Below are positions 1 through 64,000 of a stretch of DNA of 64,000 nucleotides, piece after piece. The notes below the pieces were generated by a model. That model did not search any database. It saw nothing but the letters and a program-made list of their open reading frames with translations, and was not told the DNA's origin. This stretch comes from a virus. How positions within the stretch are numbered: position 1 is the first letter of the stretch; the number at the start of each line of letters is the position of its first letter. The position numbers and the translations under genes were made by a program. The stretch spans positions 64,001-128,000 of the IMG/VR virus record IMGVR_UViG_3300045988_115074. The stretch is one strand, 5' to 3'.

Positions 1-1199
1 AATGCAACGTGACTTACAGGAACTTCATTAGGGCCTACAGTGTTATTAATCACACGACTACGTAATTCCTCAAAGGTCAATGGGTCACGACCTTGGTTAA
101 CATAGTCTCTACTGAAGATAATAACACTATGTAAAGAAGTCAGCGCACTACTGAATTCATCTAGTTCACTGTAGTCACGATTTTTAGAACCTTGTGGGAA
201 GAAATCGTAGCTATATTGGTCTAGAGTATAGGCATCTAAGTTCATGTCTATCTTACCTAAGGTGGTATAGATGTTTAATTTAACACGACCACCTAATGAA
301 CCAGAAACCACAGGGCTTGCTGCTGGATTAGTTAGTTGGTTATAGACTTTAGGAATAGACATTGACAATGTAAAGTCTTCTGTATTCTCTACTAGCTTTA
401 ATACAGCGGTAGGTTTATATAAATCGTAAATATCAGGACAATGGGTAGTTGCCATCTCTTTCCATTTAGACACACCATCACCATGAAATACTCGTGCGTA
501 ATGGTAGAAGTCATCAAATGTCTTAGATAATGTAATATTCATGTTAGCAGTAATATTGTCTTCTACGGTAATCTCACGTACTTGAATCATCTCTAATACA
601 ATAGAAAGACGTTTAGCACCAGCCATTGCTTGAGATACTTCGTGATAAGCAATATTACTAGACAATGTTTGGATAGGTGATTTTTCAGTAGTATCGTAAG
701 TTACCCTAAAACCACCATGTTTCAATTGTAAGATATTAACTGGGTAATCTAACATAAAATCTACTTCACCTACAGTGATTCGCATTCCTCGTGGAATACG
801 TAATAGGTTACCACTACCATCAGGTAAAGGTTTTAATACTTGTAGGATTTCACCATAATCGAATGAAACAGCAAACTTAGCTTTAGCAGGTAAACCAAAT
901 ACACCTACCCAATCTAAATCACTTAAGTGGTAATATAAATCTTCATGTGTTTGAGCAGATACAGGATATTGTCTACGGTTTAATAACCATGCTTTATTTA
1001 CTGCACCTGCTGTTTGCATAGCTGACATTTCAAGACATAAAGCAACAGGGTTTTCTGCTGAAATAATACCGAGTTCATTGTCTAATACTTTTTGAATAGT
1101 CTTTAACGCATCTCGTTGCAATCTTGCTGGAGAAGCAGAATAGCTAGATACATTTTCTACAATATCCGAAATTAAATCGGCATGTATAGCTTCAGTCAT
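1..1199 (-). CDS. hypothetical protein, N-terminal 399 codons only (ORF runs off the window start); possibly virion-associated
   Basis: My translation from ATG at 1199 (MTEAIHADLISDIVENV...) stays open to position 1. RBS GAGGAA lies upstream. No competing ORF of 60 aa or more is listed in 1-1219. Confidence 0.7.
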   Translation of the reverse strand, partial: MTEAIHADLISDIVENVSSYSASPARLQRDALKTIQKVLDNELGIISAENPVALCLEMSAMQTAGAVNKAWLLNRRQYPVSAQTHEDLYYHLSDLDWVGVFGLPAKAKFAVSFDYGEILQVLKPLPDGSGNLLRIPRGMRITVGEVDFMLDYPVNILQLKHGGFRVTYDTTEKSPIQTLSSNIAYHEVSQAMAGAKRLSIVLEMIQVREITVEDNITANMNITLSKTFDDFYHYARVFHGDGVSKWKEMATTHCPDIYDLYKPTAVLKLVENTEDFTLSMSIPKVYNQLTNPAASPVVSGSLGGRVKLNIYTTLGKIDMNLDAYTLDQYSYDFFPQGSKNRDYSELDEFSSALTSLHSVIIFSRDYVNQGRDPLTFEELRSRVINNTVGPNEVPVSHVA

Positions 1200-1219
1200 T
1201 TTTTAATTCCTCTAATAAA

Positions 1220-2398
1220 TTAATAAGGACCAATATTACTTAACAGAATAATGTCTTTTTTGGCTTTTACCATATCCTTAGTCGTCCACCATTCTAGTTC
1301 ACGTGAAATAGGATTAATTCTAGGATAACAATAGTTATTAAATATTGGCTGGTATTTCTTAGATACTTTAACGTAGAATCTCTCACGTAATCCATTTGCC
1401 ATATTTGGATTAAATAATGTCACAGTATTATTAAATTGCTTAATTAAAATCTCATCCAAATAAATTGCACCAGAACAAGCAAACTCAACATCTACAGTTC
1501 TATCGATATAAGGTCTAGGATTATCACTTGGATTAGAATAATCGAAGTAAGGACCAATATCTACGCTTCTTGGAATCGCATATCCTGTCGCACCCATTTC
1601 TTCTACGAACGTTCGGGTCTCATCCATTATGAGGCGATAGATTCTACAAGTGTAGTCCATTCTGCCGTTACCTAAATACTCAGGCCATGGCATCATGCCA
1701 TATGTTTGATATAAGACAAAACCAATATATTGAATCCAATAGTAATACAGATATAAAGTAGCACTGCCTTTCATGGCGTGCAAACTTAAGTTTAAACTAT
1801 ATTCTGTATTATAGGTACTAGGGCCATCTGCCATGATGTGTACTTCTTTTAGAATACCAGCAGGGGTACTGTGAATACCTAGACCACTAGAAGGCCATCC
1901 TGTTAATGATTTTACTAAGTTATCAGAAACAGCAATAAAAGGATAATTTGGGTCAACCAGATTAGAACCAGGGTGACGTGGTAAATCACTTTTACCTAGT
2001 GAACCACCATATTCTATTTGTTCCATTCTTTTTGCTAAACGAGGTGATAGAATCATTCGTATAGCGTGCATGAGCGAATTCTTATTCGCTGTTAATAATG
2101 GCATCATCTTTCTTTCAATTTTAATATTGTCGGAAGATAAGTTTAAATCTGGACGAGTAGTAAAGATATAACCTGGTTGATTGGTATTTGGTTTAATCAT
2201 GGGTGTGTTAGCAAGAATGTTAGGACCTTTAAAGGTATCTGCCATTGCACTTGACACACTAAACCCGTGTTTCATTTTTACAAGATGGTCTATAAAATCA
2301 ACGGTATTGGTAAGAAATTTTTCGGAAAGTCCTGTTAGCCTACCTTCGCGTAGTTCTTGCTCTAAGAACTTTTCGACACTATGTTGAGAATCTGACAT
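1220..2398 (-). CDS. hypothetical protein (392 aa)
   Basis: Long ORF. I prefer the internal ATG at 2398 (MSDSQHSVEKF...), preceded by AAAGG, because the listed start at 2482 overlaps the divergent gene at 2436. Confidence 0.75.
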   Translation of the reverse strand: MSDSQHSVEKFLEQELREGRLTGLSEKFLTNTVDFIDHLVKMKHGFSVSSAMADTFKGPNILANTPMIKPNTNQPGYIFTTRPDLNLSSDNIKIERKMMPLLTANKNSLMHAIRMILSPRLAKRMEQIEYGGSLGKSDLPRHPGSNLVDPNYPFIAVSDNLVKSLTGWPSSGLGIHSTPAGILKEVHIMADGPSTYNTEYSLNLSLHAMKGSATLYLYYYWIQYIGFVLYQTYGMMPWPEYLGNGRMDYTCRIYRLIMDETRTFVEEMGATGYAIPRSVDIGPYFDYSNPSDNPRPYIDRTVDVEFACSGAIYLDEILIKQFNNTVTLFNPNMANGLRERFYVKVSKKYQPIFNNYCYPRINPISRELEWWTTKDMVKAKKDIILLSNIGPY

Positions 2399-2435
2399 TT
2401 TATTTTTAACCTTTCTATCTAAAAAGGAATTCGTT

Positions 2436-3689
2436 ATGGATATTGCAAATATGGGTATGACCGCTGTAAGCGCAATCGGCAATCAGCTTAAAGCAAATGC
2501 TGCTAAAATGATTGCGTCTGATTATAACAGCGCCACTTCAAAATCATTATCACAATACACTACAGAATTACAATTACGACCTACGTTTGCTATTGAGACA
2601 GAGTTGCTTAATGACTCGAATATGTCTACATTAATTCAGACAGGTCTAGCAAACTACGCAGGCTATTATATTGTTGCTTTGTCCATTGATAATACTATCA
2701 ATGGTGTAAGCATTGGTAAAGCTCTGGGTAAATACTCACCTACACGCGATGCGACAGGTGAGGCTGTTCGTTTAATGGGTCAAACAGTAGCTACTGTCTC
2801 CACATCTTCATATAAACCGGTCATCGTAAGTGGCAATACCACATTGTCTACATTAAGTAATAAAATTAGTGTACCAGCCATGATTCCAGATTTACCTAGC
2901 AAATATTTGGCTAAATTAGAGGTATCTACTGAAGCCACTTATCAGCAAGTGAACATAGAAGGTGAATTCGAAGATATTGCAAGTAATGTATTTAACCATC
3001 GTGAAAGTTCCGTTACTTCTGCTAATACTGATGTGTCTGAAGAGATTAATAAATTAGCTAACTTAGCAGCTGGTCGTATTTTAACAGTAGATGTATCACG
3101 TGAAAAAGCTAAAGCTACAGTAAATATCTTGTTAAAACCAGAATTGAAATCTATTCGTTCTAACATGTTAGTTGAGATTGCAGGTATTACTAAGAAACCT
3201 AAATCCATGCGTGAGCGTTTAATTGCTTACTTCGACCGTGGTACCATTAATTCTGCTTTTGACTTATTGGTTTGCCGTGATTTGGTTGAAGCACACCGTC
3301 GTAATCTAGTAGAAGATACCACTGGCTATTACGAGAAAACACATAACCGCAATGTAAATAATAAAACAGCAGCTATGTTAACAGGTGAGTTCTCAGTAGG
3401 TACTGTTGCTAATACTTGGATTATCTCCGATGCCACACGTACACGCATTCAAGCAACTATCGGTGCTAAATTGGATAACAAACGTGCCCGTGATAAATTC
3501 TTCGAAGAATCAGGTATCATGACCCTGATTGTTTATAATCAAGACTACCAACGTATTTTCATTTACAACCACGGTATTGACGATGTATCTGAAATTTCTA
3601 TGAACTATCTTGAGAAGAAAGCTAAATCTGATTCATTTGACATGGATGTATTCAAAATGCTTTCCCAAGGTTCTGCACCTATTATTTAA
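2436..3689 (+). CDS. hypothetical protein (417 aa), likely structural
   Basis: Long ORF with RBS AAAGGAA 7 nt upstream; tightly spaced with the following genes. Confidence 0.8.
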   Translation: MDIANMGMTAVSAIGNQLKANAAKMIASDYNSATSKSLSQYTTELQLRPTFAIETELLNDSNMSTLIQTGLANYAGYYIVALSIDNTINGVSIGKALGKYSPTRDATGEAVRLMGQTVATVSTSSYKPVIVSGNTTLSTLSNKISVPAMIPDLPSKYLAKLEVSTEATYQQVNIEGEFEDIASNVFNHRESSVTSANTDVSEEINKLANLAAGRILTVDVSREKAKATVNILLKPELKSIRSNMLVEIAGITKKPKSMRERLIAYFDRGTINSAFDLLVCRDLVEAHRRNLVEDTTGYYEKTHNRNVNNKTAAMLTGEFSVGTVANTWIISDATRTRIQATIGAKLDNKRARDKFFEESGIMTLIVYNQDYQRIFIYNHGIDDVSEISMNYLEKKAKSDSFDMDVFKMLSQGSAPII

Positions 3690-3703
3690 AAAGGATATTT
3701 AAC

Positions 3704-4618
3704 ATGTTTGGTAATATTTTAAATAGTTTATTGAATACCTTTAAGTCTGACGATATTTCAGATACACTGATTGATACCCGTAATCGTATCCGTGATGGTG
3801 CCCTTGAAGTGGTACAAAGCTGTATTCAAGATACCCAAAATGTAGACTTCAGTAAAAACATGGAATATAAGTCTACTTTAGCTGCAATTCATCGTAACTA
3901 TCCACGTGGTACTGCGAAACTGGAATTGTTCCAAGCTTATGGTTTAATCTTAAATAACTGTGATAAACATCTAGATGAGTTGATTGGTTTAGTAACCAAA
4001 TACTTTACCAAAACAGTAGATAAAGATTCCATGACTTATGCTCGTGGTCAAATCATGGCTTTGGGTAAGACAATTGATTTCGTAGGTGATTTTATTCCTA
4101 AACACTGCCGTTATGTTATTGTTAAACAAAACGAACTAGCAGGTGGTTTGAAAGCTGAAAAAGTAATCTCACGTGGGCAAATCAACTACATTAAAGAAAA
4201 CACTGTAGAGTTTTACAAAGCATTGGTTTCTTTAGCCAGTATTAATATTGGTGAAATTGAGAAGATGTTAAAAGAGATTCCTGATGTAGTCATCAGTGAA
4301 GATGGTGCTGAAACAAAAATGTTTAAACAACATAAGCTAGACCCATCTGGTACTTTGAATAACTTCTTATCTGCTTCGACTAACCCATTCTATTATATTG
4401 GTATGGCAATTGTAGATTATCAACACAACAAATATAAATTGGCTAAAGAAGAAGTAGAATCTATTAAGATTGAATTAGAAGCCATGAATAGCCAATTGGC
4501 TAATGGTCAGGTAGACGCTTATACTGAACGCCAACGTGACCTGGCTATTGAGCGTATGCAGAAGTTAGAGTATCAGATTTCTAAATACGAAGAAAAAGCA
4601 CGAAATACCAAATACTAA
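3704..4618 (+). CDS. hypothetical protein (304 aa), coiled-coil C-terminus
   Basis: ORF with RBS AAAGGA; starts 14 nt after the upstream stop. Confidence 0.8.
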   Translation: MFGNILNSLLNTFKSDDISDTLIDTRNRIRDGALEVVQSCIQDTQNVDFSKNMEYKSTLAAIHRNYPRGTAKLELFQAYGLILNNCDKHLDELIGLVTKYFTKTVDKDSMTYARGQIMALGKTIDFVGDFIPKHCRYVIVKQNELAGGLKAEKVISRGQINYIKENTVEFYKALVSLASINIGEIEKMLKEIPDVVISEDGAETKMFKQHKLDPSGTLNNFLSASTNPFYYIGMAIVDYQHNKYKLAKEEVESIKIELEAMNSQLANGQVDAYTERQRDLAIERMQKLEYQISKYEEKARNTKY

Positions 4619-4632
4619 GAAAGGAATAACAA

Positions 4633-5409
4633 ATGAATATTCAAGAAAAGAAAGTCATTTATATTCCACGTAAACAGTATCCACTAAATAAAAGAAATAC
4701 CTGTGCGGATGATAATGTCCGTTGTTTCCCAGTAGACAATACTCATTCCACTTATGGTTTGGTTTATAATGCTCTTTACGAGATTGAACAAGATACTAAG
4801 AAATACAATGGTTATAATCAACCTAATACTGTTTGTAATGGTAAAGGCCCTGGTATTGTATTTCTAAATGGTATTGGTGATGTTGACATGGTTTATCAAA
4901 CCTATACTCGACATCCAGATTGGTTTAAAGGTAGTTCTTTAGAAGCACTGAAAAACCGTGAGACTGTTTACAACCTTACTTATAATCTATTAAGTAGTGA
5001 CTGGTATAATCTGTTAAGTAACTACGCTTCTACTGGTAAATTGGGTTATAATGAATTCATGGCATTTGCTGATGCCCTAAAAGAAATCGGTATTGTTCGT
5101 CAACCTAAAGACAAACCAAGATATTCATTGAAACAACATTCTCGTCGTCAAGATGAATTTTATACTGAACATCAAATTACTCATTTTGAACTTGGTTCTA
5201 TTATTAAGTATGTTCCAGAATTACATGGTAATTTTGATGACATTGTATTTGGTGAACCGAATAAAATCAATACTGCTAATCTGATTCGCCATTGTATCGG
5301 CTTTGGCGGTATTGGTTATTTGGTTGAATTGTTAAAAGTACTGTATGGTACTCGAACTATCGTAGGTTCTGGCCCTTATAATTTACTATTAAGTAAAGGT
5401 AGAGAATAA
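4633..5409 (+). CDS. hypothetical protein (258 aa)
   Basis: ORF with RBS AAAGGAA. Confidence 0.8.
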   Translation: MNIQEKKVIYIPRKQYPLNKRNTCADDNVRCFPVDNTHSTYGLVYNALYEIEQDTKKYNGYNQPNTVCNGKGPGIVFLNGIGDVDMVYQTYTRHPDWFKGSSLEALKNRETVYNLTYNLLSSDWYNLLSNYASTGKLGYNEFMAFADALKEIGIVRQPKDKPRYSLKQHSRRQDEFYTEHQITHFELGSIIKYVPELHGNFDDIVFGEPNKINTANLIRHCIGFGGIGYLVELLKVLYGTRTIVGSGPYNLLLSKGRE

Positions 5410-5476
5410 TGGAAAATGATTATATGTTACTAGGTACACGCCTAGTGGTTAAGAAATAAGTTAAAAGGAAAATAAA

Positions 5477-7030
5477 ATGAGTTTATTTGATTTGTCTTTT
5501 GAAGAAGATAAAAGCATGGTAACTTCTGGTGTAGAAGGTGAATATGAAGAACCAGAAGAAGTACACCCAGAAGCAGCCGGTGCTGAAGGCGAACAAGTTG
5601 AACATCTGTCACGTGTATTGAATACTATTGATTCATTAGAGTCTGCTCGTGTAACATGTTTAAACATGAAACAAAATGAAGCAGAATATTCTATTGAAAG
5701 TATCCGTAATTTTGGTCAAACTATTTCTGAACGTATTACATTAGCATATCAAACAAACGGTTTGAAAGAAGAATTCCCTGTACATATTTCTACAGAATCT
5801 TTCTCTACATTACATGGTTCTCGTAATGCCATTACACTGGCACTAGAAGAATTGGATGGCCGTATCCTTGGTCTGTCTACAGAAGCTAACCATTTCTTTG
5901 CGCGCTTCTGGCGTAATACTAAAGAATTCTTTGGTCATGAGTTTAACCGTATTGAACGTATTAAAGACGATATCAAAACTTTGATTAACGAAATTGAACA
6001 ACACGGTGATTTCAATGATTCTGGTAGCTTGATTGTTAAAAATGGTTCTGCTTTGACCATTGATGGTAAATTGGCAATGGATAAAGTAGTAGCTAATGTA
6101 GCTGAAGGTGTGAAGAACCAGTTTGGTAATGGTCAATTCATGGAAGACTATTTCTCTGAACTTCAAAAATCTTGCCAGTTCTTTAATTCAACAAACTGGA
6201 GTGATGGTAAGAGTGTTGCTGCTAACATGGAGAGAAAAAACTTCTTCAAATTAGGTCGTCCTTTTAAAGAAGTATCTCGTGGTGATCGTAAGTTCAATAA
6301 TTACGAATGGGAAATTTCTGATTTGAACTCGATGATTGTTCCAATGCCTAAAGGTAGTGATTCACTGATTCCTAGTCATCCTTATTCTGATCAAAATAAA
6401 ACACGTACAGAACTCTCTGGTAAAGCTGCTACTAAGAGTTCAGCCGATAGACAGCTACCTTATATTGGTAAACAACAATTATTGAAAAACCTAAATACTT
6501 TCTTAAATTGTTTAAATGATTTACCAGATGCAAATCAATTTAACACATTGACTTCCAATATGAAAAAACGTATTGAACAATTGGTTAAAATGAATATGTC
6601 ATTGAAAAATCATCAACGCGATAGCACTGATTGGAATAGTGATGATTGGGAAGCTTTAGCTGGTTCCGTAGCCTTTCCAGCAATTATCTTTATCTTATTA
6701 GGTCCAGCTGGTATTTTAGGTTTAACCGCAGGACGAGCTATTAATACAATCTCAAATCTGATAAGTCATGTTACATCTGATGATGCTCAACAAAATATTG
6801 TTCGAAATACTACTCAAGAAATGGGTGGCTTTGCACGTGGTGCTACACATGGTATCGAGCATACACTTATCAACGGTTTGTTCTTGAAAAAGTATACCAA
6901 TTCGTTTGAGAATAAAGTTACCTTATTCTTTATTGGTACCTATCGAGAATTGTATACTGTTATTAAATCAACAGCGAATGCTTTGTTGAGCTATGGTTAC
7001 TCTTCTATTGGTAAATCCAATAAGCACTAA
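5477..7030 (+). CDS. acidic-N-terminus head/scaffold-like protein, paralog of 9558..11132
   Basis: Starts MSLFD like 9558, with an acidic N-terminal region, an STE-SF motif at aa 105-109 and a hydrophobic G/A-rich segment near aa 395-420. A 15-bp-stem terminator follows. Confidence 0.8.
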   Translation: MSLFDLSFEEDKSMVTSGVEGEYEEPEEVHPEAAGAEGEQVEHLSRVLNTIDSLESARVTCLNMKQNEAEYSIESIRNFGQTISERITLAYQTNGLKEEFPVHISTESFSTLHGSRNAITLALEELDGRILGLSTEANHFFARFWRNTKEFFGHEFNRIERIKDDIKTLINEIEQHGDFNDSGSLIVKNGSALTIDGKLAMDKVVANVAEGVKNQFGNGQFMEDYFSELQKSCQFFNSTNWSDGKSVAANMERKNFFKLGRPFKEVSRGDRKFNNYEWEISDLNSMIVPMPKGSDSLIPSHPYSDQNKTRTELSGKAATKSSADRQLPYIGKQQLLKNLNTFLNCLNDLPDANQFNTLTSNMKKRIEQLVKMNMSLKNHQRDSTDWNSDDWEALAGSVAFPAIIFILLGPAGILGLTAGRAINTISNLISHVTSDDAQQNIVRNTTQEMGGFARGATHGIEHTLINGLFLKKYTNSFENKVTLFFIGTYRELYTVIKSTANALLSYGYSSIGKSNKH

Positions 7031-7043
7031 TAACTAATATATT

Positions 7044-7084
7044 TAGATACTACACGGATATCCGTGTAGTATCTATTTATTATT
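7044..7084 (+). terminator. intrinsic terminator
   Basis: Near-perfect palindrome tagatactacacgga / tccgtgtagtatcta, then a T-rich tail. Confidence 0.8.
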
Positions 7085-7131
7085 ATGTCTTAATGTATTT
7101 TAGATTTTTTCAAACATATACTACTATAGTG
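7074..7131 (+). repeat. 58-bp intergenic repeat, copy 1 (terminator tail plus promoter)
   Basis: Identical to 11184..11241 except for one base (by-eye alignment). Confidence 0.85.
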
Positions 7132-7151
7132 GAAAGAGAGAGGAATCTTTC
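7108..7151 (+). promoter_or_regulatory. consensus phage promoter core plus leader hairpin (P1)
   Basis: tttcaaacatatactactatagtg, then gaaaga/tctttc hairpin. Confidence 0.6.
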
Positions 7152-7196
7152 TAATTTAATTCTTTCAACAAACAAACAAACTTAAGGAGTATTACC

Positions 7197-7754
7197 ATGT
7201 TCTTGACATTAAACGTATCTAAAGAAGTTTTCATTAAATGGATGGAAGTAGCAAAAGCTACACGTGAAGCTGACAACTTCTACGACACACCGCATGGTCG
7301 TAGATACATTTCTGGTGAAATCTTCCCATCAATCGTTACACGTGTAACTAAGTTTTACAATCGTGAGGATAACGAGGTAAAGTGCGGTTGGGTTACTAAC
7401 GACGATGTAGCACAATACACCACCTGTGGTGGTAATGTGTGGGGTATGCGTAAAGACGACGAATCTTTCATCGCCTATTTTGCTGGTCGACGCAGTCGTG
7501 TTCGCGACTTTATCGATATGATGAAAGATAGCGACCCTTCTTTCAAGAAGGAAGCTGCTAACATCATCATTCATGAGTCTGCCGCACCATCAGACATGCG
7601 CTGGTGGGAAATCAAGGACGAATATCTTGCTCGTAAAGAGCAAGAGAAAGTTGTTGCTAAAGAACGTGCAGAAAAAGCACGTATCCGCAGCAACCGCAAA
7701 TTCGCCCAAGAGAATAATCCCTTTGTAGTATTGAAAGGGGTTGTAAAAGGATAA
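7197..7754 (+). CDS. hypothetical protein (185 aa), high-expression codon usage
   Basis: Consensus promoter plus hairpin upstream, a CAAA-repeat leader and an AAGGAG SD. CTG/CGT-rich codons; terminator downstream. Confidence 0.85.
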   Translation: MFLTLNVSKEVFIKWMEVAKATREADNFYDTPHGRRYISGEIFPSIVTRVTKFYNREDNEVKCGWVTNDDVAQYTTCGGNVWGMRKDDESFIAYFAGRRSRVRDFIDMMKDSDPSFKKEAANIIIHESAAPSDMRWWEIKDEYLARKEQEKVVAKERAEKARIRSNRKFAQENNPFVVLKGVVKG

Positions 7755-7758
7755 GGAT

Positions 7759-7798
7759 AATAGAGTAGGTAGAGCCATTCGGCTCTACCTACTCTATT
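7759..7798. terminator. bidirectional terminator between convergent genes
   Basis: 18-bp stem aatagagtaggtagagcc / ggctctacctactctatt, loop attc. Confidence 0.8.
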
Positions 7799-7814
7799 TC
7801 TACCTTTTCTTTTT

Positions 7815-8390
7815 TTAATCTAATTTAGGTAAATGGCCTTTTTCAGTAGCCTTCTTTAAGTAAGACATAAATTTCTTACCTGTTAACCAAACATCTTTAT
7901 CACGTTTTGCAGCTTTCTCATATAGCTTTTTAGGTAAGATGTTTTTAAAGCATTTAATCATTTCAGATTTATCCAAATGGTTACCATAGTCTTTAATATC
8001 ACTGGCTTTACCAAACATACCGGAAAATGACGTATGAATCATGATAGTGGAATCTGGATTGACATCGTACTTACAAGCCAATGGTAGCAATTGTGTAAAG
8101 ATAACAATGGCTGCTGAACAAGCTTGGCCAGTAATATACAACTCCAGACATCCACCTTTCTTACTATACTCTTGGATATAGTAAATAATCTCATTCATGA
8201 TGTGTACATAACCACCAGGAGAATTGATAAAAAGTTTAAGTGTTGTATTATTAGGGTGTTCTGTAACAATACGTAAGTCATTTAAGAATTCTTTCTGTGT
8301 ATTTTCGTAGATTTCACCAGAAAGATAAAGAGAATAGGTTTTAGCTACAGTGTGTTTAATAATGGTGTTAGATAATTCTAATCCTGCCAT
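7815..8390 (-). CDS. ClpP-family (S14) serine protease
   Basis: ClpP-like motifs NSPGGYV, GQACSAA (Ser nucleophile context) and IMIHTS (His), with ClpP-like spacing. Confidence 0.75.
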   Translation of the reverse strand: MAGLELSNTIIKHTVAKTYSLYLSGEIYENTQKEFLNDLRIVTEHPNNTTLKLFINSPGGYVHIMNEIIYYIQEYSKKGGCLELYITGQACSAAIVIFTQLLPLACKYDVNPDSTIMIHTSFSGMFGKASDIKDYGNHLDKSEMIKCFKNILPKKLYEKAAKRDKDVWLTGKKFMSYLKKATEKGHLPKLD

Positions 8391-8401
8391 TTTTAATTTC
8401 C

Positions 8402-8854
8402 TTATTTAAAGACAATTTCAGTAATACTTTTGTCTATGTTTGTTGTATAATATATTTTTTTACTACCTAATTCTAAGTCATTGTAAATTCTATCTAAGAT
8501 AAGTTCCCTAAAACCTAATTTACAATAACAGCCATTTTCTTGTAACATGGTAGAAATTTTAAAATCAAACAATTGTGAAATCTTACCATCTTTATTTTCA
8601 CCAAAGAATGTAAGTACATCGTTTTTATTGAAGTCAGTAATATACTCACCTTGTTCTTCTGAAAAACGACAGAACATGGTTGAAAACCAACCAAAACTAA
8701 TTGAATCTATTTTTCTAGATTTAAAAAGTTCAGTTAAATAACTTTCGTATTCACCTATTGCTTTATTTAATTCGTCAGTTTTCTCTTTGATAGATTCTTC
8801 CAAATCTTTTATCTTAGTAAAAAGACTATTAATTTTATCTTTAGTTTCCATCAT
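8402..8854 (-). CDS. hypothetical protein (150 aa), N-terminal coiled coil
   Basis: ORF with RBS AAGGA; same minus-strand operon as the ClpP-like gene. Confidence 0.75.
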   Translation of the reverse strand: MMETKDKINSLFTKIKDLEESIKEKTDELNKAIGEYESYLTELFKSRKIDSISFGWFSTMFCRFSEEQGEYITDFNKNDVLTFFGENKDGKISQLFDFKISTMLQENGCYCKLGFRELILDRIYNDLELGSKKIYYTTNIDKSITEIVFK

Positions 8855-8861
8855 CTAATCC

Positions 8862-9365
8862 TTAATCTACAATCTTTATTTTAAGTAAATCTTGTAAAGA
8901 CCCAACAAGTGTAATGTTACTTGTATCTACATTAAATTCTTTATTTGAAATAAATCCTTTAATGTAATAAAGACTACTTCCATTAGAATCATCAAGCATG
9001 GTTTTAATCTTATTACATACAAATTCGTATAGTTCAAAATTATCTTTGTAATCAGGTAATTCAGAACATTTAATTACATTTACCATAGTCAGTACTTCAC
9101 CAACAAAGTTATAAAAATAGAAGATACTGTTAGGTTGATCCACTCTAGCATCAGCAATTAATGTAGCCACATTAGTATAACTTACTGACGCCCTAATTGA
9201 TTTAATACCATTCCACTGAATAGTTTTAAAATTTAGTATAGATTCAATCTTTTTATCATTTTGTTTAAGTTCCGTTTTTGTTCTTATAATTTCATCTTCT
9301 AAGAAATTATTTTCATCTATTAGATAATCAGGAATGAGTTTTTCATCTAATTCATTTATTTCCAT
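8862..9365 (-). CDS. hypothetical protein (167 aa)
   Basis: ORF with RBS AAAGGAA; first gene of the minus-strand three-gene module. Confidence 0.75.
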   Translation of the reverse strand: MEINELDEKLIPDYLIDENNFLEDEIIRTKTELKQNDKKIESILNFKTIQWNGIKSIRASVSYTNVATLIADARVDQPNSIFYFYNFVGEVLTMVNVIKCSELPDYKDNFELYEFVCNKIKTMLDDSNGSSLYYIKGFISNKEFNVDTSNITLVGSLQDLLKIKIVD

Positions 9366-9557
9366 TTTAGTTTCCTTTTATAAAAACACTAGTGTTAGTA
9401 AAATACTACTTATATATGGTAAATAGCTAAAGTATTATTTTCTGTTAAGTACGTTATACCGAAACGTATTTTAACTCTATGCTAATAATACTTTAAAAGA
9501 TTCTGAGTAAAACAAATTCCAAACAAATTTATTTTACTAGTTAAAAAAGGATTTATT

Positions 9558-11132
9558 ATGTCTTTATTTGATAAAATTATTGCAGGTCAAGTACAAGTAA
9601 CTAACCTGGACGCTACTGAAGCTAACGTTGAAGGCGTTGTTGAAGGTTTTGAAGATGTAGCTGGTGAAGATGAAGCTCCTGAAGAAACCATCGAAACCAC
9701 TGAAAACTCTGCCGGTGAAGAAACTGTTACTGAATCTGAAGAACTGAACACTGAACTTCTGGATACAGCTGACGACGCTGAAGAAGTAGCTAATGTTGAA
9801 GAAGAAGTTGCTGAAGCTGAAGAAGCCGCTGTAGCTACTGAATCTTTCTTGGCCAACTTGTTTGCTGCTAAAATGACCGGTGGTTTGACTGAAGTACACT
9901 GCGAACTGGCTCACGAACACGTTAGCTACATCTCTGGTCGTCTGGGTGTTCCTGCTGAACACGTACCTGCTCTTGACTTTAGCACTGAATCCTTCGCTAC
10001 TGTAGGTGGTGTAACCATGAACACCGAAGGTGCAATTGAATCTGTTAAGAACTTCTTCTTGAAAATCTTGGATGGTATCTTGAAAGGTATCGCTTGGATT
10101 ATGGACAAAGGCGCACAACTGGTTTCTAAACTTTTCAATAACTTTGAAAAAATGAAATCTTACGCTGCTAAAGTTAAAGAGAAATTGGCTAAAGCTACTG
10201 GTACTCCTGAAGAAAGCACTTATAAATCTCACGGCGGTGCACTGTCTCTTTACATCAATGGTAAGTTGTCTACCCCAGGTCAATGTGTGGCTGCGATGCA
10301 ATCAGTAGCTGACGAAATCGCTAAACGTTGGTCTACTTCTAAAATTGGTCAGGAAGGTGCTGCTGTAGGTGAAGCCACTCTGAAAGAAGTAGAACAAATC
10401 GAGAAAAATGTGGACCGAGCTGATGCATATTCTGAAAAATATAAAACAGAAACTGGTGCTACTCAACACGAACATGTTAAGTCAGCAGGTATTGTTTTTG
10501 CTCGTACTGTAGGTAAAACGGTTAACAGTATTTTGGGTAGTATGCCATTTACTAGCGGTACTAAAGTTTCATCTCAAGAAGCTAAACGTGCAGGCGTAAC
10601 TCTTAAAACTTCTGAATCTTGCTACCTTTCTACTCATCTACCACGTAATAAAGTAGGTGTGACTGTTATTGGTAATAGTGATGATAATAGTGGTGCTAAA
10701 GGTAACAGTATGCGCGTATATTCTCGTATTAACAACTACAAAGTTGCAGAGAAAAGCGGTGATGTAAATATCCCAATCCAAAAACAAGCTGACTTGTTGG
10801 CTGCTGTTGCTGGTATCGAAAAATTGTTGAACCAAATGCAACAAATCAAAAAACTTATGGATGCTGCTAAACCTGCTGCTGGTAAGCTTAAAAACGTGAT
10901 TTGGAAACTGCGTACTAAATATGTTGCTATTTCTAAAAAAGCACGTGAAGGTCGTGGCTTCATGGCTAACATCCGTGCTACTCGTGTTGCTATCATGCTC
11001 GTCAATGACATGATTGGTATGTTGCGTGAACCTGGTACTTCTTTCTCTACTTACGTATTGTTTGAAGTTAAAGGTCTGTTGGATGTCATCTCTAAACAAG
11101 CTGACCTACTGACTCCTAAAGACGCAGAATAA
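9558..11132 (+). CDS. abundant acidic-N-terminus head/scaffold-like protein, paralog of 5477..7030
   Basis: Starts MSLFD; about 95 aa of D/E-rich N-terminus; ATE-SF (aa 93-97) and STE-SF (aa 142-146). Strong CTG/CGT/GGT codon bias leaves several long stop-free antisense ORFs. Strong terminator. Confidence 0.85.
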   Translation: MSLFDKIIAGQVQVTNLDATEANVEGVVEGFEDVAGEDEAPEETIETTENSAGEETVTESEELNTELLDTADDAEEVANVEEEVAEAEEAAVATESFLANLFAAKMTGGLTEVHCELAHEHVSYISGRLGVPAEHVPALDFSTESFATVGGVTMNTEGAIESVKNFFLKILDGILKGIAWIMDKGAQLVSKLFNNFEKMKSYAAKVKEKLAKATGTPEESTYKSHGGALSLYINGKLSTPGQCVAAMQSVADEIAKRWSTSKIGQEGAAVGEATLKEVEQIEKNVDRADAYSEKYKTETGATQHEHVKSAGIVFARTVGKTVNSILGSMPFTSGTKVSSQEAKRAGVTLKTSESCYLSTHLPRNKVGVTVIGNSDDNSGAKGNSMRVYSRINNYKVAEKSGDVNIPIQKQADLLAAVAGIEKLLNQMQQIKKLMDAAKPAAGKLKNVIWKLRTKYVAISKKAREGRGFMANIRATRVAIMLVNDMIGMLREPGTSFSTYVLFEVKGLLDVISKQADLLTPKDAE

Positions 11133-11153
11133 TAAATTGATGTAAATCATGTA

Positions 11154-11195
11154 AATACTACCCTACCAATTAAGGTAGGGTAGTATTTATTATTA
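11154..11195 (+). terminator. intrinsic terminator
   Basis: 14-bp stem aatactaccctacc / ggtagggtagtatt, then tattattat. Confidence 0.8.
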
Positions 11196-11241
11196 TGTCT
11201 TAATGTATTTTAGATTTTTTCAAACATATACCACTATAGTG
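11184..11241 (+). repeat. 58-bp intergenic repeat, copy 2
   Basis: See 7074..7131. A 21-nt piece, aatgtattttagattttttca, recurs at 40581..40601. Confidence 0.85.
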
Positions 11242-11263
11242 AAAGAGAAGAAGAATCTTCTTT
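11218..11263 (+). promoter_or_regulatory. consensus promoter core plus leader hairpin (P2)
   Basis: tttcaaacatataccactatagtg, then agaaga/tcttct hairpin. Confidence 0.6.
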
Positions 11264-11298
11264 ATTTTAACTAATCACTTTTATTTAAGGAGACTATT

Positions 11299-11580
11299 AT
11301 GTCACGTAAAGATAACTTAAAAAAATATGGTAACCTGCTGCACAACGCAGCAACTAAATCTTCTTCTAAAGAGACTGTAGAGGATGTGATCATTATTGAA
11401 GAAGTCGCAGTGGTTACTACAACTGAATCCTCAAATGAAGAACTAGTGGGAGCGACAGAACTTCCAACTACACATTCCTATATAGAAGGTATCTCCCCAG
11501 ATACTTTAGAAGAAGAGGAAGAGGAAAAAATCGGAGGAAAATACCTCCACAGTATTTTCCCAGATACTTTGGAAGATTAA
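11299..11580 (+). CDS. small acidic protein (93 aa) with internal PDTLE(E/D) repeat
   Basis: Consensus promoter, hairpin and AAGGAG SD upstream; terminator downstream. My count is about 21 D/E against 8 K/R. Confidence 0.8.
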   Translation: MSRKDNLKKYGNLLHNAATKSSSKETVEDVIIIEEVAVVTTTESSNEELVGATELPTTHSYIEGISPDTLEEEEEEKIGGKYLHSIFPDTLED

Positions 11581-11584
11581 GGCT

Positions 11585-11620
11585 ATTACCAGATAGGTTT
11601 TCCTATCTGGTAATAATTTC
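11585..11620 (+). terminator. intrinsic terminator
   Basis: 13-bp stem attaccagatagg / cctatctggtaat, loop tttt. Confidence 0.7.
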
Positions 11621-11665
11621 TATTAGTTACTTTTTTGTGATATTTATTTTTTTAAGGAGTTTAAA

Positions 11666-12070
11666 ATGGAAGTTAAAGTTGATGTATGTGTTGATAAAGA
11701 TATGGTCTCTAAGATTGAAAAGAAAAAGACTATTATCGATAATGTCTTTGGATTTAACCAAGAAGAACGTAATCTATTAAATAATCTTTTTGCTATATTT
11801 CTAGAAAGAATTGCCGTTAATGAAACTACTTATATTCTGTTAGATAAAGACAGTGAGAAGAGTGAATTGATGTTTATCTACATTACTTGTCTTTATGCTA
11901 ATTATAAATCAATGGGTGAAGCAGATTTGACATTTAGCAATATCGAAGAAGTTCGAGATGAAATATTTGAGTTTGTATATAGACTAATTGATTTACTTGA
12001 CGATATACCTAATGATAATAAAGTCCATATTGCATCAGGTGAAGACGGTTATTATTTAGTTATTTCGTAA
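11666..12070 (+). CDS. hypothetical protein (134 aa)
   Basis: ORF with AAGGAG SD; terminator at 12085. Confidence 0.8.
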   Translation: MEVKVDVCVDKDMVSKIEKKKTIIDNVFGFNQEERNLLNNLFAIFLERIAVNETTYILLDKDSEKSELMFIYITCLYANYKSMGEADLTFSNIEEVRDEIFEFVYRLIDLLDDIPNDNKVHIASGEDGYYLVIS

Positions 12071-12084
12071 TATTAGATAAGCTA

Positions 12085-12128
12085 CTACTAGTAGAAGGAT
12101 TTCCTTCTACTAGTAGCGTATATTTTTT
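12085..12128 (+). terminator. intrinsic terminator
   Basis: 15-bp stem ctactagtagaagga / tccttctactagtag, followed by tatattttttt. Confidence 0.8.
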
Positions 12129-12136
12129 TGAATATT

Positions 12137-12159
12137 TTCAAACCTATATTATTAAAGTG
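12137..12159 (+). promoter_or_regulatory. consensus promoter core (P3)
   Basis: ttcaaacctatattattaaagtg; the downstream hairpin is weak. Confidence 0.5.
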
Positions 12160-12188
12160 AGAATTATCTTTATATAAAGGAATTTAAA

Positions 12189-12785
12189 ATGAAAGAATTT
12201 ATTAACAAAGAAGACCTTGATTTAATTATTGAATTTATTTTCGATAAATTAAAACAAACATTAAAAGAAGAGAATATTAGCAAGAAAACACCACTATATA
12301 TCGAACACGACTATAACTCATGTGTATTAGATATTGAAAATATTCATAAAACATACAGCCATACCCGTGTTGTCTCGATAATTAATAGAGGTGGGATAAA
12401 TCATTCTTCTTTTATTGTTATGCGAAATAGTCTTACAGGGGTTCATGGTAATAACATTCTTAATGTAAGAGATGGAGCTACCTTCGCAATCACTCGTTTA
12501 CATAATGATGAATTTTGTATTTCTGTACTGGATCATTACTACCATAATGACCGTTTATTTAATCGTGATAAAGATGATATTATCCGTCCAGAGAAAAATT
12601 ATTATCCCGACATGATAAATAAAGTACCAGTGTCTAAAATTACTATAAACCCTAATCATTTGGAATACTATTATATCGAAAGTATGTTCAATAAATTTTA
12701 TTCCAAGGCTATTGATTTAATTAGTTCAACTAATGAAAAAAGACATAACGCAGCTATTAGTTTTATTAAGGAATTTAAACAATGA
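12189..12785 (+). CDS. hypothetical protein (198 aa)
   Basis: Consensus promoter and CTTTATATAAAGGAA block upstream. Confidence 0.8.
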   Translation: MKEFINKEDLDLIIEFIFDKLKQTLKEENISKKTPLYIEHDYNSCVLDIENIHKTYSHTRVVSIINRGGINHSSFIVMRNSLTGVHGNNILNVRDGATFAITRLHNDEFCISVLDHYYHNDRLFNRDKDDIIRPEKNYYPDMINKVPVSKITINPNHLEYYYIESMFNKFYSKAIDLISSTNEKRHNAAISFIKEFKQ

Positions 12786-13435
12786 GTAACCTAAATAATC
12801 TTTTCAAACTACCGGTATACGAAGAACCAATTTATATTGTAGTAGCAGTATCGGATAAATCAGATATTGAAAAAGAAGCGAATAGCTGGCATAATAGTTG
12901 GCTTGGTTTGGATTTAGAATCCTTAAAATCTCATGTAGATCACGTTTATTTACAAGATGATCGTTATTTCTTTATCAATGTATTAAAAGATAAATCAGAA
13001 ATCGATAATCCATTTCTGGTTCGTTTAGTACAAGCAGGTCGTGTTTTATTGACTTGTCGATATAAAATCTGTACTAATATCACATCAGATAAATTTGAAA
13101 TAACTGAAGACAAAGATACATGTACTTATTCATTTAAAATAAATAACTCTGAAAATGTAATTACTATTTTAGATAAACATGTAGTTACATTAAGAGATCA
13201 TGCTAATATTTTATTTGAATTTAGTAAAGGTGATTATGCTAATATCTTATCTGAACTTAGTAATGGTGATGATTTTGCCGAGCGAGTAATCGCTAAAGAA
13301 AACTACGTTGAAGATGAAGTAGCTAAATCTTTTATTCTCGATATCTATAATCTTGTTCAAAATAAGATTCCCGATATTATTAAAAGTAATATCGAAATAA
13401 AACCTTCTCTCAATCTCTCTTTAAAATTTATATAA
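12782..13435 (+). CDS. hypothetical protein (217 aa) with tandem 11-aa repeat ANILFEFSKGD/ANILSELSNGD
   Basis: ATGA start/stop overlap with the upstream gene; long ORF. Confidence 0.8.
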   Translation: MSNLNNLFKLPVYEEPIYIVVAVSDKSDIEKEANSWHNSWLGLDLESLKSHVDHVYLQDDRYFFINVLKDKSEIDNPFLVRLVQAGRVLLTCRYKICTNITSDKFEITEDKDTCTYSFKINNSENVITILDKHVVTLRDHANILFEFSKGDYANILSELSNGDDFAERVIAKENYVEDEVAKSFILDIYNLVQNKIPDIIKSNIEIKPSLNLSLKFI

Positions 13436-13446
13436 AGGAAACCAAC

Positions 13447-13554
13447 ATGAAACAATTATTCAGTATTGATACTATCTTATCAGCAATTATCTTGATTGTT
13501 GTATTTGCAGTAGGCTTAGCTTGTGGCTATTATGGTAAAGGAGTATTGCTGTGA
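13447..13554 (+). CDS. small single-pass membrane protein (35 aa), not in the ORF track
   Basis: AAAGGAA RBS 6 nt upstream. MKQLFSIDTILSAIILIVVFAVGLACGYYGKGVLL is one hydrophobic helix. Its stop overlaps the GTG start of the next gene (GTGA). Confidence 0.6.
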   Translation: MKQLFSIDTILSAIILIVVFAVGLACGYYGKGVLL

Positions 13555-14105
13555 TTAAATCATTGAATATCAACATAGAAGCTGTGGTGATGTGTAAAAA
13601 CAGATTCGATAAAGAAACTTTGGATTTATACCGAAGAGTTTATACTACTTGCGTAGAGAAAGAAGATTTCTATATCTTTATTAACAGAAAACGCCATATC
13701 GAGCATGGCCTTTCGCGTATAATCGGAAAAGATATAATGTATTTATCTGAATTATTGTGCGAATATAATTTAGATTTTACACTACCTGCAATCCCTATAG
13801 ATGCTATACCAAAATATCGTTATCTAAATACAATATCTAAACTCTTGACCAAAGAGAATGTTCAGTTAAAATCAATACATGTTGATAAAGCGAGATGTTT
13901 ATCTTTCTTTGAAAACAATATTGAAGTGACTAATGATACGATTATGGAAGATATTAAATCATCTTTATATAATCACTACAAAGATAGTGAATCATCAATT
14001 CAGCCATTAATCATTATTGGTGAAGATATACCTGATGCTATCTTTAAAAACATAGGTGATATTATTACTTGTAGTCTCAATGGTCTTTTAGAAGTTCTTA
14101 AATAA
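13551..14105 (+). CDS. hypothetical protein (184 aa), GTG start
   Basis: AAAGGAG lies 7 nt upstream of the GTG; long ORF. Confidence 0.75.
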   Translation: MIKSLNINIEAVVMCKNRFDKETLDLYRRVYTTCVEKEDFYIFINRKRHIEHGLSRIIGKDIMYLSELLCEYNLDFTLPAIPIDAIPKYRYLNTISKLLTKENVQLKSIHVDKARCLSFFENNIEVTNDTIMEDIKSSLYNHYKDSESSIQPLIIIGEDIPDAIFKNIGDIITCSLNGLLEVLK

Positions 14106-14116
14106 AGGAAACTAAA

Positions 14117-14902
14117 ATGGAATGTTCTAACACAAAAGAATTTGTAATAGAAGATGGTGATTTCCTCATTCGTAATGGTGTTTTAACCAAAAAAGAATGG
14201 TGTGAAATTATTGCTGGTACTCTAAGTCTTTTGAGAAAAGAGATTGTGAATATTCGGGATACTGATATATTCACCCAGTCAGATGATGACTATCTTAAAT
14301 ATATAGCTTATAACAGTACTCCAAGTCTTTGTATATCTGATCCGATAAGTGCTATTACTCCTACCTTCATGGGAGATTATTTAAAAATCGAATACCTTTC
14401 TAAATTAAAAAGAGAATCGAGATTAAATATTAATAGTCCCTGTATTAGCATTACTACAGTTCATGATAAAACCAATGGTAAGTTAATCGGCGGTTGTCAT
14501 GTTAAGGTAAAAGAGTATGGTAAAACCATTGGTGAGGTTTATATCGACCTTATCACTGAACAAATTAGTGGTGATATCATTTTTAAATTAGGGGATATTA
14601 AAGACGACATTCTGTTAGAACATACTTCGTTAAAGAGTAAAAATACTGGAACATCGTCTATTGTATTATCTTCTATTGGTGTTAAGTATAATGGTAGTCT
14701 TAATAACCAAATAAGAGATACTGTTTACAATTACAGCACCGTAATCGTCAATAAATTAAACAAGTTACTTTCTGAAACTGAAAGAAACTATGCTGACTAT
14801 TTTATCGCAAATGACCCACTGAATGTCATGTTGAATGATATGGTTAATGGCCTAGGTTTATCGACGATGGTGATTGCTGGTAAAGACACTACGAACAAGT
14901 AG
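14117..14902 (+). CDS. hypothetical protein (261 aa)
   Basis: ORF with AAAGGAA RBS. Confidence 0.8.
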   Translation: MECSNTKEFVIEDGDFLIRNGVLTKKEWCEIIAGTLSLLRKEIVNIRDTDIFTQSDDDYLKYIAYNSTPSLCISDPISAITPTFMGDYLKIEYLSKLKRESRLNINSPCISITTVHDKTNGKLIGGCHVKVKEYGKTIGEVYIDLITEQISGDIIFKLGDIKDDILLEHTSLKSKNTGTSSIVLSSIGVKYNGSLNNQIRDTVYNYSTVIVNKLNKLLSETERNYADYFIANDPLNVMLNDMVNGLGLSTMVIAGKDTTNK

Positions 14903-14976
14903 TAATCTTATTTTATAACTTACGGTGCACCGCACCTAAGTCGCCTTTCAGGTAACTTATTTAAAGGAAATTAAAA

Positions 14977-15381
14977 ATGTGTAATCAATGTCAATGTAAT
15001 CACGAACACAATACTGTAGAATTGAATAATGACGGTATGGTTGTATCTACTATCTTTGGTACATTTACTGTACCTGATGAAGTAGTTAAAGAATCTTTAA
15101 TCGAAGACGAACGTGATGCTTTGAATATTATTCGTCGTATTCAACACTGGCGCTCTTCAGATGGTCAAATTGAAGGTGCGTATGGTCTCTATAAAGACCC
15201 ACGTTGTGATGAAACCCTGTACTTCGACATGGATAATGTGTGGATTATTGCTGAAGATGAGAATGGTGAAGAATACGAAGAGTATATCGATCTTGATGGT
15301 GACATCATCATTGCAGCATATCGTTACTTACATAACGAACCACATATGTCTTATCCTTGGTTAGAGAAGTATGTAGATTAA
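14977..15381 (+). CDS. small acidic protein (134 aa) with N-terminal Cys/His cluster CNQCQCNHEH
   Basis: RBS TTTAAAGGAAATTAAAAATG; terminator hairpin at 15391. Confidence 0.8.
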   Translation: MCNQCQCNHEHNTVELNNDGMVVSTIFGTFTVPDEVVKESLIEDERDALNIIRRIQHWRSSDGQIEGAYGLYKDPRCDETLYFDMDNVWIIAEDENGEEYEEYIDLDGDIIIAAYRYLHNEPHMSYPWLEKYVD

Positions 15382-15390
15382 TATAAATAC

Positions 15391-15422
15391 TATAGAGAGT
15401 AGGATAACCCCTACTCTCTATA
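15391..15422 (+). terminator. terminator-like hairpin (poor T-tail)
   Basis: 13-bp stem tatagagagtagg / cctactctctata. Confidence 0.55.
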
Positions 15423-15442
15423 ATTATAAAAAGGAAGTCAAA

Positions 15443-15811
15443 ATGAAATATCGTGGTTTTGCAAATAATGTTATAAAATACATTAATAAGTATTTTTGTA
15501 AATACAAATCTAAAACCAAATTTAGTAAAATAGAATATTGTACATTCAAACGAAGAATTTATACAGAATGGTACTTCGACGAAGATATCTCATTTGAAGA
15601 TATTTACAAAAGAGAATTTATCAATGACTGGGTAAACCGTTCTCGTCTTAATCTTACCCACATGGGTTATGCCTTAAATGGTAAACAAACATCAGGTGAA
15701 AAGCTCTTTACTGGGTTTAAACCTAATCATGCGATTGTTATTGGTGCAGTACGTAATAACAACCAATCAACCATTAAGCAATTACCTATCCCTTATAAAG
15801 GAGGTCAGTAA
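15443..15811 (+). CDS. hypothetical basic protein (122 aa)
   Basis: ORF with AAAGGAA RBS; very AT-rich codons. Confidence 0.7.
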   Translation: MKYRGFANNVIKYINKYFCKYKSKTKFSKIEYCTFKRRIYTEWYFDEDISFEDIYKREFINDWVNRSRLNLTHMGYALNGKQTSGEKLFTGFKPNHAIVIGAVRNNNQSTIKQLPIPYKGGQ

Positions 15812-16027
15812 ATGAAGTATACGTTTATATACAAACCTGTATTAAATGTTATTCTAAAACATTTATACCGTTATAAACATATCAATAAGTTTACAAGAAA
15901 TAGTTTAGATAAACTAAAACAAGATAATGTTGATAAGATATACCATGCCTGTCCTAAACTTATACGTAATTCTTGTAATGCTAAAGGCCCATTCTTTTTA
16001 CAAATCTTAAAAGGTAAAAGTGTTTGA
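15812..16027 (+). CDS. hypothetical basic protein (71 aa)
   Basis: AAAGGAGG SD; start abuts the upstream stop. Confidence 0.65.
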   Translation: MKYTFIYKPVLNVILKHLYRYKHINKFTRNSLDKLKQDNVDKIYHACPKLIRNSCNAKGPFFLQILKGKSV

Positions 16028-16100
16028 ACTACAGGGTAGTCCAGACGACTTAGATGTAGAACACCCAAGTTGTTTGAATTATTTCTATATTCTAAAATAT

Positions 16101-16143
16101 TTCAAATACATACTATTTAAGTGAAAGAGTGGAATTATCTTTC
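16101..16143 (+). promoter_or_regulatory. consensus promoter core plus leader hairpin (P4), drives the ORF-less unit
   Basis: ttcaaatacatactatttaagtg, then gaaaga/tctttc hairpin. Confidence 0.55.
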
Positions 16144-16207
16144 AATCTTTCTTCATATCATTTTTCTCCTAAACGTTCTATATTGCGGAACGCTAAATAA
16201 AGCAATA

Positions 16208-16227
16208 CACACCCTGGTGCAGGTGTG
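16208..16227 (-). terminator. candidate terminator for the minus-strand 59-codon ORF
   Basis: Stem cacacc(c)tg / caggtgtg. On the minus strand it is followed by tattgctttattt. Confidence 0.35.
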
Positions 16228-16252
16228 CCCCGAAAAATGCACTATCTTTAAT

Positions 16253-16432
16253 TCAGAGTGAATGAGGTGTTTCCTCTTCCCTTTCCACCTTAGTTGCTCT
16301 GGGTTGAAAGTTACATAGTAAACTCCCTTTGAGATACTCACCCCGACAAAGGGTGAGTATCTTTTTTTTACCATATGAATTATTTTTTTGATTATCTAGA
16401 TATTCTTCAATATCTGCTAGATGCTTATCCAT
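16253..16432 (-). CDS. candidate small protein (59 aa), below the ORF-track cutoff, antisense to the candidate ncRNA
   Basis: My translation is MDKHLADIEEYLDNQKNNSYGKKKILTLCRGEYLKGSLLCNFQPRATKVERKRKTPHSL. RBS TTTAAAGGAAATTATAAAATG is almost identical to that of 14977. Hairpin 16208-16227 plus a T-rich run follows its stop. Confidence 0.45.
   Translation of the reverse strand: MDKHLADIEEYLDNQKNNSYGKKKILTLCRGEYLKGSLLCNFQPRATKVEREEETPHSL
16333..16369 (+). terminator. intrinsic terminator ending the ORF-less unit
   Basis: 11-bp GC-containing stem gatactcaccc / gggtgagtatc followed by T8. Confidence 0.85.
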
Positions 16433-16485
16433 TTTATAATTTCCTTTAAACGTATGACTACTAATTATATAGTAAAGGACATACT

Positions 16486-18150
16486 ATGTTATTACAATTA
16501 CCCATCAGGAATGAAAAAGCCAGTATTACTCGACCAATCGTACTAAAGGTGGTACGAGACTTAAAAGAATACTTAGATATCTTTCCTGATAATATTAATA
16601 TTATTTACATTGACGAAGAAGGTGTACGTAAAGAGAATGGTACTGCTACACATGAATTAGGTAAAGAAGGAATCAATACGACCTCTAATCCTTTAATTAC
16701 TTTATCGGTTACTGAGGAGTATCGTAATAATACTTTCTTACAATACCAACATTACGACCAAGAATTCCATCCTTGTTTTTTACATGATAAAACTCAAACA
16801 TCTATTACACCTTATTATTCAGATGTAGAAATGCGTTTGAATATTTCATACAGAGCACCTTCTAAGGCTGCTGCTAGAATGTGGTTAAATAGTATCAAAT
16901 CAAAGATTAGAAGATACAGAGACGCATACCCACATAACTTAGAATACTCATACGAGATACCTGAGCAATTCATTTACGCTTTAACTGAAGTCTATCGTTT
17001 GATTCACAATCAAGATAAAACCATTGGTAATGTAGCTGATTGGTTTCAGCAATACTTTATTAGAAGATTCGGTACAGCTTCTGATTCAGCAGGTATCAAT
17101 ACTATCTTTGTAGTATCTGAAATCCAACAACAAGTATTTGGTTACTTTAATTTCGATGGCATGATTGAAGAAGGTGATAAGGCAGATGGTGCTACTTCTT
17201 GGGTAGTTTCTTTTGATTATCTATTACGTTATCAAAAACCTACTGATATTTCTATTTGGGTACCTCGTACCATTTACAATCAAGTATTACCTGATTCCAT
17301 TATGGGTGTAGATGATGAAGGTGAGGTAGAGACTACTAAACCAGATGAAGTGAAGTTTCCTGAAAATCAAACTTATTATACCAATTCAGGTTATTTCTTA
17401 GACCAGTATTCTTCTATTCGAGATAATGCCGAATGGGGTTATTATAATGGTATTGCTGTACCTAGGTGGAATGAATTCCAACCATTACAATCACATTCAA
17501 TTGTTGGGTTAGAGAGATTTGTAGACCAATTAGTATTATTCTTACCTGAAGATAAAGAAGGTGATTTAATCTTAGATTTAAATAACCCACAAGGTTACGA
17601 TATTGATGAAGATTTAAAAGCTTTCATTGTTTCTGAAAAAGACTACATGTTACACAAAGGAAAGTCTGTATTCCAGTTATGCGTATACGAAAATAACGCT
17701 ATGTTAAGAAGAGACTTTATTAAGATTGATGAAACAGGTAAAGTATATCTAAATGGTGAGATTGATATTGCTAAGATTTACAATATTCGTTTAGGTATTT
17801 ACCATGATTGGAAATACTTAGATACAGACGCTATTGAAAGATTGAAGAAATGGTGTCGTGAAAAAGGTAAATGTCACTTCTTTACCTTTAAAGATAGATA
17901 TGCTTATAACGAATGTCAATTGGGTATTCGTCGTCATCCTGATGATAGATTCTTTAAAGAAGTAGAGTGTGTTAATGATAAGTATTCTGAACTTTACTTT
18001 AAAATCATTGAATACATTGCAGGTAATAGAATGCCTGACATGGTTAAGAATAACCGAAATTGGGGTAAAGACCACCCATCTATTCTTAATACACACAAAA
18101 CTGTACAAACATTCAATACAACCAATATTAGCCATCCTAAGGAGAGGTAA
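16486..18150 (+). CDS. hypothetical protein (554 aa), first of a four-gene coupled operon
   Basis: Long ORF with AAAGGA RBS; the downstream starts abut the upstream stops. Confidence 0.85.
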   Translation: MLLQLPIRNEKASITRPIVLKVVRDLKEYLDIFPDNINIIYIDEEGVRKENGTATHELGKEGINTTSNPLITLSVTEEYRNNTFLQYQHYDQEFHPCFLHDKTQTSITPYYSDVEMRLNISYRAPSKAAARMWLNSIKSKIRRYRDAYPHNLEYSYEIPEQFIYALTEVYRLIHNQDKTIGNVADWFQQYFIRRFGTASDSAGINTIFVVSEIQQQVFGYFNFDGMIEEGDKADGATSWVVSFDYLLRYQKPTDISIWVPRTIYNQVLPDSIMGVDDEGEVETTKPDEVKFPENQTYYTNSGYFLDQYSSIRDNAEWGYYNGIAVPRWNEFQPLQSHSIVGLERFVDQLVLFLPEDKEGDLILDLNNPQGYDIDEDLKAFIVSEKDYMLHKGKSVFQLCVYENNAMLRRDFIKIDETGKVYLNGEIDIAKIYNIRLGIYHDWKYLDTDAIERLKKWCREKGKCHFFTFKDRYAYNECQLGIRRHPDDRFFKEVECVNDKYSELYFKIIEYIAGNRMPDMVKNNRNWGKDHPSILNTHKTVQTFNTTNISHPKER

Positions 18151-19506
18151 ATGCCTACTTTAATTACAGATAAATATAAACCAGAACAGGCAAAACCCGT
18201 ACATGAGTTTATTGAAAAACCAAAGATTGTTCCTACTGACTTTAAAACAGCAGTAGTCGATAATAGAGTCAATCGATTAGATACCTTAATCCGTTATGTA
18301 GAGGGTTCTCACCAAAAGGTTATTTATTTTAGACAAAGATTAGGTCGAGACGATTCAGTATCACAGTATTCTCAAGATACTTCTGCTGCTCATCAACAAT
18401 ACGAAAGAATTGATGGATTAGAAATTGTGATGCAATCTGGTTTGTCTACTTCCAATAATGGTAGTGATATTAGAACAACTGAGATTACAGGTGAAGCACT
18501 CATTGAACAGCCTATTATTCCCAATGTAGGGGATATTATGTTAATGGATTTTGGTAGAGGTACATTAGGTTGGTTTGGTATTAATAGTACCCGACGTATG
18601 ACTCATCGTACTAATACTTTATACGAAATTCAGTTCTCTTTGTCATTTGAGATTACTGACCAATTAAATGACCCAAGAATGCTTGACTTAAATAAGAAAA
18701 CTGTAGAGGTATTCAAGTATTCTAAAGACTATTTAAAAGCAGGTCAGAATCCTTTAATCTCTCCTAAGAAAGCAGCTTTATTTGAAGAGCTATTAGAAGA
18801 GTACGATAGATTAAGAGTATTGTGGTTTCGTAAGTTCTATTCCCGTATGCTAGAGACTTGTGTATTACCGAATCAATCACATATCACTTACGATGGTTTT
18901 TACATGAAAGCTATTCGTAAATGGTTTAGTGTGTGTAATACACCAGAGATGATGTATTTTAAAATCTTTGATGATTCTCAATTCTCTATTTTAAAGAATC
19001 CTAGTATTTGGGATGTTATCCATACTCGTGATAAATACTTACTGAAAGAAGTATTCACTAGAGCAGTCGCTGTACCATCTAGTTCTTTTAGTAATATCCC
19101 ACAGTTTGCTATGATTCGTTTTTCAGGCTTTGGTTGTGTGGTTATGCCTGTAGAGGTAAGTTATACCAATGAACTCTATTTAAACCATAAAGACATTATT
19201 GGTAAAGCTATTGTCATTAACAATGATGTTTCTAAAACTAGAATGCATACTTACCAAGGTATTCCTTTAATCAATCAAGTACTGATGAACGATTCTTACG
19301 TATTTTCTCGTGACTTCTATAAAGATTCTTTAGAAGGACAATCTCACTTAGAATTACAACTAAGAAAATATCTTAATGACGATACATTAGATATTGAGAC
19401 TATTGAAGCATTGGTAAAAGACGTAGAAAATTGGGGTGAAATGGAACAATACTATTTTATTCCTACTCTGATGATTTTAATTCACTATGGTGTAAGGAGA
19501 ATGTAA
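18151..19506 (+). CDS. hypothetical protein (451 aa)
   Basis: The ATG immediately follows the upstream TAA; AAGGAGAGG SD. Confidence 0.85.
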   Translation: MPTLITDKYKPEQAKPVHEFIEKPKIVPTDFKTAVVDNRVNRLDTLIRYVEGSHQKVIYFRQRLGRDDSVSQYSQDTSAAHQQYERIDGLEIVMQSGLSTSNNGSDIRTTEITGEALIEQPIIPNVGDIMLMDFGRGTLGWFGINSTRRMTHRTNTLYEIQFSLSFEITDQLNDPRMLDLNKKTVEVFKYSKDYLKAGQNPLISPKKAALFEELLEEYDRLRVLWFRKFYSRMLETCVLPNQSHITYDGFYMKAIRKWFSVCNTPEMMYFKIFDDSQFSILKNPSIWDVIHTRDKYLLKEVFTRAVAVPSSSFSNIPQFAMIRFSGFGCVVMPVEVSYTNELYLNHKDIIGKAIVINNDVSKTRMHTYQGIPLINQVLMNDSYVFSRDFYKDSLEGQSHLELQLRKYLNDDTLDIETIEALVKDVENWGEMEQYYFIPTLMILIHYGVRRM

Positions 19507-20124
19507 GTGGAAGAAAAAAGAAGATATCTTACTCGTGATGAAATGAATTCCTCTGTTTATCGTTTATTCAATACACCATTTGTTGTACGAGTAGCTTATA
19601 TTGATTTAATTGACATTGGTGAAATCCAACGTTATGGGATGATTACATCAGGTGATGAACATGATGATAGATGTAATGCTCACGAGAAAGTTACTGTAGC
19701 TTTGAAGATTCCTAAACTATTAGAATTATTTAGAAAACAAATTCCATTTTACTTAGTCGATTCTAGTCAAGAACATTTGATGTACACGATTATTCATGAA
19801 CACTTAATTGAGTGGCGAGAATATGTAGAAGAGTGTAGAGGGATTAACCATTTACTAGGTAAAGTCCCCTTTAAGGATTTAAGGGATTTATCTGAAATGG
19901 CTACAGTGATTTATAAAGTACGTGACCGTAATAATGATAGAGACATTACTGAAACCATTAATGCGATTAATCAATCCTTTAGTGTTAGTGGTGTGTATAC
20001 AGGTTACGATTTGTTCACTCGTGAGAAAGAGAAAACCGAGCTTATCGAAGAGATGAGAAACCAACAAGAGATGGCACCTCATTTAGTAGAGATGGGTAAA
20101 ATTTCAGAAAAGGTTAGAGGTTAA
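19507..20124 (+). CDS. hypothetical protein (205 aa), GTG start
   Basis: The GTG directly follows the upstream TAA; TAAGGAG SD. Confidence 0.75.
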   Translation: MEEKRRYLTRDEMNSSVYRLFNTPFVVRVAYIDLIDIGEIQRYGMITSGDEHDDRCNAHEKVTVALKIPKLLELFRKQIPFYLVDSSQEHLMYTIIHEHLIEWREYVEECRGINHLLGKVPFKDLRDLSEMATVIYKVRDRNNDRDITETINAINQSFSVSGVYTGYDLFTREKEKTELIEEMRNQQEMAPHLVEMGKISEKVRG

Positions 20125-20126
20125 GT

Positions 20127-21467
20127 ATGTTTGATAACATGACCAATCCAGCTAATGGTGAAATTATCAAAATAGCAAAAGGTAATTCACCTGCTTCTTA
20201 CGATTATACACAGGCTTATATACATGTTATTAAAAAGAATGTGACTTATCGTACTTTAAAAGTCTTGTCTTTAGATATTTCAAGAGACTATGATAAAAAC
20301 ATAGCAGATGAAATCACGATTGAAGTAATGTTATCTCCTGGTATTTGGGCAGACATGATTTATCCTTATATTGACGATATTGAAATTACCGTACAAAAAT
20401 CACCCAGTGCGATTAGTACGTATCAAACTATTCAACGGTATAAAGGATACTGTAAGAATCCAATCAATGTTCGTAAGGTAATGGCTATTGCTCAAAATGC
20501 TTCCACTGAAGACTTGAATAAAATGGACGTGATTAAGATAGACTTTCAATTAGTGCCTATCTTAGTAGAAAAATTATTGACTATTCAAGCAGGGACTAAT
20601 TTTGTAGATTGTCGTGTAGATGAAGCATTGGTGACTATGCTGATGAATGAAGGTTCTAAGATTGAAGGTTTAGACAATCAAGATACATTACAAGGTATTG
20701 ATATTGTCGAACCTGATAACCAAGATACTTATCGTAATATTCCTGTACCACATACTACCCGTTTAATTAATCTACCTAATTACTTACAAAAGTTTTCTTA
20801 TGGTATTTATAAAAAAGGATTAAGTCATTATATCCAAAATGGTATGTGGTATATCTATCCTAAGTTTGGTTTAGATAGAAGAGATAATAAAATACGATAT
20901 GTGAATATCTTTGTTACTTCTCGTGATTTATTACAACATACACCTGTTACTTATCGAATAGAAGGTAATGACCTTTATATTATCGGTACAATAGAAAATG
21001 AATCAGTAGATAATAATTCAGCTAAGTTATTGAATCATGGTAATGGTTTAAGAACTGTTAATCTTAATGTACAAGATACAGACGATGCTGTAAAAGTAGA
21101 TGGTAATAAAGCACTAGTATCTCGTGGTCAATCTGTTAATGAGTTTATCATTAACGAATCACCCAATAACGTAACATACGCGCCATTGGCACAGGCTAAA
21201 ATCAATACCAATGTGTACGAACAAGTCTCTACTCTAGAAGGTAAAGTAGGTAAACTCTATTCTGTGGTTTGGAATAACTCTAATCCAGATTTAGTTAAAC
21301 CTGGTTCTATTATGCGTATCCATTATACAGGTGAGAAGAATGAGCAATTAATGCTTGAAGGAGTGTTACTAAAAGCACACCATTATACACAAGCTACTGG
21401 TCAAGGTATGACTTCTACTGCTTACGAAACCACTACTGGTTTGTTTATCTTTTGTAAAGAATATTAA
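20127..21467 (+). CDS. hypothetical protein (446 aa)
   Basis: Long ORF 2 nt after the upstream stop; terminator at 21474. Confidence 0.85.
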   Translation: MFDNMTNPANGEIIKIAKGNSPASYDYTQAYIHVIKKNVTYRTLKVLSLDISRDYDKNIADEITIEVMLSPGIWADMIYPYIDDIEITVQKSPSAISTYQTIQRYKGYCKNPINVRKVMAIAQNASTEDLNKMDVIKIDFQLVPILVEKLLTIQAGTNFVDCRVDEALVTMLMNEGSKIEGLDNQDTLQGIDIVEPDNQDTYRNIPVPHTTRLINLPNYLQKFSYGIYKKGLSHYIQNGMWYIYPKFGLDRRDNKIRYVNIFVTSRDLLQHTPVTYRIEGNDLYIIGTIENESVDNNSAKLLNHGNGLRTVNLNVQDTDDAVKVDGNKALVSRGQSVNEFIINESPNNVTYAPLAQAKINTNVYEQVSTLEGKVGKLYSVVWNNSNPDLVKPGSIMRIHYTGEKNEQLMLEGVLLKAHHYTQATGQGMTSTAYETTTGLFIFCKEY

Positions 21468-21473
21468 TAGCGA

Positions 21474-21507
21474 ATACAGGTACCCTAAATGAATAGGGTA
21501 CCTGTAT
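21474..21507 (+). terminator. intrinsic terminator
   Basis: 13-bp stem atacaggtaccct / agggtacctgtat, then an AT-rich tail. Confidence 0.7.
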
Positions 21508-21517
21508 ATTTAATTTA

Positions 21518-21567
21518 TTTTAAACCTATATTATTTAATTGATGAGATATTCCTTTGATATATATCT
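21518..21567 (+). promoter_or_regulatory. consensus promoter core plus leader hairpin (P5)
   Basis: ttttaaacctatattatttaattg, then agatat/atatct. Confidence 0.5.
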
Positions 21568-21592
21568 TATCTATTCCATGAAAGGATATAAA

Positions 21593-21886
21593 ATGGATGT
21601 AAATACTGATTTAAATATTGGTGATAGACCAATGTTAACGAGACAACATTCTAAAAGTAGGTTAGGTAAACTTTCATTTTACTTTGATGAAATTAATAAA
21701 CCTATTGAAGAGAATGATAGAATTGAAAAACTGGATATAAAAGCACAAGCAATTGTAGACAGTGAAGACGATAGTCGTCAGGAATTTATTGACAAGGAGG
21801 TTACTAAAATGCTCCTTGGTGATAAAAATGCACTCTATGTTATTAGACGTGTGAAACAACTTCTTAATCAGCAAGAAGCTCAATAG
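21593..21886 (+). CDS. hypothetical protein (97 aa)
   Basis: I prefer the ATG at 21593 (MDVNTDL...), preceded by AAAGGA. The listed start at 21539 lies inside the promoter/leader hairpin. Confidence 0.7.
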   Translation: MDVNTDLNIGDRPMLTRQHSKSRLGKLSFYFDEINKPIEENDRIEKLDIKAQAIVDSEDDSRQEFIDKEVTKMLLGDKNALYVIRRVKQLLNQQEAQ

Positions 21887-21936
21887 CTGAAAGCTCAACA
21901 GGAAGCCAATTAAACTCTTAAATAAAGGAAACCAAA

Positions 21937-23439
21937 ATGATTAAAGTAATTGCATTTGAAGGTAGCTCTAACGTAGGTAAAACTACCTTGATTAAAGCTT
22001 ATGCTAAAAAGCTACAAGCTGAAGGTAACTTGGTATTTATCCATAAACCTACAGGTGACGAATCTACCTATGGTAAAGAATACGACATCTTCTCATTTGA
22101 AGGTGTAGATAAAGAGTATATGAAACCATACCAAGCTCGTTATCAAAAAGAACGTGAGTTTACTATTGATAATATTAATTGTTTAGCAAACATTGATAGC
22201 TTAACAAGTAATAAAGAATTCTACAGGAATATTTATATCACCAATATTTGTCAAGGAAAACTCGGACAACTACACGTAGTACGTATGCTTTTGAACAATA
22301 TCGAAACCAGTAAAGATATTTATTTGTTGGTAGATCGCACTATTATCTCTACATTGGTTTATGGCTACTCCTATAAAGGTGATGCTAATCTTGAAGATTT
22401 GGTTGTGAATAGACAGTATAGCCAAGCTTATGCTGTTAAAAACATAGTGGATGTATTTGTTAATGTTACTCGTGAAAAACCATTTAATCTCCCAGAAGAG
22501 AAATTGAATGGGGAAGAGTTTGACAAGACATTTGATGAAGAGTCTATGTCTAAACATGAACAATATCAAAAACTTTATCAACATTTCTTCGATGTAAGTA
22601 TTGGTAATCACAAAGTCGTGACTATTGATGTAGCTAACGAAGAACCAGAAACACTGGCTTCTGAATTGCATGGTTTGGTTGGTAAAGTGGAAGTTAGCGG
22701 TATGACTTGGTATGAATTCATGCGTCTGGCTAATCGTACTAATGCTACTTATAATGCAGACATCAGTAAAGCACTTTTCCATGGCATTGTAGGTATCTTG
22801 GGTGAATCCAATGAGATTTACGACAATGTAACAATTAATGCAATTGAAAATGGTGAAACATTAACAGAAGAGCAAATCCAAAACATGTTGTCTGAAATGG
22901 GCGATACTCTTTGGTACTGCGGTATCGCTTTGTATGACCTTGATCGTTTTGCCGCGCTGTGTGATATTGATCGATTTGGTACAACTGGTTACGGTAATTC
23001 AAAAGGAAAAACTTTTGATGAATTAGTCGATGATACTGGATTTGCTAATTACATTAGCAATTACATCTTAACCGGTGATCTGAAATCTATAGCTAACGCG
23101 CCGTATCGTGAAAAGGTAAAACACACAGATGATTATATTCTTGATTTGTTCCGAAGAAATCTGAAAGATGCTGTGACTGTAATCGATGATTATAAGAAAC
23201 ACTATTTCTACGGCCAACCTTTAGATTCTAAGTTGGCTAAAAATATCCTATTCTTGGTTCAGACTACTGTTGTTTATTTGAGCCGTGCTTCAGTAAACTA
23301 TGGTATGGATTTAGAGTTAATTGCAGACAGCGTACTCAAAAAACTGAAAGCTCGTTATCCTGAAAAGTTCTCGGTAGAAGATAGCATCAACCGAGATTAT
23401 GCTAAGGAATCTCAAGCTTCTGGTTTATTAGGTAAATAA
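21937..23439 (+). CDS. fusion protein: Tmk-like dNMP kinase (N-terminal) plus MazG-like NTP pyrophosphohydrolase (C-terminal)
   Basis: P-loop IAFEGSSNVGKTT and VDRTIISTLVYG resemble thymidylate kinase. C-terminal GILGESNEI ... EMGDTLWYCG resemble MazG-type motifs. Confidence 0.7.
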   Translation: MIKVIAFEGSSNVGKTTLIKAYAKKLQAEGNLVFIHKPTGDESTYGKEYDIFSFEGVDKEYMKPYQARYQKEREFTIDNINCLANIDSLTSNKEFYRNIYITNICQGKLGQLHVVRMLLNNIETSKDIYLLVDRTIISTLVYGYSYKGDANLEDLVVNRQYSQAYAVKNIVDVFVNVTREKPFNLPEEKLNGEEFDKTFDEESMSKHEQYQKLYQHFFDVSIGNHKVVTIDVANEEPETLASELHGLVGKVEVSGMTWYEFMRLANRTNATYNADISKALFHGIVGILGESNEIYDNVTINAIENGETLTEEQIQNMLSEMGDTLWYCGIALYDLDRFAALCDIDRFGTTGYGNSKGKTFDELVDDTGFANYISNYILTGDLKSIANAPYREKVKHTDDYILDLFRRNLKDAVTVIDDYKKHYFYGQPLDSKLAKNILFLVQTTVVYLSRASVNYGMDLELIADSVLKKLKARYPEKFSVEDSINRDYAKESQASGLLGK

Positions 23440-23445
23440 GTATTG

Positions 23446-23488
23446 GACTACTACGGGGATAAAACCTCGTAGTAGTCTATTATTTTTT
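23446..23488 (+). terminator. intrinsic terminator
   Basis: 13-bp stem (one G-U) gactactacgggg / cctcgtagtagtc, then tattatttttt. Confidence 0.75.
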
Positions 23489-23549
23489 GTCTTTTTATCG
23501 GGCAATTCTATGAGAATTTATATTTACACCCCTAATAGGAGTATCCTAA

Positions 23550-24203
23550 ATGAATTTAAGAATGTTGATTGAAGAACTCTCTTCAATGCCCAAAGATAAA
23601 TTACTGTACGATTCCATTAACCAACCTACTTGGCATATGTCACAAACAGGTGAAGTAGTATTAGCAGGTTCACCTTGTCCTATCCAGACAGTAGAACAGC
23701 TTTTACATAAACTAAAACTTATCCAAAAAAGAGATTTACCTTCTCAAGACTTTAGCTTTAAACGTGCTGTACATGAAGACATTGAGATTTATACTATTTC
23801 TGCAAAACCAGTAAATGGCGTCAATAAACTAAGAACTGAACTCATTACTTCTTCTACTGTTAAACTTTGGCAAATGTTCTCTACTGACCATATGTTAGTA
23901 GATGTAGCAGTAGGTGGCCCATCTTATCTTATGTCTTCTGATAAAGTAAAGATTTTAGTCAATAAACCTTATTATCAAATTCTAGGTTTAAATGGTAAAC
24001 GTACTTATTTAGAAGAATTGCTAAGTGTACATTCTTTCTCTTGGCAAGATGAAAAAGGACAAATTCAGTTCTTTAATAAAGCATACTGGGATAATTCATC
24101 TCATGATTGTCATTGTGATGATGCACCAGTTCTTGACATTAACAATAACGCAGGTGGTTTCAATACCATCCATCCATCGAAAGGAAAACACACATGCCAG
24201 TAA
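23550..24203 (+). CDS. hypothetical protein (217 aa)
   Basis: ORF with AGGAG SD. Confidence 0.8.
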   Translation: MNLRMLIEELSSMPKDKLLYDSINQPTWHMSQTGEVVLAGSPCPIQTVEQLLHKLKLIQKRDLPSQDFSFKRAVHEDIEIYTISAKPVNGVNKLRTELITSSTVKLWQMFSTDHMLVDVAVGGPSYLMSSDKVKILVNKPYYQILGLNGKRTYLEELLSVHSFSWQDEKGQIQFFNKAYWDNSSHDCHCDDAPVLDINNNAGGFNTIHPSKGKHTCQ

Positions 24204-24877
24204 AATCTACATTTAATAAAAAACCATTGATTACATTAGGTGTTATCGCTTTACTATTCATTGGTATTATCGTTATCAATGTAAGCTGTTCAGCAAAAAT
24301 GGATAAGCCACAAACCCAAACCACACAAACAGTAGAACAAAATAAACCTACTGAAACTAAACAAGAGGCTAAACCAGAAGTGAAGCAAGAGGCTAAACAA
24401 GAAACAGGTAATACTGTTGTAGAAGAAGAAGCTACTACACCAGATACACCAGATAATACTAGCAATGTAGACGATGTGATTAAACCTTATCAATTACCTG
24501 TCTTAGATATTAAAACCAAGTTAGGTTTAACTCGTGATGATAAGGACAATAAGATTGTTTCTTATTTTAACACTGCTACTAAGAATGGTAAGTTCAAACG
24601 TGTGATGTATTATATCTGTTCTCCTAAGGATACAGTATTGCCTACTAAAGGTCGTTACTTTATGTTTGACTTAGGTGCTACAGAGACTTCACGTCCTATT
24701 GCTATTAGTTCTATTAACGTAGGTGATAACTCTTACTTAGTAACAGATAAATCTAAAGTGAAAGAAATTCTGAAAGACTTAAACACTCACAATGAATTTC
24801 ATTTGATTTTAGAAAACTCTCAACGAATTAATATGTTTGTTGAACCACGTAAAACTAATACTTTACCTTGCATGTAA
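24194..24877 (+). CDS. membrane-anchored or secreted protein (227 aa) with KQEAK repeat linker
   Basis: N-terminal hydrophobic helix LITLGVIALLFIGIIVINV, a low-complexity T/Q/E/K linker, and a 10-nt overlap with the upstream gene. Confidence 0.8.
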   Translation: MPVKSTFNKKPLITLGVIALLFIGIIVINVSCSAKMDKPQTQTTQTVEQNKPTETKQEAKPEVKQEAKQETGNTVVEEEATTPDTPDNTSNVDDVIKPYQLPVLDIKTKLGLTRDDKDNKIVSYFNTATKNGKFKRVMYYICSPKDTVLPTKGRYFMFDLGATETSRPIAISSINVGDNSYLVTDKSKVKEILKDLNTHNEFHLILENSQRINMFVEPRKTNTLPCM

Positions 24878-24881
24878 CTAT

Positions 24882-24917
24882 TTACTCTACTGACCTCGTA
24901 TAGGGGCCAGTAGAGTA
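24882..24917 (+). terminator. terminator-like hairpin
   Basis: 14-bp stem with one mismatch: ttactctactgacc / ggccagtagagtaa. Confidence 0.6.
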
Positions 24918-24930
24918 ATAAGCTATTTTA

Positions 24931-24987
24931 ATTTAAATGTATACTATTTAAATGGTAATAGAGAAAGTGTTTAACTCTTTCTCTATT
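24931..24987 (+). promoter_or_regulatory. consensus promoter core plus leader hairpin (P6)
   Basis: atttaaatgtatactatttaaatgg, then an 11-bp stem aatagagaaag/ctttctctatt. Confidence 0.5.
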
Positions 24988-25016
24988 TAAGTTTATTAAT
25001 AAATAATAAAAGCGAC

Positions 25017-25052
25017 TACTCTATACTCCTGTTACAGCAGGAGTATAGAGTA
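25017..25052 (+). promoter_or_regulatory. 15-bp perfect-stem hairpin in the 5' leader of the small ORF at 25081
   Basis: tactctatactcctg / caggagtatagagta with loop ttacag. No T-run follows on the + strand. It sits 18 nt upstream of the AAGGAGGTGA SD. Confidence 0.5.
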
Positions 25053-25080
25053 AAACATGTCGCGGAAAGGAGGTGAAAAA

Positions 25081-25221
25081 ATGGATATGTATTTAGTGCA
25101 AATCCTTCAGAACAAAGTTCTGTGCGGTATAGAACTTTCAGATAGCGAAAAACGCTATCTGGAAAAATACGAACAGTCGAAAAACGACGTGTTCGCTAAT
25201 TGGTTAGCAAATAATTACTAA
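25081..25221 (+). CDS. small protein (46 aa; 54 aa if the in-frame ATG at 25057 is used), not in the ORF track
   Basis: Strongest SD in the window (AAGGAGGTGA), own promoter (24931) and terminator (25231). Sequence: MDMYLVQILQNKVLCGIELSDSEKRYLEKYEQSKNDVFANWLANNY. Confidence 0.6.
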   Translation: MDMYLVQILQNKVLCGIELSDSEKRYLEKYEQSKNDVFANWLANNY

Positions 25222-25230
25222 CCTCACCAA

Positions 25231-25267
25231 AGAAAAGTAATATTAGCAGTATTACTTTTCTTTTTTT
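25231..25267 (+). terminator. intrinsic terminator
   Basis: 12-bp stem agaaaagtaata / tattacttttct running into a T-run. Confidence 0.75.
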
Positions 25268-25306
25268 CCTTTCATAGTAAAGAAGTTAAAGAATTAATTA
25301 ATATTA

Positions 25307-25350
25307 ATTCAAATCTATATTATTATATTGAAAACGATTGATATAATCGT
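25307..25350 (+). promoter_or_regulatory. consensus promoter core plus leader hairpin (P7)
   Basis: attcaaatctatattattatattg, then acgatt/aatcgt. Confidence 0.5.
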
Positions 25351-25384
25351 CTTATTGTCTCACTTTATATAAAGGAATCTTACT

Positions 25385-25867
25385 ATGTTTAAATATATCA
25401 AAAACCAACTCATCAATCTGGTTAACAAAAACAATCAACCAAAAGAATTTGGTGAGTATTTTAATAATGCTTACCATACGCCTAAAGACATCTATAAGGA
25501 TATTATTAAGAATATCCAATACTGGTTAAACGAGGAAGAACCTCGTTGTAAACAAGTCAAATTCAAAGTAGCTGAACCAGTGTATGGTACAGATGGTTGT
25601 ATTCTTAAAGTAGATATTAAAGTCTATATTAAGGATGCTCACACTGGTACTATTGAATTTGAATTGCATGACAATGCAGGATTCAGTAATCACGAACATT
25701 ATTCTATCTTGAAGTTTGCTCAAGATGAATACGTTATTTCTACTTATAACGAATGTTATAAAGCAGAAGATATCTTAGATAAGATGGAAGATGCTTGCCA
25801 TCGTATTTCTAAGAAGGTATCTAACCACATTGATGTGGTAGATGATTTGTATAAAACCATTAAGTAA
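25385..25867 (+). CDS. hypothetical protein (160 aa)
   Basis: Full cassette upstream: promoter, hairpin and CTTTATATAAAGGAA. Confidence 0.8.
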   Translation: MFKYIKNQLINLVNKNNQPKEFGEYFNNAYHTPKDIYKDIIKNIQYWLNEEEPRCKQVKFKVAEPVYGTDGCILKVDIKVYIKDAHTGTIEFELHDNAGFSNHEHYSILKFAQDEYVISTYNECYKAEDILDKMEDACHRISKKVSNHIDVVDDLYKTIK

Positions 25868-25879
25868 AAGGAGTATCAA

Positions 25880-26542
25880 ATGAAGAAGTTTATTGGAGCA
25901 CTGGTAGCAGTAGGCTTAGCAGCTACAGCTTATTCAGCTGAAGCAAAACCACATAAAGCAAAGAAGCCTAAGCGTACATCACACAAAGTGGTTAAACTTC
26001 ACAAGAAACACAAAGTGAAGAAACACCCACGGATTAAGAAACATGTGCGGCATCACGTGATAGCGAAGCATCACGCTGTGAAACAACATGTGGTAAAACA
26101 CCATTTTAAAAAGCATGTAAAGAATACTCACCAAAAGGTAGTACATGAAAAAGAGAATGTATCGCCTAATAGTGAAGTTGATATGTTGGCTTTGGCAATC
26201 CACAATGAAGCACGTGGTGAGCCTCGTAGTGGTAAATACGCAGTAGCTAATGTGATTCTCAATCGAGTAAAACACAAAAGCTTTCCTAACACTGTTCGTA
26301 AGGTCGTAACACAACGCGGACAATTCCAATGGTACCATAACCATAAGCTGCGCTCACGTACAGCACCTACTGAAGAAGCTCGTGCTATTGCGCGTGATAT
26401 CTACCAGAAACATGTATCAGGCCGTCGTGTCGATAATACTGGTGGTAGTATCTTCTTCAGCTCAAATGGTGTACGTCCTGCACCACGTGCTGTAAAAAGT
26501 GTACGTGTAGGACACCATCAATTCTATCGTATTAAAACTTAA
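25880..26542 (+). CDS. secreted SleB/Hydrolase_2-like cell-wall hydrolase (probable endolysin) with a His/Lys-rich polycationic linker
   Basis: Signal peptide MKKFIGALVAVGLAATAYSAEA; aa 23-89 are K/H/R-rich. The C-domain has LALAIHNEARGE, VANVILNRV and VVTQRGQFQW, typical of SleB-type hydrolases. Confidence 0.7.
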   Translation: MKKFIGALVAVGLAATAYSAEAKPHKAKKPKRTSHKVVKLHKKHKVKKHPRIKKHVRHHVIAKHHAVKQHVVKHHFKKHVKNTHQKVVHEKENVSPNSEVDMLALAIHNEARGEPRSGKYAVANVILNRVKHKSFPNTVRKVVTQRGQFQWYHNHKLRSRTAPTEEARAIARDIYQKHVSGRRVDNTGGSIFFSSNGVRPAPRAVKSVRVGHHQFYRIKT

Positions 26543-26555
26543 AAAGGAATCCAAT

Positions 26556-26840
26556 ATGGAAAAAGCAAAAATTGAAATCATCCGGAAAGACTTACCTACC
26601 TATATCTTAACCATCACTGGATTTGATTTGGATGAATATGTTTATACACTATCCAATTCAGAAGAATTTCCACACAGTGTAAAGTCCTATCCACACACTA
26701 ATACATTGACTATCAAACCACGCTATAGTAAAGAATCCATTACGGTAACATATGGTGATACCATAGTGTGGAATAATGTATCTATAGGTGTTATCTCTGT
26801 TTCTGAACTAATTAAGATAATGAGTGTAAAAGATGAATGA
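26556..26840 (+). CDS. hypothetical protein (94 aa)
   Basis: ORF with AAAGGAA RBS. Confidence 0.75.
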   Translation: MEKAKIEIIRKDLPTYILTITGFDLDEYVYTLSNSEEFPHSVKSYPHTNTLTIKPRYSKESITVTYGDTIVWNNVSIGVISVSELIKIMSVKDE

Positions 26841-27159
26841 AAATGAATTGATTACTTTCAAAAGTAAAGTCGAAGAATTCTTTATTAATTGTCAAGAAGA
26901 ATTCTCTGTGCGTTTACAAATCGAATCTGAAGTAAAAACATTTATTCGTAAGAAGATGTTGATTTACAAAGAACCATTCAAACAACGTCTGCGTGATTTT
27001 ATTGAAGAAAACAATGACTTGATTGCTCAATTAAAACATGCAAATCTTATCTTGACTAAATCACGTCAAGTAGACTTCTGTACCAATAGTTCAATGGAAG
27101 TATCGTTTATGTTAAATGGTAAACGCTATTTCTATTCTATTGAATACATCGTAGCTTAA
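26833..27159 (+). CDS. hypothetical protein (108 aa)
   Basis: 8-nt overlap with the upstream gene; weak SD. Confidence 0.7.
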   Translation: MNENELITFKSKVEEFFINCQEEFSVRLQIESEVKTFIRKKMLIYKEPFKQRLRDFIEENNDLIAQLKHANLILTKSRQVDFCTNSSMEVSFMLNGKRYFYSIEYIVA

Positions 27160-27171
27160 AAGGAAACTGTT

Positions 27172-27648
27172 ATGGTAATCCCTAAGAGTAAAAAGAAACA
27201 ACGTCAATTCTTTATTGAATTAAATTACTTAGAGAAAGTCAATATCAAAGAAGCAGATCGTTTAATTGCTTCTGGTTACATCGGTAGTGTAATTCGTGGA
27301 ATTGATGGATTGATTCGACAACACGGAACACGAGGTATTAAGATATTGGCTAAACGAGCACCTAGCATCAAAAATGATGATATTTTGTCTAAGTGGTTTA
27401 ACAAACACCGTGAGTGGGTGTGGGTTAATAAGCACCAATATAAAACACGCCCTCTTATAGAACTTAATCCTAACCCTAATAACTTTGCAGTAGAAGATTT
27501 TCATGATAGTCTAGAAAACGAAGGATGTTCCATTGGTTATGGTAATCCATCGAAACAAGACTTTGAATTAGAAGACGAAGAGTGGGATGCCACTTACCAA
27601 GCAGCATACGGAACAAAGGTTATTGAGTTCCAAGAAGACCATAGTTAA
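27172..27648 (+). CDS. hypothetical protein (158 aa), paralog of 27677..27994 over the N-terminal ~65 aa
   Basis: Basic N-terminus KSKKKQRQFFIELNYLEK ... GSVIRGIDGLIRQHG aligns with KNKNKRRKMFIEIRHLEK ... AGVMRGIEILMRSPN. Confidence 0.8.
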   Translation: MVIPKSKKKQRQFFIELNYLEKVNIKEADRLIASGYIGSVIRGIDGLIRQHGTRGIKILAKRAPSIKNDDILSKWFNKHREWVWVNKHQYKTRPLIELNPNPNNFAVEDFHDSLENEGCSIGYGNPSKQDFELEDEEWDATYQAAYGTKVIEFQEDHS

Positions 27649-27676
27649 ATCTTAACTTTTATAAAGGAAACTAAAA

Positions 27677-27994
27677 ATGACAATTCTTAAAAATAAAAAT
27701 AAACGTCGTAAGATGTTTATTGAAATAAGGCATTTAGAAAAGAAAACTGACGAATTAGCTAAATATTTAATCACCACTGGTAATGTTGCCGGTGTAATGC
27801 GTGGTATTGAAATATTGATGCGAAGTCCTAACGTCACCGGTGAAAGAAAGGGATTTACTGATATCACTGAATTTGGTACTAAAATAACAACGCCTCCCGA
27901 TACTACTAGTAAAGAGAGAATATCTGCCTATATCTCTACAGTAGAATATTCCCACAATATCCCCCTTGGTAAACCCTCCCCAACTAAATCTTAA
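27677..27994 (+). CDS. hypothetical protein (105 aa), paralog of 27172..27648
   Basis: See 27172; AAAGGAA RBS. Confidence 0.75.
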   Translation: MTILKNKNKRRKMFIEIRHLEKKTDELAKYLITTGNVAGVMRGIEILMRSPNVTGERKGFTDITEFGTKITTPPDTTSKERISAYISTVEYSHNIPLGKPSPTKS

Positions 27995-27998
27995 AATA

Positions 27999-28045
27999 TT
28001 TTAAACCTATACTACTACAGTGAAAAGGATGATGATTCCTTTCAC
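27999..28045 (+). promoter_or_regulatory. consensus promoter core plus leader hairpin (P8)
   Basis: ttttaaacctatactactacagtg, then gtgaaaagga/tcctttcac. Confidence 0.6.
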
Positions 28046-28081
28046 TATTCTTATTAACTCTTTATATAAAGGAAATTCAAA

Positions 28082-29044
28082 ATGAATAAACTGATTCTTT
28101 CTATCGCGGTATTGGCTGCACTGACTGCTTGTTCTAAAGAAGAAGCAAAGAAATCAAATGATGAAGTCATCAAAGAGACCATATCTTCTGACGACTTTAA
28201 AAATCTGGATAAAGACGCGCAAGCTATTGTATTGCGCGCCTTATCTGACAAAGAAGGTACTGGTGCAACTGAAGTAGCCAACAACGATACTTCAGGTAAT
28301 GTAGATGACACAGAACTCACACCTGAAGAACAAGCCATGGATGATGGTAGTGGTATTACTACTGAAGATAACGGTTCCACCATTCACTTTGGTAATGGTT
28401 GGACCTTGTTTAAAGAAGGTACTACTAACTTTGAAATTCGTAAGGTGGTTGAAGCAGCAGGCCCAGTCTATCGCTACGAAGGTGATATCGATGGTAACCA
28501 TGTTACCATGGCATTTACTTGTTCTCGCCCTAATGTCTCTTCAGTTGTGTTCATTACAATGGCTAATGGTGGTGAGTTCTCTGGTAATGGTTATGAGATA
28601 TTCCCAGGTCCAAATGGTCGACGTCGTTACTTAACTATTGGTCCTAATGGTGGGATTAACAAGGATAAGGATAAACCTAATGGTGCTCTGGATATTGCTG
28701 CTACAGCAGACCTTGAGAAGAATACCATCGGTATTAAATTCCGCGATGGTTTTGACTCATCCTCCTCACCTTCAATTTTACGAAACCCTAGAAGGTTCGC
28801 CCATTCAACTGACATGTCAAATAGCAACTTCATCTCCGCTTGGTACAATGGTCTGTATGATAATATGTACTTAGGTCGTATTGGTGAAGCTGAGATAATG
28901 GCAGAATATACTGTTCCTACTCCTGAAGTACCTGAAATCAATGGTAAAGTCAATCAGACTAAACCTATCTTGGTTTCCAGTATTCCTAAGTTGACTGTAG
29001 GTGATGGTAAGATTTTCAACAAACATCCTTGTAACTTCTTCTAA
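28082..29044 (+). CDS. lipoprotein (320 aa) with acidic linker
   Basis: Lipobox LTAC after a hydrophobic signal (MNKLILSIAVLAALTAC); full consensus cassette upstream; terminator at 29050. Confidence 0.8.
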   Translation: MNKLILSIAVLAALTACSKEEAKKSNDEVIKETISSDDFKNLDKDAQAIVLRALSDKEGTGATEVANNDTSGNVDDTELTPEEQAMDDGSGITTEDNGSTIHFGNGWTLFKEGTTNFEIRKVVEAAGPVYRYEGDIDGNHVTMAFTCSRPNVSSVVFITMANGGEFSGNGYEIFPGPNGRRRYLTIGPNGGINKDKDKPNGALDIAATADLEKNTIGIKFRDGFDSSSSPSILRNPRRFAHSTDMSNSNFISAWYNGLYDNMYLGRIGEAEIMAEYTVPTPEVPEINGKVNQTKPILVSSIPKLTVGDGKIFNKHPCNFF

Positions 29045-29049
29045 AATAA

Positions 29050-29089
29050 AATACTACTCTATCCGTGAATATATGGATAGAGTAGTATT
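29050..29089 (+). terminator. intrinsic terminator
   Basis: 15-bp stem aatactactctatcc / ggatagagtagtatt. Confidence 0.7.
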
Positions 29090-29128
29090 TTCTAAATCTT
29101 CATTTCTTTTTTACTTAAAGGAATCTAT

Positions 29129-30157
29129 ATGCAACAACATTTGAATACCATTCGTGAAATTTTGCAACATGGTGAAACTATTTTAACAGACCGTAGTGGT
29201 TCAGGTATGCGTTCTGTTATCGGTATTATGGAAAAGTATCCTCTTTTAGATGGTTCATTCCCATTGGTTACTACACGTAAGATTAATTTCACTAAAACAC
29301 TCCATGAATTGATTTGGTTTATTAAAGGTACTAGTGATGTTACTTACTTAGAAGAAAACAAAGTGCCTTTCTGGACGAAGTGGACTACTGAGCGTAATAT
29401 TCAAATCGATAAGAAACCATTTAAGACTATCGGTCCTATGTATCCTGAAATTTGGCGTAAACTTTCAGTAACGAATGTCAATGTAGAAGTAGGCTCTGAT
29501 AAAGCAGATGACCATATGGTGAGTTGTAAGACTATTGACCAATTAAAAGACTTGGTAGTGGGTTTAGCACGTGATATTCAATACGATGTTATCTCACGTC
29601 GCCACTATATCTCTAACGTTAACCTAGGTATGCGTCCATTTGAGAAACTAGACCCTATTACTAATGTTAAGATGGGTCATATGGCTTTGGATACTTGTCA
29701 CCGTGAGTTCTTTGTTTCTTTACGTCCTTTATCAGATACTGAATTAGACGAAGTAATTAATTATCGTGAGAATCAAGCAAAACAATTTGGTGAAGTAGAT
29801 AATCGTCCTTTACCTAAATATAAACTCATGACTTCTTTAACCATGCGCTCTAATGATGTGGCTATTGGTAAACCACACAATATTGCCCAATATGCTTGTA
29901 TGAACTTTATCCTAGCACATATTTTGAACTGTCACCCAGGTGAACACACCCACATGGTACATGATGCACACATCTATTTACCACACATTGAAAACATTAA
30001 AGAACAGCTAAGTCGTACTCCTTATCCTTCTCCTAAACTATACTTATCTCAACAACTCACTAGAGAGAAACTCTTAAGTGGAGATATTGATATTGAATGG
30101 TTTAAAGTAGTCGGATATCAGTCACATCCAGCTATTTCTTTTTCACTAGAAGGTTAA
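29129..30157 (+). CDS. thyA: ThyA-family thymidylate synthase (dUMP-specific by the Asn signature; several insertions)
   Basis: Aligns to E. coli ThyA motifs: DRSGSG, HELIWF, FWTKW, GPMY..WR, ISRR, LDTCHREFF (catalytic Cys-His), MRSNDV, PHNIAQY (Asn, not Asp) and HDAHIY. Confidence 0.85.
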   Translation: MQQHLNTIREILQHGETILTDRSGSGMRSVIGIMEKYPLLDGSFPLVTTRKINFTKTLHELIWFIKGTSDVTYLEENKVPFWTKWTTERNIQIDKKPFKTIGPMYPEIWRKLSVTNVNVEVGSDKADDHMVSCKTIDQLKDLVVGLARDIQYDVISRRHYISNVNLGMRPFEKLDPITNVKMGHMALDTCHREFFVSLRPLSDTELDEVINYRENQAKQFGEVDNRPLPKYKLMTSLTMRSNDVAIGKPHNIAQYACMNFILAHILNCHPGEHTHMVHDAHIYLPHIENIKEQLSRTPYPSPKLYLSQQLTREKLLSGDIDIEWFKVVGYQSHPAISFSLEG

Positions 30158-30170
30158 AAAAACTTATCAT

Positions 30171-30199
30171 TACAGCACACCCAAAATAGGTGTGCTGTA
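30171..30199 (+). terminator. terminator-like hairpin (no T-tail)
   Basis: 11-bp stem tacagcacacc / ggtgtgctgta. Confidence 0.45.
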
Positions 30200-30243
30200 G
30201 TGTAATAAGTATGACTATACGCAGATTATTTAGGAGATTTTAA

Positions 30244-30774
30244 ATGAAATGGATACAAAATTTATTAGATAATTGTGTCTATTGTAAATCACATAAAAAA
30301 GATTTATTAGTCATGATAATAGTGGTGTTTATTTTGAGTTGCTTTCTTTTTTTATCTTATATGTATCCTGATGGAGAAAGAAAATTCTCACATAAAGCAC
30401 GCAGTAAAACTGTTAGTTGGGTAACGCAGACTTATCCTGATAATAGAGACTCTTATTATCTATCGGATAATAAAGGTTTGGCTTTAGTATTGACTTGTAA
30501 GGATAAGAAATTTACCATACAGGACTTAAAAGCCATGACTATTTTAAGAATATCATTGTATGGTGAACAATATCCAATTTCTACTTTAGGAATGGATGAT
30601 GATTTATATAAAGTACCAGTGATTAACGATAATCCAAACCCTACTGAAGAACAGATTCGTTTTCTAAAGAAACTATCTACAGCAGACGTGATTACGTTTG
30701 AGTTTAAAAACATTAAGTACACTTGGGTGACAGACAATCAAACTACCCTGTCACGTTGTGTTAATCTAGATTAA
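30244..30774 (+). CDS. membrane-anchored protein (176 aa)
   Basis: N-terminal TM helix LLVMIIVVFILSCFLFLSYMY; AGGAG SD. Confidence 0.75.
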   Translation: MKWIQNLLDNCVYCKSHKKDLLVMIIVVFILSCFLFLSYMYPDGERKFSHKARSKTVSWVTQTYPDNRDSYYLSDNKGLALVLTCKDKKFTIQDLKAMTILRISLYGEQYPISTLGMDDDLYKVPVINDNPNPTEEQIRFLKKLSTADVITFEFKNIKYTWVTDNQTTLSRCVNLD

Positions 30775-30791
30775 TATAAGGATAAAGCAAA

Positions 30792-32309
30792 ATGGTAGAC
30801 AATGCAAATAAGCTAATGCCTTACGACCCACGAGTTACGGGTATTGATAACATCAATCGTATTTTGGAAGCCGCTGGTATTCCAGAAGAATTACTGGATG
30901 ATGTAACGATTGAATCTGTAAAAGATTCATCTAATCCAGAATTTAATGTATATCAAGACAAAGTAGGTAACACTGCTTTGAAAGTAAGTTACTCTGGTGA
31001 ATTGGCTAAGCTCACTAAAAAGACTTCTAACGTTCACTTCTACGACCGTGTGAAACCTATTCCAGATAAATGGCAAAACAAAATCATGTACGTACGTGAT
31101 TCTGAAATGGAAAACATCAGTATTGACCAATACATTAAAAATGTTTGGACTAATGACGGTTTCCCATTCTTAGGTGAAAACTTGTCATTTGACGTACAAG
31201 GTACAGCCGGTGGCTTGCGTTATGGTCGTAACTTAGTAGAAGTACGTCCTTCTGCTCGCAGTTATGGTTTAACTGGTGTGGCTTATCAAAAAGTACAATA
31301 CTTTGTCGATTTAGGTCACAAACAAGCTAAGATTGTTGCAGTAGTAAACCCATTTGTCAATACTGTACAAATGAACAAAAAAGACTGCTACATTGAGATG
31401 GTAGTACCTCCTGCTGTTACTGTTCAAGAAACTGAACGTCGTATTCTAGACCGTTATTTACGTGAAGCATACGGCATGATTCGCAGTAAAGCCATCTTAA
31501 AAGAAATCGATGATGAAGTTATCGACATCGTTCGTAATCCTAACTTCAAACAAGAGCTTCGCGCTCCTCAAAATGAAGAGCAATCTATTGAGAAGAAAGC
31601 TTCTGCTAACTACGCATACTCTTACTTGTATACTTTGTCTCAAGAACAAGTAGAAGATGAAGTATCTGCTGTAGTAGGTAATATTCGTTTGATGGTAGCT
31701 CGTGGTTACTTGTCTAAACTCTTACTGGATTCTAACTTATTCCCAGTAGAAGAAGAACAAGCTTATCGCTTTAAAGAAGATAAGGTGCGTAGTTTCGTAT
31801 TCTCTAAATCTAATAAAAACTTCGTAGAGTTTGAAATCACATTAGGTAAAGAGACTTCAGTTACTAATGCAGAACAAAAAGCTGAAAAGATTATTCGTAA
31901 ATTCTTAGGTGATTATTCTGTATTTGTAGATGTTGGTTTAGAGACTTCTGAAGCCAATCGCTTGATTCTTTCTGTTACTCCTAACGATAAAATCTCTGAT
32001 TATGTTTCTGGTGATGTTAAAGCCATTGTTAACTACACACTTCAAATTAATGGTGATGAAGATAACTGTGGTTGTGACCATAAACCTGAAAAAGAGACTG
32101 TAGTCGTTAAACGTAATTTAGGTGGTTTCTCTGGTGTAGCCCACTATGAAAAACCAGCTACTCCTGCTACACCAGTAGCTCCTGTAGCTCCAGCAGTAAC
32201 TGAAGAAACTGAAACAGTACACGAGCGTCCTGCTCCTGTTCAACCACGTGTTACTGACGTAGGTACTGCTAACTTAATCGATGCTTACCGTCACGGTAGG
32301 AATGGATAA
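30792..32309 (+). CDS. virion (fibre/baseplate-periphery?) protein, paralog family A member 1, Pro/Ala-rich C-terminal extension
   Basis: N-terminal NINRILEAAGIPEELL and C-terminal RNLGGFSG motifs are shared with 33770, 35400 and 38638. Confidence 0.8.
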   Translation: MVDNANKLMPYDPRVTGIDNINRILEAAGIPEELLDDVTIESVKDSSNPEFNVYQDKVGNTALKVSYSGELAKLTKKTSNVHFYDRVKPIPDKWQNKIMYVRDSEMENISIDQYIKNVWTNDGFPFLGENLSFDVQGTAGGLRYGRNLVEVRPSARSYGLTGVAYQKVQYFVDLGHKQAKIVAVVNPFVNTVQMNKKDCYIEMVVPPAVTVQETERRILDRYLREAYGMIRSKAILKEIDDEVIDIVRNPNFKQELRAPQNEEQSIEKKASANYAYSYLYTLSQEQVEDEVSAVVGNIRLMVARGYLSKLLLDSNLFPVEEEQAYRFKEDKVRSFVFSKSNKNFVEFEITLGKETSVTNAEQKAEKIIRKFLGDYSVFVDVGLETSEANRLILSVTPNDKISDYVSGDVKAIVNYTLQINGDEDNCGCDHKPEKETVVVKRNLGGFSGVAHYEKPATPATPVAPVAPAVTEETETVHERPAPVQPRVTDVGTANLIDAYRHGRNG

Positions 32310-32397
32310 CAATAATAAACCCTTTTGGGGCACTCACTAAGGGATACTTTTGTGTCCCTATTTTAAACATAAACTTTAAATTAAAGAGGTTATTAAA

Positions 32398-32952
32398 ATG
32401 GCTGATAAGTCTGAATTAAATAAAATGCTTACGGAATTTGCTGAGTTTTTAGGTACTGAAAATAAAACCTTAGCAGATGAGATTATTTCTAAAGTCAATG
32501 ATTTGAAACAAACCATCATGGGTGGTGAAGTTGATGAAGAACTGGACACTTTCCGTGAACTGATTGCTGAATTTAAGAAACTGAAAACTGCTTCAGGTAA
32601 TACACCTGAGTCCATCTTGACTAAGTTTACTGAAATTGAACAAAAAATCACTGATTTAACAGGTACTGTTAGCGCAAACAAAACTACAGCTGAAAGTTTG
32701 GCTAATACTGCTAAAGATACCGCAGATGAAGCAAAACGACTGGCTGAAGAAGCTAAAACTACTGTAGCTGACTATGCTGCTGTTAAAGCTAAAGCAGAAG
32801 CTGCTGACGTATTGTCTCAAGCTAACCAAACAAAACTTCAAACTGCTGAACAAAAGATTCAAGCCATTGAAGCTAAAGTAGATGATTTGGATATTACTGG
32901 TTTGGATGTCGCTGCTTTAAAACAAGCTTATAACTCTACTCGTAATGCATAA
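32398..32952 (+). CDS. coiled-coil protein (184 aa), possible fibre component
   Basis: A/K/E/T-rich heptad-like sequence throughout, embedded in the fibre-like paralog array. Confidence 0.75.
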   Translation: MADKSELNKMLTEFAEFLGTENKTLADEIISKVNDLKQTIMGGEVDEELDTFRELIAEFKKLKTASGNTPESILTKFTEIEQKITDLTGTVSANKTTAESLANTAKDTADEAKRLAEEAKTTVADYAAVKAKAEAADVLSQANQTKLQTAEQKIQAIEAKVDDLDITGLDVAALKQAYNSTRNA

Positions 32953-33052
32953 CTAGTTCTATAGTCTATTTGATAAAACAATCGAGGAGACTTATATAAT
33001 TGAATATAGTTAAATCGATTGTTTTCTCGAAAACAAAGAAGGGATAAATCAA

Positions 33053-33724
33053 ATGGCTAATCAAAAATTAAAAGAACTACTTATCGATACCATGAAGTTT
33101 CTGGGTGAAAAACATAAGGAATTGGCTAGTGTAGCTAAAGCTATTGCTGGTGATGGTTCACCAGAAGGTAGTGTAACAGCAACAAAGGGTACTGTTTATA
33201 CCGATAATCAAATTACGCTAGGTGTATCACAGTGGATTAAAACTACACCTAGTGGCAATACAGGTTGGAAAGTTTTAAATGGTGATACAGGTTGGGTAGA
33301 AATAACAAAAGCTACTACTAGAAAAAATAATAGTAATAAAGTTTGGATTAGACGAGTTAACGAGCGCGTAACATGGAAATTCGGTGGTGGGTCATTTGAT
33401 TGGTTTGGTATTGTTGCTCAGGCTGATAAAAGTTGGGTTGGTTTATATAAAGGTGGTAAAATTTACCACACGTATATCTGTTCCCCTATGTCTAATCTTA
33501 TCCCAGTAGGTTTTCGTTCACCTAATAGTTTAATTGGTCAATTCTATTCCGACTTAACCAATAAAGCTTATGGCGTCTGGAAGTTAGGTGGCGTTAACGA
33601 TAGAAATCAATTTCGTTTAGAGTTCTTCGACCAAGAAGATGCTAAAAAAGCAATTGATGATATTCGTTTTGATACCATTACTTACTTAACAGATGACCCG
33701 TGGCCGACTTCTTTGACGGCTTAG
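33053..33724 (+). CDS. small tail-fibre / receptor-binding-like protein (223 aa)
   Basis: Motifs common in phage fibre tip proteins: GSPEGSVTATKGTVYTD, GNTGWKVL, DTGWVEIT and VWIRRVNERVTW. Confidence 0.55.
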   Translation: MANQKLKELLIDTMKFLGEKHKELASVAKAIAGDGSPEGSVTATKGTVYTDNQITLGVSQWIKTTPSGNTGWKVLNGDTGWVEITKATTRKNNSNKVWIRRVNERVTWKFGGGSFDWFGIVAQADKSWVGLYKGGKIYHTYICSPMSNLIPVGFRSPNSLIGQFYSDLTNKAYGVWKLGGVNDRNQFRLEFFDQEDAKKAIDDIRFDTITYLTDDPWPTSLTA

Positions 33725-33769
33725 TATTATAAGTAGTTTTTAATTGTAAAACAAACAAGGATGTAAAAA

Positions 33770-35377
33770 ATGTCGTATAAGACTCCGTACAATATACATC
33801 GATCTGCTGGTATGAACATTGAAACACTCTTACTGAATGCAGGATATACTAAAAAAATCCTGAATGAAGACGATGTTTATATTCAGTTACTGGAAGACGA
33901 CACTTTGGAAGGCAATAATGCTAAACTCTTTATTGCCTTTTCTAAAGACGTTGCCTTGAAGATTGATAAGTCTAAAGTAAAAACATATAGTAACGATGCA
34001 CCTTTACCCAATGGTGCTAAATACATTGAAGTACCTGAATTTCAATCGCATTTAGATAATGCTACATTGAAACAAGTATACGATGTATATAAACGTGTAA
34101 ACTCTGAAGATAGCGTAGACTATGTTCCATTTAAGTTTTCTAAAGAAGACATTGTTAAAGAGTTTACAATTATTGAACACGAATTTAGTCGTCAGAAACT
34201 AATTGAATTAGCTAAAAAGACATCTAATCGTAAACCAAATACACCTATCATTTACGGTTATGTAAGAGAAGTACAAGCTACTCGTGAAGGTCAGGTAACA
34301 TACGAGAATGATGTACATTTAGTATTCCCTGATAAAGAGTCAGAACAACAAACTGACCCTACTACTAATTTAGATAAATATTACTCTTACGAACCTTTCA
34401 CTCCAGTATTAGGTGGTAGTAATATTCAGATAACACCAAAAGGCACCCATCGCTTCTTTGCACTACCTGAATCATTGCATATCCATGCTGCTATGGATTT
34501 GAATCTAACAGATACTATTTTGCAATATAATGCAATTAAGTTTGTAAAAGATTTTAACCAATCTTCTTTGAAAGATTTTGTTAAAACAGAAGTGTCTGTT
34601 GAAATGGATACTGGTACAGTTACACAGAATCCTGTTGTAGTATTCCATAAACCTAAATCTACTGTTTCAAACAAAGGTTTGTTTAGAGACGTAATTAAGA
34701 CCTATTATTCTGGTAAACGAAAAGACTTTTTCTTCCAAGAATTGTTGGTTAATATTACCGATGAAGTAACACCTAAAACAAAACTAGGCTACGACATATA
34801 CACTTATGGTTTTAAAGGCTCTGTATTAGAGGGCACGACAAACTATAAAGAATACAGTGTATATCTAGATAGCGAAGCATTAGCTGGCATTAAAGAAAAT
34901 TTCTACGACTTATTTTCAGGTAGATTAACGGTAAGAAACATTTGCCGTAATCTTGGTGAATTAGCTGATGAATTAGCTACTGTACAGTTAAGCACATTAA
35001 CTGATACTATTCAGTCTACACTGACTGATAGAGATGAAACATACAAAGAGAAATTTACTCAATTGAAATTCTCATTGGGTAATCTAAATGATGGTAGTAA
35101 AACACTTTTGGTTAAAGGTGAATTAATTACCAAAGAAAATACCAGCCAAGTATTACAAGACTTAATGAATGTATTACACGCTGAGTATAACGTTTCCTTC
35201 TATTTAGAAGAAAAAGCAACTACAAATACTTACGATGTTTCTTCTCTCACTAAACAGTATGTTCCTGTTGAAAATACTGATACATTGTTAGAAGGTGTAT
35301 TCAATATTACAGTTGAATACAATGATGAATCTGTCTTAAATAAAGAATTAAGCGGATTCACTGGTGTCGAAGAATAA
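33770..35377 (+). CDS. paralog family A member 2 (535 aa)
   Basis: NIETLLLNAGYTKKILNEDDVY at the N-terminus; KELSGFTGVEE at the C-terminus. Confidence 0.85.
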   Translation: MSYKTPYNIHRSAGMNIETLLLNAGYTKKILNEDDVYIQLLEDDTLEGNNAKLFIAFSKDVALKIDKSKVKTYSNDAPLPNGAKYIEVPEFQSHLDNATLKQVYDVYKRVNSEDSVDYVPFKFSKEDIVKEFTIIEHEFSRQKLIELAKKTSNRKPNTPIIYGYVREVQATREGQVTYENDVHLVFPDKESEQQTDPTTNLDKYYSYEPFTPVLGGSNIQITPKGTHRFFALPESLHIHAAMDLNLTDTILQYNAIKFVKDFNQSSLKDFVKTEVSVEMDTGTVTQNPVVVFHKPKSTVSNKGLFRDVIKTYYSGKRKDFFFQELLVNITDEVTPKTKLGYDIYTYGFKGSVLEGTTNYKEYSVYLDSEALAGIKENFYDLFSGRLTVRNICRNLGELADELATVQLSTLTDTIQSTLTDRDETYKEKFTQLKFSLGNLNDGSKTLLVKGELITKENTSQVLQDLMNVLHAEYNVSFYLEEKATTNTYDVSSLTKQYVPVENTDTLLEGVFNITVEYNDESVLNKELSGFTGVEE

Positions 35378-35399
35378 ACCATACTAAAAGGAAAGTATA

Positions 35400-36965
35400 A
35401 TGGCAAATATTAAATATACTATCGGTGTAAAATCCGGTGTGAACTTTGAAAACCTTTTGATTGACGCTGGCTATACTAAAGCCGTCTTAAATCAAGAAAA
35501 TGTTTATTTTACAGTATCTGAAACTCCAGATGATGCCGAGTTTAACAGTGCTGTAGATGTAATCCTGCGTAAATCTGTAGCAGACAAAATTGACTTTGCG
35601 ACTAATGAAGTCGTACACACTTCTTCTACTACTCCGTTTAATGCTGAAAAAGTAACTGATAATAAAGTCATTGCTCGTAAAGTAGCTAATGATGGTTCTG
35701 TTTACTTTGAAGAAAAACAATTTACTGCTGATGAATTGACTGGTGGTGAATACGTTATCGTTACACACCGCTATAACCGTTTGGACTTGTTGAAAGCAGT
35801 TACTGGTAAAGAAGAACATACTATTGACGTTTCTGATACTGAAGAAGTATTGCGTGTAGGTGGTGTTTCTACTTTATCTAAAAAATCAACCATTGATGGT
35901 TTCTTGGCTAAATGGAAACTGCACGCAGATGACGTCAATGGTGCTCCACGTGAGTACTATCAATTCAATAGCGATGGTGATTTAGACTATGGTGTCTCTA
36001 CTACTACTGAACTGACTCCTACTGCTTACCATAAAGTTTCTTCTTTAGGTTCTAAAGTTAAAACTAAACTGGTAATGGACTTAGGTGCTCAATCTCAAGC
36101 TGTACTGTTGCGTCCTAAATTCATTAAAGGTAAAAACCGTTCTTTGACTCTTAAAGAGAATAAAGAATTGAAAGTAAAAGGTAATACTATCACTACTGAG
36201 AACTTGTCTATTGGTGGTGCTACCTTTAGTAAAGACTATGTATTGGCTAAAGCACTCGAACGTGCATACCAAGACAAACGTGGTCAGTTCTTGAAAGACA
36301 ACCTGCTGGATGCTAGTACTTTGTTAGAAGTTAACCCAGTAGTAGCTGATGATGAAGTATTGGAAAAATACTTTACCAATGAGTCTGTACAAACTCTGAC
36401 TGATGAAAAAGTAAAAGTATTGCAATATCGTGGTAAAGACTTAGCTGTAGAATTGCAAGAAAAATTCAAAGGTAAACTCAATGTCTTTGTAGAACAAGTA
36501 GACATTGGTGAATATCCTAAAGAATTTATCGATAATAAAGACAACTTGACTCAAGCAGGTGTTTCTGAACAAGCTGCTAATATGTTAAGTGGTTTGACTT
36601 TCACTCAAGGTGTATTGACCAGCGGTGTTAAAGCCCTGATTTTAGATGCTCCTGAAGTGAAATCTATCGAAGAAGCTAAAATCAAAATGCAACAAGTATT
36701 CGGTACTCTGTTGGGTCAGTTAGATTTGAAACCTTTAGATTTGACTGACTTGTCAGCTACTAAAGAAGTAGAATCTGACCAACACGTTTACGATAATTCT
36801 TCTTTCACTCGCGTAGTACGTGTTAAACCTGAATTTGAACCTATCTTTACCGGTACTTTCGGTCTGGTAATCGAATATCCTGTTCCTACTGACATTACTG
36901 TAGAGAAAGACCTCAACGGTTATGAAGGTTACGAGCATGATGCTCGAGGTACTGAAGAAGTATAA
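35400..36965 (+). CDS. paralog family A member 3 (521 aa), the codon-optimised copy
   Basis: NFENLLIDAGYTKAVLNQENVYF; EKDLNGYEGY. CTG/CGT/GGT-rich codon usage leaves several stop-free antisense ORFs. Confidence 0.85.
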   Translation: MANIKYTIGVKSGVNFENLLIDAGYTKAVLNQENVYFTVSETPDDAEFNSAVDVILRKSVADKIDFATNEVVHTSSTTPFNAEKVTDNKVIARKVANDGSVYFEEKQFTADELTGGEYVIVTHRYNRLDLLKAVTGKEEHTIDVSDTEEVLRVGGVSTLSKKSTIDGFLAKWKLHADDVNGAPREYYQFNSDGDLDYGVSTTTELTPTAYHKVSSLGSKVKTKLVMDLGAQSQAVLLRPKFIKGKNRSLTLKENKELKVKGNTITTENLSIGGATFSKDYVLAKALERAYQDKRGQFLKDNLLDASTLLEVNPVVADDEVLEKYFTNESVQTLTDEKVKVLQYRGKDLAVELQEKFKGKLNVFVEQVDIGEYPKEFIDNKDNLTQAGVSEQAANMLSGLTFTQGVLTSGVKALILDAPEVKSIEEAKIKMQQVFGTLLGQLDLKPLDLTDLSATKEVESDQHVYDNSSFTRVVRVKPEFEPIFTGTFGLVIEYPVPTDITVEKDLNGYEGYEHDARGTEEV

Positions 36966-36994
36966 TACTTTTCTAGCCTCTAGCTAAGAGACAT

Positions 36995-37031
36995 ACAGGT
37001 ACTGTATTCATTCGTACAGTACCTGTTTTTT
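36995..37031 (+). terminator. intrinsic terminator
   Basis: 12-bp stem acaggtactgta / tacagtacctgt followed by tttttt. Confidence 0.8.
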
Positions 37032-37052
37032 ATAAAGAATGAAAGGATAGAG

Positions 37053-38618
37053 ATGAGTAAAAAATTGTCTTACCGCTTAAGCAAAAGCGTGACTGAAAAT
37101 TTTGAAAGACTATTGAAATCTGGTGGTTATAAGGAAGACGCTTTGAATAAGTTTGACTTATATGTTACTCCTTATACTAACGATAAGAATAAACCTGTCT
37201 TTGAAGGTGATAACAATACTATCTTGTTTGTTGCCTTAAATAATCCTTATGGTGTAGAAATTAATAAAGGTGATGTACCATTTGATACTTCTATTTATCC
37301 ATTCCCAGAATCTGTTGTAGGTGATGGTGGTAGCTTAGAGGTATTGACTGAACCTGAAACTGAAAAACGTTATGTCTATACTTACAAACGTGTTAAATCA
37401 GGTACTGGTGTAGAATACCAACGTGTTAAATTCTATCCTGCTGACCATACCCATAAGTTTTCTATCTACAAACACCAATACCGTCGTGTATCTTTGGTAA
37501 ACCACGTAGCAGAAGCAGAAAATAAAGATTATGTGATTAATGTTTCTGAAGTAGAAAATAATGGTGTATTGTCATTTAACGTTAATCCTGTAGCTACGTT
37601 GAATACTTTGTTTGCAAAAGATTCTGACCGTTTGAAACAATATTATTTAGAAGACTTTGGTGCCGCTGGCCCATTTAAATACGGTAACAATACTATTCGT
37701 TTGACTCCTAAAAATGATAACGAACTGATTGTTCGCCCACAAGACATTACTGTTAAAGTCATTGGTGACTTGGCTAAGATTCCTAAGAATGACCTTAAAG
37801 CTTATCACTTCTGGTTCTTGCGTAACCGTACTTACCGCAAAGTAGGTAATAACGATATTGACTTTAGACCGATTATTGGTAACCGTGTGCGTGTTACTAA
37901 TGGTCAAAATAACATTATGGATATCATTTTAGCCTTTACTTATACTGGTGATATCCGTGGTCAAGGTGAGTTTATTAAACGTGCTAATTTAGACACTTCT
38001 GAAGTAACTGAAGTACCTGATTTGTTTGAGTTGCCTGTATTCTATAAAGACGGTGTGGTTAAAACTAACCGTACTCGTCTGGCTTATGCTAAACCTATGC
38101 CAGGCAAAGTCGTTACCATTAAGACTAAAGAAGAAGTCGATTACTTTATTAACAAAGGTACAGTTTGGATTGCTACAGCTGATTTAGCTGAATTTCCAAA
38201 TGAATACAAAGAAGACTACTTAGACCCACAAGGTGACCGTTATGGTCAAAACCCTTGGAATACTGCCATGGCTGGTCGTATTGCCGGTGTAGACTTCACT
38301 ACATTCAATAAAGACGTGTACAATAACCAAAACATTACTGTATACGAAGTACCTGAAGAAAACACTCGTGGTTTCACTATTAGTCATTCTAGTATTGACA
38401 CTATTGAGAAAGCTAAGAAAGCAGCTGAAGACATTTACACTATGTTTAGAAGCTACTTTATTGATGGCTATACAGTTGTTGCGAAAAGTGATGAACACAC
38501 TTCTGAAAATGAATATGTATTGGTTGTAACTCCTAAACCTGGTTTGGAAGACTATGTAGTAAACAAATTCTACATCCGTGCTCAAGTTACTCCAGCTGCT
38601 GTTAGTCCAGAAGCTTAA
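37053..38618 (+). CDS. paralog family A member 4 (521 aa), divergent
   Basis: NFERLLKSGGYKEDALNKFDLY at the N-terminus; same length class. Confidence 0.85.
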   Translation: MSKKLSYRLSKSVTENFERLLKSGGYKEDALNKFDLYVTPYTNDKNKPVFEGDNNTILFVALNNPYGVEINKGDVPFDTSIYPFPESVVGDGGSLEVLTEPETEKRYVYTYKRVKSGTGVEYQRVKFYPADHTHKFSIYKHQYRRVSLVNHVAEAENKDYVINVSEVENNGVLSFNVNPVATLNTLFAKDSDRLKQYYLEDFGAAGPFKYGNNTIRLTPKNDNELIVRPQDITVKVIGDLAKIPKNDLKAYHFWFLRNRTYRKVGNNDIDFRPIIGNRVRVTNGQNNIMDIILAFTYTGDIRGQGEFIKRANLDTSEVTEVPDLFELPVFYKDGVVKTNRTRLAYAKPMPGKVVTIKTKEEVDYFINKGTVWIATADLAEFPNEYKEDYLDPQGDRYGQNPWNTAMAGRIAGVDFTTFNKDVYNNQNITVYEVPEENTRGFTISHSSIDTIEKAKKAAEDIYTMFRSYFIDGYTVVAKSDEHTSENEYVLVVTPKPGLEDYVVNKFYIRAQVTPAAVSPEA

Positions 38619-38637
38619 TAGATAAGGAGAATAAATA

Positions 38638-40161
38638 ATGCCTAATATTAAGTATAATCTAAATGCCACTACAGCAAATAACTTCAATAGTTTGCTGATT
38701 GATGCAGGTTACACCAATGCAGTATTGAATCAAGAGAACGTATACTTCACGCTGTCTGAGATTTCTGAAGAGAAATACAATGCTGCTGTACATATTGCTT
38801 TTTTAAAAGATGTTGCTGCGCGTATTAATACGACAGACCACAATGTGGTTAAAACAGAATCTAATACTGTAGACCCACACAACACTGGTAAGATTTATGT
38901 ACGTAAATATAACAATGGCTTACTTTCTTTTGAAGAAGTCAGTGCGGTATCTATTCCTGAAAATAAAGAATGGGTAGTATTGACACACCGTTATACTAAA
39001 CTAGACTTAGTACATAGTATTTTAGGTACAGAAGTATCTTACATTCCAGAGGATAATTTAGATGCTTCTGCATTGACTACTGCTGGTAAATTTGATGTTG
39101 CTGTTGCTAGTTTGTTAAGTAAGAATAAATTGTATCAAGACCCAGAAGATTCTGGTAGTACAGAAATCCTATATCGTCCAGAAGAAACAGGTAATGTAGC
39201 TTATGGTGTAGTATCTACTATTGCTGTTGTACCTTCTGTTACACATGGTTTCTCTTCTTTGAAATCAGACATTAAAGTAATGCGTCAGCTTGATTTGTCT
39301 AAAGTATTTAAAGTAGAAGTATTATGCTTTAAATTCTTAAAAGACGTAAGCTATGCTGGTGCAAGTAATCTACCAGTTTATAACATGCCATTTGATTTAA
39401 CTCAAGTGAAAAACCGTTTCTTTGATAATGGTTACTTTAGTGAATCATTTGACGCACGTAAGACTTATCTGGAAAGTAGTGGTTTAGGTGCTAGTGAATT
39501 ATTTGGTCAAGCTGTTTTGGCTAATACAGATGATTTAGAAAAAGCATTTACTGAAGAAGAGCGTCAAGTTATTACTGAAAATAACTTGAAACTGGTTAAA
39601 TTACCTACAGTCGAAATTCCTGCTACTTTAACCAATAAAGTAATTGGTAGCCGTAACTTCTACGCTATTCAATCTGATATTTCAAGTTATCCTAAAGAAT
39701 TTATCGATAATAAACCTGCTTCAGTTAACGCTGAATTTTCACTTTCTACTGGTGTTTTAGCGAATGCTAATGGTACATTGGCTTTAATTGCTGAGCACCC
39801 TGAAGTTAAAGACGAAGAGAAAGCAGAAGAAAAACTGAATGAATTGGTTACTTACTTTAGAGATACTTTACAGTTAGGTAGCTATCTAGAATTTGGTGGT
39901 GTTAACCAAGGTGGTAATATCTACGACAATAGCTCTGCTACTGTATTAGTTACTGCTAAGGGTGATGCTAAACCATTTATTAATGGTGAATTTGCCATCG
40001 TAGTAGAATACGATATTAAAGAAACTACTGTAGAGAAAGACTTAAGTGGTTTTGATGCTAACCCAGGTATCGATGAAGACGCTTTACCAAGTGAAGAGTC
40101 TGAAGTAAACAGTATTGATTTAGTACCTTCTTTAGCTGGTTACACTGAAATTGTAGAATAA
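38638..40161 (+). CDS. paralog family A member 5 (507 aa)
   Basis: NFNSLLIDAGYTNAVLNQENVYF; EKDLSGFDANPG; also shares YPKEFIDNK with 35400. Confidence 0.85.
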   Translation: MPNIKYNLNATTANNFNSLLIDAGYTNAVLNQENVYFTLSEISEEKYNAAVHIAFLKDVAARINTTDHNVVKTESNTVDPHNTGKIYVRKYNNGLLSFEEVSAVSIPENKEWVVLTHRYTKLDLVHSILGTEVSYIPEDNLDASALTTAGKFDVAVASLLSKNKLYQDPEDSGSTEILYRPEETGNVAYGVVSTIAVVPSVTHGFSSLKSDIKVMRQLDLSKVFKVEVLCFKFLKDVSYAGASNLPVYNMPFDLTQVKNRFFDNGYFSESFDARKTYLESSGLGASELFGQAVLANTDDLEKAFTEEERQVITENNLKLVKLPTVEIPATLTNKVIGSRNFYAIQSDISSYPKEFIDNKPASVNAEFSLSTGVLANANGTLALIAEHPEVKDEEKAEEKLNELVTYFRDTLQLGSYLEFGGVNQGGNIYDNSSATVLVTAKGDAKPFINGEFAIVVEYDIKETTVEKDLSGFDANPGIDEDALPSEESEVNSIDLVPSLAGYTEIVE

Positions 40162-40173
40162 CAATTGATTAAG

Positions 40174-40210
40174 TAGAAAGAGTAGGATTACCCTACTCTT
40201 TCTATTTTTA
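40174..40210 (+). terminator. intrinsic terminator
   Basis: 13-bp stem tagaaagagtagg / cctactctttcta followed by ttttt. Confidence 0.8.
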
Positions 40211-40225
40211 TTATGTTCTATTTTA

Positions 40226-40269
40226 TTACAACTATATACTACTAAATTGAAAGAGAAGAGGACTTCTCT
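40226..40269 (+). promoter_or_regulatory. consensus promoter core plus leader hairpin (P9)
   Basis: ttacaactatatactactaaattg, then agagaag/cttctct. Confidence 0.55.
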
Positions 40270-40303
40270 AATTTGTTTAATCTTTATATAAAGGAATCTT
40301 AAA

Positions 40304-40582
40304 ATGGAAATAGATATGCAATCGTTTTTGAAAAAACAAAAACAAATGCTGAAAGAAGACTTGTCTTCTTTAAATAAAGTTAAGTCTAAACTGAAGAAAA
40401 CACATGATGAAGTAAATACTGAACTATGTGTTCAAACGGCTATTAGACCACCATTTGGATTTGATAAAAACATTAATGCTAAGATTAGTGAATTACGTAG
40501 TTTGAAGGCTAAACTACATTCACAGCTACTTGTTATTAATAAGCAGATTGAAGACATCGAATCTGCTATTGAAAACATCTAA
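40304..40582 (+). CDS. small coiled-coil protein (92 aa)
   Basis: Full consensus cassette upstream. Confidence 0.75.
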   Translation: MEIDMQSFLKKQKQMLKEDLSSLNKVKSKLKKTHDEVNTELCVQTAIRPPFGFDKNINAKISELRSLKAKLHSQLLVINKQIEDIESAIENI

Positions 40583-40596
40583 TGTATTTTAGATTT

Positions 40597-40648
40597 TTTC
40601 AGATACATATTACTAAATTGAAAGAGAGGAAAATTATTTCTTCTCTTT
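40597..40648 (+). promoter_or_regulatory. consensus promoter core plus leader hairpin (P10)
   Basis: tttcagatacatattactaaattg, then a ~12-bp stem aaagagaggaaa/tttcttctcttt. Confidence 0.55.
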
Positions 40649-40686
40649 AATTCATTATATAAACAAACAAATAAGGAGACCTTACT

Positions 40687-40974
40687 ATGGAAAATATAAT
40701 TAAACAAAAAATGGTTTCAATGAAAGATGAGTTGGTGAAAACCCTTCAAGACTTTCAAAACCAACTTAATGAAAAGAAAACTCTACACAAAGAGCTTTCT
40801 GAAAAAGCCAGCCGTTTAATGGATGGTGAGTACAATATCGACGTATACGCTGAGTATACTAACATCGGTATTGAGAAATACCAGATAGAACGCGATATGG
40901 AAATCTTAAATTACCAAATCGAATCTACTGAGATGTACATTGACCAAACCAACAAAATTATTGAAAAACTTTGA
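40687..40974 (+). CDS. small coiled-coil protein (95 aa)
   Basis: Own consensus promoter and 12-bp leader hairpin; CAAA-repeat leader and AAGGAG SD. Confidence 0.75.
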   Translation: MENIIKQKMVSMKDELVKTLQDFQNQLNEKKTLHKELSEKASRLMDGEYNIDVYAEYTNIGIEKYQIERDMEILNYQIESTEMYIDQTNKIIEKL

Positions 40975-40986
40975 AAGGAAAGTAAA

Positions 40987-41181
40987 ATGAAAATCCGTAT
41001 CCGTTACATCCTCCTGGCTGCAATCGCAGCTGTAACCATCTACGTTGTATCCCCTAGCGATGCTGATATCGCTATGGGTGCAAACCAAACAGCCCAAGCT
41101 AAAGCTGACGCTAAGATGCGTCAGATTGAAGACCTAGCAGATTATTGTATGAAAGCACCGTCATCAGACGAGTGCAACTAA
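40987..41181 (+). CDS. small membrane or secreted protein (64 aa)
   Basis: N-terminal hydrophobic helix YILLAAIAAVTIYVV; AAAGGAAA RBS; terminator at 41194. Confidence 0.7.
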   Translation: MKIRIRYILLAAIAAVTIYVVSPSDADIAMGANQTAQAKADAKMRQIEDLADYCMKAPSSDECN

Positions 41182-41193
41182 TACAATACAAAA

Positions 41194-41220
41194 AAGAGAA
41201 GTAACCCTTCTCTTTTTTTT
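41194..41220 (+). terminator. intrinsic terminator
   Basis: 8-bp stem aagagaag / cttctctt followed by a T-run. Confidence 0.7.
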
Positions 41221-41240
41221 GATTTAAAAGGAGTATTTTA

Positions 41241-42752
41241 ATGGCTATATTAGTCGATCCAGAAAAGTCACAAACAGAAAATCTAATGTATCTTTTAGAA
41301 CAAGCCAATATCCCACAAACTGTTAAGAATGATATTGAAGGATATTCTTGTCTAGCACGTGATAAAACAATTAATGGTAAATCTTACAATACAGAATTAC
41401 ACTTACACATTCTACCTAACTCTCCTACACATTTACGTGAAAAAAATTCTTATGCTGAAAGTAACTATAATCGTGTACCTATTGGTTTTCCAGGAGACAA
41501 TACATTTGGTTTAGAGCATGATGAGAGAACTGAAGGATTGGTAGACTTTAGTAATCGTACAGCAATGAATGAAAAACTAGCTGAAAAGATTAATAGACAT
41601 CCTAAGTTTTCACAAGAAAGTAAATTCCCATTTCGTGTAGAAGTAGCTGAAGATTTTCGCTCTATGACTGTATTTCCTTCTCTAGCTTCTCCTTGCTATT
41701 ACGGAAGTAAACAATATAGATTTAGAGTTATTGAGATGGTTTCTATTAATAGCATTCCTATTCAAATCTACGTATCTCGTCATTTCTTTCCAAAAGCTAA
41801 GAATCAGTTAATTGGTACATTCTACGGTGGTTGGACATTTGACTGGCATTTTCCTTCTAATGAATATCAAGACAATAGCGGATTTAGGATTGAAAGGGGT
41901 TATTCTTTAGATAGTCGTTTTACAGGTAATGAATCTGTTAAAGAATTCTTTCTTAAATTACTTAATTTAAAAAATAATATCGAGCCTTATAAAGGTAAAC
42001 CTTATTTAATTCAAGATATCGATATTGAAGAACAATATGTTCCAGCTATTCAAACTAAAGTAATTAACTTTGTAAAAGACCCAAATATACACATGTCTAC
42101 TTACGATTGGCGCTCTGACGGTTTCTGGGTGAATAATATCTGGAAACGTGGTGCAGCTATTATTGGTGAAGATGATATTTTTGGTTATCGTGTATTCTAT
42201 TGCGACGATGGTAAATACCATGGGTTTAAATCTATCGTATTACAATTACACATTGGTTCCGTTTTCTTACGTTTCTTAAAAGAAACTAATCGTGAAGTAG
42301 GTAAACCTTTTACGATAAAGAATGTAGCTGGAATTGATAATGGTATTGCTGTAGGTGCTGATGTATCTTTAAAATTTACTAAACATTTAAATAAAGACTA
42401 TATCAATTCTAATGACTTTACTGTCTACAATGGAATTATGTGTAAATTCGAAGCCCTCAATGGTCAGCCTACTACTGATGATAATCCATGGTTAAAAGAT
42501 TTATTCTACGCTACTATTTTTAAAGAGTTTAATGAATGGTTATTTAGTAAGTTTAATATTAAACTAGTAGAAAGATTTATTACTAATAGAATAGTATCTG
42601 AAATTAGAAACATTAATCTTAAAGATTACAATAGTTTAAAAAACTTATACAGTGCAGAAGATTCTGATAGAGTTACTATTAATTATTTACCTAGTAATGG
42701 ACATATGTTTGTTATAGGTACATTTGGAGTATTGTTTAAACGAGTAGTTTAG
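41241..42752 (+). CDS. distant paralog family A member 6 (503 aa)
   Basis: N-terminal ENLMYLLEQANIPQTVKND resembles the family A N-terminal motif; same size class. Confidence 0.8.
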   Translation: MAILVDPEKSQTENLMYLLEQANIPQTVKNDIEGYSCLARDKTINGKSYNTELHLHILPNSPTHLREKNSYAESNYNRVPIGFPGDNTFGLEHDERTEGLVDFSNRTAMNEKLAEKINRHPKFSQESKFPFRVEVAEDFRSMTVFPSLASPCYYGSKQYRFRVIEMVSINSIPIQIYVSRHFFPKAKNQLIGTFYGGWTFDWHFPSNEYQDNSGFRIERGYSLDSRFTGNESVKEFFLKLLNLKNNIEPYKGKPYLIQDIDIEEQYVPAIQTKVINFVKDPNIHMSTYDWRSDGFWVNNIWKRGAAIIGEDDIFGYRVFYCDDGKYHGFKSIVLQLHIGSVFLRFLKETNREVGKPFTIKNVAGIDNGIAVGADVSLKFTKHLNKDYINSNDFTVYNGIMCKFEALNGQPTTDDNPWLKDLFYATIFKEFNEWLFSKFNIKLVERFITNRIVSEIRNINLKDYNSLKNLYSAEDSDRVTINYLPSNGHMFVIGTFGVLFKRVV

Positions 42753-42810
42753 ATTTTAATTTAGGAATAATATTATACTGAATGTACTTATTTAAATAAA
42801 GGAATACATT

Positions 42811-43386
42811 ATGGATAGTATTATTCTCCCCAGTAAAGAGATGTACTCTGTTGTTCGGGATGACCTTGTTTGTATTGACCATGTATCACTAATGCTCTCT
42901 AATGAGTCTGTATTGGCTCTAGCTTCGATTTTAGATGGTATTGGAGTATGTCATACCCTTTTGAATAAAGAGGGTCTTCCTCGTCAAGCAGGGGTCACTA
43001 TAGTGTATTCTAAGAATAGATTACCTAAGTATCTTATTAAAGAAGACTTAGAAGTAGACTCTACTTTTGTCCCTTTAGTAAAACCCGAACAATACGATAC
43101 CTTTATTAATTCTGGTAATCTTAAGTTTCAAACTATTACTGACATCCATGGAAATAAAATGGATGTTATTCTTATTAAAACAAATACCTTCATGTCACTA
43201 CATGAGAAATATATTAATGACTATAACGCAGAGTGGTCTCAAGGTGAATACATGCCATTTATTAAAATCAATTCACCTAGTTACTACGATGGTTCTGATT
43301 GGTTTAATACTTTAAGTATGCCTGATACAAACCAAGCATTAACATTTACTGATGTACGTTACATGAGGTTTGGTGAAAGGATATAA
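42811..43386 (+). CDS. hypothetical protein (191 aa) immediately upstream of the spanins
   Basis: ORF with AAAGGAA RBS. Confidence 0.8.
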   Translation: MDSIILPSKEMYSVVRDDLVCIDHVSLMLSNESVLALASILDGIGVCHTLLNKEGLPRQAGVTIVYSKNRLPKYLIKEDLEVDSTFVPLVKPEQYDTFINSGNLKFQTITDIHGNKMDVILIKTNTFMSLHEKYINDYNAEWSQGEYMPFIKINSPSYYDGSDWFNTLSMPDTNQALTFTDVRYMRFGERI

Positions 43387-43391
43387 TAAAA

Positions 43392-43796
43392 ATGCTTTAT
43401 TCTGATTTAAATGGTTATAAAGAAAGTATTAAGAAGTGGCTAATCCCTGGATTGTTTATTTTTTTAATGACTATTATTGTTATCTCTCTAGTCATTATCC
43501 AACATCAATCTCGAGCAATAGAAACTCGTAATGAAAAGATTGTATTATTAGAAGATGATGTACGTGATTTGAAAAAAGAACTAGCATTACAGACTGAATT
43601 AGCAACTGCTTATAAAACAGCTGCTGATAATCAATTGGCATTATTTAAACAAAGCCGTGATAACTTTAAGGTTATTAATAACGAGTTGAATCAATCTTTA
43701 GAAAAACATAAAGATTACGCTAATGAAGAATTACCTTTGGATATTCGAAATATTGCCAATGGTATTCGACCTATCCCTTTAAAACCTAAGGAATAA
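43392..43796 (+). CDS. i-spanin (Rz-like inner-membrane spanin)
   Basis: N-terminal TM helix WLIPGLFIFLMTIIVISLVII followed by a coiled-coil periplasmic domain; located directly upstream of a lipoprotein gene. Confidence 0.7.
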   Translation: MLYSDLNGYKESIKKWLIPGLFIFLMTIIVISLVIIQHQSRAIETRNEKIVLLEDDVRDLKKELALQTELATAYKTAADNQLALFKQSRDNFKVINNELNQSLEKHKDYANEELPLDIRNIANGIRPIPLKPKE

Positions 43797-43798
43797 AA

Positions 43799-44059
43799 AT
43801 GAAATACTTAGTTCTTCCTATTTTACTTTCTTTAGTAGCATGTACTACACCGACTAAAGTAAAAGAATATGTAGCTTACGATTGTCCTATTCCAAACGTA
43901 TGTGCTGAACCTATTAAACGCCAAGAGATTAAAACCAATGGTGATTTAGTGAAAGCATATGTAGAAGTAGTACAAGAGAATGAAGAATGTCGTATTGTAG
44001 TCAATACATTAACACAATGTATTCGTCAATCTCAAGACATTATCCGTAAGTCTAATTAA
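43799..44059 (+). CDS. o-spanin (Rz1-like outer-membrane lipoprotein)
   Basis: Perfect lipobox LVAC (MKYLVLPILLSLVAC). Small mature protein with five further Cys after the lipobox Cys. Separated, non-embedded architecture. Confidence 0.7.
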   Translation: MKYLVLPILLSLVACTTPTKVKEYVAYDCPIPNVCAEPIKRQEIKTNGDLVKAYVEVVQENEECRIVVNTLTQCIRQSQDIIRKSN

Positions 44060-44070
44060 ATTATAGATTA

Positions 44071-44117
44071 TTTTAAACATATATCATTATAGTGAAAGGG
44101 ACGACGGTTCCTTTCAC
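44071..44117 (+). promoter_or_regulatory. consensus promoter core plus leader hairpin (P11)
   Basis: ttttaaacatatatcattatagtg, then gtgaaagg/cctttcac. Confidence 0.6.
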
Positions 44118-44152
44118 TATTCTTATCAACTCTTTATATAAAGGAAAACAAA

Positions 44153-44755
44153 ATGGATATCTGTAAATTTGATCAAATCTTCACCAAAAAATTCCAATTT
44201 TCAAAATTCTTCACTAAAGCGGTGAAGAAAGTATTGGTCGATGGTTTTGGTGATAAAGCGCACTTCAACTTTGAAGCAACACAAAACGTGTTGTTGCCAT
44301 CTCGTAAAGGTGGTGATGAAACAAGTGGTGTACGCCCATTCCCGTTTAAACTCGATATCTCTGAAACCACCGGTCGTATTTATATCGATGGTCGTGATGT
44401 TGAAGGCATGTCTTTTGTGTTACCAGAACACTGGGAAGAACTCCCAGTGGAAACTGTAAAAGATATCTATGGGTACGTTGAGAAACTGCTTGCAAACATC
44501 GAACCTAAAGAAGATGGTAGCAAACCTACCATTAACATCGAAGTTGCGGTAAACATCGATGAAAAGAATTACACTTCAATGAACGACCCAGAGTCTCTGA
44601 AGTTGGTTCGTGAATTAGAGGGTGGTAATAAACCTACCAAAAACGAACTCCACAATATTGCTGACAAAATCAGCAAAGAAGGCGTCGACCCAGAAGTCGT
44701 TACTAAGATTGTAGAGATTGTTCTGGCTACATTGCCACTGGTAATGAAGAAGTAA
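44153..44755 (+). CDS. hypothetical protein (200 aa), high-expression codon usage
   Basis: Full consensus cassette upstream; CTG/CGT/GGT-rich codons; terminator at 44766. Confidence 0.85.
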   Translation: MDICKFDQIFTKKFQFSKFFTKAVKKVLVDGFGDKAHFNFEATQNVLLPSRKGGDETSGVRPFPFKLDISETTGRIYIDGRDVEGMSFVLPEHWEELPVETVKDIYGYVEKLLANIEPKEDGSKPTINIEVAVNIDEKNYTSMNDPESLKLVRELEGGNKPTKNELHNIADKISKEGVDPEVVTKIVEIVLATLPLVMKK

Positions 44756-44765
44756 TCTAATATAG

Positions 44766-44810
44766 AATACTATAGGTGGTTAATCCCACCTATAGTATTT
44801 TTATTTTTTA
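44766..44810 (+). terminator. intrinsic terminator
   Basis: 14-bp stem aatactataggtgg / ccacctatagtatt followed by tttatttttt. Confidence 0.8.
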
Positions 44811-44831
44811 TCTTTTATAAAGGAAACTATT

Positions 44832-45566
44832 ATGTCTAAAAATAAAGACGCTAAGCGTAAAGCTAAACTGAAAGCCCGTAAAGCTACTACAGGCACAGTA
44901 GTAAATCGTAAGAATACTCTTGGTTTAGATGCCAATGGTAATAAGAAAATGAACGCTACTGTCACAGGTTCTTTAATGACTGATTTGTTTGAGGAGCAAA
45001 TCACTCAACGCATCGGTTCTAAAAACATTGAAGAACTCTGTACTACCATGAAATCCAATATGGATAAATTCCTGGTAGGTACACGCGAGAAAGACAGTAT
45101 GCAAGACTACTGTTTCTTAACAGAGAATGTCTATGTCTCCAAAGTGTTACTAGAACTTATCAATAAATACATTGAGTCTGATGACCTGGCAGACCAAATT
45201 AAGATTAATGAAATTAAGACTAACATGAAAAAATCTCTTCAAGACATGGAAGGTTTGATTATTCGTATTTGGCCTCAAGCAGTACGTCGTCAGAAGTCTT
45301 TTGTATTTGTATCTGAATTAGGTAAGAGTGCTAAACCTATCGTAGATGAATACATTAAATGCTTTAAAGAGATGTTGGGTATTTGCGATGTTGGTATTTT
45401 CCAAAAAGCGTGTCGTGTTACTATGGCTCGCTTAGGTAATGAAAACTACCAAGAAGAGAATATTAAGTATTATCGTATTCGAGAAGGCTATCAACTTTAT
45501 CGTGAACAAAAAGCATACTACTTAGATAACTATGTAGAAGAGATTGCTAACGATAAAGCAGCTTAA
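44832..45566 (+). CDS. hypothetical protein (244 aa) with highly basic N-terminus
   Basis: MSKNKDAKRKAKLKARKATTG...; AAAGGAA RBS. Confidence 0.8.
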   Translation: MSKNKDAKRKAKLKARKATTGTVVNRKNTLGLDANGNKKMNATVTGSLMTDLFEEQITQRIGSKNIEELCTTMKSNMDKFLVGTREKDSMQDYCFLTENVYVSKVLLELINKYIESDDLADQIKINEIKTNMKKSLQDMEGLIIRIWPQAVRRQKSFVFVSELGKSAKPIVDEYIKCFKEMLGICDVGIFQKACRVTMARLGNENYQEENIKYYRIREGYQLYREQKAYYLDNYVEEIANDKAA

Positions 45567-45573
45567 ATAAAAG

Positions 45574-45607
45574 TAGGTAGTGAACTAATCTCACTACCTA
45601 TTTTTTT
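45574..45607 (+). terminator. intrinsic terminator
   Basis: 10-bp stem taggtagtga / tcactaccta followed by T7. Confidence 0.8.
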
Positions 45608-45614
45608 GAATATT

Positions 45615-45646
45615 TTCAAACCTATATTATTAAACTGAGATATCTC
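45615..45646 (+). promoter_or_regulatory. consensus promoter core (P12) with short palindrome
   Basis: ttcaaacctatattattaaactg, then gagatatctc. Confidence 0.5.
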
Positions 45647-45676
45647 GATTAACTTTTTATATAAAGGAATTTAAAA

Positions 45677-46141
45677 ATGGAAACTGTAACTGTAGAAAAA
45701 CTGAATAAAGAATTCAAAGTAGAAGTACTTCAAGGTACTCCTAAACATTCTGACATTAAGAAATTACTGAAAAGTGATTTTAATTTTATCAAAGGCATTT
45801 GTGAAGTATACATCTTAGAGCGTCATAACCGAATTGCTTCTGTTAAGATATTATTAACAGATGGTTTTATCATTACTTCTCTATTGGAGATTGGTAAAGG
45901 TAAGAATCTGGTTAATGAGATTAATAGCTTGGCTACTACAGCAATGCGTCAAGTGTATAATTCTGGTTCTTTCTTTATTCCAGGTGATATGACATTTGAA
46001 CAATTTAAAGATTCTTATGCTGATAAGGTTAGTGCCACATTACCTATTATTTCTAAACAATTAGAAACTAAGATGAAATATCTTCATTCTAATATTGAAG
46101 AGAATATGGAAACTTTCCGATTTATTGCTAAAATAGCATAA
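45677..46141 (+). CDS. hypothetical protein (154 aa)
   Basis: Consensus cassette upstream. Confidence 0.8.
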   Translation: METVTVEKLNKEFKVEVLQGTPKHSDIKKLLKSDFNFIKGICEVYILERHNRIASVKILLTDGFIITSLLEIGKGKNLVNEINSLATTAMRQVYNSGSFFIPGDMTFEQFKDSYADKVSATLPIISKQLETKMKYLHSNIEENMETFRFIAKIA

Positions 46142-46162
46142 TTTTTTAAAAGGAAATCTAAA

Positions 46163-47869
46163 ATGGAAATTAGATTTAACTTAAGTAAATATTTTCGTAA
46201 AGAAAATGACCCATTGTTTAAAGATGGTAAACTTTGTCTTTATACAGACACTAAGTCAGAAGATTATCCAGATGAAGTAGTGAATACATTTGCAGATACT
46301 CTGATTGATTATTATTGTCTGCATAGTTTGAATAAAATGGCAGAAAGAATGAATAAGTTTAAACTTCATTCATTCAATATAGAAATAAACAACCATCTCT
46401 CAATTAGCTTCGCTGAAATTTATCAACATGTATTTGTTTACAATGAATACGATATGTATACAGATACTAAAATTGAACTAACAGAGGAGCAAAAAGAATG
46501 TAATGTACTCTGTGGTGAATTTAATAAACTATTTGATCGTGTTTGTGATGTAATCTATCGTAAAACAGGTTTCTGGTGTAACCGTATTCGTTATTCCTAT
46601 TCTGCTTATTGGAATGTAGCTGTATCTAAGTATTCTACAGAAAACATCACTTCGAGTATGGGGCAGAAGATGTTATCTATCCTAAATGGTGGCGATATTT
46701 TTACCATTAGAATAGAAAATGAAAATGGTGAATTGTTCTTACCTACTTACGAGCCTATTTTAGTAGATTATGATTTTATCGCCCCTACAAGAGCAATCAA
46801 TTTAACCGGTTTTAATGGGTTAGGGTTTACCTTTAAAAAATCAGGTAAAGAACATACTCCGTACTTTAGTAATCCTAGTATGTTCCTTGGTTATTTAGAA
46901 AGGTTAGGTTATACTGGTCGTATTGTGATTGTGAAACAGAATATTAGTGATGTTATTCGTCTTGATGATTGTATTGCTGGTAATTCTATCAATGTTAAAT
47001 ATGTTGAAGAACTTAATAGCGATAATAAAGTACTCGATGATGTTTATTCTGAGGAAACTAAGTCTATCTTTAGTGACGCTCTTTATAAACACATTGGTGT
47101 TCTTAATTACGATGAAGAACCTTTCCCTAGTAGTTACATTAATCCAAGTATATTGTTCGATATTCCTGATGGAGCTATTTACAGAGAGGGTGAGATTTTC
47201 GAAGCAATAAAACAAATTGCCAAGAAACCTTCTGAAGGTGAATATCTAGTAGATTTCAAAGGTGAGTTAGTTACTGTTTGTGAATTACTAGACAGAATCT
47301 CTGAAAAAGAATTCTTAACTATATTGAATATTCATGCCAATGGTTTAGATAACTACACTAATACTTCACGTGAATACTTAAATAATGGCGCCATTATTTA
47401 CTATAATGTAAATAAGGTATTTGGTCGAGGATTTAATAAATTCTTCGAAAACAATGTACGCGAAGAGAAATTGGTAAAATTCAGTCCTACTGAACTTGAG
47501 TTGTTTGTTAAAAATCACCCTAGTGTTTTTGCTGTTCGAACAGCAAGAAAGAATACCAATATCATTCGAGTAGATGTGGATGATAATGGAAATCGTATTG
47601 CTGGATTTAAGAATTGTGATTTAATTATCACTTCTAAAGAATCCTTGCAAGAGTATTTACACAATACTAAGAACATTAATGATGGTAACTATAATCTATC
47701 TAATGTATATAATTATGGTGTAAATATCAATCTTAGCATGGTTGGTACTGATGGTGAGGTAGTATATTTTTACGATATCTACCGCCATCGTGAAACTGGT
47801 AATATCTATATCTCACTTAAAGATAAACCATTCTATCGCCCTATCCCTCTTAACTTTAAATTTGATTAA
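46163..47869 (+). CDS. paralog family B member 1 (568 aa)
   Basis: Shares DGKLCLYTDTKSEDYPDEV, ISFAEIYQHVF and a C-terminal YRPIPLNFKF with 49956, and the ISF..I..VF block with 48183. Confidence 0.85.
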   Translation: MEIRFNLSKYFRKENDPLFKDGKLCLYTDTKSEDYPDEVVNTFADTLIDYYCLHSLNKMAERMNKFKLHSFNIEINNHLSISFAEIYQHVFVYNEYDMYTDTKIELTEEQKECNVLCGEFNKLFDRVCDVIYRKTGFWCNRIRYSYSAYWNVAVSKYSTENITSSMGQKMLSILNGGDIFTIRIENENGELFLPTYEPILVDYDFIAPTRAINLTGFNGLGFTFKKSGKEHTPYFSNPSMFLGYLERLGYTGRIVIVKQNISDVIRLDDCIAGNSINVKYVEELNSDNKVLDDVYSEETKSIFSDALYKHIGVLNYDEEPFPSSYINPSILFDIPDGAIYREGEIFEAIKQIAKKPSEGEYLVDFKGELVTVCELLDRISEKEFLTILNIHANGLDNYTNTSREYLNNGAIIYYNVNKVFGRGFNKFFENNVREEKLVKFSPTELELFVKNHPSVFAVRTARKNTNIIRVDVDDNGNRIAGFKNCDLIITSKESLQEYLHNTKNINDGNYNLSNVYNYGVNINLSMVGTDGEVVYFYDIYRHRETGNIYISLKDKPFYRPIPLNFKFD

Positions 47870-47930
47870 TTCTTAATGTATAATTACTCTATGGGTAATT
47901 TATATTCTCTTTTTATAAAGGAAACTTAAA

Positions 47931-48170
47931 ATGAATAAACTTTTTATTTTATTGGCTTTGTCTGTTTGCGCTTGTGCTATACAAAAGGTAGAATCTACAC
48001 CTGTTACTCCTACTGAAGAAAACAACATGAATGTAGAAGTACAAATCAACGAAGACTCTGGCATTATGTGTAAAGAAAATAACAGCATTGCCTGCAATGA
48101 GATTCGCGATTATTGTTTTAATAACGATAAAGACGAAGACTGTGTTGCTTTTGCTAAATTCTCTAAATAA
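47931..48170 (+). CDS. small lipoprotein or secreted protein (79 aa)
   Basis: Signal-like MNKLFILLALSVCAC with a possible lipobox; AAAGGAA RBS. Confidence 0.65.
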   Translation: MNKLFILLALSVCACAIQKVESTPVTPTEENNMNVEVQINEDSGIMCKENNSIACNEIRDYCFNNDKDEDCVAFAKFSK

Positions 48171-48182
48171 GGAGATACTAAG

Positions 48183-49895
48183 ATGGATATGGTTAAGTTC
48201 GTTCAAGACGGTATTAAACAAGCTAATAAAAACCAAAAGACATTACAAGCTATTGTCGATATTCTTTTCGACGGTACTGTAGATGTGAATTCAAATATTA
48301 CCATCAATGGTTTGCGTAATGATTTTGGTGATAAACATCGTTTCACTGTAATCAATGACATTGTTGTAATTAGTTTTACTGATATCTTTCATGCAGTATT
48401 TAATTACTGCACTGTAAACCACGAGCATGTTAAAAGAGCTATTGGTAAACTCATTGAACAAACCAAAGACAAATACCCAATTAAAGTAATCAGTAGACCT
48501 AGTAGTAAACTAATATCTGGTATTGGTACTGAACCTACACTTATCGTCAGTGGTTTTACAGAAGAAGAATTAAACATTCTTCGCGGTAACTCTGCTAAAC
48601 CTAATAGGTTAACTAATGGTAAATATAATAACCACAAGTTTGCTCTTATTGAAAAAGAAGCTAAACCTGGCTCTAATTATATTATCTTCGATGATATTGA
48701 AACTTTGCAATTATACAAAGACAATATCAAAGACCAATACGGTATTGAGTCTGAAGTGTATCACATCGATACAAATAACTTTGATTTAGAAAAAGTAAAC
48801 CTATACGGTAAATTGTACGAAGGTTATTATTTCACATCAGAATCTCTACCTATGGTGAAGATAGAGTTTACACCGTTTGATGGTTATGCTACTAAGTCTG
48901 TTTTTGAAGATATTATCATTGTCTCTGGTTGTTATCTCTCTGACGATATTGAATATTACGAAGATATTGATAACTTCATTAAAAACCATGGTGGTAAGGA
49001 TGTAAATGGTTTTGAACCTGCTTCTATTAGAATCTATCATGGCGATGCTTGTGATTACATCCTAGCTTATAAGAAACCATTAAACAATGATGCTAACATT
49101 ATTCCATTTGTTTTATTCCAAGAGTTTATTAATTCTAGTGAAACCATTAAACGAGTTATTAATGATGATATCATTATCTATATCGATGATTTGAAATCTG
49201 AATTCTTAGAATTTATTAAGACTTACGATAATCCTAAAAACTTATATGGTTTAACTGAGAGACTTTCTAAAGTTAAACAATATATTAAAGACGGTATTAT
49301 CGGAGTAGGATATCTTGGGTATTATATTGAAAAGGCGAGTGCTTATGCTTATGGTAGTAAATTAGACTATTGCTATAGTAGAATTAACGATAAACGAATT
49401 ATCTTCCCTAAGGGTGTTGATGACAATGGTATCACTTCAACTACAATCCGTATTATCAAAGACAATCAAGATTTGGTATATGGAGATATAATCGAAACTA
49501 GTACTGATTTTGATGAAGATACAACCATTGGTGTTTTTATCAACAGTGTTATCGATAATAGCGTACTTATTGATAAACATGCTAATTATCTTTACGCCAG
49601 TGTCGCTTGTGATGAGAAAGTTACTAAAGCAATTGTCGATGAAAGCGACTATTCCGATTTCGGTATCTGGAAAGAGAAAAACATTAGCACTTATCGTGGT
49701 AGTGTATTTGGTATGTGTGAATTTACTCAAGGTAAAGATGCGTGTTTCGGCCATCAAGTTAAATTCTACACGATTAAAGAGTTGTTAGAAATGGGATGTG
49801 TCGTTTCCCGTTTAGATAAAACCTCTTATGCTGTAAGTGGTTTTGTTGATTTAGACGATTCTTTAATTAAAGAATATCAAATTACCCGTTTGTAA
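48183..49895 (+). CDS. paralog family B member 2 (570 aa), most divergent
   Basis: VVISFTDIFHAVFNY aligns with LSISFAEIYQHVFVY of 46163; same length class. Confidence 0.85.
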   Translation: MDMVKFVQDGIKQANKNQKTLQAIVDILFDGTVDVNSNITINGLRNDFGDKHRFTVINDIVVISFTDIFHAVFNYCTVNHEHVKRAIGKLIEQTKDKYPIKVISRPSSKLISGIGTEPTLIVSGFTEEELNILRGNSAKPNRLTNGKYNNHKFALIEKEAKPGSNYIIFDDIETLQLYKDNIKDQYGIESEVYHIDTNNFDLEKVNLYGKLYEGYYFTSESLPMVKIEFTPFDGYATKSVFEDIIIVSGCYLSDDIEYYEDIDNFIKNHGGKDVNGFEPASIRIYHGDACDYILAYKKPLNNDANIIPFVLFQEFINSSETIKRVINDDIIIYIDDLKSEFLEFIKTYDNPKNLYGLTERLSKVKQYIKDGIIGVGYLGYYIEKASAYAYGSKLDYCYSRINDKRIIFPKGVDDNGITSTTIRIIKDNQDLVYGDIIETSTDFDEDTTIGVFINSVIDNSVLIDKHANYLYASVACDEKVTKAIVDESDYSDFGIWKEKNISTYRGSVFGMCEFTQGKDACFGHQVKFYTIKELLEMGCVVSRLDKTSYAVSGFVDLDDSLIKEYQITRL

Positions 49896-49902
49896 TAAAT
49901 AG

Positions 49903-49929
49903 AGAGTGCCTACACAGGCACTCTTTTTC
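49903..49929 (+). terminator. intrinsic terminator
   Basis: 8-bp stem agagtgcc / ggcactct followed by ttttt. Confidence 0.7.
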
Positions 49930-49955
49930 TTAGCTTTTATTAAAAGGAAATCAAA

Positions 49956-51638
49956 ATGAATCTTAACACTGATTTTAAACCTGTCACTGACTCCCCAAAA
50001 GAACCTGGTACTCGACCAATCTATACTGATGGTTGCTTGTATTGGTATTTGGATTCTAGATCAGATGATTATCCTAATGAAATCATCCAAGATATTGTCA
50101 ATGGGATTGTAAACAATTACAATCTTCTTGATTTAGATAAGATGTATCGCAAACTTGTTTATCCTAATGCTAACTATATCGAACTTCCCATCCATGTTGG
50201 TTACAATTCTTATAACATTATGTGTGCTAAATACGATGAACCTGAAAAGCAAGAAAAATTGCTGAAAGAACAGGAGTTATTAGAAGTAGCAAATGTTGAA
50301 ATATCTAAATTAATTAACCGAATTATCAGTAAATTGGAAAAACAAACTGGTTTTGGTTTTATTAAAGATAATTCGTTCGATGATAACTATGTGTTACACA
50401 TTAAGGCTTCTAAATGGGCAGCGTACATCTTGCCTCAAGATATCGTCAGATACATCAATGTCAACACATGTGAAAATGATAAGGTTATTACAGTTTGGTT
50501 GAAAGATAAAGATGGTGAATTCTATTTGCCTTCATTCACTATGCCTGAAGTAGAATACGAATACCTCGCGCCTTTCTCTCGGTATGATGAAAAATATTGT
50601 AATAAAGATATTGCTTTCACTGTAAAACCAGGACGCAATAGTTATGTCAATATATTCACGACAGGATACGATATTGAACGATATCTACAAAATATTAACT
50701 ATACTGGTGAATATTGCATTAGTGTAACTGATATTTCAAATGCTGATTTATCTAAGTATGTTTTAACTAACCTATATATCAGCCGTGAGTTGATTGAACC
50801 ACTACGTGACGATAATAGTGTTACTTTATCTGTAGGTAAAAATACTATTAACATTCCTGATACTATCAAGAAAATGTTAAATCAACGGACTGAGATAAAA
50901 GAAGATACTCTTTCTGATTATGTTGATATATTTATCAGCCTAGGTGCTCAGAGTAAGATTTATCCTAGGTTACCTAAAGATGCAGTATTTACAGATAACA
51001 CCTTATTTGATAGCATTAAAGAAAACATCAAGAATACTTTTGGTATTCATAAAGACGAAATGATTTTTAATAGGAAAGGAAAACCTATTAACATTGATGA
51101 AGTTCTAGCTAATGTTACTGAAAAAGAATTCTTTGATAACTTTAAATTCAAATTCTTCTATAAACGCTATCATGAAGAAAGGAAGATTAATACAATTACA
51201 CTAAACAATGGTTGTGTTATCTACAATAAACCAAACCCATTTAATAGAAAAGATGTGTTTAGTTGTTTCGAGGGTAAACATATCAATGTTAAGAATATTC
51301 GACCATTTAATTTTGATGCAAAACAAGAGTATGTTTATCTACTTACCAACTTACGAGAACAAGAGTATTTTGTTAAAGTAGAGAAAAACGAATCTGGTTT
51401 GAAAATCCCTTCATTCAAAAGTTGTTCAGAAATATTCTTAACAGCAGAAGATTGTGAGAAATACCTTAAAGAAGCTTCTGAAAATGGTAAAGATACTTCA
51501 GGTATTTACTTTAGTAAATTAGATTTGAATAGAGGTGATGTTCGTGGTTACTTCAAAGACATTTCTACTGGTAAACTCTATAGTGAATATACTGAAATTG
51601 ATTATGTAACACCTATCCCTATGAATATTAAATTCTGA
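49956..51638 (+). CDS. paralog family B member 3 (560 aa)
   Basis: DGCLYWYLDSRSDDYPNEI and C-terminal YVTPIPMNIKF match 46163. Confidence 0.85.
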   Translation: MNLNTDFKPVTDSPKEPGTRPIYTDGCLYWYLDSRSDDYPNEIIQDIVNGIVNNYNLLDLDKMYRKLVYPNANYIELPIHVGYNSYNIMCAKYDEPEKQEKLLKEQELLEVANVEISKLINRIISKLEKQTGFGFIKDNSFDDNYVLHIKASKWAAYILPQDIVRYINVNTCENDKVITVWLKDKDGEFYLPSFTMPEVEYEYLAPFSRYDEKYCNKDIAFTVKPGRNSYVNIFTTGYDIERYLQNINYTGEYCISVTDISNADLSKYVLTNLYISRELIEPLRDDNSVTLSVGKNTINIPDTIKKMLNQRTEIKEDTLSDYVDIFISLGAQSKIYPRLPKDAVFTDNTLFDSIKENIKNTFGIHKDEMIFNRKGKPINIDEVLANVTEKEFFDNFKFKFFYKRYHEERKINTITLNNGCVIYNKPNPFNRKDVFSCFEGKHINVKNIRPFNFDAKQEYVYLLTNLREQEYFVKVEKNESGLKIPSFKSCSEIFLTAEDCEKYLKEASENGKDTSGIYFSKLDLNRGDVRGYFKDISTGKLYSEYTEIDYVTPIPMNIKF

Positions 51639-51658
51639 TTTACCTAAATAACATAATC

Positions 51659-51696
51659 TACTCTATACAGTACCTTAACGGGTACTGTATAGAGTA
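51659..51696. terminator. bidirectional terminator between convergent genes
   Basis: 16-bp stem tactctatacagtacc / ggtactgtatagagta. Confidence 0.8.
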
Positions 51697-51715
51697 ATAT
51701 GTTTTACTTTATTTT

Positions 51716-53851
51716 TTAGAACATTTTAAAGTCTTTAATACTAGGGATACCTCTAGTAACCATATCAGGTAAGAAGTGGTCTATAGTCAGTTTAGATACT
51801 ACTTCCATCTCACCTTTCTTATCACCCATTAAGATACTTACTTGTTCTTCAGACCATTTTAAGATATCTAAGTTTCGTGTAGAAATGTTTTCTTCACCAC
51901 CTGTATCTAATGTTACTTCGTATAAGTGTACATCTTTAGTCTGATCAATACGATTAGCACGTTTAACTGCTTGATCGTAGGTACCAGACCTAAAGGGTAA
52001 ATTTAAGAAGATTACTGTATTGGCTTCTGTTAAAGGCACTGCTTCTGACAATGTTTTAAATGTCGTAATCAAAGGATTAATCTTACTGTTTTCTTTAAAC
52101 TGTTTAACTTGATTAGAGAGACCAATAGTTGTTGTTGTTTCACCAAAGATAGTAATAGGGTGGAAACCTTCTTCTGTTAAGATTTCATTACAGCGTTTTA
52201 ATACATCTACATAATCTGTAAAGATTAATGTTTTTGCTTCAGCATCACGAATGACTTCACCTAGATTTGTTTCGTAAGTTTCTTTACTCTCTTCATTCAC
52301 TACAGTAAATGATTTGGCCATCGCTTCTACAATAGCTTTATTACACTCAGTTCTCTTACGTCCAATAACATTGCCTAGTGTTTCTCCAATAATCGTAAGT
52401 TCTACGTATTTATACACAGACTTAGCTTTTCTAAATATCTTCTTAGTCTTATTAGAAAGAATAGGAATAATTACTTTATCTTCAAAGTAATTACAATCAA
52501 TAATGTATTGTTTGTGTACTGGAGACTGTGGATTATATCCATCATGTAACTCTTTGGTTTTAGCTAGGTATTCATCTAATGCTATTTGCATCTTACTATC
52601 AAAGTTACTCCCTAGATTAACTTTAAACTCTTCAATACCTTCAAAATACTCTTCAATATACTCTTCTCTAAATTCATGATAAAAAGCAGTACGCTCTCTA
52701 ATGTATTTTTTCATTTCTTCACGAATAGTCGTTAAAGTATATTTCCAAGCATCAGGTAAGATTACTTTAGATTGATAGGTAAATTGTTCTACACCTGAAC
52801 CTTGAGCTTTAATGGTGGCTTTTACTAATTGTAAACGATTTGCCATAACACTAGCGGCATAGACACCAGAAATACCAAATACTGCGTTAAAAGATTTAAC
52901 CACTTCAGGTGTAAATAACTTATCAATAGTTTCAAACATTGTCATGGTTTCACTACCTAATGCTTTTAGTGGTGTACCAGACATCCATAAACAGAAATAA
53001 GGATTAACTATTTTATTCAATTCTCTAAACAATGTGGAGCGTTCTGATTTATAACTATTCAGATTATGGCCTTCATCACCTATTATACAGTATCTAGCGT
53101 TAGGTATATTTCTTAAACTAGCTACTAATTTATCCAGTGCTTCAAAGTGACAAACCATGAATTTACTGTCTAGAGAAAAATTAGCTAATTTAACTTTACC
53201 GCCCTTGACAGAATCAATAGAGAGATTATAAGTCTGTGGTTTACTGTAAATACGATTAATGGTCTCTTCCCATACGTCGATAACTGCTTTCTTAGGACAT
53301 ACGACAATAATCTTATCTGCGCCTAATAGTTCCATTAAAGCAATAGAATTAATAGTTTTACCTAAACCAGGCCCTGCGTCTAATAGATAGCCTCTTAAGT
53401 CCATTAACTTAGATTTAAATAAACAGTTATCGATAAACTTATCTTGATGTTCAAATAACTTAAATCCTGGTACGAATATATTCTTTAAAATAGATTTATT
53501 CACACTAGGAATATCTTCATCTTTGGTATTTTGAATTAACTTAATATTCTGTACCAAAGGAATAGTCTCAAACAATTCTTTTAATTTTTGTAATTTAGAA
53601 CGAGATACAATTCTACGTTTAAATTTATCATTGTTTAGTAATTCTAATACTACATGGTACATGTCAGGTAGATAGAATTTCTGGAATTTCATTTCCCATC
53701 TACCTGACTTATCTAAGATATTATAGAGCATCTTAGAACCAATGTATTTCTCAAAATCACGATATACTAGTTTTAGATTAATACCCTCTACAATGATTTG
53801 ATTTTTAGTAGTATCTTCTTTAATAGTCGGTGATTTAAATACTTCAAACAT
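51716..53851 (-). CDS. SNF2-family DEAD/DEAH-box helicase/ATPase
   Basis: Motif I DAGPGLGKT, II IIGDEGHNL, III MSGTPL, VI QAVKRANRIDQ. I prefer the start at 53851 (AAAAGGAA RBS) over the listed 53884. Confidence 0.8.
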   Translation of the reverse strand: MFEVFKSPTIKEDTTKNQIIVEGINLKLVYRDFEKYIGSKMLYNILDKSGRWEMKFQKFYLPDMYHVVLELLNNDKFKRRIVSRSKLQKLKELFETIPLVQNIKLIQNTKDEDIPSVNKSILKNIFVPGFKLFEHQDKFIDNCLFKSKLMDLRGYLLDAGPGLGKTINSIALMELLGADKIIVVCPKKAVIDVWEETINRIYSKPQTYNLSIDSVKGGKVKLANFSLDSKFMVCHFEALDKLVASLRNIPNARYCIIGDEGHNLNSYKSERSTLFRELNKIVNPYFCLWMSGTPLKALGSETMTMFETIDKLFTPEVVKSFNAVFGISGVYAASVMANRLQLVKATIKAQGSGVEQFTYQSKVILPDAWKYTLTTIREEMKKYIRERTAFYHEFREEYIEEYFEGIEEFKVNLGSNFDSKMQIALDEYLAKTKELHDGYNPQSPVHKQYIIDCNYFEDKVIIPILSNKTKKIFRKAKSVYKYVELTIIGETLGNVIGRKRTECNKAIVEAMAKSFTVVNEESKETYETNLGEVIRDAEAKTLIFTDYVDVLKRCNEILTEEGFHPITIFGETTTTIGLSNQVKQFKENSKINPLITTFKTLSEAVPLTEANTVIFLNLPFRSGTYDQAVKRANRIDQTKDVHLYEVTLDTGGEENISTRNLDILKWSEEQVSILMGDKKGEMEVVSKLTIDHFLPDMVTRGIPSIKDFKMF

Positions 53852-53919
53852 TTTGTTATTCCTTTTTACTATAAGGTTATTCATATCTTTCCATTGTCCT
53901 TTATACCTTAATCTAAGAT

Positions 53920-53966
53920 AATTTAAACCTATACTATTAAAGTGTACAAATCTATTAGATAGTACA
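53920..53966 (+). promoter_or_regulatory. consensus promoter core plus leader hairpin (P13)
   Basis: aatttaaacctatactattaaagtg, then a tgtac..atcta/tagat..gtaca hairpin. Confidence 0.55.
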
Positions 53967-54003
53967 TCTATTTATTATTAACTTATTTAAAGGAAACTAT
54001 AAA

Positions 54004-54618
54004 ATGGAAAAATTTGCATTCTTTGCACTAGGTTGTTTAATCTTAATTGGTATTGTGTTTTTCGTAGCAAACTTCATTGCCAAATTAGAAAAGTACAGTG
54101 AAGTATTACCTCATGATAAAAACATCAAAATCATCAATAAGATGATTAAGAAACCTGATATAATTAACAAACACCGTATCAAACGGATTGCTCAATCTTC
54201 TCAAACTACATCTGTAACAGGTATTACTAATCTGGAAGAACAAGACCGTACTGGTTTAGTTCGTCGTATTCTGATTGATTATTTCAATAAGAAAGAATTT
54301 AAGATTGGTACATTCCGCGATTATCGCTGGGGTGTAGACTTAACTTCTAAATTCATTGAAAAAGTATCTGATTCGGAAGCCATTGAAGCATTCTCTTTGT
54401 GTCTGTTAAGTACCGAATTTACTGATGATGGTAACTTTGGTAATACAATGATGGATACACATGTAGTACGTAAACTGGTATTAGATGTATACGTATGCTA
54501 CAAGTCTGTAGATTCTGAATCCAAACAATCCGATACGTATAAGACCTACGACTTGGATACCAACATCGAATTAATCGAAGTGGTAACAGGTGGTGACATC
54601 TTGTTGAATGGTGTTTAA
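54004..54618 (+). CDS. membrane-anchored protein (204 aa)
   Basis: N-terminal TM helix FFALGCLILIGIVFFVANFI; consensus promoter at 53920. Confidence 0.8.
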   Translation: MEKFAFFALGCLILIGIVFFVANFIAKLEKYSEVLPHDKNIKIINKMIKKPDIINKHRIKRIAQSSQTTSVTGITNLEEQDRTGLVRRILIDYFNKKEFKIGTFRDYRWGVDLTSKFIEKVSDSEAIEAFSLCLLSTEFTDDGNFGNTMMDTHVVRKLVLDVYVCYKSVDSESKQSDTYKTYDLDTNIELIEVVTGGDILLNGV

Positions 54619-54650
54619 CTCCGTTAAATAATGTTTAACATAAAGTATTA

Positions 54651-54684
54651 TACTACTCTCACTGGATATCCAGTGAGAGTAGTA
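54651..54684. terminator. bidirectional terminator between convergent genes
   Basis: 15-bp stem tactactctcactgg / ccagtgagagtagta, loop atat. Confidence 0.8.
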
Positions 54685-54702
54685 ATAGTATTATCTATTT
54701 TT

Positions 54703-56235
54703 TTAGCCTACATCGTAGAATGCTAATTCTTCTTCACCATTCTCATTTCGTGTAGCACCAAAACGAGACAGTGAAGTATCACTTCCGTTAATGTCAAATC
54801 TTAAACCACCTACAGGTGCAAATGGTAAGATAAATACTTTATGTTCTTCTGGAGTATCATTTTGACCACGGTGTTTACCACGTGCAAATACTTGATATTT
54901 AGTACCATTGTCTTTTACAATATCTACTGCAATCTCAAGTTCTGGTTCACGATATAAACCACGACAGTCAGCATAATACGAACCATCTGATACTTGTTGT
55001 GCCAACATCTTATTACCTTGACGTTTTAAATCCAGTGCATCACCTGATAACTGGTGAGGTGTCAATAAAGCAATATTGTGTCCTGCACACATAAAGTTTT
55101 TAGTACGTCTAAAGAGTTCTTGTACGTCAGAGTCACCACGAATATTAGGTAAACCATTTTTATTAGCCAGATTCAAATAGTCAATCAGACACATGTGGAT
55201 TTCATATCCCTTAGATTCTAATTCTAGAATCTTATTCTGAATTTCAATATAAGACCATTCAGATGGATTAATACGAATCAGTTTTACATTGTATCCTGTA
55301 GACTGTAGTTTATCTCTTACGTACATTGCAGCTTCGTTTTTATCTAAGTTTTTCTTATCGTCATCTGTTACGACTACATTATCAAAGTTACCTTTTAATA
55401 AAGTGTAGATATTAGATAATACAATTTGCATGTCATCTTCAAAAGAAATCAATACATTCATTGGTTTCTTTTTTGGATTGGTTAATAAGTCTTTAGGATT
55501 ATTAAACATACAAGCTGAAATAAACATAGACAAACACACACCTGTTTTATTGTTGTGTGCCAAACCACCTACTACAGTCAATTGACCTAGACGCAATCCG
55601 CCACGAGTCATTCTATTCATTGCTTGCCAAGGCATACGAATAGTACGAGAACCATCAGATTCTTTCTTAATCAACTCGTATTGTTCTGCGACTTGTTCGA
55701 TGTTATTTAAATCTAATTCAACCACTACACCTGGGATTTCTTCACCAGCGTAGTTTACTAAGTCAATAGCATCTGTTAACTTAGTAGACATATAGCCATC
55801 TAAGTCTTCTACTTTGTCTCGATTGAATTTTAAATCGTAAGTCAATTTCTCTAAAATATCTTGTGCTTTTTTATTTTTTAGATATTTACTCAATTCAAAA
55901 CGATAAGATAATACAGAACGCTGTACTTCTTGAGGTGTTAGTTCAAATGCAATATTGTCTTGGATACTTTCAAACAGTGTTGTGTCTTGTCCACAGATGA
56001 TTTTTAGATGTTGTATTAAATCATTATAAGGAATTGGGTTCTCTCTAGAAACCATGTCTAATACTAAATCTTTTAAGTCATTTAAAGTAAAGTCTGTCCC
56101 ACTGATGTCTCTATTATTAATCTTTAAAGAACTAATAATATCATTAACCAGTTTAGAGGAATCTGATTCTTCTTCTAATTGAGATTCTCTGTATAATAAA
56201 GAAATACATTTTGCTAATAATGCTTTAATGTTCAT
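54703..56235 (-). CDS. DnaB-family (replicative-type) helicase with a degenerate P-loop
   Basis: Walker B-like MCLIDYLNL (DnaB has IDYLQL), LTPHQLS (DnaB has LSQLNR) and a P-loop position reading GGLAHNNKTG. Confidence 0.6.
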   Translation of the reverse strand: MNIKALLAKCISLLYRESQLEEESDSSKLVNDIISSLKINNRDISGTDFTLNDLKDLVLDMVSRENPIPYNDLIQHLKIICGQDTTLFESIQDNIAFELTPQEVQRSVLSYRFELSKYLKNKKAQDILEKLTYDLKFNRDKVEDLDGYMSTKLTDAIDLVNYAGEEIPGVVVELDLNNIEQVAEQYELIKKESDGSRTIRMPWQAMNRMTRGGLRLGQLTVVGGLAHNNKTGVCLSMFISACMFNNPKDLLTNPKKKPMNVLISFEDDMQIVLSNIYTLLKGNFDNVVVTDDDKKNLDKNEAAMYVRDKLQSTGYNVKLIRINPSEWSYIEIQNKILELESKGYEIHMCLIDYLNLANKNGLPNIRGDSDVQELFRRTKNFMCAGHNIALLTPHQLSGDALDLKRQGNKMLAQQVSDGSYYADCRGLYREPELEIAVDIVKDNGTKYQVFARGKHRGQNDTPEEHKVFILPFAPVGGLRFDINGSDTSLSRFGATRNENGEEELAFYDVG

Positions 56236-56406
56236 GTCGGGATTTCTTTCTTTATTTTTATATTGTTAATAAAATAAGTAACGGTTATAACGTATGTTAA
56301 TATGAATTATTCGGTTAGTATATATTAGCCTAATCAGCTATTTTTACATAGATAGTCAGGGCTAAAATCTAAATTGAAATCTATTAACATATAAAGGATA
56401 TCACCC

Positions 56407-57114
56407 ATGATTGAGTTACCTAAGAAAACAGAAGCTGAAAAGGTATTGGATCGTTTTATTGATTCGGAAGAGAATCCAGAGAATAATATTAGATTGGTAT
56501 TTATACCAGAAGAATTATATAGCGACTTAAAAGATAAAGGTATTAGCCCTGTTGACTTACTTTATTATGATAAAGCTGTCGCATCTGTCGGCTCTAACGC
56601 TTTAAAAGAATTAATTGCTCTAAATGCTTTATCTAAATCCTCACCTTTAGATAAAAGTAGAGTATACGAATCTGTAGAGATGTCTGAAAAACTTACCCCT
56701 TTGATGGGTGAGGCATTGGATATTCGCCTACTGTGGCTTGCAAATGCTGCTGATAAAGAAGCATTTTATAGCCAATATTTTCCTCAGGAAAATGGTGAGT
56801 ATACTTTTGAAGAAGAAGTGTTTAATACAACACGTATTCTATCTAAAGTAATTACGGGTATATGTAATAACGTATACCTAAACACTAACGAAAACTGTAT
56901 GTATGAGAGTATTGACGTGTCCCCTAGTGGACGTATTTACTTTATTTCTGTACCTACTTCAACGGTAGAAGGAAGCTACAGTGAACATACATTGAAAACT
57001 TATGTATTAGAGAAAATTCGTGATGTAATGAGAAAGTCGTCTATTTACCACTCAGAACAGACTATATCAGCTACAGCATTGTTCGGTAATTATTTACTAT
57101 TATTAGATAATTAA
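56407..57114 (+). CDS. hypothetical protein (235 aa) upstream of the capsid-like gene
   Basis: ORF with AAAGGA RBS. Confidence 0.8.
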   Translation: MIELPKKTEAEKVLDRFIDSEENPENNIRLVFIPEELYSDLKDKGISPVDLLYYDKAVASVGSNALKELIALNALSKSSPLDKSRVYESVEMSEKLTPLMGEALDIRLLWLANAADKEAFYSQYFPQENGEYTFEEEVFNTTRILSKVITGICNNVYLNTNENCMYESIDVSPSGRIYFISVPTSTVEGSYSEHTLKTYVLEKIRDVMRKSSIYHSEQTISATALFGNYLLLLDN

Positions 57115-57176
57115 TATTATTTTCAAAAGTACTATAAGTTATTCTTGTCTTGATTTAAATTTTAAAGGTATTGAAA

Positions 57177-59462
57177 ATGTCTCAAAAAAATATTTTCGGT
57201 AAAGAGAAAAAATCCTTTACCCCCCGTTCAAATACACAAGTTATTGCTGACATCGTAAAATCACGTGCTCATGATGTTTCTCTGAGCACTGAATCTGCTA
57301 AATTGCTTGGTAAAGCATTCTTGTCTATTGAAAGCTTGAGCACTGTTGAAGCTGAAGACCTGAGCGCTGTTACTAACAGCCAAAAAAATGTAATCGACGG
57401 TATCGTTGCTGACTACGAAGAAAGCACTGGTTCTACTCTGACTGAAGACCAAGTAGACGACCTGTCTGAATCTATCATCATCGCCCAAAACCCAGATGAA
57501 TACTACAACGCTGGTGCACAAACTGAACCAGGTACTGTAGTATCTGCTATTGGTGGTGGCGTTGACGTAGGTGTTGTTGGTCAAGAACTGGCTACTGAAT
57601 CTTTCGAAGTTCACGGTATGATGAATACCCTGGCGATGACTGTTTCTTACAACATCCGTCCTGAAAAACAATCTAAAGCTGTAGAATTGTTCTTCCCTAC
57701 TATCACTTTGGATTCTACTCAAAACAACTATACCATCGACGTACACCTGTCAACTGTATTCAACTCTAAAGAATACGACTTGGGTGGCAAAGGTGATGCA
57801 TACCGCAACCAAAAACACGTAATCAAAGCATTGCGTAAACACGATATCTTGAAATCTAACTTCACTGACATCGTTCCTGTATTCCGTAAAACCATCAGCG
57901 AAGATTCTTTCGTAGACAGCACTCTGTTGCCTCCTTACGTTGTTCGTACTGACTTCGATGAAGACGTACAAACTTCCTTGCTGAAAATCGGTAAAGAAAT
58001 TAAACTGACTCACATTTCTCAAACTGACCGTATGGTTACTTTGGGTATGTCTGATGATACTGACCAAATTTCTGCTAACCCACGTTTGAAAACTCTGGGT
58101 CTGAAAGTTGGTAATGATGTAGTATTGTTCAAAAACTTGCAATACCATCAACAAGCTACCTTCACTTACTCTCCTAATGGCGACCGTGAAGGCATCCAAT
58201 TGATGTACGATGTAAACACTCACTTGGTAAATGCTGATACTATCGGTGAAATCTCTCAAGCTCTGCCTACTGAATTGAAAGCACTGAAAGACAAAAAACT
58301 GGAAGCTCTGTTGCGCTTTGACATCTCTGGTCGTGGTAACACTGACTTGGGTACTGTTACTCTGAATGCAGCTGCTGTACAAGTACGCGCTGTACGCAAT
58401 GCAGAAACCAAAGAAGTATTGTCTATGGAAAACGCAGACGTTAAAGCTCTGGTTGCTGAATTGGAAAAAACCTCTATCGTAGGTTACGAAGTAGATGCTA
58501 CTCGTACTAACAGCAACTTGCGCGAACATGGTCTGCTGTTGGATGACCGCGTACAACGCATCATCTACGGTGTTAAACTGCACTCTCCAATCGCTATTCG
58601 TCGTCCTATCGATGACAAAGACACCGTATCTGATTCTCAACGTATCGACAGCTTGATTCGCTTGTCTTTCATCCGTCGTACTAACGCTGGTGTATCTGCC
58701 ATTTACGATATCCTGAACATGTTGAAATCACAACCTCAACAACTGGATACTGCTGAACCATTTAACTACACTTCTGTTGGTGTGGGTCAATGGTTTGCTC
58801 GTACTTACGTTAAAGATGTAGAATTGGATGTTTACAAAACTTGTCAATCTCTGACTACTTCTGACCGTCTGAACAACGTGTCTTCTGTAATGACTAACTA
58901 CATCTTGGGTGAAATGACTCAAGCTTACTGTTCTTCTGAACTGGCTGCTGGTTACGAATTGACTGACATCGGTGGTAGCTCTTTCCGTCCACACGTGATT
59001 GCTATTGCTGACGCGTTCACTAGCAAATTCATCTTCCGCGAAGGTGATGCTCGTACTCTGGGTGATGGCTTTGACTTCACTATCGAAGAATGTTCTGACG
59101 AACGTTTGGTATTGGATGAAAATGGTCAAGCTAAAGATGGTGAAATTGGTACTATCTTCTTGTCATTCGGTAAACCACGCAATGGTAGCCTGAGCGTACC
59201 TCTGTGGTTCGGTAACACTCTCGATAAACGTGAAATCCCACGTATCGTTAGCCGTGCCCGTGGTAGCAAATACCAACACGAAACTATGGTTCAACCATGG
59301 TTCAGCCACATCTGTCACTTGCCAGTATTGGTACGCATTAAAGTAACTGGTCTGAAACGTTCTATCCAAGAACGCTTGAACTTCCAAGTTACTAATGAAG
59401 TAGCTCAACCTGCTGCTGCTGGTGCTGCCGCTGGTACTCCAGGTGCTGGTGTTGCACCATAA
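57177..59462 (+). CDS. major virion protein, probably the major capsid protein (761 aa)
   Basis: Strongest codon bias in the window (antisense strand stop-free for up to 296 codons). Size class of phiKZ-type capsid proteins. N-terminal region has STE-SA (aa 39-43) and ATE-SF (aa 141-145, listed numbering). 17-bp-stem terminator. ATG at 57177 preferred over the listed TTG at 57171. Confidence 0.55.
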   Translation: MSQKNIFGKEKKSFTPRSNTQVIADIVKSRAHDVSLSTESAKLLGKAFLSIESLSTVEAEDLSAVTNSQKNVIDGIVADYEESTGSTLTEDQVDDLSESIIIAQNPDEYYNAGAQTEPGTVVSAIGGGVDVGVVGQELATESFEVHGMMNTLAMTVSYNIRPEKQSKAVELFFPTITLDSTQNNYTIDVHLSTVFNSKEYDLGGKGDAYRNQKHVIKALRKHDILKSNFTDIVPVFRKTISEDSFVDSTLLPPYVVRTDFDEDVQTSLLKIGKEIKLTHISQTDRMVTLGMSDDTDQISANPRLKTLGLKVGNDVVLFKNLQYHQQATFTYSPNGDREGIQLMYDVNTHLVNADTIGEISQALPTELKALKDKKLEALLRFDISGRGNTDLGTVTLNAAAVQVRAVRNAETKEVLSMENADVKALVAELEKTSIVGYEVDATRTNSNLREHGLLLDDRVQRIIYGVKLHSPIAIRRPIDDKDTVSDSQRIDSLIRLSFIRRTNAGVSAIYDILNMLKSQPQQLDTAEPFNYTSVGVGQWFARTYVKDVELDVYKTCQSLTTSDRLNNVSSVMTNYILGEMTQAYCSSELAAGYELTDIGGSSFRPHVIAIADAFTSKFIFREGDARTLGDGFDFTIEECSDERLVLDENGQAKDGEIGTIFLSFGKPRNGSLSVPLWFGNTLDKREIPRIVSRARGSKYQHETMVQPWFSHICHLPVLVRIKVTGLKRSIQERLNFQVTNEVAQPAAAGAAAGTPGAGVAP

Positions 59463-59503
59463 CCAGTTCACAACTGATTAATTGAAATAATTAATTAAAG
59501 ATA

Positions 59504-59543
59504 CCTACTGCTCCTCTACCCATGTAGGTAGAGGAGCAGTAGG
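59504..59543 (+). terminator. terminator after the capsid-like gene
   Basis: 17-bp stem cctactgctcctctacc / ggtagaggagcagtagg. Confidence 0.75.
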
Positions 59544-59567
59544 CTTATCTACGTCTTATTGTATTTT

Positions 59568-59601
59568 TTCTAAAACATATAATATTAAATTGGTACCCAA
59601 T
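59568..59601 (+). promoter_or_regulatory. consensus promoter core plus short hairpin (P14)
   Basis: ttctaaaacatataatattaaattg, then attgg-tac-ccaat. Confidence 0.5.
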
Positions 59602-59634
59602 ATTATATTGTTTCATTTTAAGGAGGAAACAAGT

Positions 59635-61380
59635 ATGTCTTACAATGGAAATCAAGGTAATTCTATTTTCAATGTACGAAATAGAAGTAACCGTAGATTC
59701 AAAGAAACACATTTACCACCTGACTTCTTCAATGAGAATAATGAAAATACAGTTAATGCTGAACATTCTGATTTAATTAATAACAAACCACATTCTGTTA
59801 TTATTAAAGATAGTAGTATGTTTGGTGCTAAAAGTGGTAAATCAATTGAACACCCATCTACATTATTCTCAACAACTGAAATCATTAACATGTCTAATAC
59901 TGATATCAATATCAGTAATCGATTTGGATATGTATATCGATTAAAACCAGGTACAGAAAACTCATCTCTAAGAAGATTGACTTTGGAAGATAAAGAGTTA
60001 GTTCTGCGGTATGGTTCTGGTTTATACATTATTGTTAGTCATTTATCTAATTTAGAATCAGTAGTACCTACTGTTGGGTTATTAAACTCAATTGAAAATT
60101 CTTATAAAGAATCAGGTAACACCGATGATGCTCTGTTTGGTATTACTGAAAATCGACGTTTATTTGCTAAAGTATTAGAAAATAGAAAAGAGTTAGAAGA
60201 TAAGATAACTGATGTAATTAAAGCTACTAAAGGCCCCTATTCTACAAACCTCTATTTAGCAAATAGTGAATTAGTTACAGTATTCTATTATCCTGAAGAA
60301 ATTATCCGTATGAATAAAATTATCTACGATAAAGAATTGGATATTGTAATTTCGCCTAATGTAGTAAACTATAAACAAATTATCCACCCATCATTCTCTA
60401 TTGAAGATTCTGAATTGCATCAAGCTATTCGGAAAGAATTAACAGAACAAGGTAAATTAGAATCTATTAAATTTATTACTAATAAAGAAAACGGTAAAAT
60501 TTATCGTAAATTAGGTAATAAGATTCAAGTTATTAATGGTGAAAAACCAACTAATGGTGAAGATTCTGGTTTATACATTTATACTTCTTATTTAAACGAT
60601 GAAGATAATATTGAAGTGGTTAATGTATTTATTCCTTACCGTGATAAAGAAACATTGCAGGAACATGGTTACTTCACTACATCGGATGAAGCAAGAACTT
60701 ATAATTCTGAAATTGAAATTCGTAAACTTAAACAACAGGAAGTTATTTTAAATAATCAGTTTAAAGAACAAGAACGTGAACACGAACTTAAAGTACGTAA
60801 ACTGAATGAAGAGATTAATCAAAAAGAAAGAGAGCTTAAAGAACTTAAACTTAAATTAGACCATATTGAAACATTAGGTAATCACGAAAATTATCGTGAA
60901 GAAAGAACATTTAAACGTGAAGAAAGGACTTATCAAGCAGAGAACAGAGAAGTTGAAAGAAAATATAGACTCATTGACCGTAACTTAGACTTGGAGGAAA
61001 AAGTAATCGAAGAGCGTTCTAAACGCGTTAAAGCAGAAGTAGCCGCAGCAAGTGCAGGTAGTGCAGATACATCACGTAACCTTGCATCTACTGCTGGTAT
61101 TATCACAGGTACTGCGGCCATTATCGGAGCAGTAACTAAAGTAGTCTCCGATAGTAAGAAATCAACCGCTGTCGGAACTGTAGCTAAGAAAGGATTTTTA
61201 GCATTATCAGCATCTAGTGCTGCTACAAATGCTGTGGCAGGAGTAGCTGCTAAATCAGCATCGGCTTTTGCCGGTATTAGTTCATTAGGAGCAGCCTTAC
61301 CTGTTATTGGAGCAGCAGCAGCTGCTGTAGGTATTGGTTATCTCATTTTTAAAGGAATTGGAAAATTATTTGACTTCTAA
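59635..61380 (+). CDS. hypothetical protein (581 aa): globular N-domain, charged coiled coil, Ala/Gly-rich hydrophobic C-terminal tail
   Basis: AAGGAGG SD before the ATG at 59635; the listed start at 59590 overlaps the promoter/hairpin. The C-terminus ends AALPVIGAAAAAVGIGYLIF. Confidence 0.8.
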   Translation: MSYNGNQGNSIFNVRNRSNRRFKETHLPPDFFNENNENTVNAEHSDLINNKPHSVIIKDSSMFGAKSGKSIEHPSTLFSTTEIINMSNTDINISNRFGYVYRLKPGTENSSLRRLTLEDKELVLRYGSGLYIIVSHLSNLESVVPTVGLLNSIENSYKESGNTDDALFGITENRRLFAKVLENRKELEDKITDVIKATKGPYSTNLYLANSELVTVFYYPEEIIRMNKIIYDKELDIVISPNVVNYKQIIHPSFSIEDSELHQAIRKELTEQGKLESIKFITNKENGKIYRKLGNKIQVINGEKPTNGEDSGLYIYTSYLNDEDNIEVVNVFIPYRDKETLQEHGYFTTSDEARTYNSEIEIRKLKQQEVILNNQFKEQEREHELKVRKLNEEINQKERELKELKLKLDHIETLGNHENYREERTFKREERTYQAENREVERKYRLIDRNLDLEEKVIEERSKRVKAEVAAASAGSADTSRNLASTAGIITGTAAIIGAVTKVVSDSKKSTAVGTVAKKGFLALSASSAATNAVAGVAAKSASAFAGISSLGAALPVIGAAAAAVGIGYLIFKGIGKLFDF

Positions 61381-61500
61381 ATTAATTTGAGTGAATTATC
61401 TCTTGATTGAGATATCAGGTGTTTTATTATTGTTAAAAGAATATCGCGAGTCTTTTATCATGGTAGAATATACTTTAATACTTATACAAGGAAAACAAAC

Positions 61501-63204
61501 ATGAATCCTTTATTGATACAACGGATTAAGGAAGATACACCACATATTGACGAAAGAATTGGATTAGGATTGTCTTATCACGACAATCCTAACATTCCTC
61601 TTTATGTGGATAGATTGTTTCGTATTAACTCGAAACGATTTCCTAAAAAGTTAAAGTATCTTGGTTGTGAAAAAGTCCCTCCTAAAGAGGGATATCAATA
61701 CATGACCAGAATTAGTAATAACAATACGCGTAAATACGATATCAATAAAAATGATATTCGATTATACGCATTTAACTTTGACTTTGATGGTCAGCCGATT
61801 CGTAAATATATCTATCTTCCATTTATTCGTCGACATGGATTCATGTGGATGAATGGTGTAAAATACATGGTTGCACCTGTAATGGCGGATGGTATTATTA
61901 CAATTAAGCCTACTGAAATCTTTGTTAAACTGATTAAAATTAAGCTGTGGTTTGAGCGCATTCGTAGCGTGAATATCATGGTAGATGGTGTACCTGAATA
62001 TACATCTATCTATCATTCTAAAATCCACAATAAGAAAGATACTGGACGTACAGATAATTTCATTAAAATGAAATGTACATTAGTGCATTATCTGTGCTGT
62101 AAGTTTGGGATGACTAAAACATTGGAAATGTTTGGTTTTAAACCAGGTACTGTTCAGATGTTAAATCGTGATGATTTTGAAAATCCTGACGATACATTAA
62201 AACAATATCCAAAAGAAGATTGGGTAATTGTTGAAAGTAATGGTCGCAAACCACCACACAGCTATCTCTATCCTTATTACGAACCTACAAAGATGTTCTT
62301 TGCAGTACGACGTAAAGAATGGGAAACCATTCGTTCAGCTAAGACTGTTATCGGTACATTGATTTACGTATTAAGTCACTATACTCGTTATAATCGAATG
62401 AATCCAGATATTGTGGATAATACAGAAGCATGGCGTAGCATGATGGGTGAAGCAATTTGTTCTACATCAGACCATGCATCTATTATTCAAGACAATATTG
62501 ATAAACACATGGTTTCATTGGATGGTTATGTAGATGACATGACTATTGATGACTTTGAGAGAATTGGTTTAGGACATATTGATAGCATTTATAAACTGTT
62601 TGTTTATATTGTTGAAAACTTTATTGACTTAACCAGTGAGATTTCACAGATTTCTAAATCTAATACTCTGTATGGTAAGCAATTGCAGATTTGTCAATTC
62701 TTGTTATTCGATTTGACTAAAGCCATTAACAATGCTTACTTTAATCTTAGTACATTGCGATTGGAAGAAGACAGAAATCCTAATGTACCTATTAAGTACG
62801 AAGCTGTACGTAAAGCCATTGAAAGCATTCGTGCTGAAGTGGTTATGCAGATTAAGAACCACACTGAAATTATTGTGGTAGATGACCCAGCTGATTTACC
62901 TATCTTGAAAATGGGGCGTATTGTTATCCCACAAGAGAAGTCTGATAAAGCCAGAACATCTAATACACAATTTAATGTAGAAGACCCATCTGTAGCACTA
63001 CATGAATCTTTATTAGAATGTGGTGCGGCATTTGATATGTCTAAAGCAGACCCATCAGGTCGCAGTAGATTAAACCCATATGTAACCATAACCGATGATT
63101 ACACCATTGTGCCTAATCCCGAACTTGTCGATAAAATCGATGCCGTTAAGAAATTGTTGTACGGTGATGTCGATAATAGACATGAAATTGTAGACACAGA
63201 GTAA
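61501..63204 (+). CDS. hypothetical protein (567 aa); weak candidate for an RNA polymerase beta-like N-terminal fragment
   Basis: Long ORF with AAGGAAAA RBS. Only a weak local resemblance (GFMWMNGVKYMVAPVM versus bacterial beta GxFxINGxERVxVSQ), plus size and a position near the capsid-like gene. Confidence 0.8.
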   Translation: MNPLLIQRIKEDTPHIDERIGLGLSYHDNPNIPLYVDRLFRINSKRFPKKLKYLGCEKVPPKEGYQYMTRISNNNTRKYDINKNDIRLYAFNFDFDGQPIRKYIYLPFIRRHGFMWMNGVKYMVAPVMADGIITIKPTEIFVKLIKIKLWFERIRSVNIMVDGVPEYTSIYHSKIHNKKDTGRTDNFIKMKCTLVHYLCCKFGMTKTLEMFGFKPGTVQMLNRDDFENPDDTLKQYPKEDWVIVESNGRKPPHSYLYPYYEPTKMFFAVRRKEWETIRSAKTVIGTLIYVLSHYTRYNRMNPDIVDNTEAWRSMMGEAICSTSDHASIIQDNIDKHMVSLDGYVDDMTIDDFERIGLGHIDSIYKLFVYIVENFIDLTSEISQISKSNTLYGKQLQICQFLLFDLTKAINNAYFNLSTLRLEEDRNPNVPIKYEAVRKAIESIRAEVVMQIKNHTEIIVVDDPADLPILKMGRIVIPQEKSDKARTSNTQFNVEDPSVALHESLLECGAAFDMSKADPSGRSRLNPYVTITDDYTIVPNPELVDKIDAVKKLLYGDVDNRHEIVDTE

Positions 63205-63236
63205 TTGTTAAAGTATATTTTAAAAAGGAAACTAAC

Positions 63237-64000
63237 ATGAATATCGATTTGTATCAAACAGCACCTCTGCAACAAATGGTTGGTGAGATGTTGACACAAG
63301 TGATTGATGAAACACTTTACGCAGGCCCAAACCAAGTATCATTCTTTCGTGGTTGTGCAGCTGAAGCATTGAGTCAAAACAATAATTTGTTCTCTGAAAT
63401 CTACGTGAATATCTTGCAGGTTTTAGAACTCGAATATCTCTCTAACCAAATTAACCCTAACAACCAAAACCAAGTATTCAACTTAGTAAGTAATTCTTTT
63501 GTTGATGCTGTTCCATACATCTTCTTGAACTATGGCCCAATGAACCAATTGAATGCTCAGGAAGCACATGGTTGCCGAAATGATGCTAATAAGTATTGTT
63601 CTTACATTGGTAATATCCAACGCCAATTGGCTCGTCATTATAGCAATAGCAATGGCATGATGTACAACAACAATGCCGGTGGTTATGCTACACGTGGTGG
63701 TATGACATTACGTAATAATAACATGGGTAATAACGGTGGTTCACGTTGGGGCAATGTACGTGGTAATAACTTTGGTGGTATGGGTAATAATCGTGTAGAT
63801 AATACATTTAGTGCTTCTAACACACAAGCACATGATGTATTTGGTCGTGGTAATAACAATGCCAATTCCTCACCACAAAAAGACAGTAATGACTATTTTG
63901 CTATTAAACGTCGTAAGTATGTTGAAAGTCAAAATACTCAAAACACTCAACCAGATAATTCAGCGTACAATGAATTGGTAGATGAGTCTGCTGTTATTGG
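63237..64000 (+). CDS. hypothetical protein, N-terminal 254 codons (runs off the window end), with an N/G/R-rich low-complexity region
   Basis: My translation from the ATG at 63237 (AAAGGAAA RBS) has no stop to 64000. It contains YATRGGMTLRNNNMGNNGGSRWGNVRGNNFGGMGNNR. Confidence 0.75.
   Translation, partial: MNIDLYQTAPLQQMVGEMLTQVIDETLYAGPNQVSFFRGCAAEALSQNNNLFSEIYVNILQVLELEYLSNQINPNNQNQVFNLVSNSFVDAVPYIFLNYGPMNQLNAQEAHGCRNDANKYCSYIGNIQRQLARHYSNSNGMMYNNNAGGYATRGGMTLRNNNMGNNGGSRWGNVRGNNFGGMGNNRVDNTFSASNTQAHDVFGRGNNNANSSPQKDSNDYFAIKRRKYVESQNTQNTQPDNSAYNELVDESAVI

Follow-up and report, generated by a model that had tools for sequence, protein, structure and literature searches.

A candidate small RNA gene between a phage promoter and an intrinsic terminator in a phiKZ-like jumbo phage from the human oral metagenome

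What does a phage transcribe from a unit that has a promoter at one end, a terminator at the other, and no evident gene in between? The question is raised by a locus in a 64,000-nucleotide stretch of viral DNA (positions 64,001 to 128,000 of the IMG/VR record IMGVR_UViG_3300045988_115074; here “the window”), which matches a contig of 237 kb, from a phiKZ-like jumbo phage, in a human oral metagenome. The initial annotation of the locus, made from the sequence of the window by itself, had offered a phage sRNA, possibly a sponge that pairs with Shine–Dalgarno (SD) sequences, a cis-antisense RNA/small-protein pair laid out like a type I toxin–antitoxin locus, or both. Lytic jumbo phages are known to have sRNAs, almost none of which, to our knowledge, has an assigned function. 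From the comparison of related sequences we consider it somewhat more probable than not that the + strand at 16084–16369 is an autonomous unit encoding a structured, non-coding, base-pairing regulatory sRNA. The features of the locus are collected in Table 1.

Table 1. Features of the promoter-to-terminator unit and of the overlapping minus-strand ORF (coordinates are those of the window)
Feature	Coordinates	Strand	Basis or remark
Phage promoter-family copy (TTTCAAAT.CATACTATTTAAGTG)	16084..16123	+	Repeat families D1/D2/D4, PWM; core intact in relatives
Predicted non-coding RNA, ~249 nt, from promoter end to terminator T-run	16121..16369	+	Fold, 14 variants
5′-terminal hairpin	16123..16151	+	Type common to many other transcripts of the promoter class
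Pyrimidine-rich block TCTTTCTTCATATCATTT	16146..16163	+	3′ arm of 5′ hairpin and single-stranded linker
Small hairpin P2	16174..16192	+	Three haplotypes, each keeping a 5–6-bp stem
A-rich stretch and hairpin P3 (CACACC/GGTGTG)	16195..16227	+	Invariant (for P3, see text)
Long stem P4, ~20 pairs, many G-U, bearing the apical loop	16247..16308	+	
CU-rich apical loop UUUCCUCUUCCCUUUC, 16 nt	16270..16285	+	Unpaired in MFE and consensus folds
Intrinsic terminator, 13-bp stem, 7-nt loop, T8	16331..16369	+	Hairpin 16331–16363, then T8
59-codon ORF, chimeric deletion stub	16253..16432	−	Codons 17–59 are out-of-context antisense of the RNA unit
Deletion junction, T-run microhomology	16383..16389	.	Window vs. 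L002; ~700 bp of the 258-aa gene missing
True RBS and codons 1–16 (MDKHLADIEEYLDNQK) of the 258-aa gene (phrog_5043) that is lost here	16385..16452	−	

The unit was compared across 14 distinct variants (241–249 nt) from related contigs, which span several different assemblies of human oral and other metagenomes. Six of these (the window, L002–L005, and L048) were found without the apical loop sequence and the other eight were retrieved using the loop sequence itself. Homology among the variants starts at the promoter and spans the entire unit, whereas the flanks vary: some variants have a 54-aa gene cassette upstream and others do not, and downstream the window has a deletion. Throughout, the region is highly prone to indels and to the shuffling of cassettes. 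Beyond this set the unit was not found; relatives sharing 58% and 51% protein identity do not have it at the equivalent place, a search with a covariance model built on 13 variants gave no credible copy or second copy in the window and 26 loci (stretches of ~20 kb) of more distant relatives, and megablast and blastn searches of GenBank phages gave no homologue, their sole match being promoter-like, in Cronobacter phage CR5. A covariance model hit at 25081–25268 (29 bits) was rejected as a second copy, being a 54-aa gene with its terminator that aligns poorly.

The unit opens with the motif TTTCAAAY.CATACTATTTAAGTG, which ends at 16123; the window has 13 copies of the motif in total, every one of them on the + strand. 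The full promoter-core copy that had been claimed here is indeed among the best of the 13, with a PWM score of 48.1 (top five) where nothing else on either strand exceeds 12, in a test that is partly circular because the matrix was built from the same 13 copies. Transcription would start at or near the terminal GTG of the motif. The other 12 copies in the window have an RBS and a start codon downstream within about 100 nt, as do most copies in the relatives, within 32–76 nt, and genes of more distant relatives are preceded by the same motif family. Many hypothetical genes lie downstream of this promoter class, which suggests early or middle expression of the unit. A second promoter unit that appeared to be without an ORF, at 24913–25290, was rejected since it drives a 54-aa ORF with a strong RBS.

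The unit closes with an intrinsic terminator that had been called the best in the window, with an 11-bp stem. It is strong, and its T run is the longest among the window's strongest ranked terminator-like hairpins; its stem, however, has 13 bp rather than 11, its stability is −20.8 kcal/mol, compared with −26.4 kcal/mol for the most stable, and the window has about ten strong terminators, this one included. The stem is invariant among the variants, and the loop occurs in both orientations, being inverted in 7/14.

Between these two ends, coding potential on the + strand is slight. The reported lack of any ORF above 18 codons holds for ATG starts, for which 18 codons is the maximum within the unit, but not for GTG starts, which open ORFs of 46 (16121..16261) and 23 codons; the minus strand has an ORF of 73 codons. 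A + strand small protein, made from the 46-codon GTG ORF or from the 18-codon ATG ORF near 16262, is highly improbable: both ORFs exist in the window, but neither is preceded by an RBS, the former is shortened to 23–45 codons or absent in other variants through point changes and 1-nt indels, and the latter has lost its ATG in L004, L045, L033, and L043. Across the variants, a search of both strands for a conserved ORF gave none and frameshifting indels are present; no reading frame is preserved.

On the opposite strand, the annotated 59-codon ORF (16432..16253) is present with its RBS and shares 117 nt with the RNA unit. Its origin becomes clear from the relatives, where a conserved convergent gene of 258 aa lies at this place. 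All other variants whose flanking sequence reaches far enough have the gene intact, and a tblastn search of the window with the 258-aa protein gives a match only at 16432–16385. In the variants other than the window, the frame of codons 17–59 falls downstream of the 258-aa stop codon. Records of the exact 59-aa peptide are limited to 4 contigs, one of them from sample ERZ989697. The 258-aa gene itself has no match in Pfam and matches phrog_5043 alone in PHROGs, with unknown function. By these sequence comparisons the 59-codon ORF is not a gene, but the scar of a ~700-bp deletion, known to date from the contigs of this genome only, that joined codons 1–16 of the 258-aa gene to antisense non-coding sequence, and it would have no part in the function of the sRNA.

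Type I toxin–antitoxin loci with a convergent 3′ overlap include txpA/RatA and par of pAD1. The locus is like them in this window alone, where two units converge with a predicted overlap of ~117 nt between a convergent RNA and a small ORF with a good RBS, so that the 59-aa peptide could be taken for the effector and the + strand RNA for its antisense regulator. We give this reading next to no credence, and the RNA/small-protein pair of the initial annotation is rejected: unlike in txpA/RatA and par, the ORF is a deletion artefact that is not conserved, only its codons 1–16 are homologous to anything (the N-terminus of the 258-aa protein), and the peptide is hydrophilic (GRAVY −1.0; maximum Kyte–Doolittle value over 15 residues 0.7; no hydrophobic segment), unlike a hydrophobic or membrane-active toxin. 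The practical warning is that a small ORF with a perfect RBS overlapping a non-coding RNA may prove to be the scar of a recent deletion, which a few close relatives suffice to expose.

The + strand RNA, on the other hand, is predicted to be highly structured. The whole unit folds with an MFE of −73.6 kcal/mol (z = −5.3), and the core without its end hairpins still has z = −3.6. GC content is 39.4%, compared with 33.7% for the window and 21–34% for its other intergenic gaps of at least 100 nt; the earlier impression of a span that is structured and unusually GC-rich was well founded. The leader hairpin that had been placed at 16123–16143 is real but longer, 16123–16134 pairing with 16140–16151; its 11 pairs are retained in 98.7% of alignment cells and include one double change from G-C to A-U. 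Its 3′ arm runs into the pyrimidine-rich block, an 18-nt invariant run across the five sequences found via the neighbouring protein. Folding also confirms the two hairpins annotated at 16174–16192 and 16208–16227. The first of these, P2, has compensatory changes at two pairs and occurs as CGTTC/GAACG in the window, ACGTCT/GGACGT in most variants, and ACATCC/GGATGT in L043. The second, P3, is invariant except for one mismatch in L048, and a 21-nt invariant run covers 16195–16215.

P4 is the long stem that presents the loop. Eight of its pairs vary on one side only and yet stay paired, and one further pair is found as CG, UG, or UA; the many G-U pairs make the stem specific to the + strand. The CU tract noted earlier at 16270–16289 is there, with 16270–16285 forming the 16-nt apical loop, which is closed by GGUG/CACC and contains an unpaired UCCC. 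The loop lies within a 20-nt invariant block and is invariant in the six variants found without its sequence; in the eight retrieved with it, invariance is by construction.

Is this structure under selection, or is the unit a non-functional relic? A relic would be an orphan promoter module standing above the ancestral terminator of the upstream operon, with the sequence between them drifting neutrally, and could have originated by recombination between promoter copies or as the remnant of a decayed gene. The overall rate of change fits such a history: variable columns amount to 24% in the unit compared with 26% at third-codon positions of the neighbouring gene, pairwise divergence is 10–21% compared with 10–17%, and against these positions no overall conservation above neutral was detected. 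The restriction of the unit to a species-level clade, its place in an indel and cassette-shuffling hotspot, and L013, which has merely a similar-looking terminator at the unit's place, also agree with a relic. The distribution of the changes, however, does not. Promoter and terminator are intact in 14/14 variants and no helix is lost in any. Stem cells are paired in 98.1–98.5% of cases, compared with 42–53% when the partners are slid, and variable columns make up 27% of paired but 43% of unpaired positions. Two-sided changes occur at four pairs (0.6–0.7 in shuffles; 0/500), each compensatory change being supported by just one or two sequences, and wobble-preserving changes are also found. Substitutions are clustered, leaving four invariant runs of at least 18 nt, which were seen in 0/20,000 permutations. 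Additionally, the unit has an unusually high GC content compared with the other intergenic DNA and the variants share no trace of a decayed ORF. We regard the relic as unlikely, though it keeps appreciable weight. The sRNA reading thus draws comparative backing from a module kept in all variants, without a conserved ORF, with a maintained structure, and with a core more stable on the + than on the − strand in most variants; in the most divergent one, L043, core stability does not exceed that of shuffled sequence (z ≈ −0.5). The synonymous-like divergence, together with the absence from relatives at 51–58% identity, makes this a species-level sRNA candidate.

The position of the unit against the 258-aa gene suggests another role, that of a cis-antisense or termination-zone element. 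In all variants except the window's deletion allele, the stop codon of the 258-aa gene sits inside the T8 run of the terminator, and on the minus strand the terminator hairpin is not followed by a U-run. The ancestral 258-aa mRNA would then pass the + terminator and run antisense through the 3′ two-thirds of the unit as far as P3, which together with the A-rich sequence beside it makes up the longest invariant block and which, read on the minus strand, is a hairpin with a U-rich tail flagged as terminator-like. A duplex of ~160 bp would control the stability of the 258-aa mRNA, in the manner of lambda OOP on cII, and in the window, with the partner gene gone, the RNA would be a leftover. Lambda OOP is a small antisense RNA that converges on the 3′ end of cII; the RNA here, likewise short and phage-encoded, also has a promoter and a terminator of its own, and it converges with a neighbouring protein gene and abuts the 3′ end of that gene. 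Unlike OOP, the ancestral RNA misses the coding sequence, as only the stop codon falls in the T-run and the overlap would be with a putative 3′ UTR. Furthermore, L013 and L014 keep a 258-aa homologue and lack the RNA unit, the window genome lost the gene and yet its unit stayed intact, the minus-strand “terminator” at P3 is weak, and the G-U pairs of P4 and the strand-biased stability point to selection on the fold of the + RNA itself. We hold this role to be rather unlikely, if the most serious of the alternatives.

A different use of the terminator hairpin was also considered. Type III is the RNA-targeting CRISPR class reported to reach nucleus-forming phages, and an RNA anti-CRISPR could be envisaged in which the hairpin, as a solitary mimic of a type III-A repeat, traps Cas6 or Csm proteins. 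The staphylococcal III-A repeat (PMC12336165) aligns with GATACTCACCCCGA--CAAAGGG at 19/21 positions with a further 2-nt gap, the whole repeat having 36 nt; this is the best match to the repeat in the window, equalled by 0.2% of shuffled repeats, and one of the related contigs falls in the bin of a Gemella (Bacillales) MAG. The comparison was, however, post hoc, several repeats having been considered beforehand, and the 3′ third of the III-A repeat is unmatched. Inversion of the hairpin loop in 7/14 variants means that half of the repeat match is lost on the RNA strand, so the mimic is not kept on the strand that is transcribed, and the similar-looking terminator of L013 stands at the same place. 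No CRISPR arrays with the terminator sequence were found in plasmid and phage collections. A hairpin acting by itself as decoy is most improbable, and a counter-defence RNA mimicking the III-A repeat in a wider sense, possibly alongside a function of the pyrimidine loop, is very unlikely, the evidence leaning against it. A host repeat close to GATACTCACCCCGACAAAGGGTGAG would favour it.

Returning to the sRNA reading, the unit fits a kind of element already documented in phiKZ-like phages, although the initial statement that no known family is recognisable stands as far as Rfam is concerned: permissive and gathering thresholds gave no hit, the best sub-threshold match (E = 0.66) covering the terminator only, and ARAGORN found no tRNA in the unit. 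PhiKZ and 201phi2-1 make short promoter-to-terminator RNAs, some confirmed by northern blot, among them the 141-nt intergenic TU237 RNA of phiKZ and the 11 sRNA candidates of 201phi2-1 (PMC10914365, PMC11512511). The present unit shares with these a phiKZ-related jumbo phage as its source, an intergenic position, the lack of an ORF, and a phage promoter leading to a terminator within 250 nt; unlike them, it is predicted from sequence and is confined to one species-level clade. It is not the counterpart of the conserved “sRNAgp182” (upstream of phiKZ gp182 and 201phi2-1 gp277), which was rejected by position, as the neighbouring 554-aa gene is a homologue of PHIKZ098 and not of gp182, and by the searches of GenBank phages, in which the unit had no counterpart at the DNA level.

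The SD-targeting Rsa/RNAIII sRNAs are recognised by a 5′ hairpin and a terminator together with a UCCC motif left unpaired where the RNA is most conserved (PMC2790875). Like S. aureus RsaE, other Rsa RNAs, and the RNAIII hairpins, the unit combines a 5′ hairpin and a terminator with a UCCC pyrimidine tract in a hairpin loop. Unlike these sRNAs of Bacillota, it is phage-encoded and its putative SD pairing is backed by base composition only; homology to the RsaE-type families is not indicated, since the Rfam models give nothing. With RBS windows the loop is predicted to pair better than random (−6.8 vs. −3.4 kcal/mol), and with purine-rich mRNA leaders it also beats random, but 12.5% of shuffled CU loops do as well. 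Five of the shared 5′ leaders of the promoter class rank in the top ~25 of 32,000 windows; a loop specifically antisense to these leaders was nevertheless rejected, as the shuffled-loop control makes this mostly a composition effect. What support there is for the anti-SD sponge thus comes from base composition.

Taken as an sRNA gene, the unit would work as follows. The promoter class that also drives 12 genes nearby would, through its copy here, start an RNA of ~249 nt, and the strong intrinsic terminator would end it. The RNA would fold into a protective 5′ hairpin, two short hairpins, a G-U-rich stem displaying the CU loop, and a terminator hairpin with U8. The exposed pyrimidine loop may pair with mRNAs of the phage or its host at purine-rich sequences, either SD-like or in the leader, and the pyrimidine-rich linker at 16146–16163 possibly pairs with such sequences too. 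If transcribed, the unit would amount to an sRNA gene with clear boundaries, carried by an uncultured oral jumbo phage, with the invariant CU/UCCC loop as its candidate interaction surface and 14 natural variants on hand to guide mutagenesis.

All of the features that the initial annotation listed for the RNA unit are present in the window. The terminator, a 13-bp stem followed by T8, is among about 10 strong terminators in the window; it has the longest T run of the strongest candidates, and its hairpin stability is not the highest. With 39.4% GC, the unit exceeds all other intergenic gaps of 100 nt or more in the window, and its fold z is -5.3 for the whole unit and -3.6 for the core alone.

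The promoter has the consensus TTTCAAAC.TATACTAYTA.AGTG and is found in 13 copies in the window, on the plus strand only, many with a purine-rich 5' hairpin (GAAAGAGARGA...) downstream. A PWM built from these 13 copies places the one that ends at 16123 among the top five (score 48.1), and beyond the 13 the best score on either strand of the window is at most 12; the minus-strand genes of the window are without the motif. An RBS and a start codon lie within ~100 nt downstream of all 12 other window copies, and the copy at 24954, considered as a second ORF-less unit, was rejected since it drives a 54-aa ORF. In relatives at 44-59% protein identity the motif precedes genes, mostly 32-76 nt before the start codon, and Cronobacter phage CR5 has a similar intergenic site, so the motif is a true promoter family in this group of phages. 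It is probably similar to the early promoters of phiKZ, which are AT-rich and of the TATATTAC type. As the window genes behind the motif are mostly hypothetical, plus one nucleotide-metabolism gene, an early or middle expression class would fit.

Variants of the unit were sought by three routes: with the 554-aa protein encoded directly downstream in IMG/VR, with the same protein in GTDB genomes, and with the loop sequence as an exact pattern in metagenome contigs. This gave 14 distinct versions with lengths of 241-249 nt and 82-93% identity to the window, and with homology running from ~45 nt upstream of the GTG to beyond the terminator. Further upstream the genomes diverge: the related contigs L002, L003 and L005 have a cassette there whose 54-aa gene is a paralogue of window 25057..25221, and which the window and contig L004 lack at this place. 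Because homology spans the promoter-to-terminator interval and the upstream flanks differ, this interval is the conserved module. The cassette (promoter, 54-aa gene MSRKGGEKMDM... and terminator) lies directly upstream of the unit in these three contigs and is ~80% identical to the window's own; its shared right-hand flank extends into a promoter copy, which suggests that it moved by recombination between promoter modules. Two small ORFs upstream in the window, of 122 and 71 aa and each starting MKY, may be homing endonuclease remnants in an indel-prone region, the former having a GIY-YIG match (E = 0.039) under Pfam's cut-off.

Features of the predicted RNA unit and its surroundings (window positions unless stated)
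Feature	Position	Strand	Remark
RNA unit	16084-16369	+	
5' hairpin	16123-16151	+	
P2	16174-16192	+	
P3	16208-16227	+	
P4, long stem	16247-16308	+	
CU loop of P4	16270-16285	+	16 nt
Terminator hairpin		+	fifth helix
Terminator loop	16344-16350		L002 3153-3159
59-codon ORF	16432..16253	-	
Upstream ORFs, 122 and 71 aa	15443-16027		
54-aa gene cassette	24918-25312		L002 2605-2860
Best trans site for CU loop	11505-11528		
Promoter copy	7090-7151	+	
Promoter copy	11200-11261	+	
Promoter copy	12121-12162	+	
Promoter copy	21503-21544	+	
Promoter copy	24918-24954	+	
Promoter copy	25292-25333	+	
Promoter copy	27981-28042	+	
Promoter copy	40208-40269	+	
Promoter copy	40579-40640	+	
Promoter copy	44053-44114	+	
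Promoter copy	45599-45640	+	
Promoter copy	53908-53944	+	

The absence of any ORF, as first described, holds in that none is kept in the variants, but not to the letter: mechanical calling lists GTG ORFs of 46 and 23 codons on the plus strand, and also a 73-codon ORF on the minus strand. In other variants the 46-codon GTG ORF is cut to 23-45 codons or absent, the minus-strand ORF (61-73 codons) is disrupted in five and the start of an 18-codon ATG ORF is gone in four, with single-nucleotide indels falling inside all three. A small protein encoded by the plus-strand unit was rejected because of these disruptions, and the unit has no coding potential.

RNAalifold together with explicit pair counting gives five helices. 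In the MAFFT alignment, standard pairs occupy 98.1% of stem cells, a share that falls to 42-53% once the partners are shifted by 1-3 columns, and four pairs change on both sides against 0.7 expected in shuffles (0/500), each double change being supported by one or two sequences only in a sample of few independent lineages. A model-fitted alignment of 14 sequences agrees; such fitting favours its own structure. The clearest compensatory case is P2, where the stem is kept in all three haplotypes (CGTTC/GAACG, ACGTCT/GGACGT and ACATCC/GGATGT). In P4, eight pairs vary on one side only, with pairing kept via G-U, and one pair is seen as CG, UG and UA. These G-U pairs become C-A mismatches if read on the opposite strand, and accordingly most variants have a core of greater stability on the plus than on the minus strand (plus-strand z -0.5 to -3.8); in the deepest variant, contig L043, the fold is no more stable than shuffled sequence.

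Close variants carry the terminator loop in either orientation: CGACAAA in the window, L021, L024, L037 and L043, and TTTGTCG in L002, L003, L005 and L029; CGAACGAA in L045 and L048, and the opposite TTCGTTCG in L004 and L033. As two loop types each occur in both orientations, the sequences imply at least two independent inversions. A low-probability lead is that the terminator (16333-16353) mimics a type III-A CRISPR repeat: its 5' arm and loop (GATACTCACCCCGA--CAAAGGG) match the staphylococcal repeat GATCGATACCCACCCCGAAGAAAAGGGGACGAGAAC (PMC12336165) at 19/21 positions plus a gap, the top match in the 64-kb window and equalled by 0.2% of shuffled repeats. However, the comparison is post hoc, the repeat may not be the host's, half of the variants carry the hairpin loop in the opposite orientation, and a search for matching arrays in plasmid and phage collections found none.

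Overall, the unit shows no excess conservation over the third-codon/fourfold sites of the 554-aa gene among the five protein-retrieved sequences (24% vs 26% variable columns), and its pairwise divergence resembles theirs. This neutral overall rate favours a rival reading in which the unit is a non-functional relic, as do its restricted distribution and its surroundings, which are prone to indels. The variation is nevertheless clustered, leaving four invariant runs of 18-21 nt such as 0/20,000 permutations gave: the pyrimidine-rich linker, an A-rich stretch with the P3 5' arm, GGTG with the CU loop, and the terminator 3' arm with T8. Paired columns vary less often than unpaired ones (27% vs 43%), and the CU loop is invariant in 6/6 variants retrieved without the loop as bait. 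The unit is absent at the matching position in the more distant relatives L013, where only a terminator lies between the upstream gene and a 261-aa homologue, and L014, and a covariance model found no credible copy in ~10-20-kb stretches of relatives at 44-59% identity. It is a young, species-level element, or a mobile one.

The antisense small gene proposed for the 59-codon ORF is refuted. In L002, the spacing between terminator and 554-aa gene is ~700 bp greater than in the window and is filled by a 258-aa minus-strand gene (phrog_5043), which starts MDKHLTDIEEYVDNQK and has its stop codon within the terminator T-run. By tblastn this gene is intact, or intact to the contig end, in every variant except the window, with homologues in L013 (50% identity) and L014 (36%); the window matches residues 1-16 only, at 16432-16385, and the deletion junction (~16383-16389) lies within T-runs (microhomology). 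The ORF is thus a deletion stub, composed of the deleted gene's real RBS and first 16 codons and then the antisense of the terminator and P4. The 59-aa peptide is hydrophilic (GRAVY -1.0) and is found exactly in only four contigs on record; the contig shown shares the window's sample. The type I toxin-antitoxin layout was likewise rejected, the convergent overlap being an accident of the ~700-bp deletion. In a rival reading the unit would serve the convergent 258-aa gene as a cis-antisense or termination-zone element; in favour of this are the position of that gene's stop codon, a minus strand without a U-run at the terminator, and the invariant P3, a weak terminator when read on the minus strand.

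Most likely, we infer, the RNA would act as a base-pairing sRNA working via its pyrimidine loop. The CU loop (UUUCCUCUUCCCUUUC) is predicted to pair with purine-rich sequences, at -6.8 kcal/mol for RBS windows vs -3.4 for random 28-mers, and 5/13 promoter leaders (GAAAGAGARGAGGA) are within the best ~25 of 32,000 windows. Loops shuffled at constant composition perform almost equally (12.5% reach the observed mean), so this signal demonstrates nothing more than composition. At -20.9 kcal/mol, UUUAGAAGAAGAGGAAGAGGAAAA, downstream of promoter 11200, is the top trans site for the CU loop within the window; it reads as a GAA/GAG repeat, and its match is thus probably a composition effect. The SD-targeting Rsa RNAs and RNAIII of S. 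aureus combine a 5' hairpin and a terminator with a UCCC that stays unpaired within their best-conserved segment (PMC2790875); the predicted architecture of the unit is alike, by analogy and not homology. That the unit encodes a phage sRNA, as the initial annotation suggested, is plausible and moderately supported by structure and variants.

The window sequence is contained at 100% identity in a 237-kb human oral metagenome contig (ENA ERZ989697), and no DNA-level match was found among GenBank phages. The 554-aa protein is distantly homologous (20-27% identity) to virion proteins of phiKZ-like jumbo phages, among them RSF1, RSL2, Goslar, PhiPA3 and phiKZ (PHIKZ098), and phiKZ_IP domains are found on related contigs. 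Contig L048 (CALHQV010000351.1, 30.5 kb) belongs to the same phage species and was assigned to a MAG named "uncultured Gemella sp." Neisseria has been predicted as host of some oral chimallin-encoding phages (PMC12625630); the 33.7% GC of the window fits Gemella better. ONT-cappable-seq of phiKZ and 201phi2-1 revealed short RNAs running from a transcription start to a nearby terminator, among them a northern-confirmed 141-nt intergenic RNA in phiKZ and 11 sRNA candidates in 201phi2-1 (PMC10914365, PMC11512511). By its position the unit does not correspond to the conserved sRNA that precedes gp182; it would be a new, unrelated member of the same kind of short phage RNAs.
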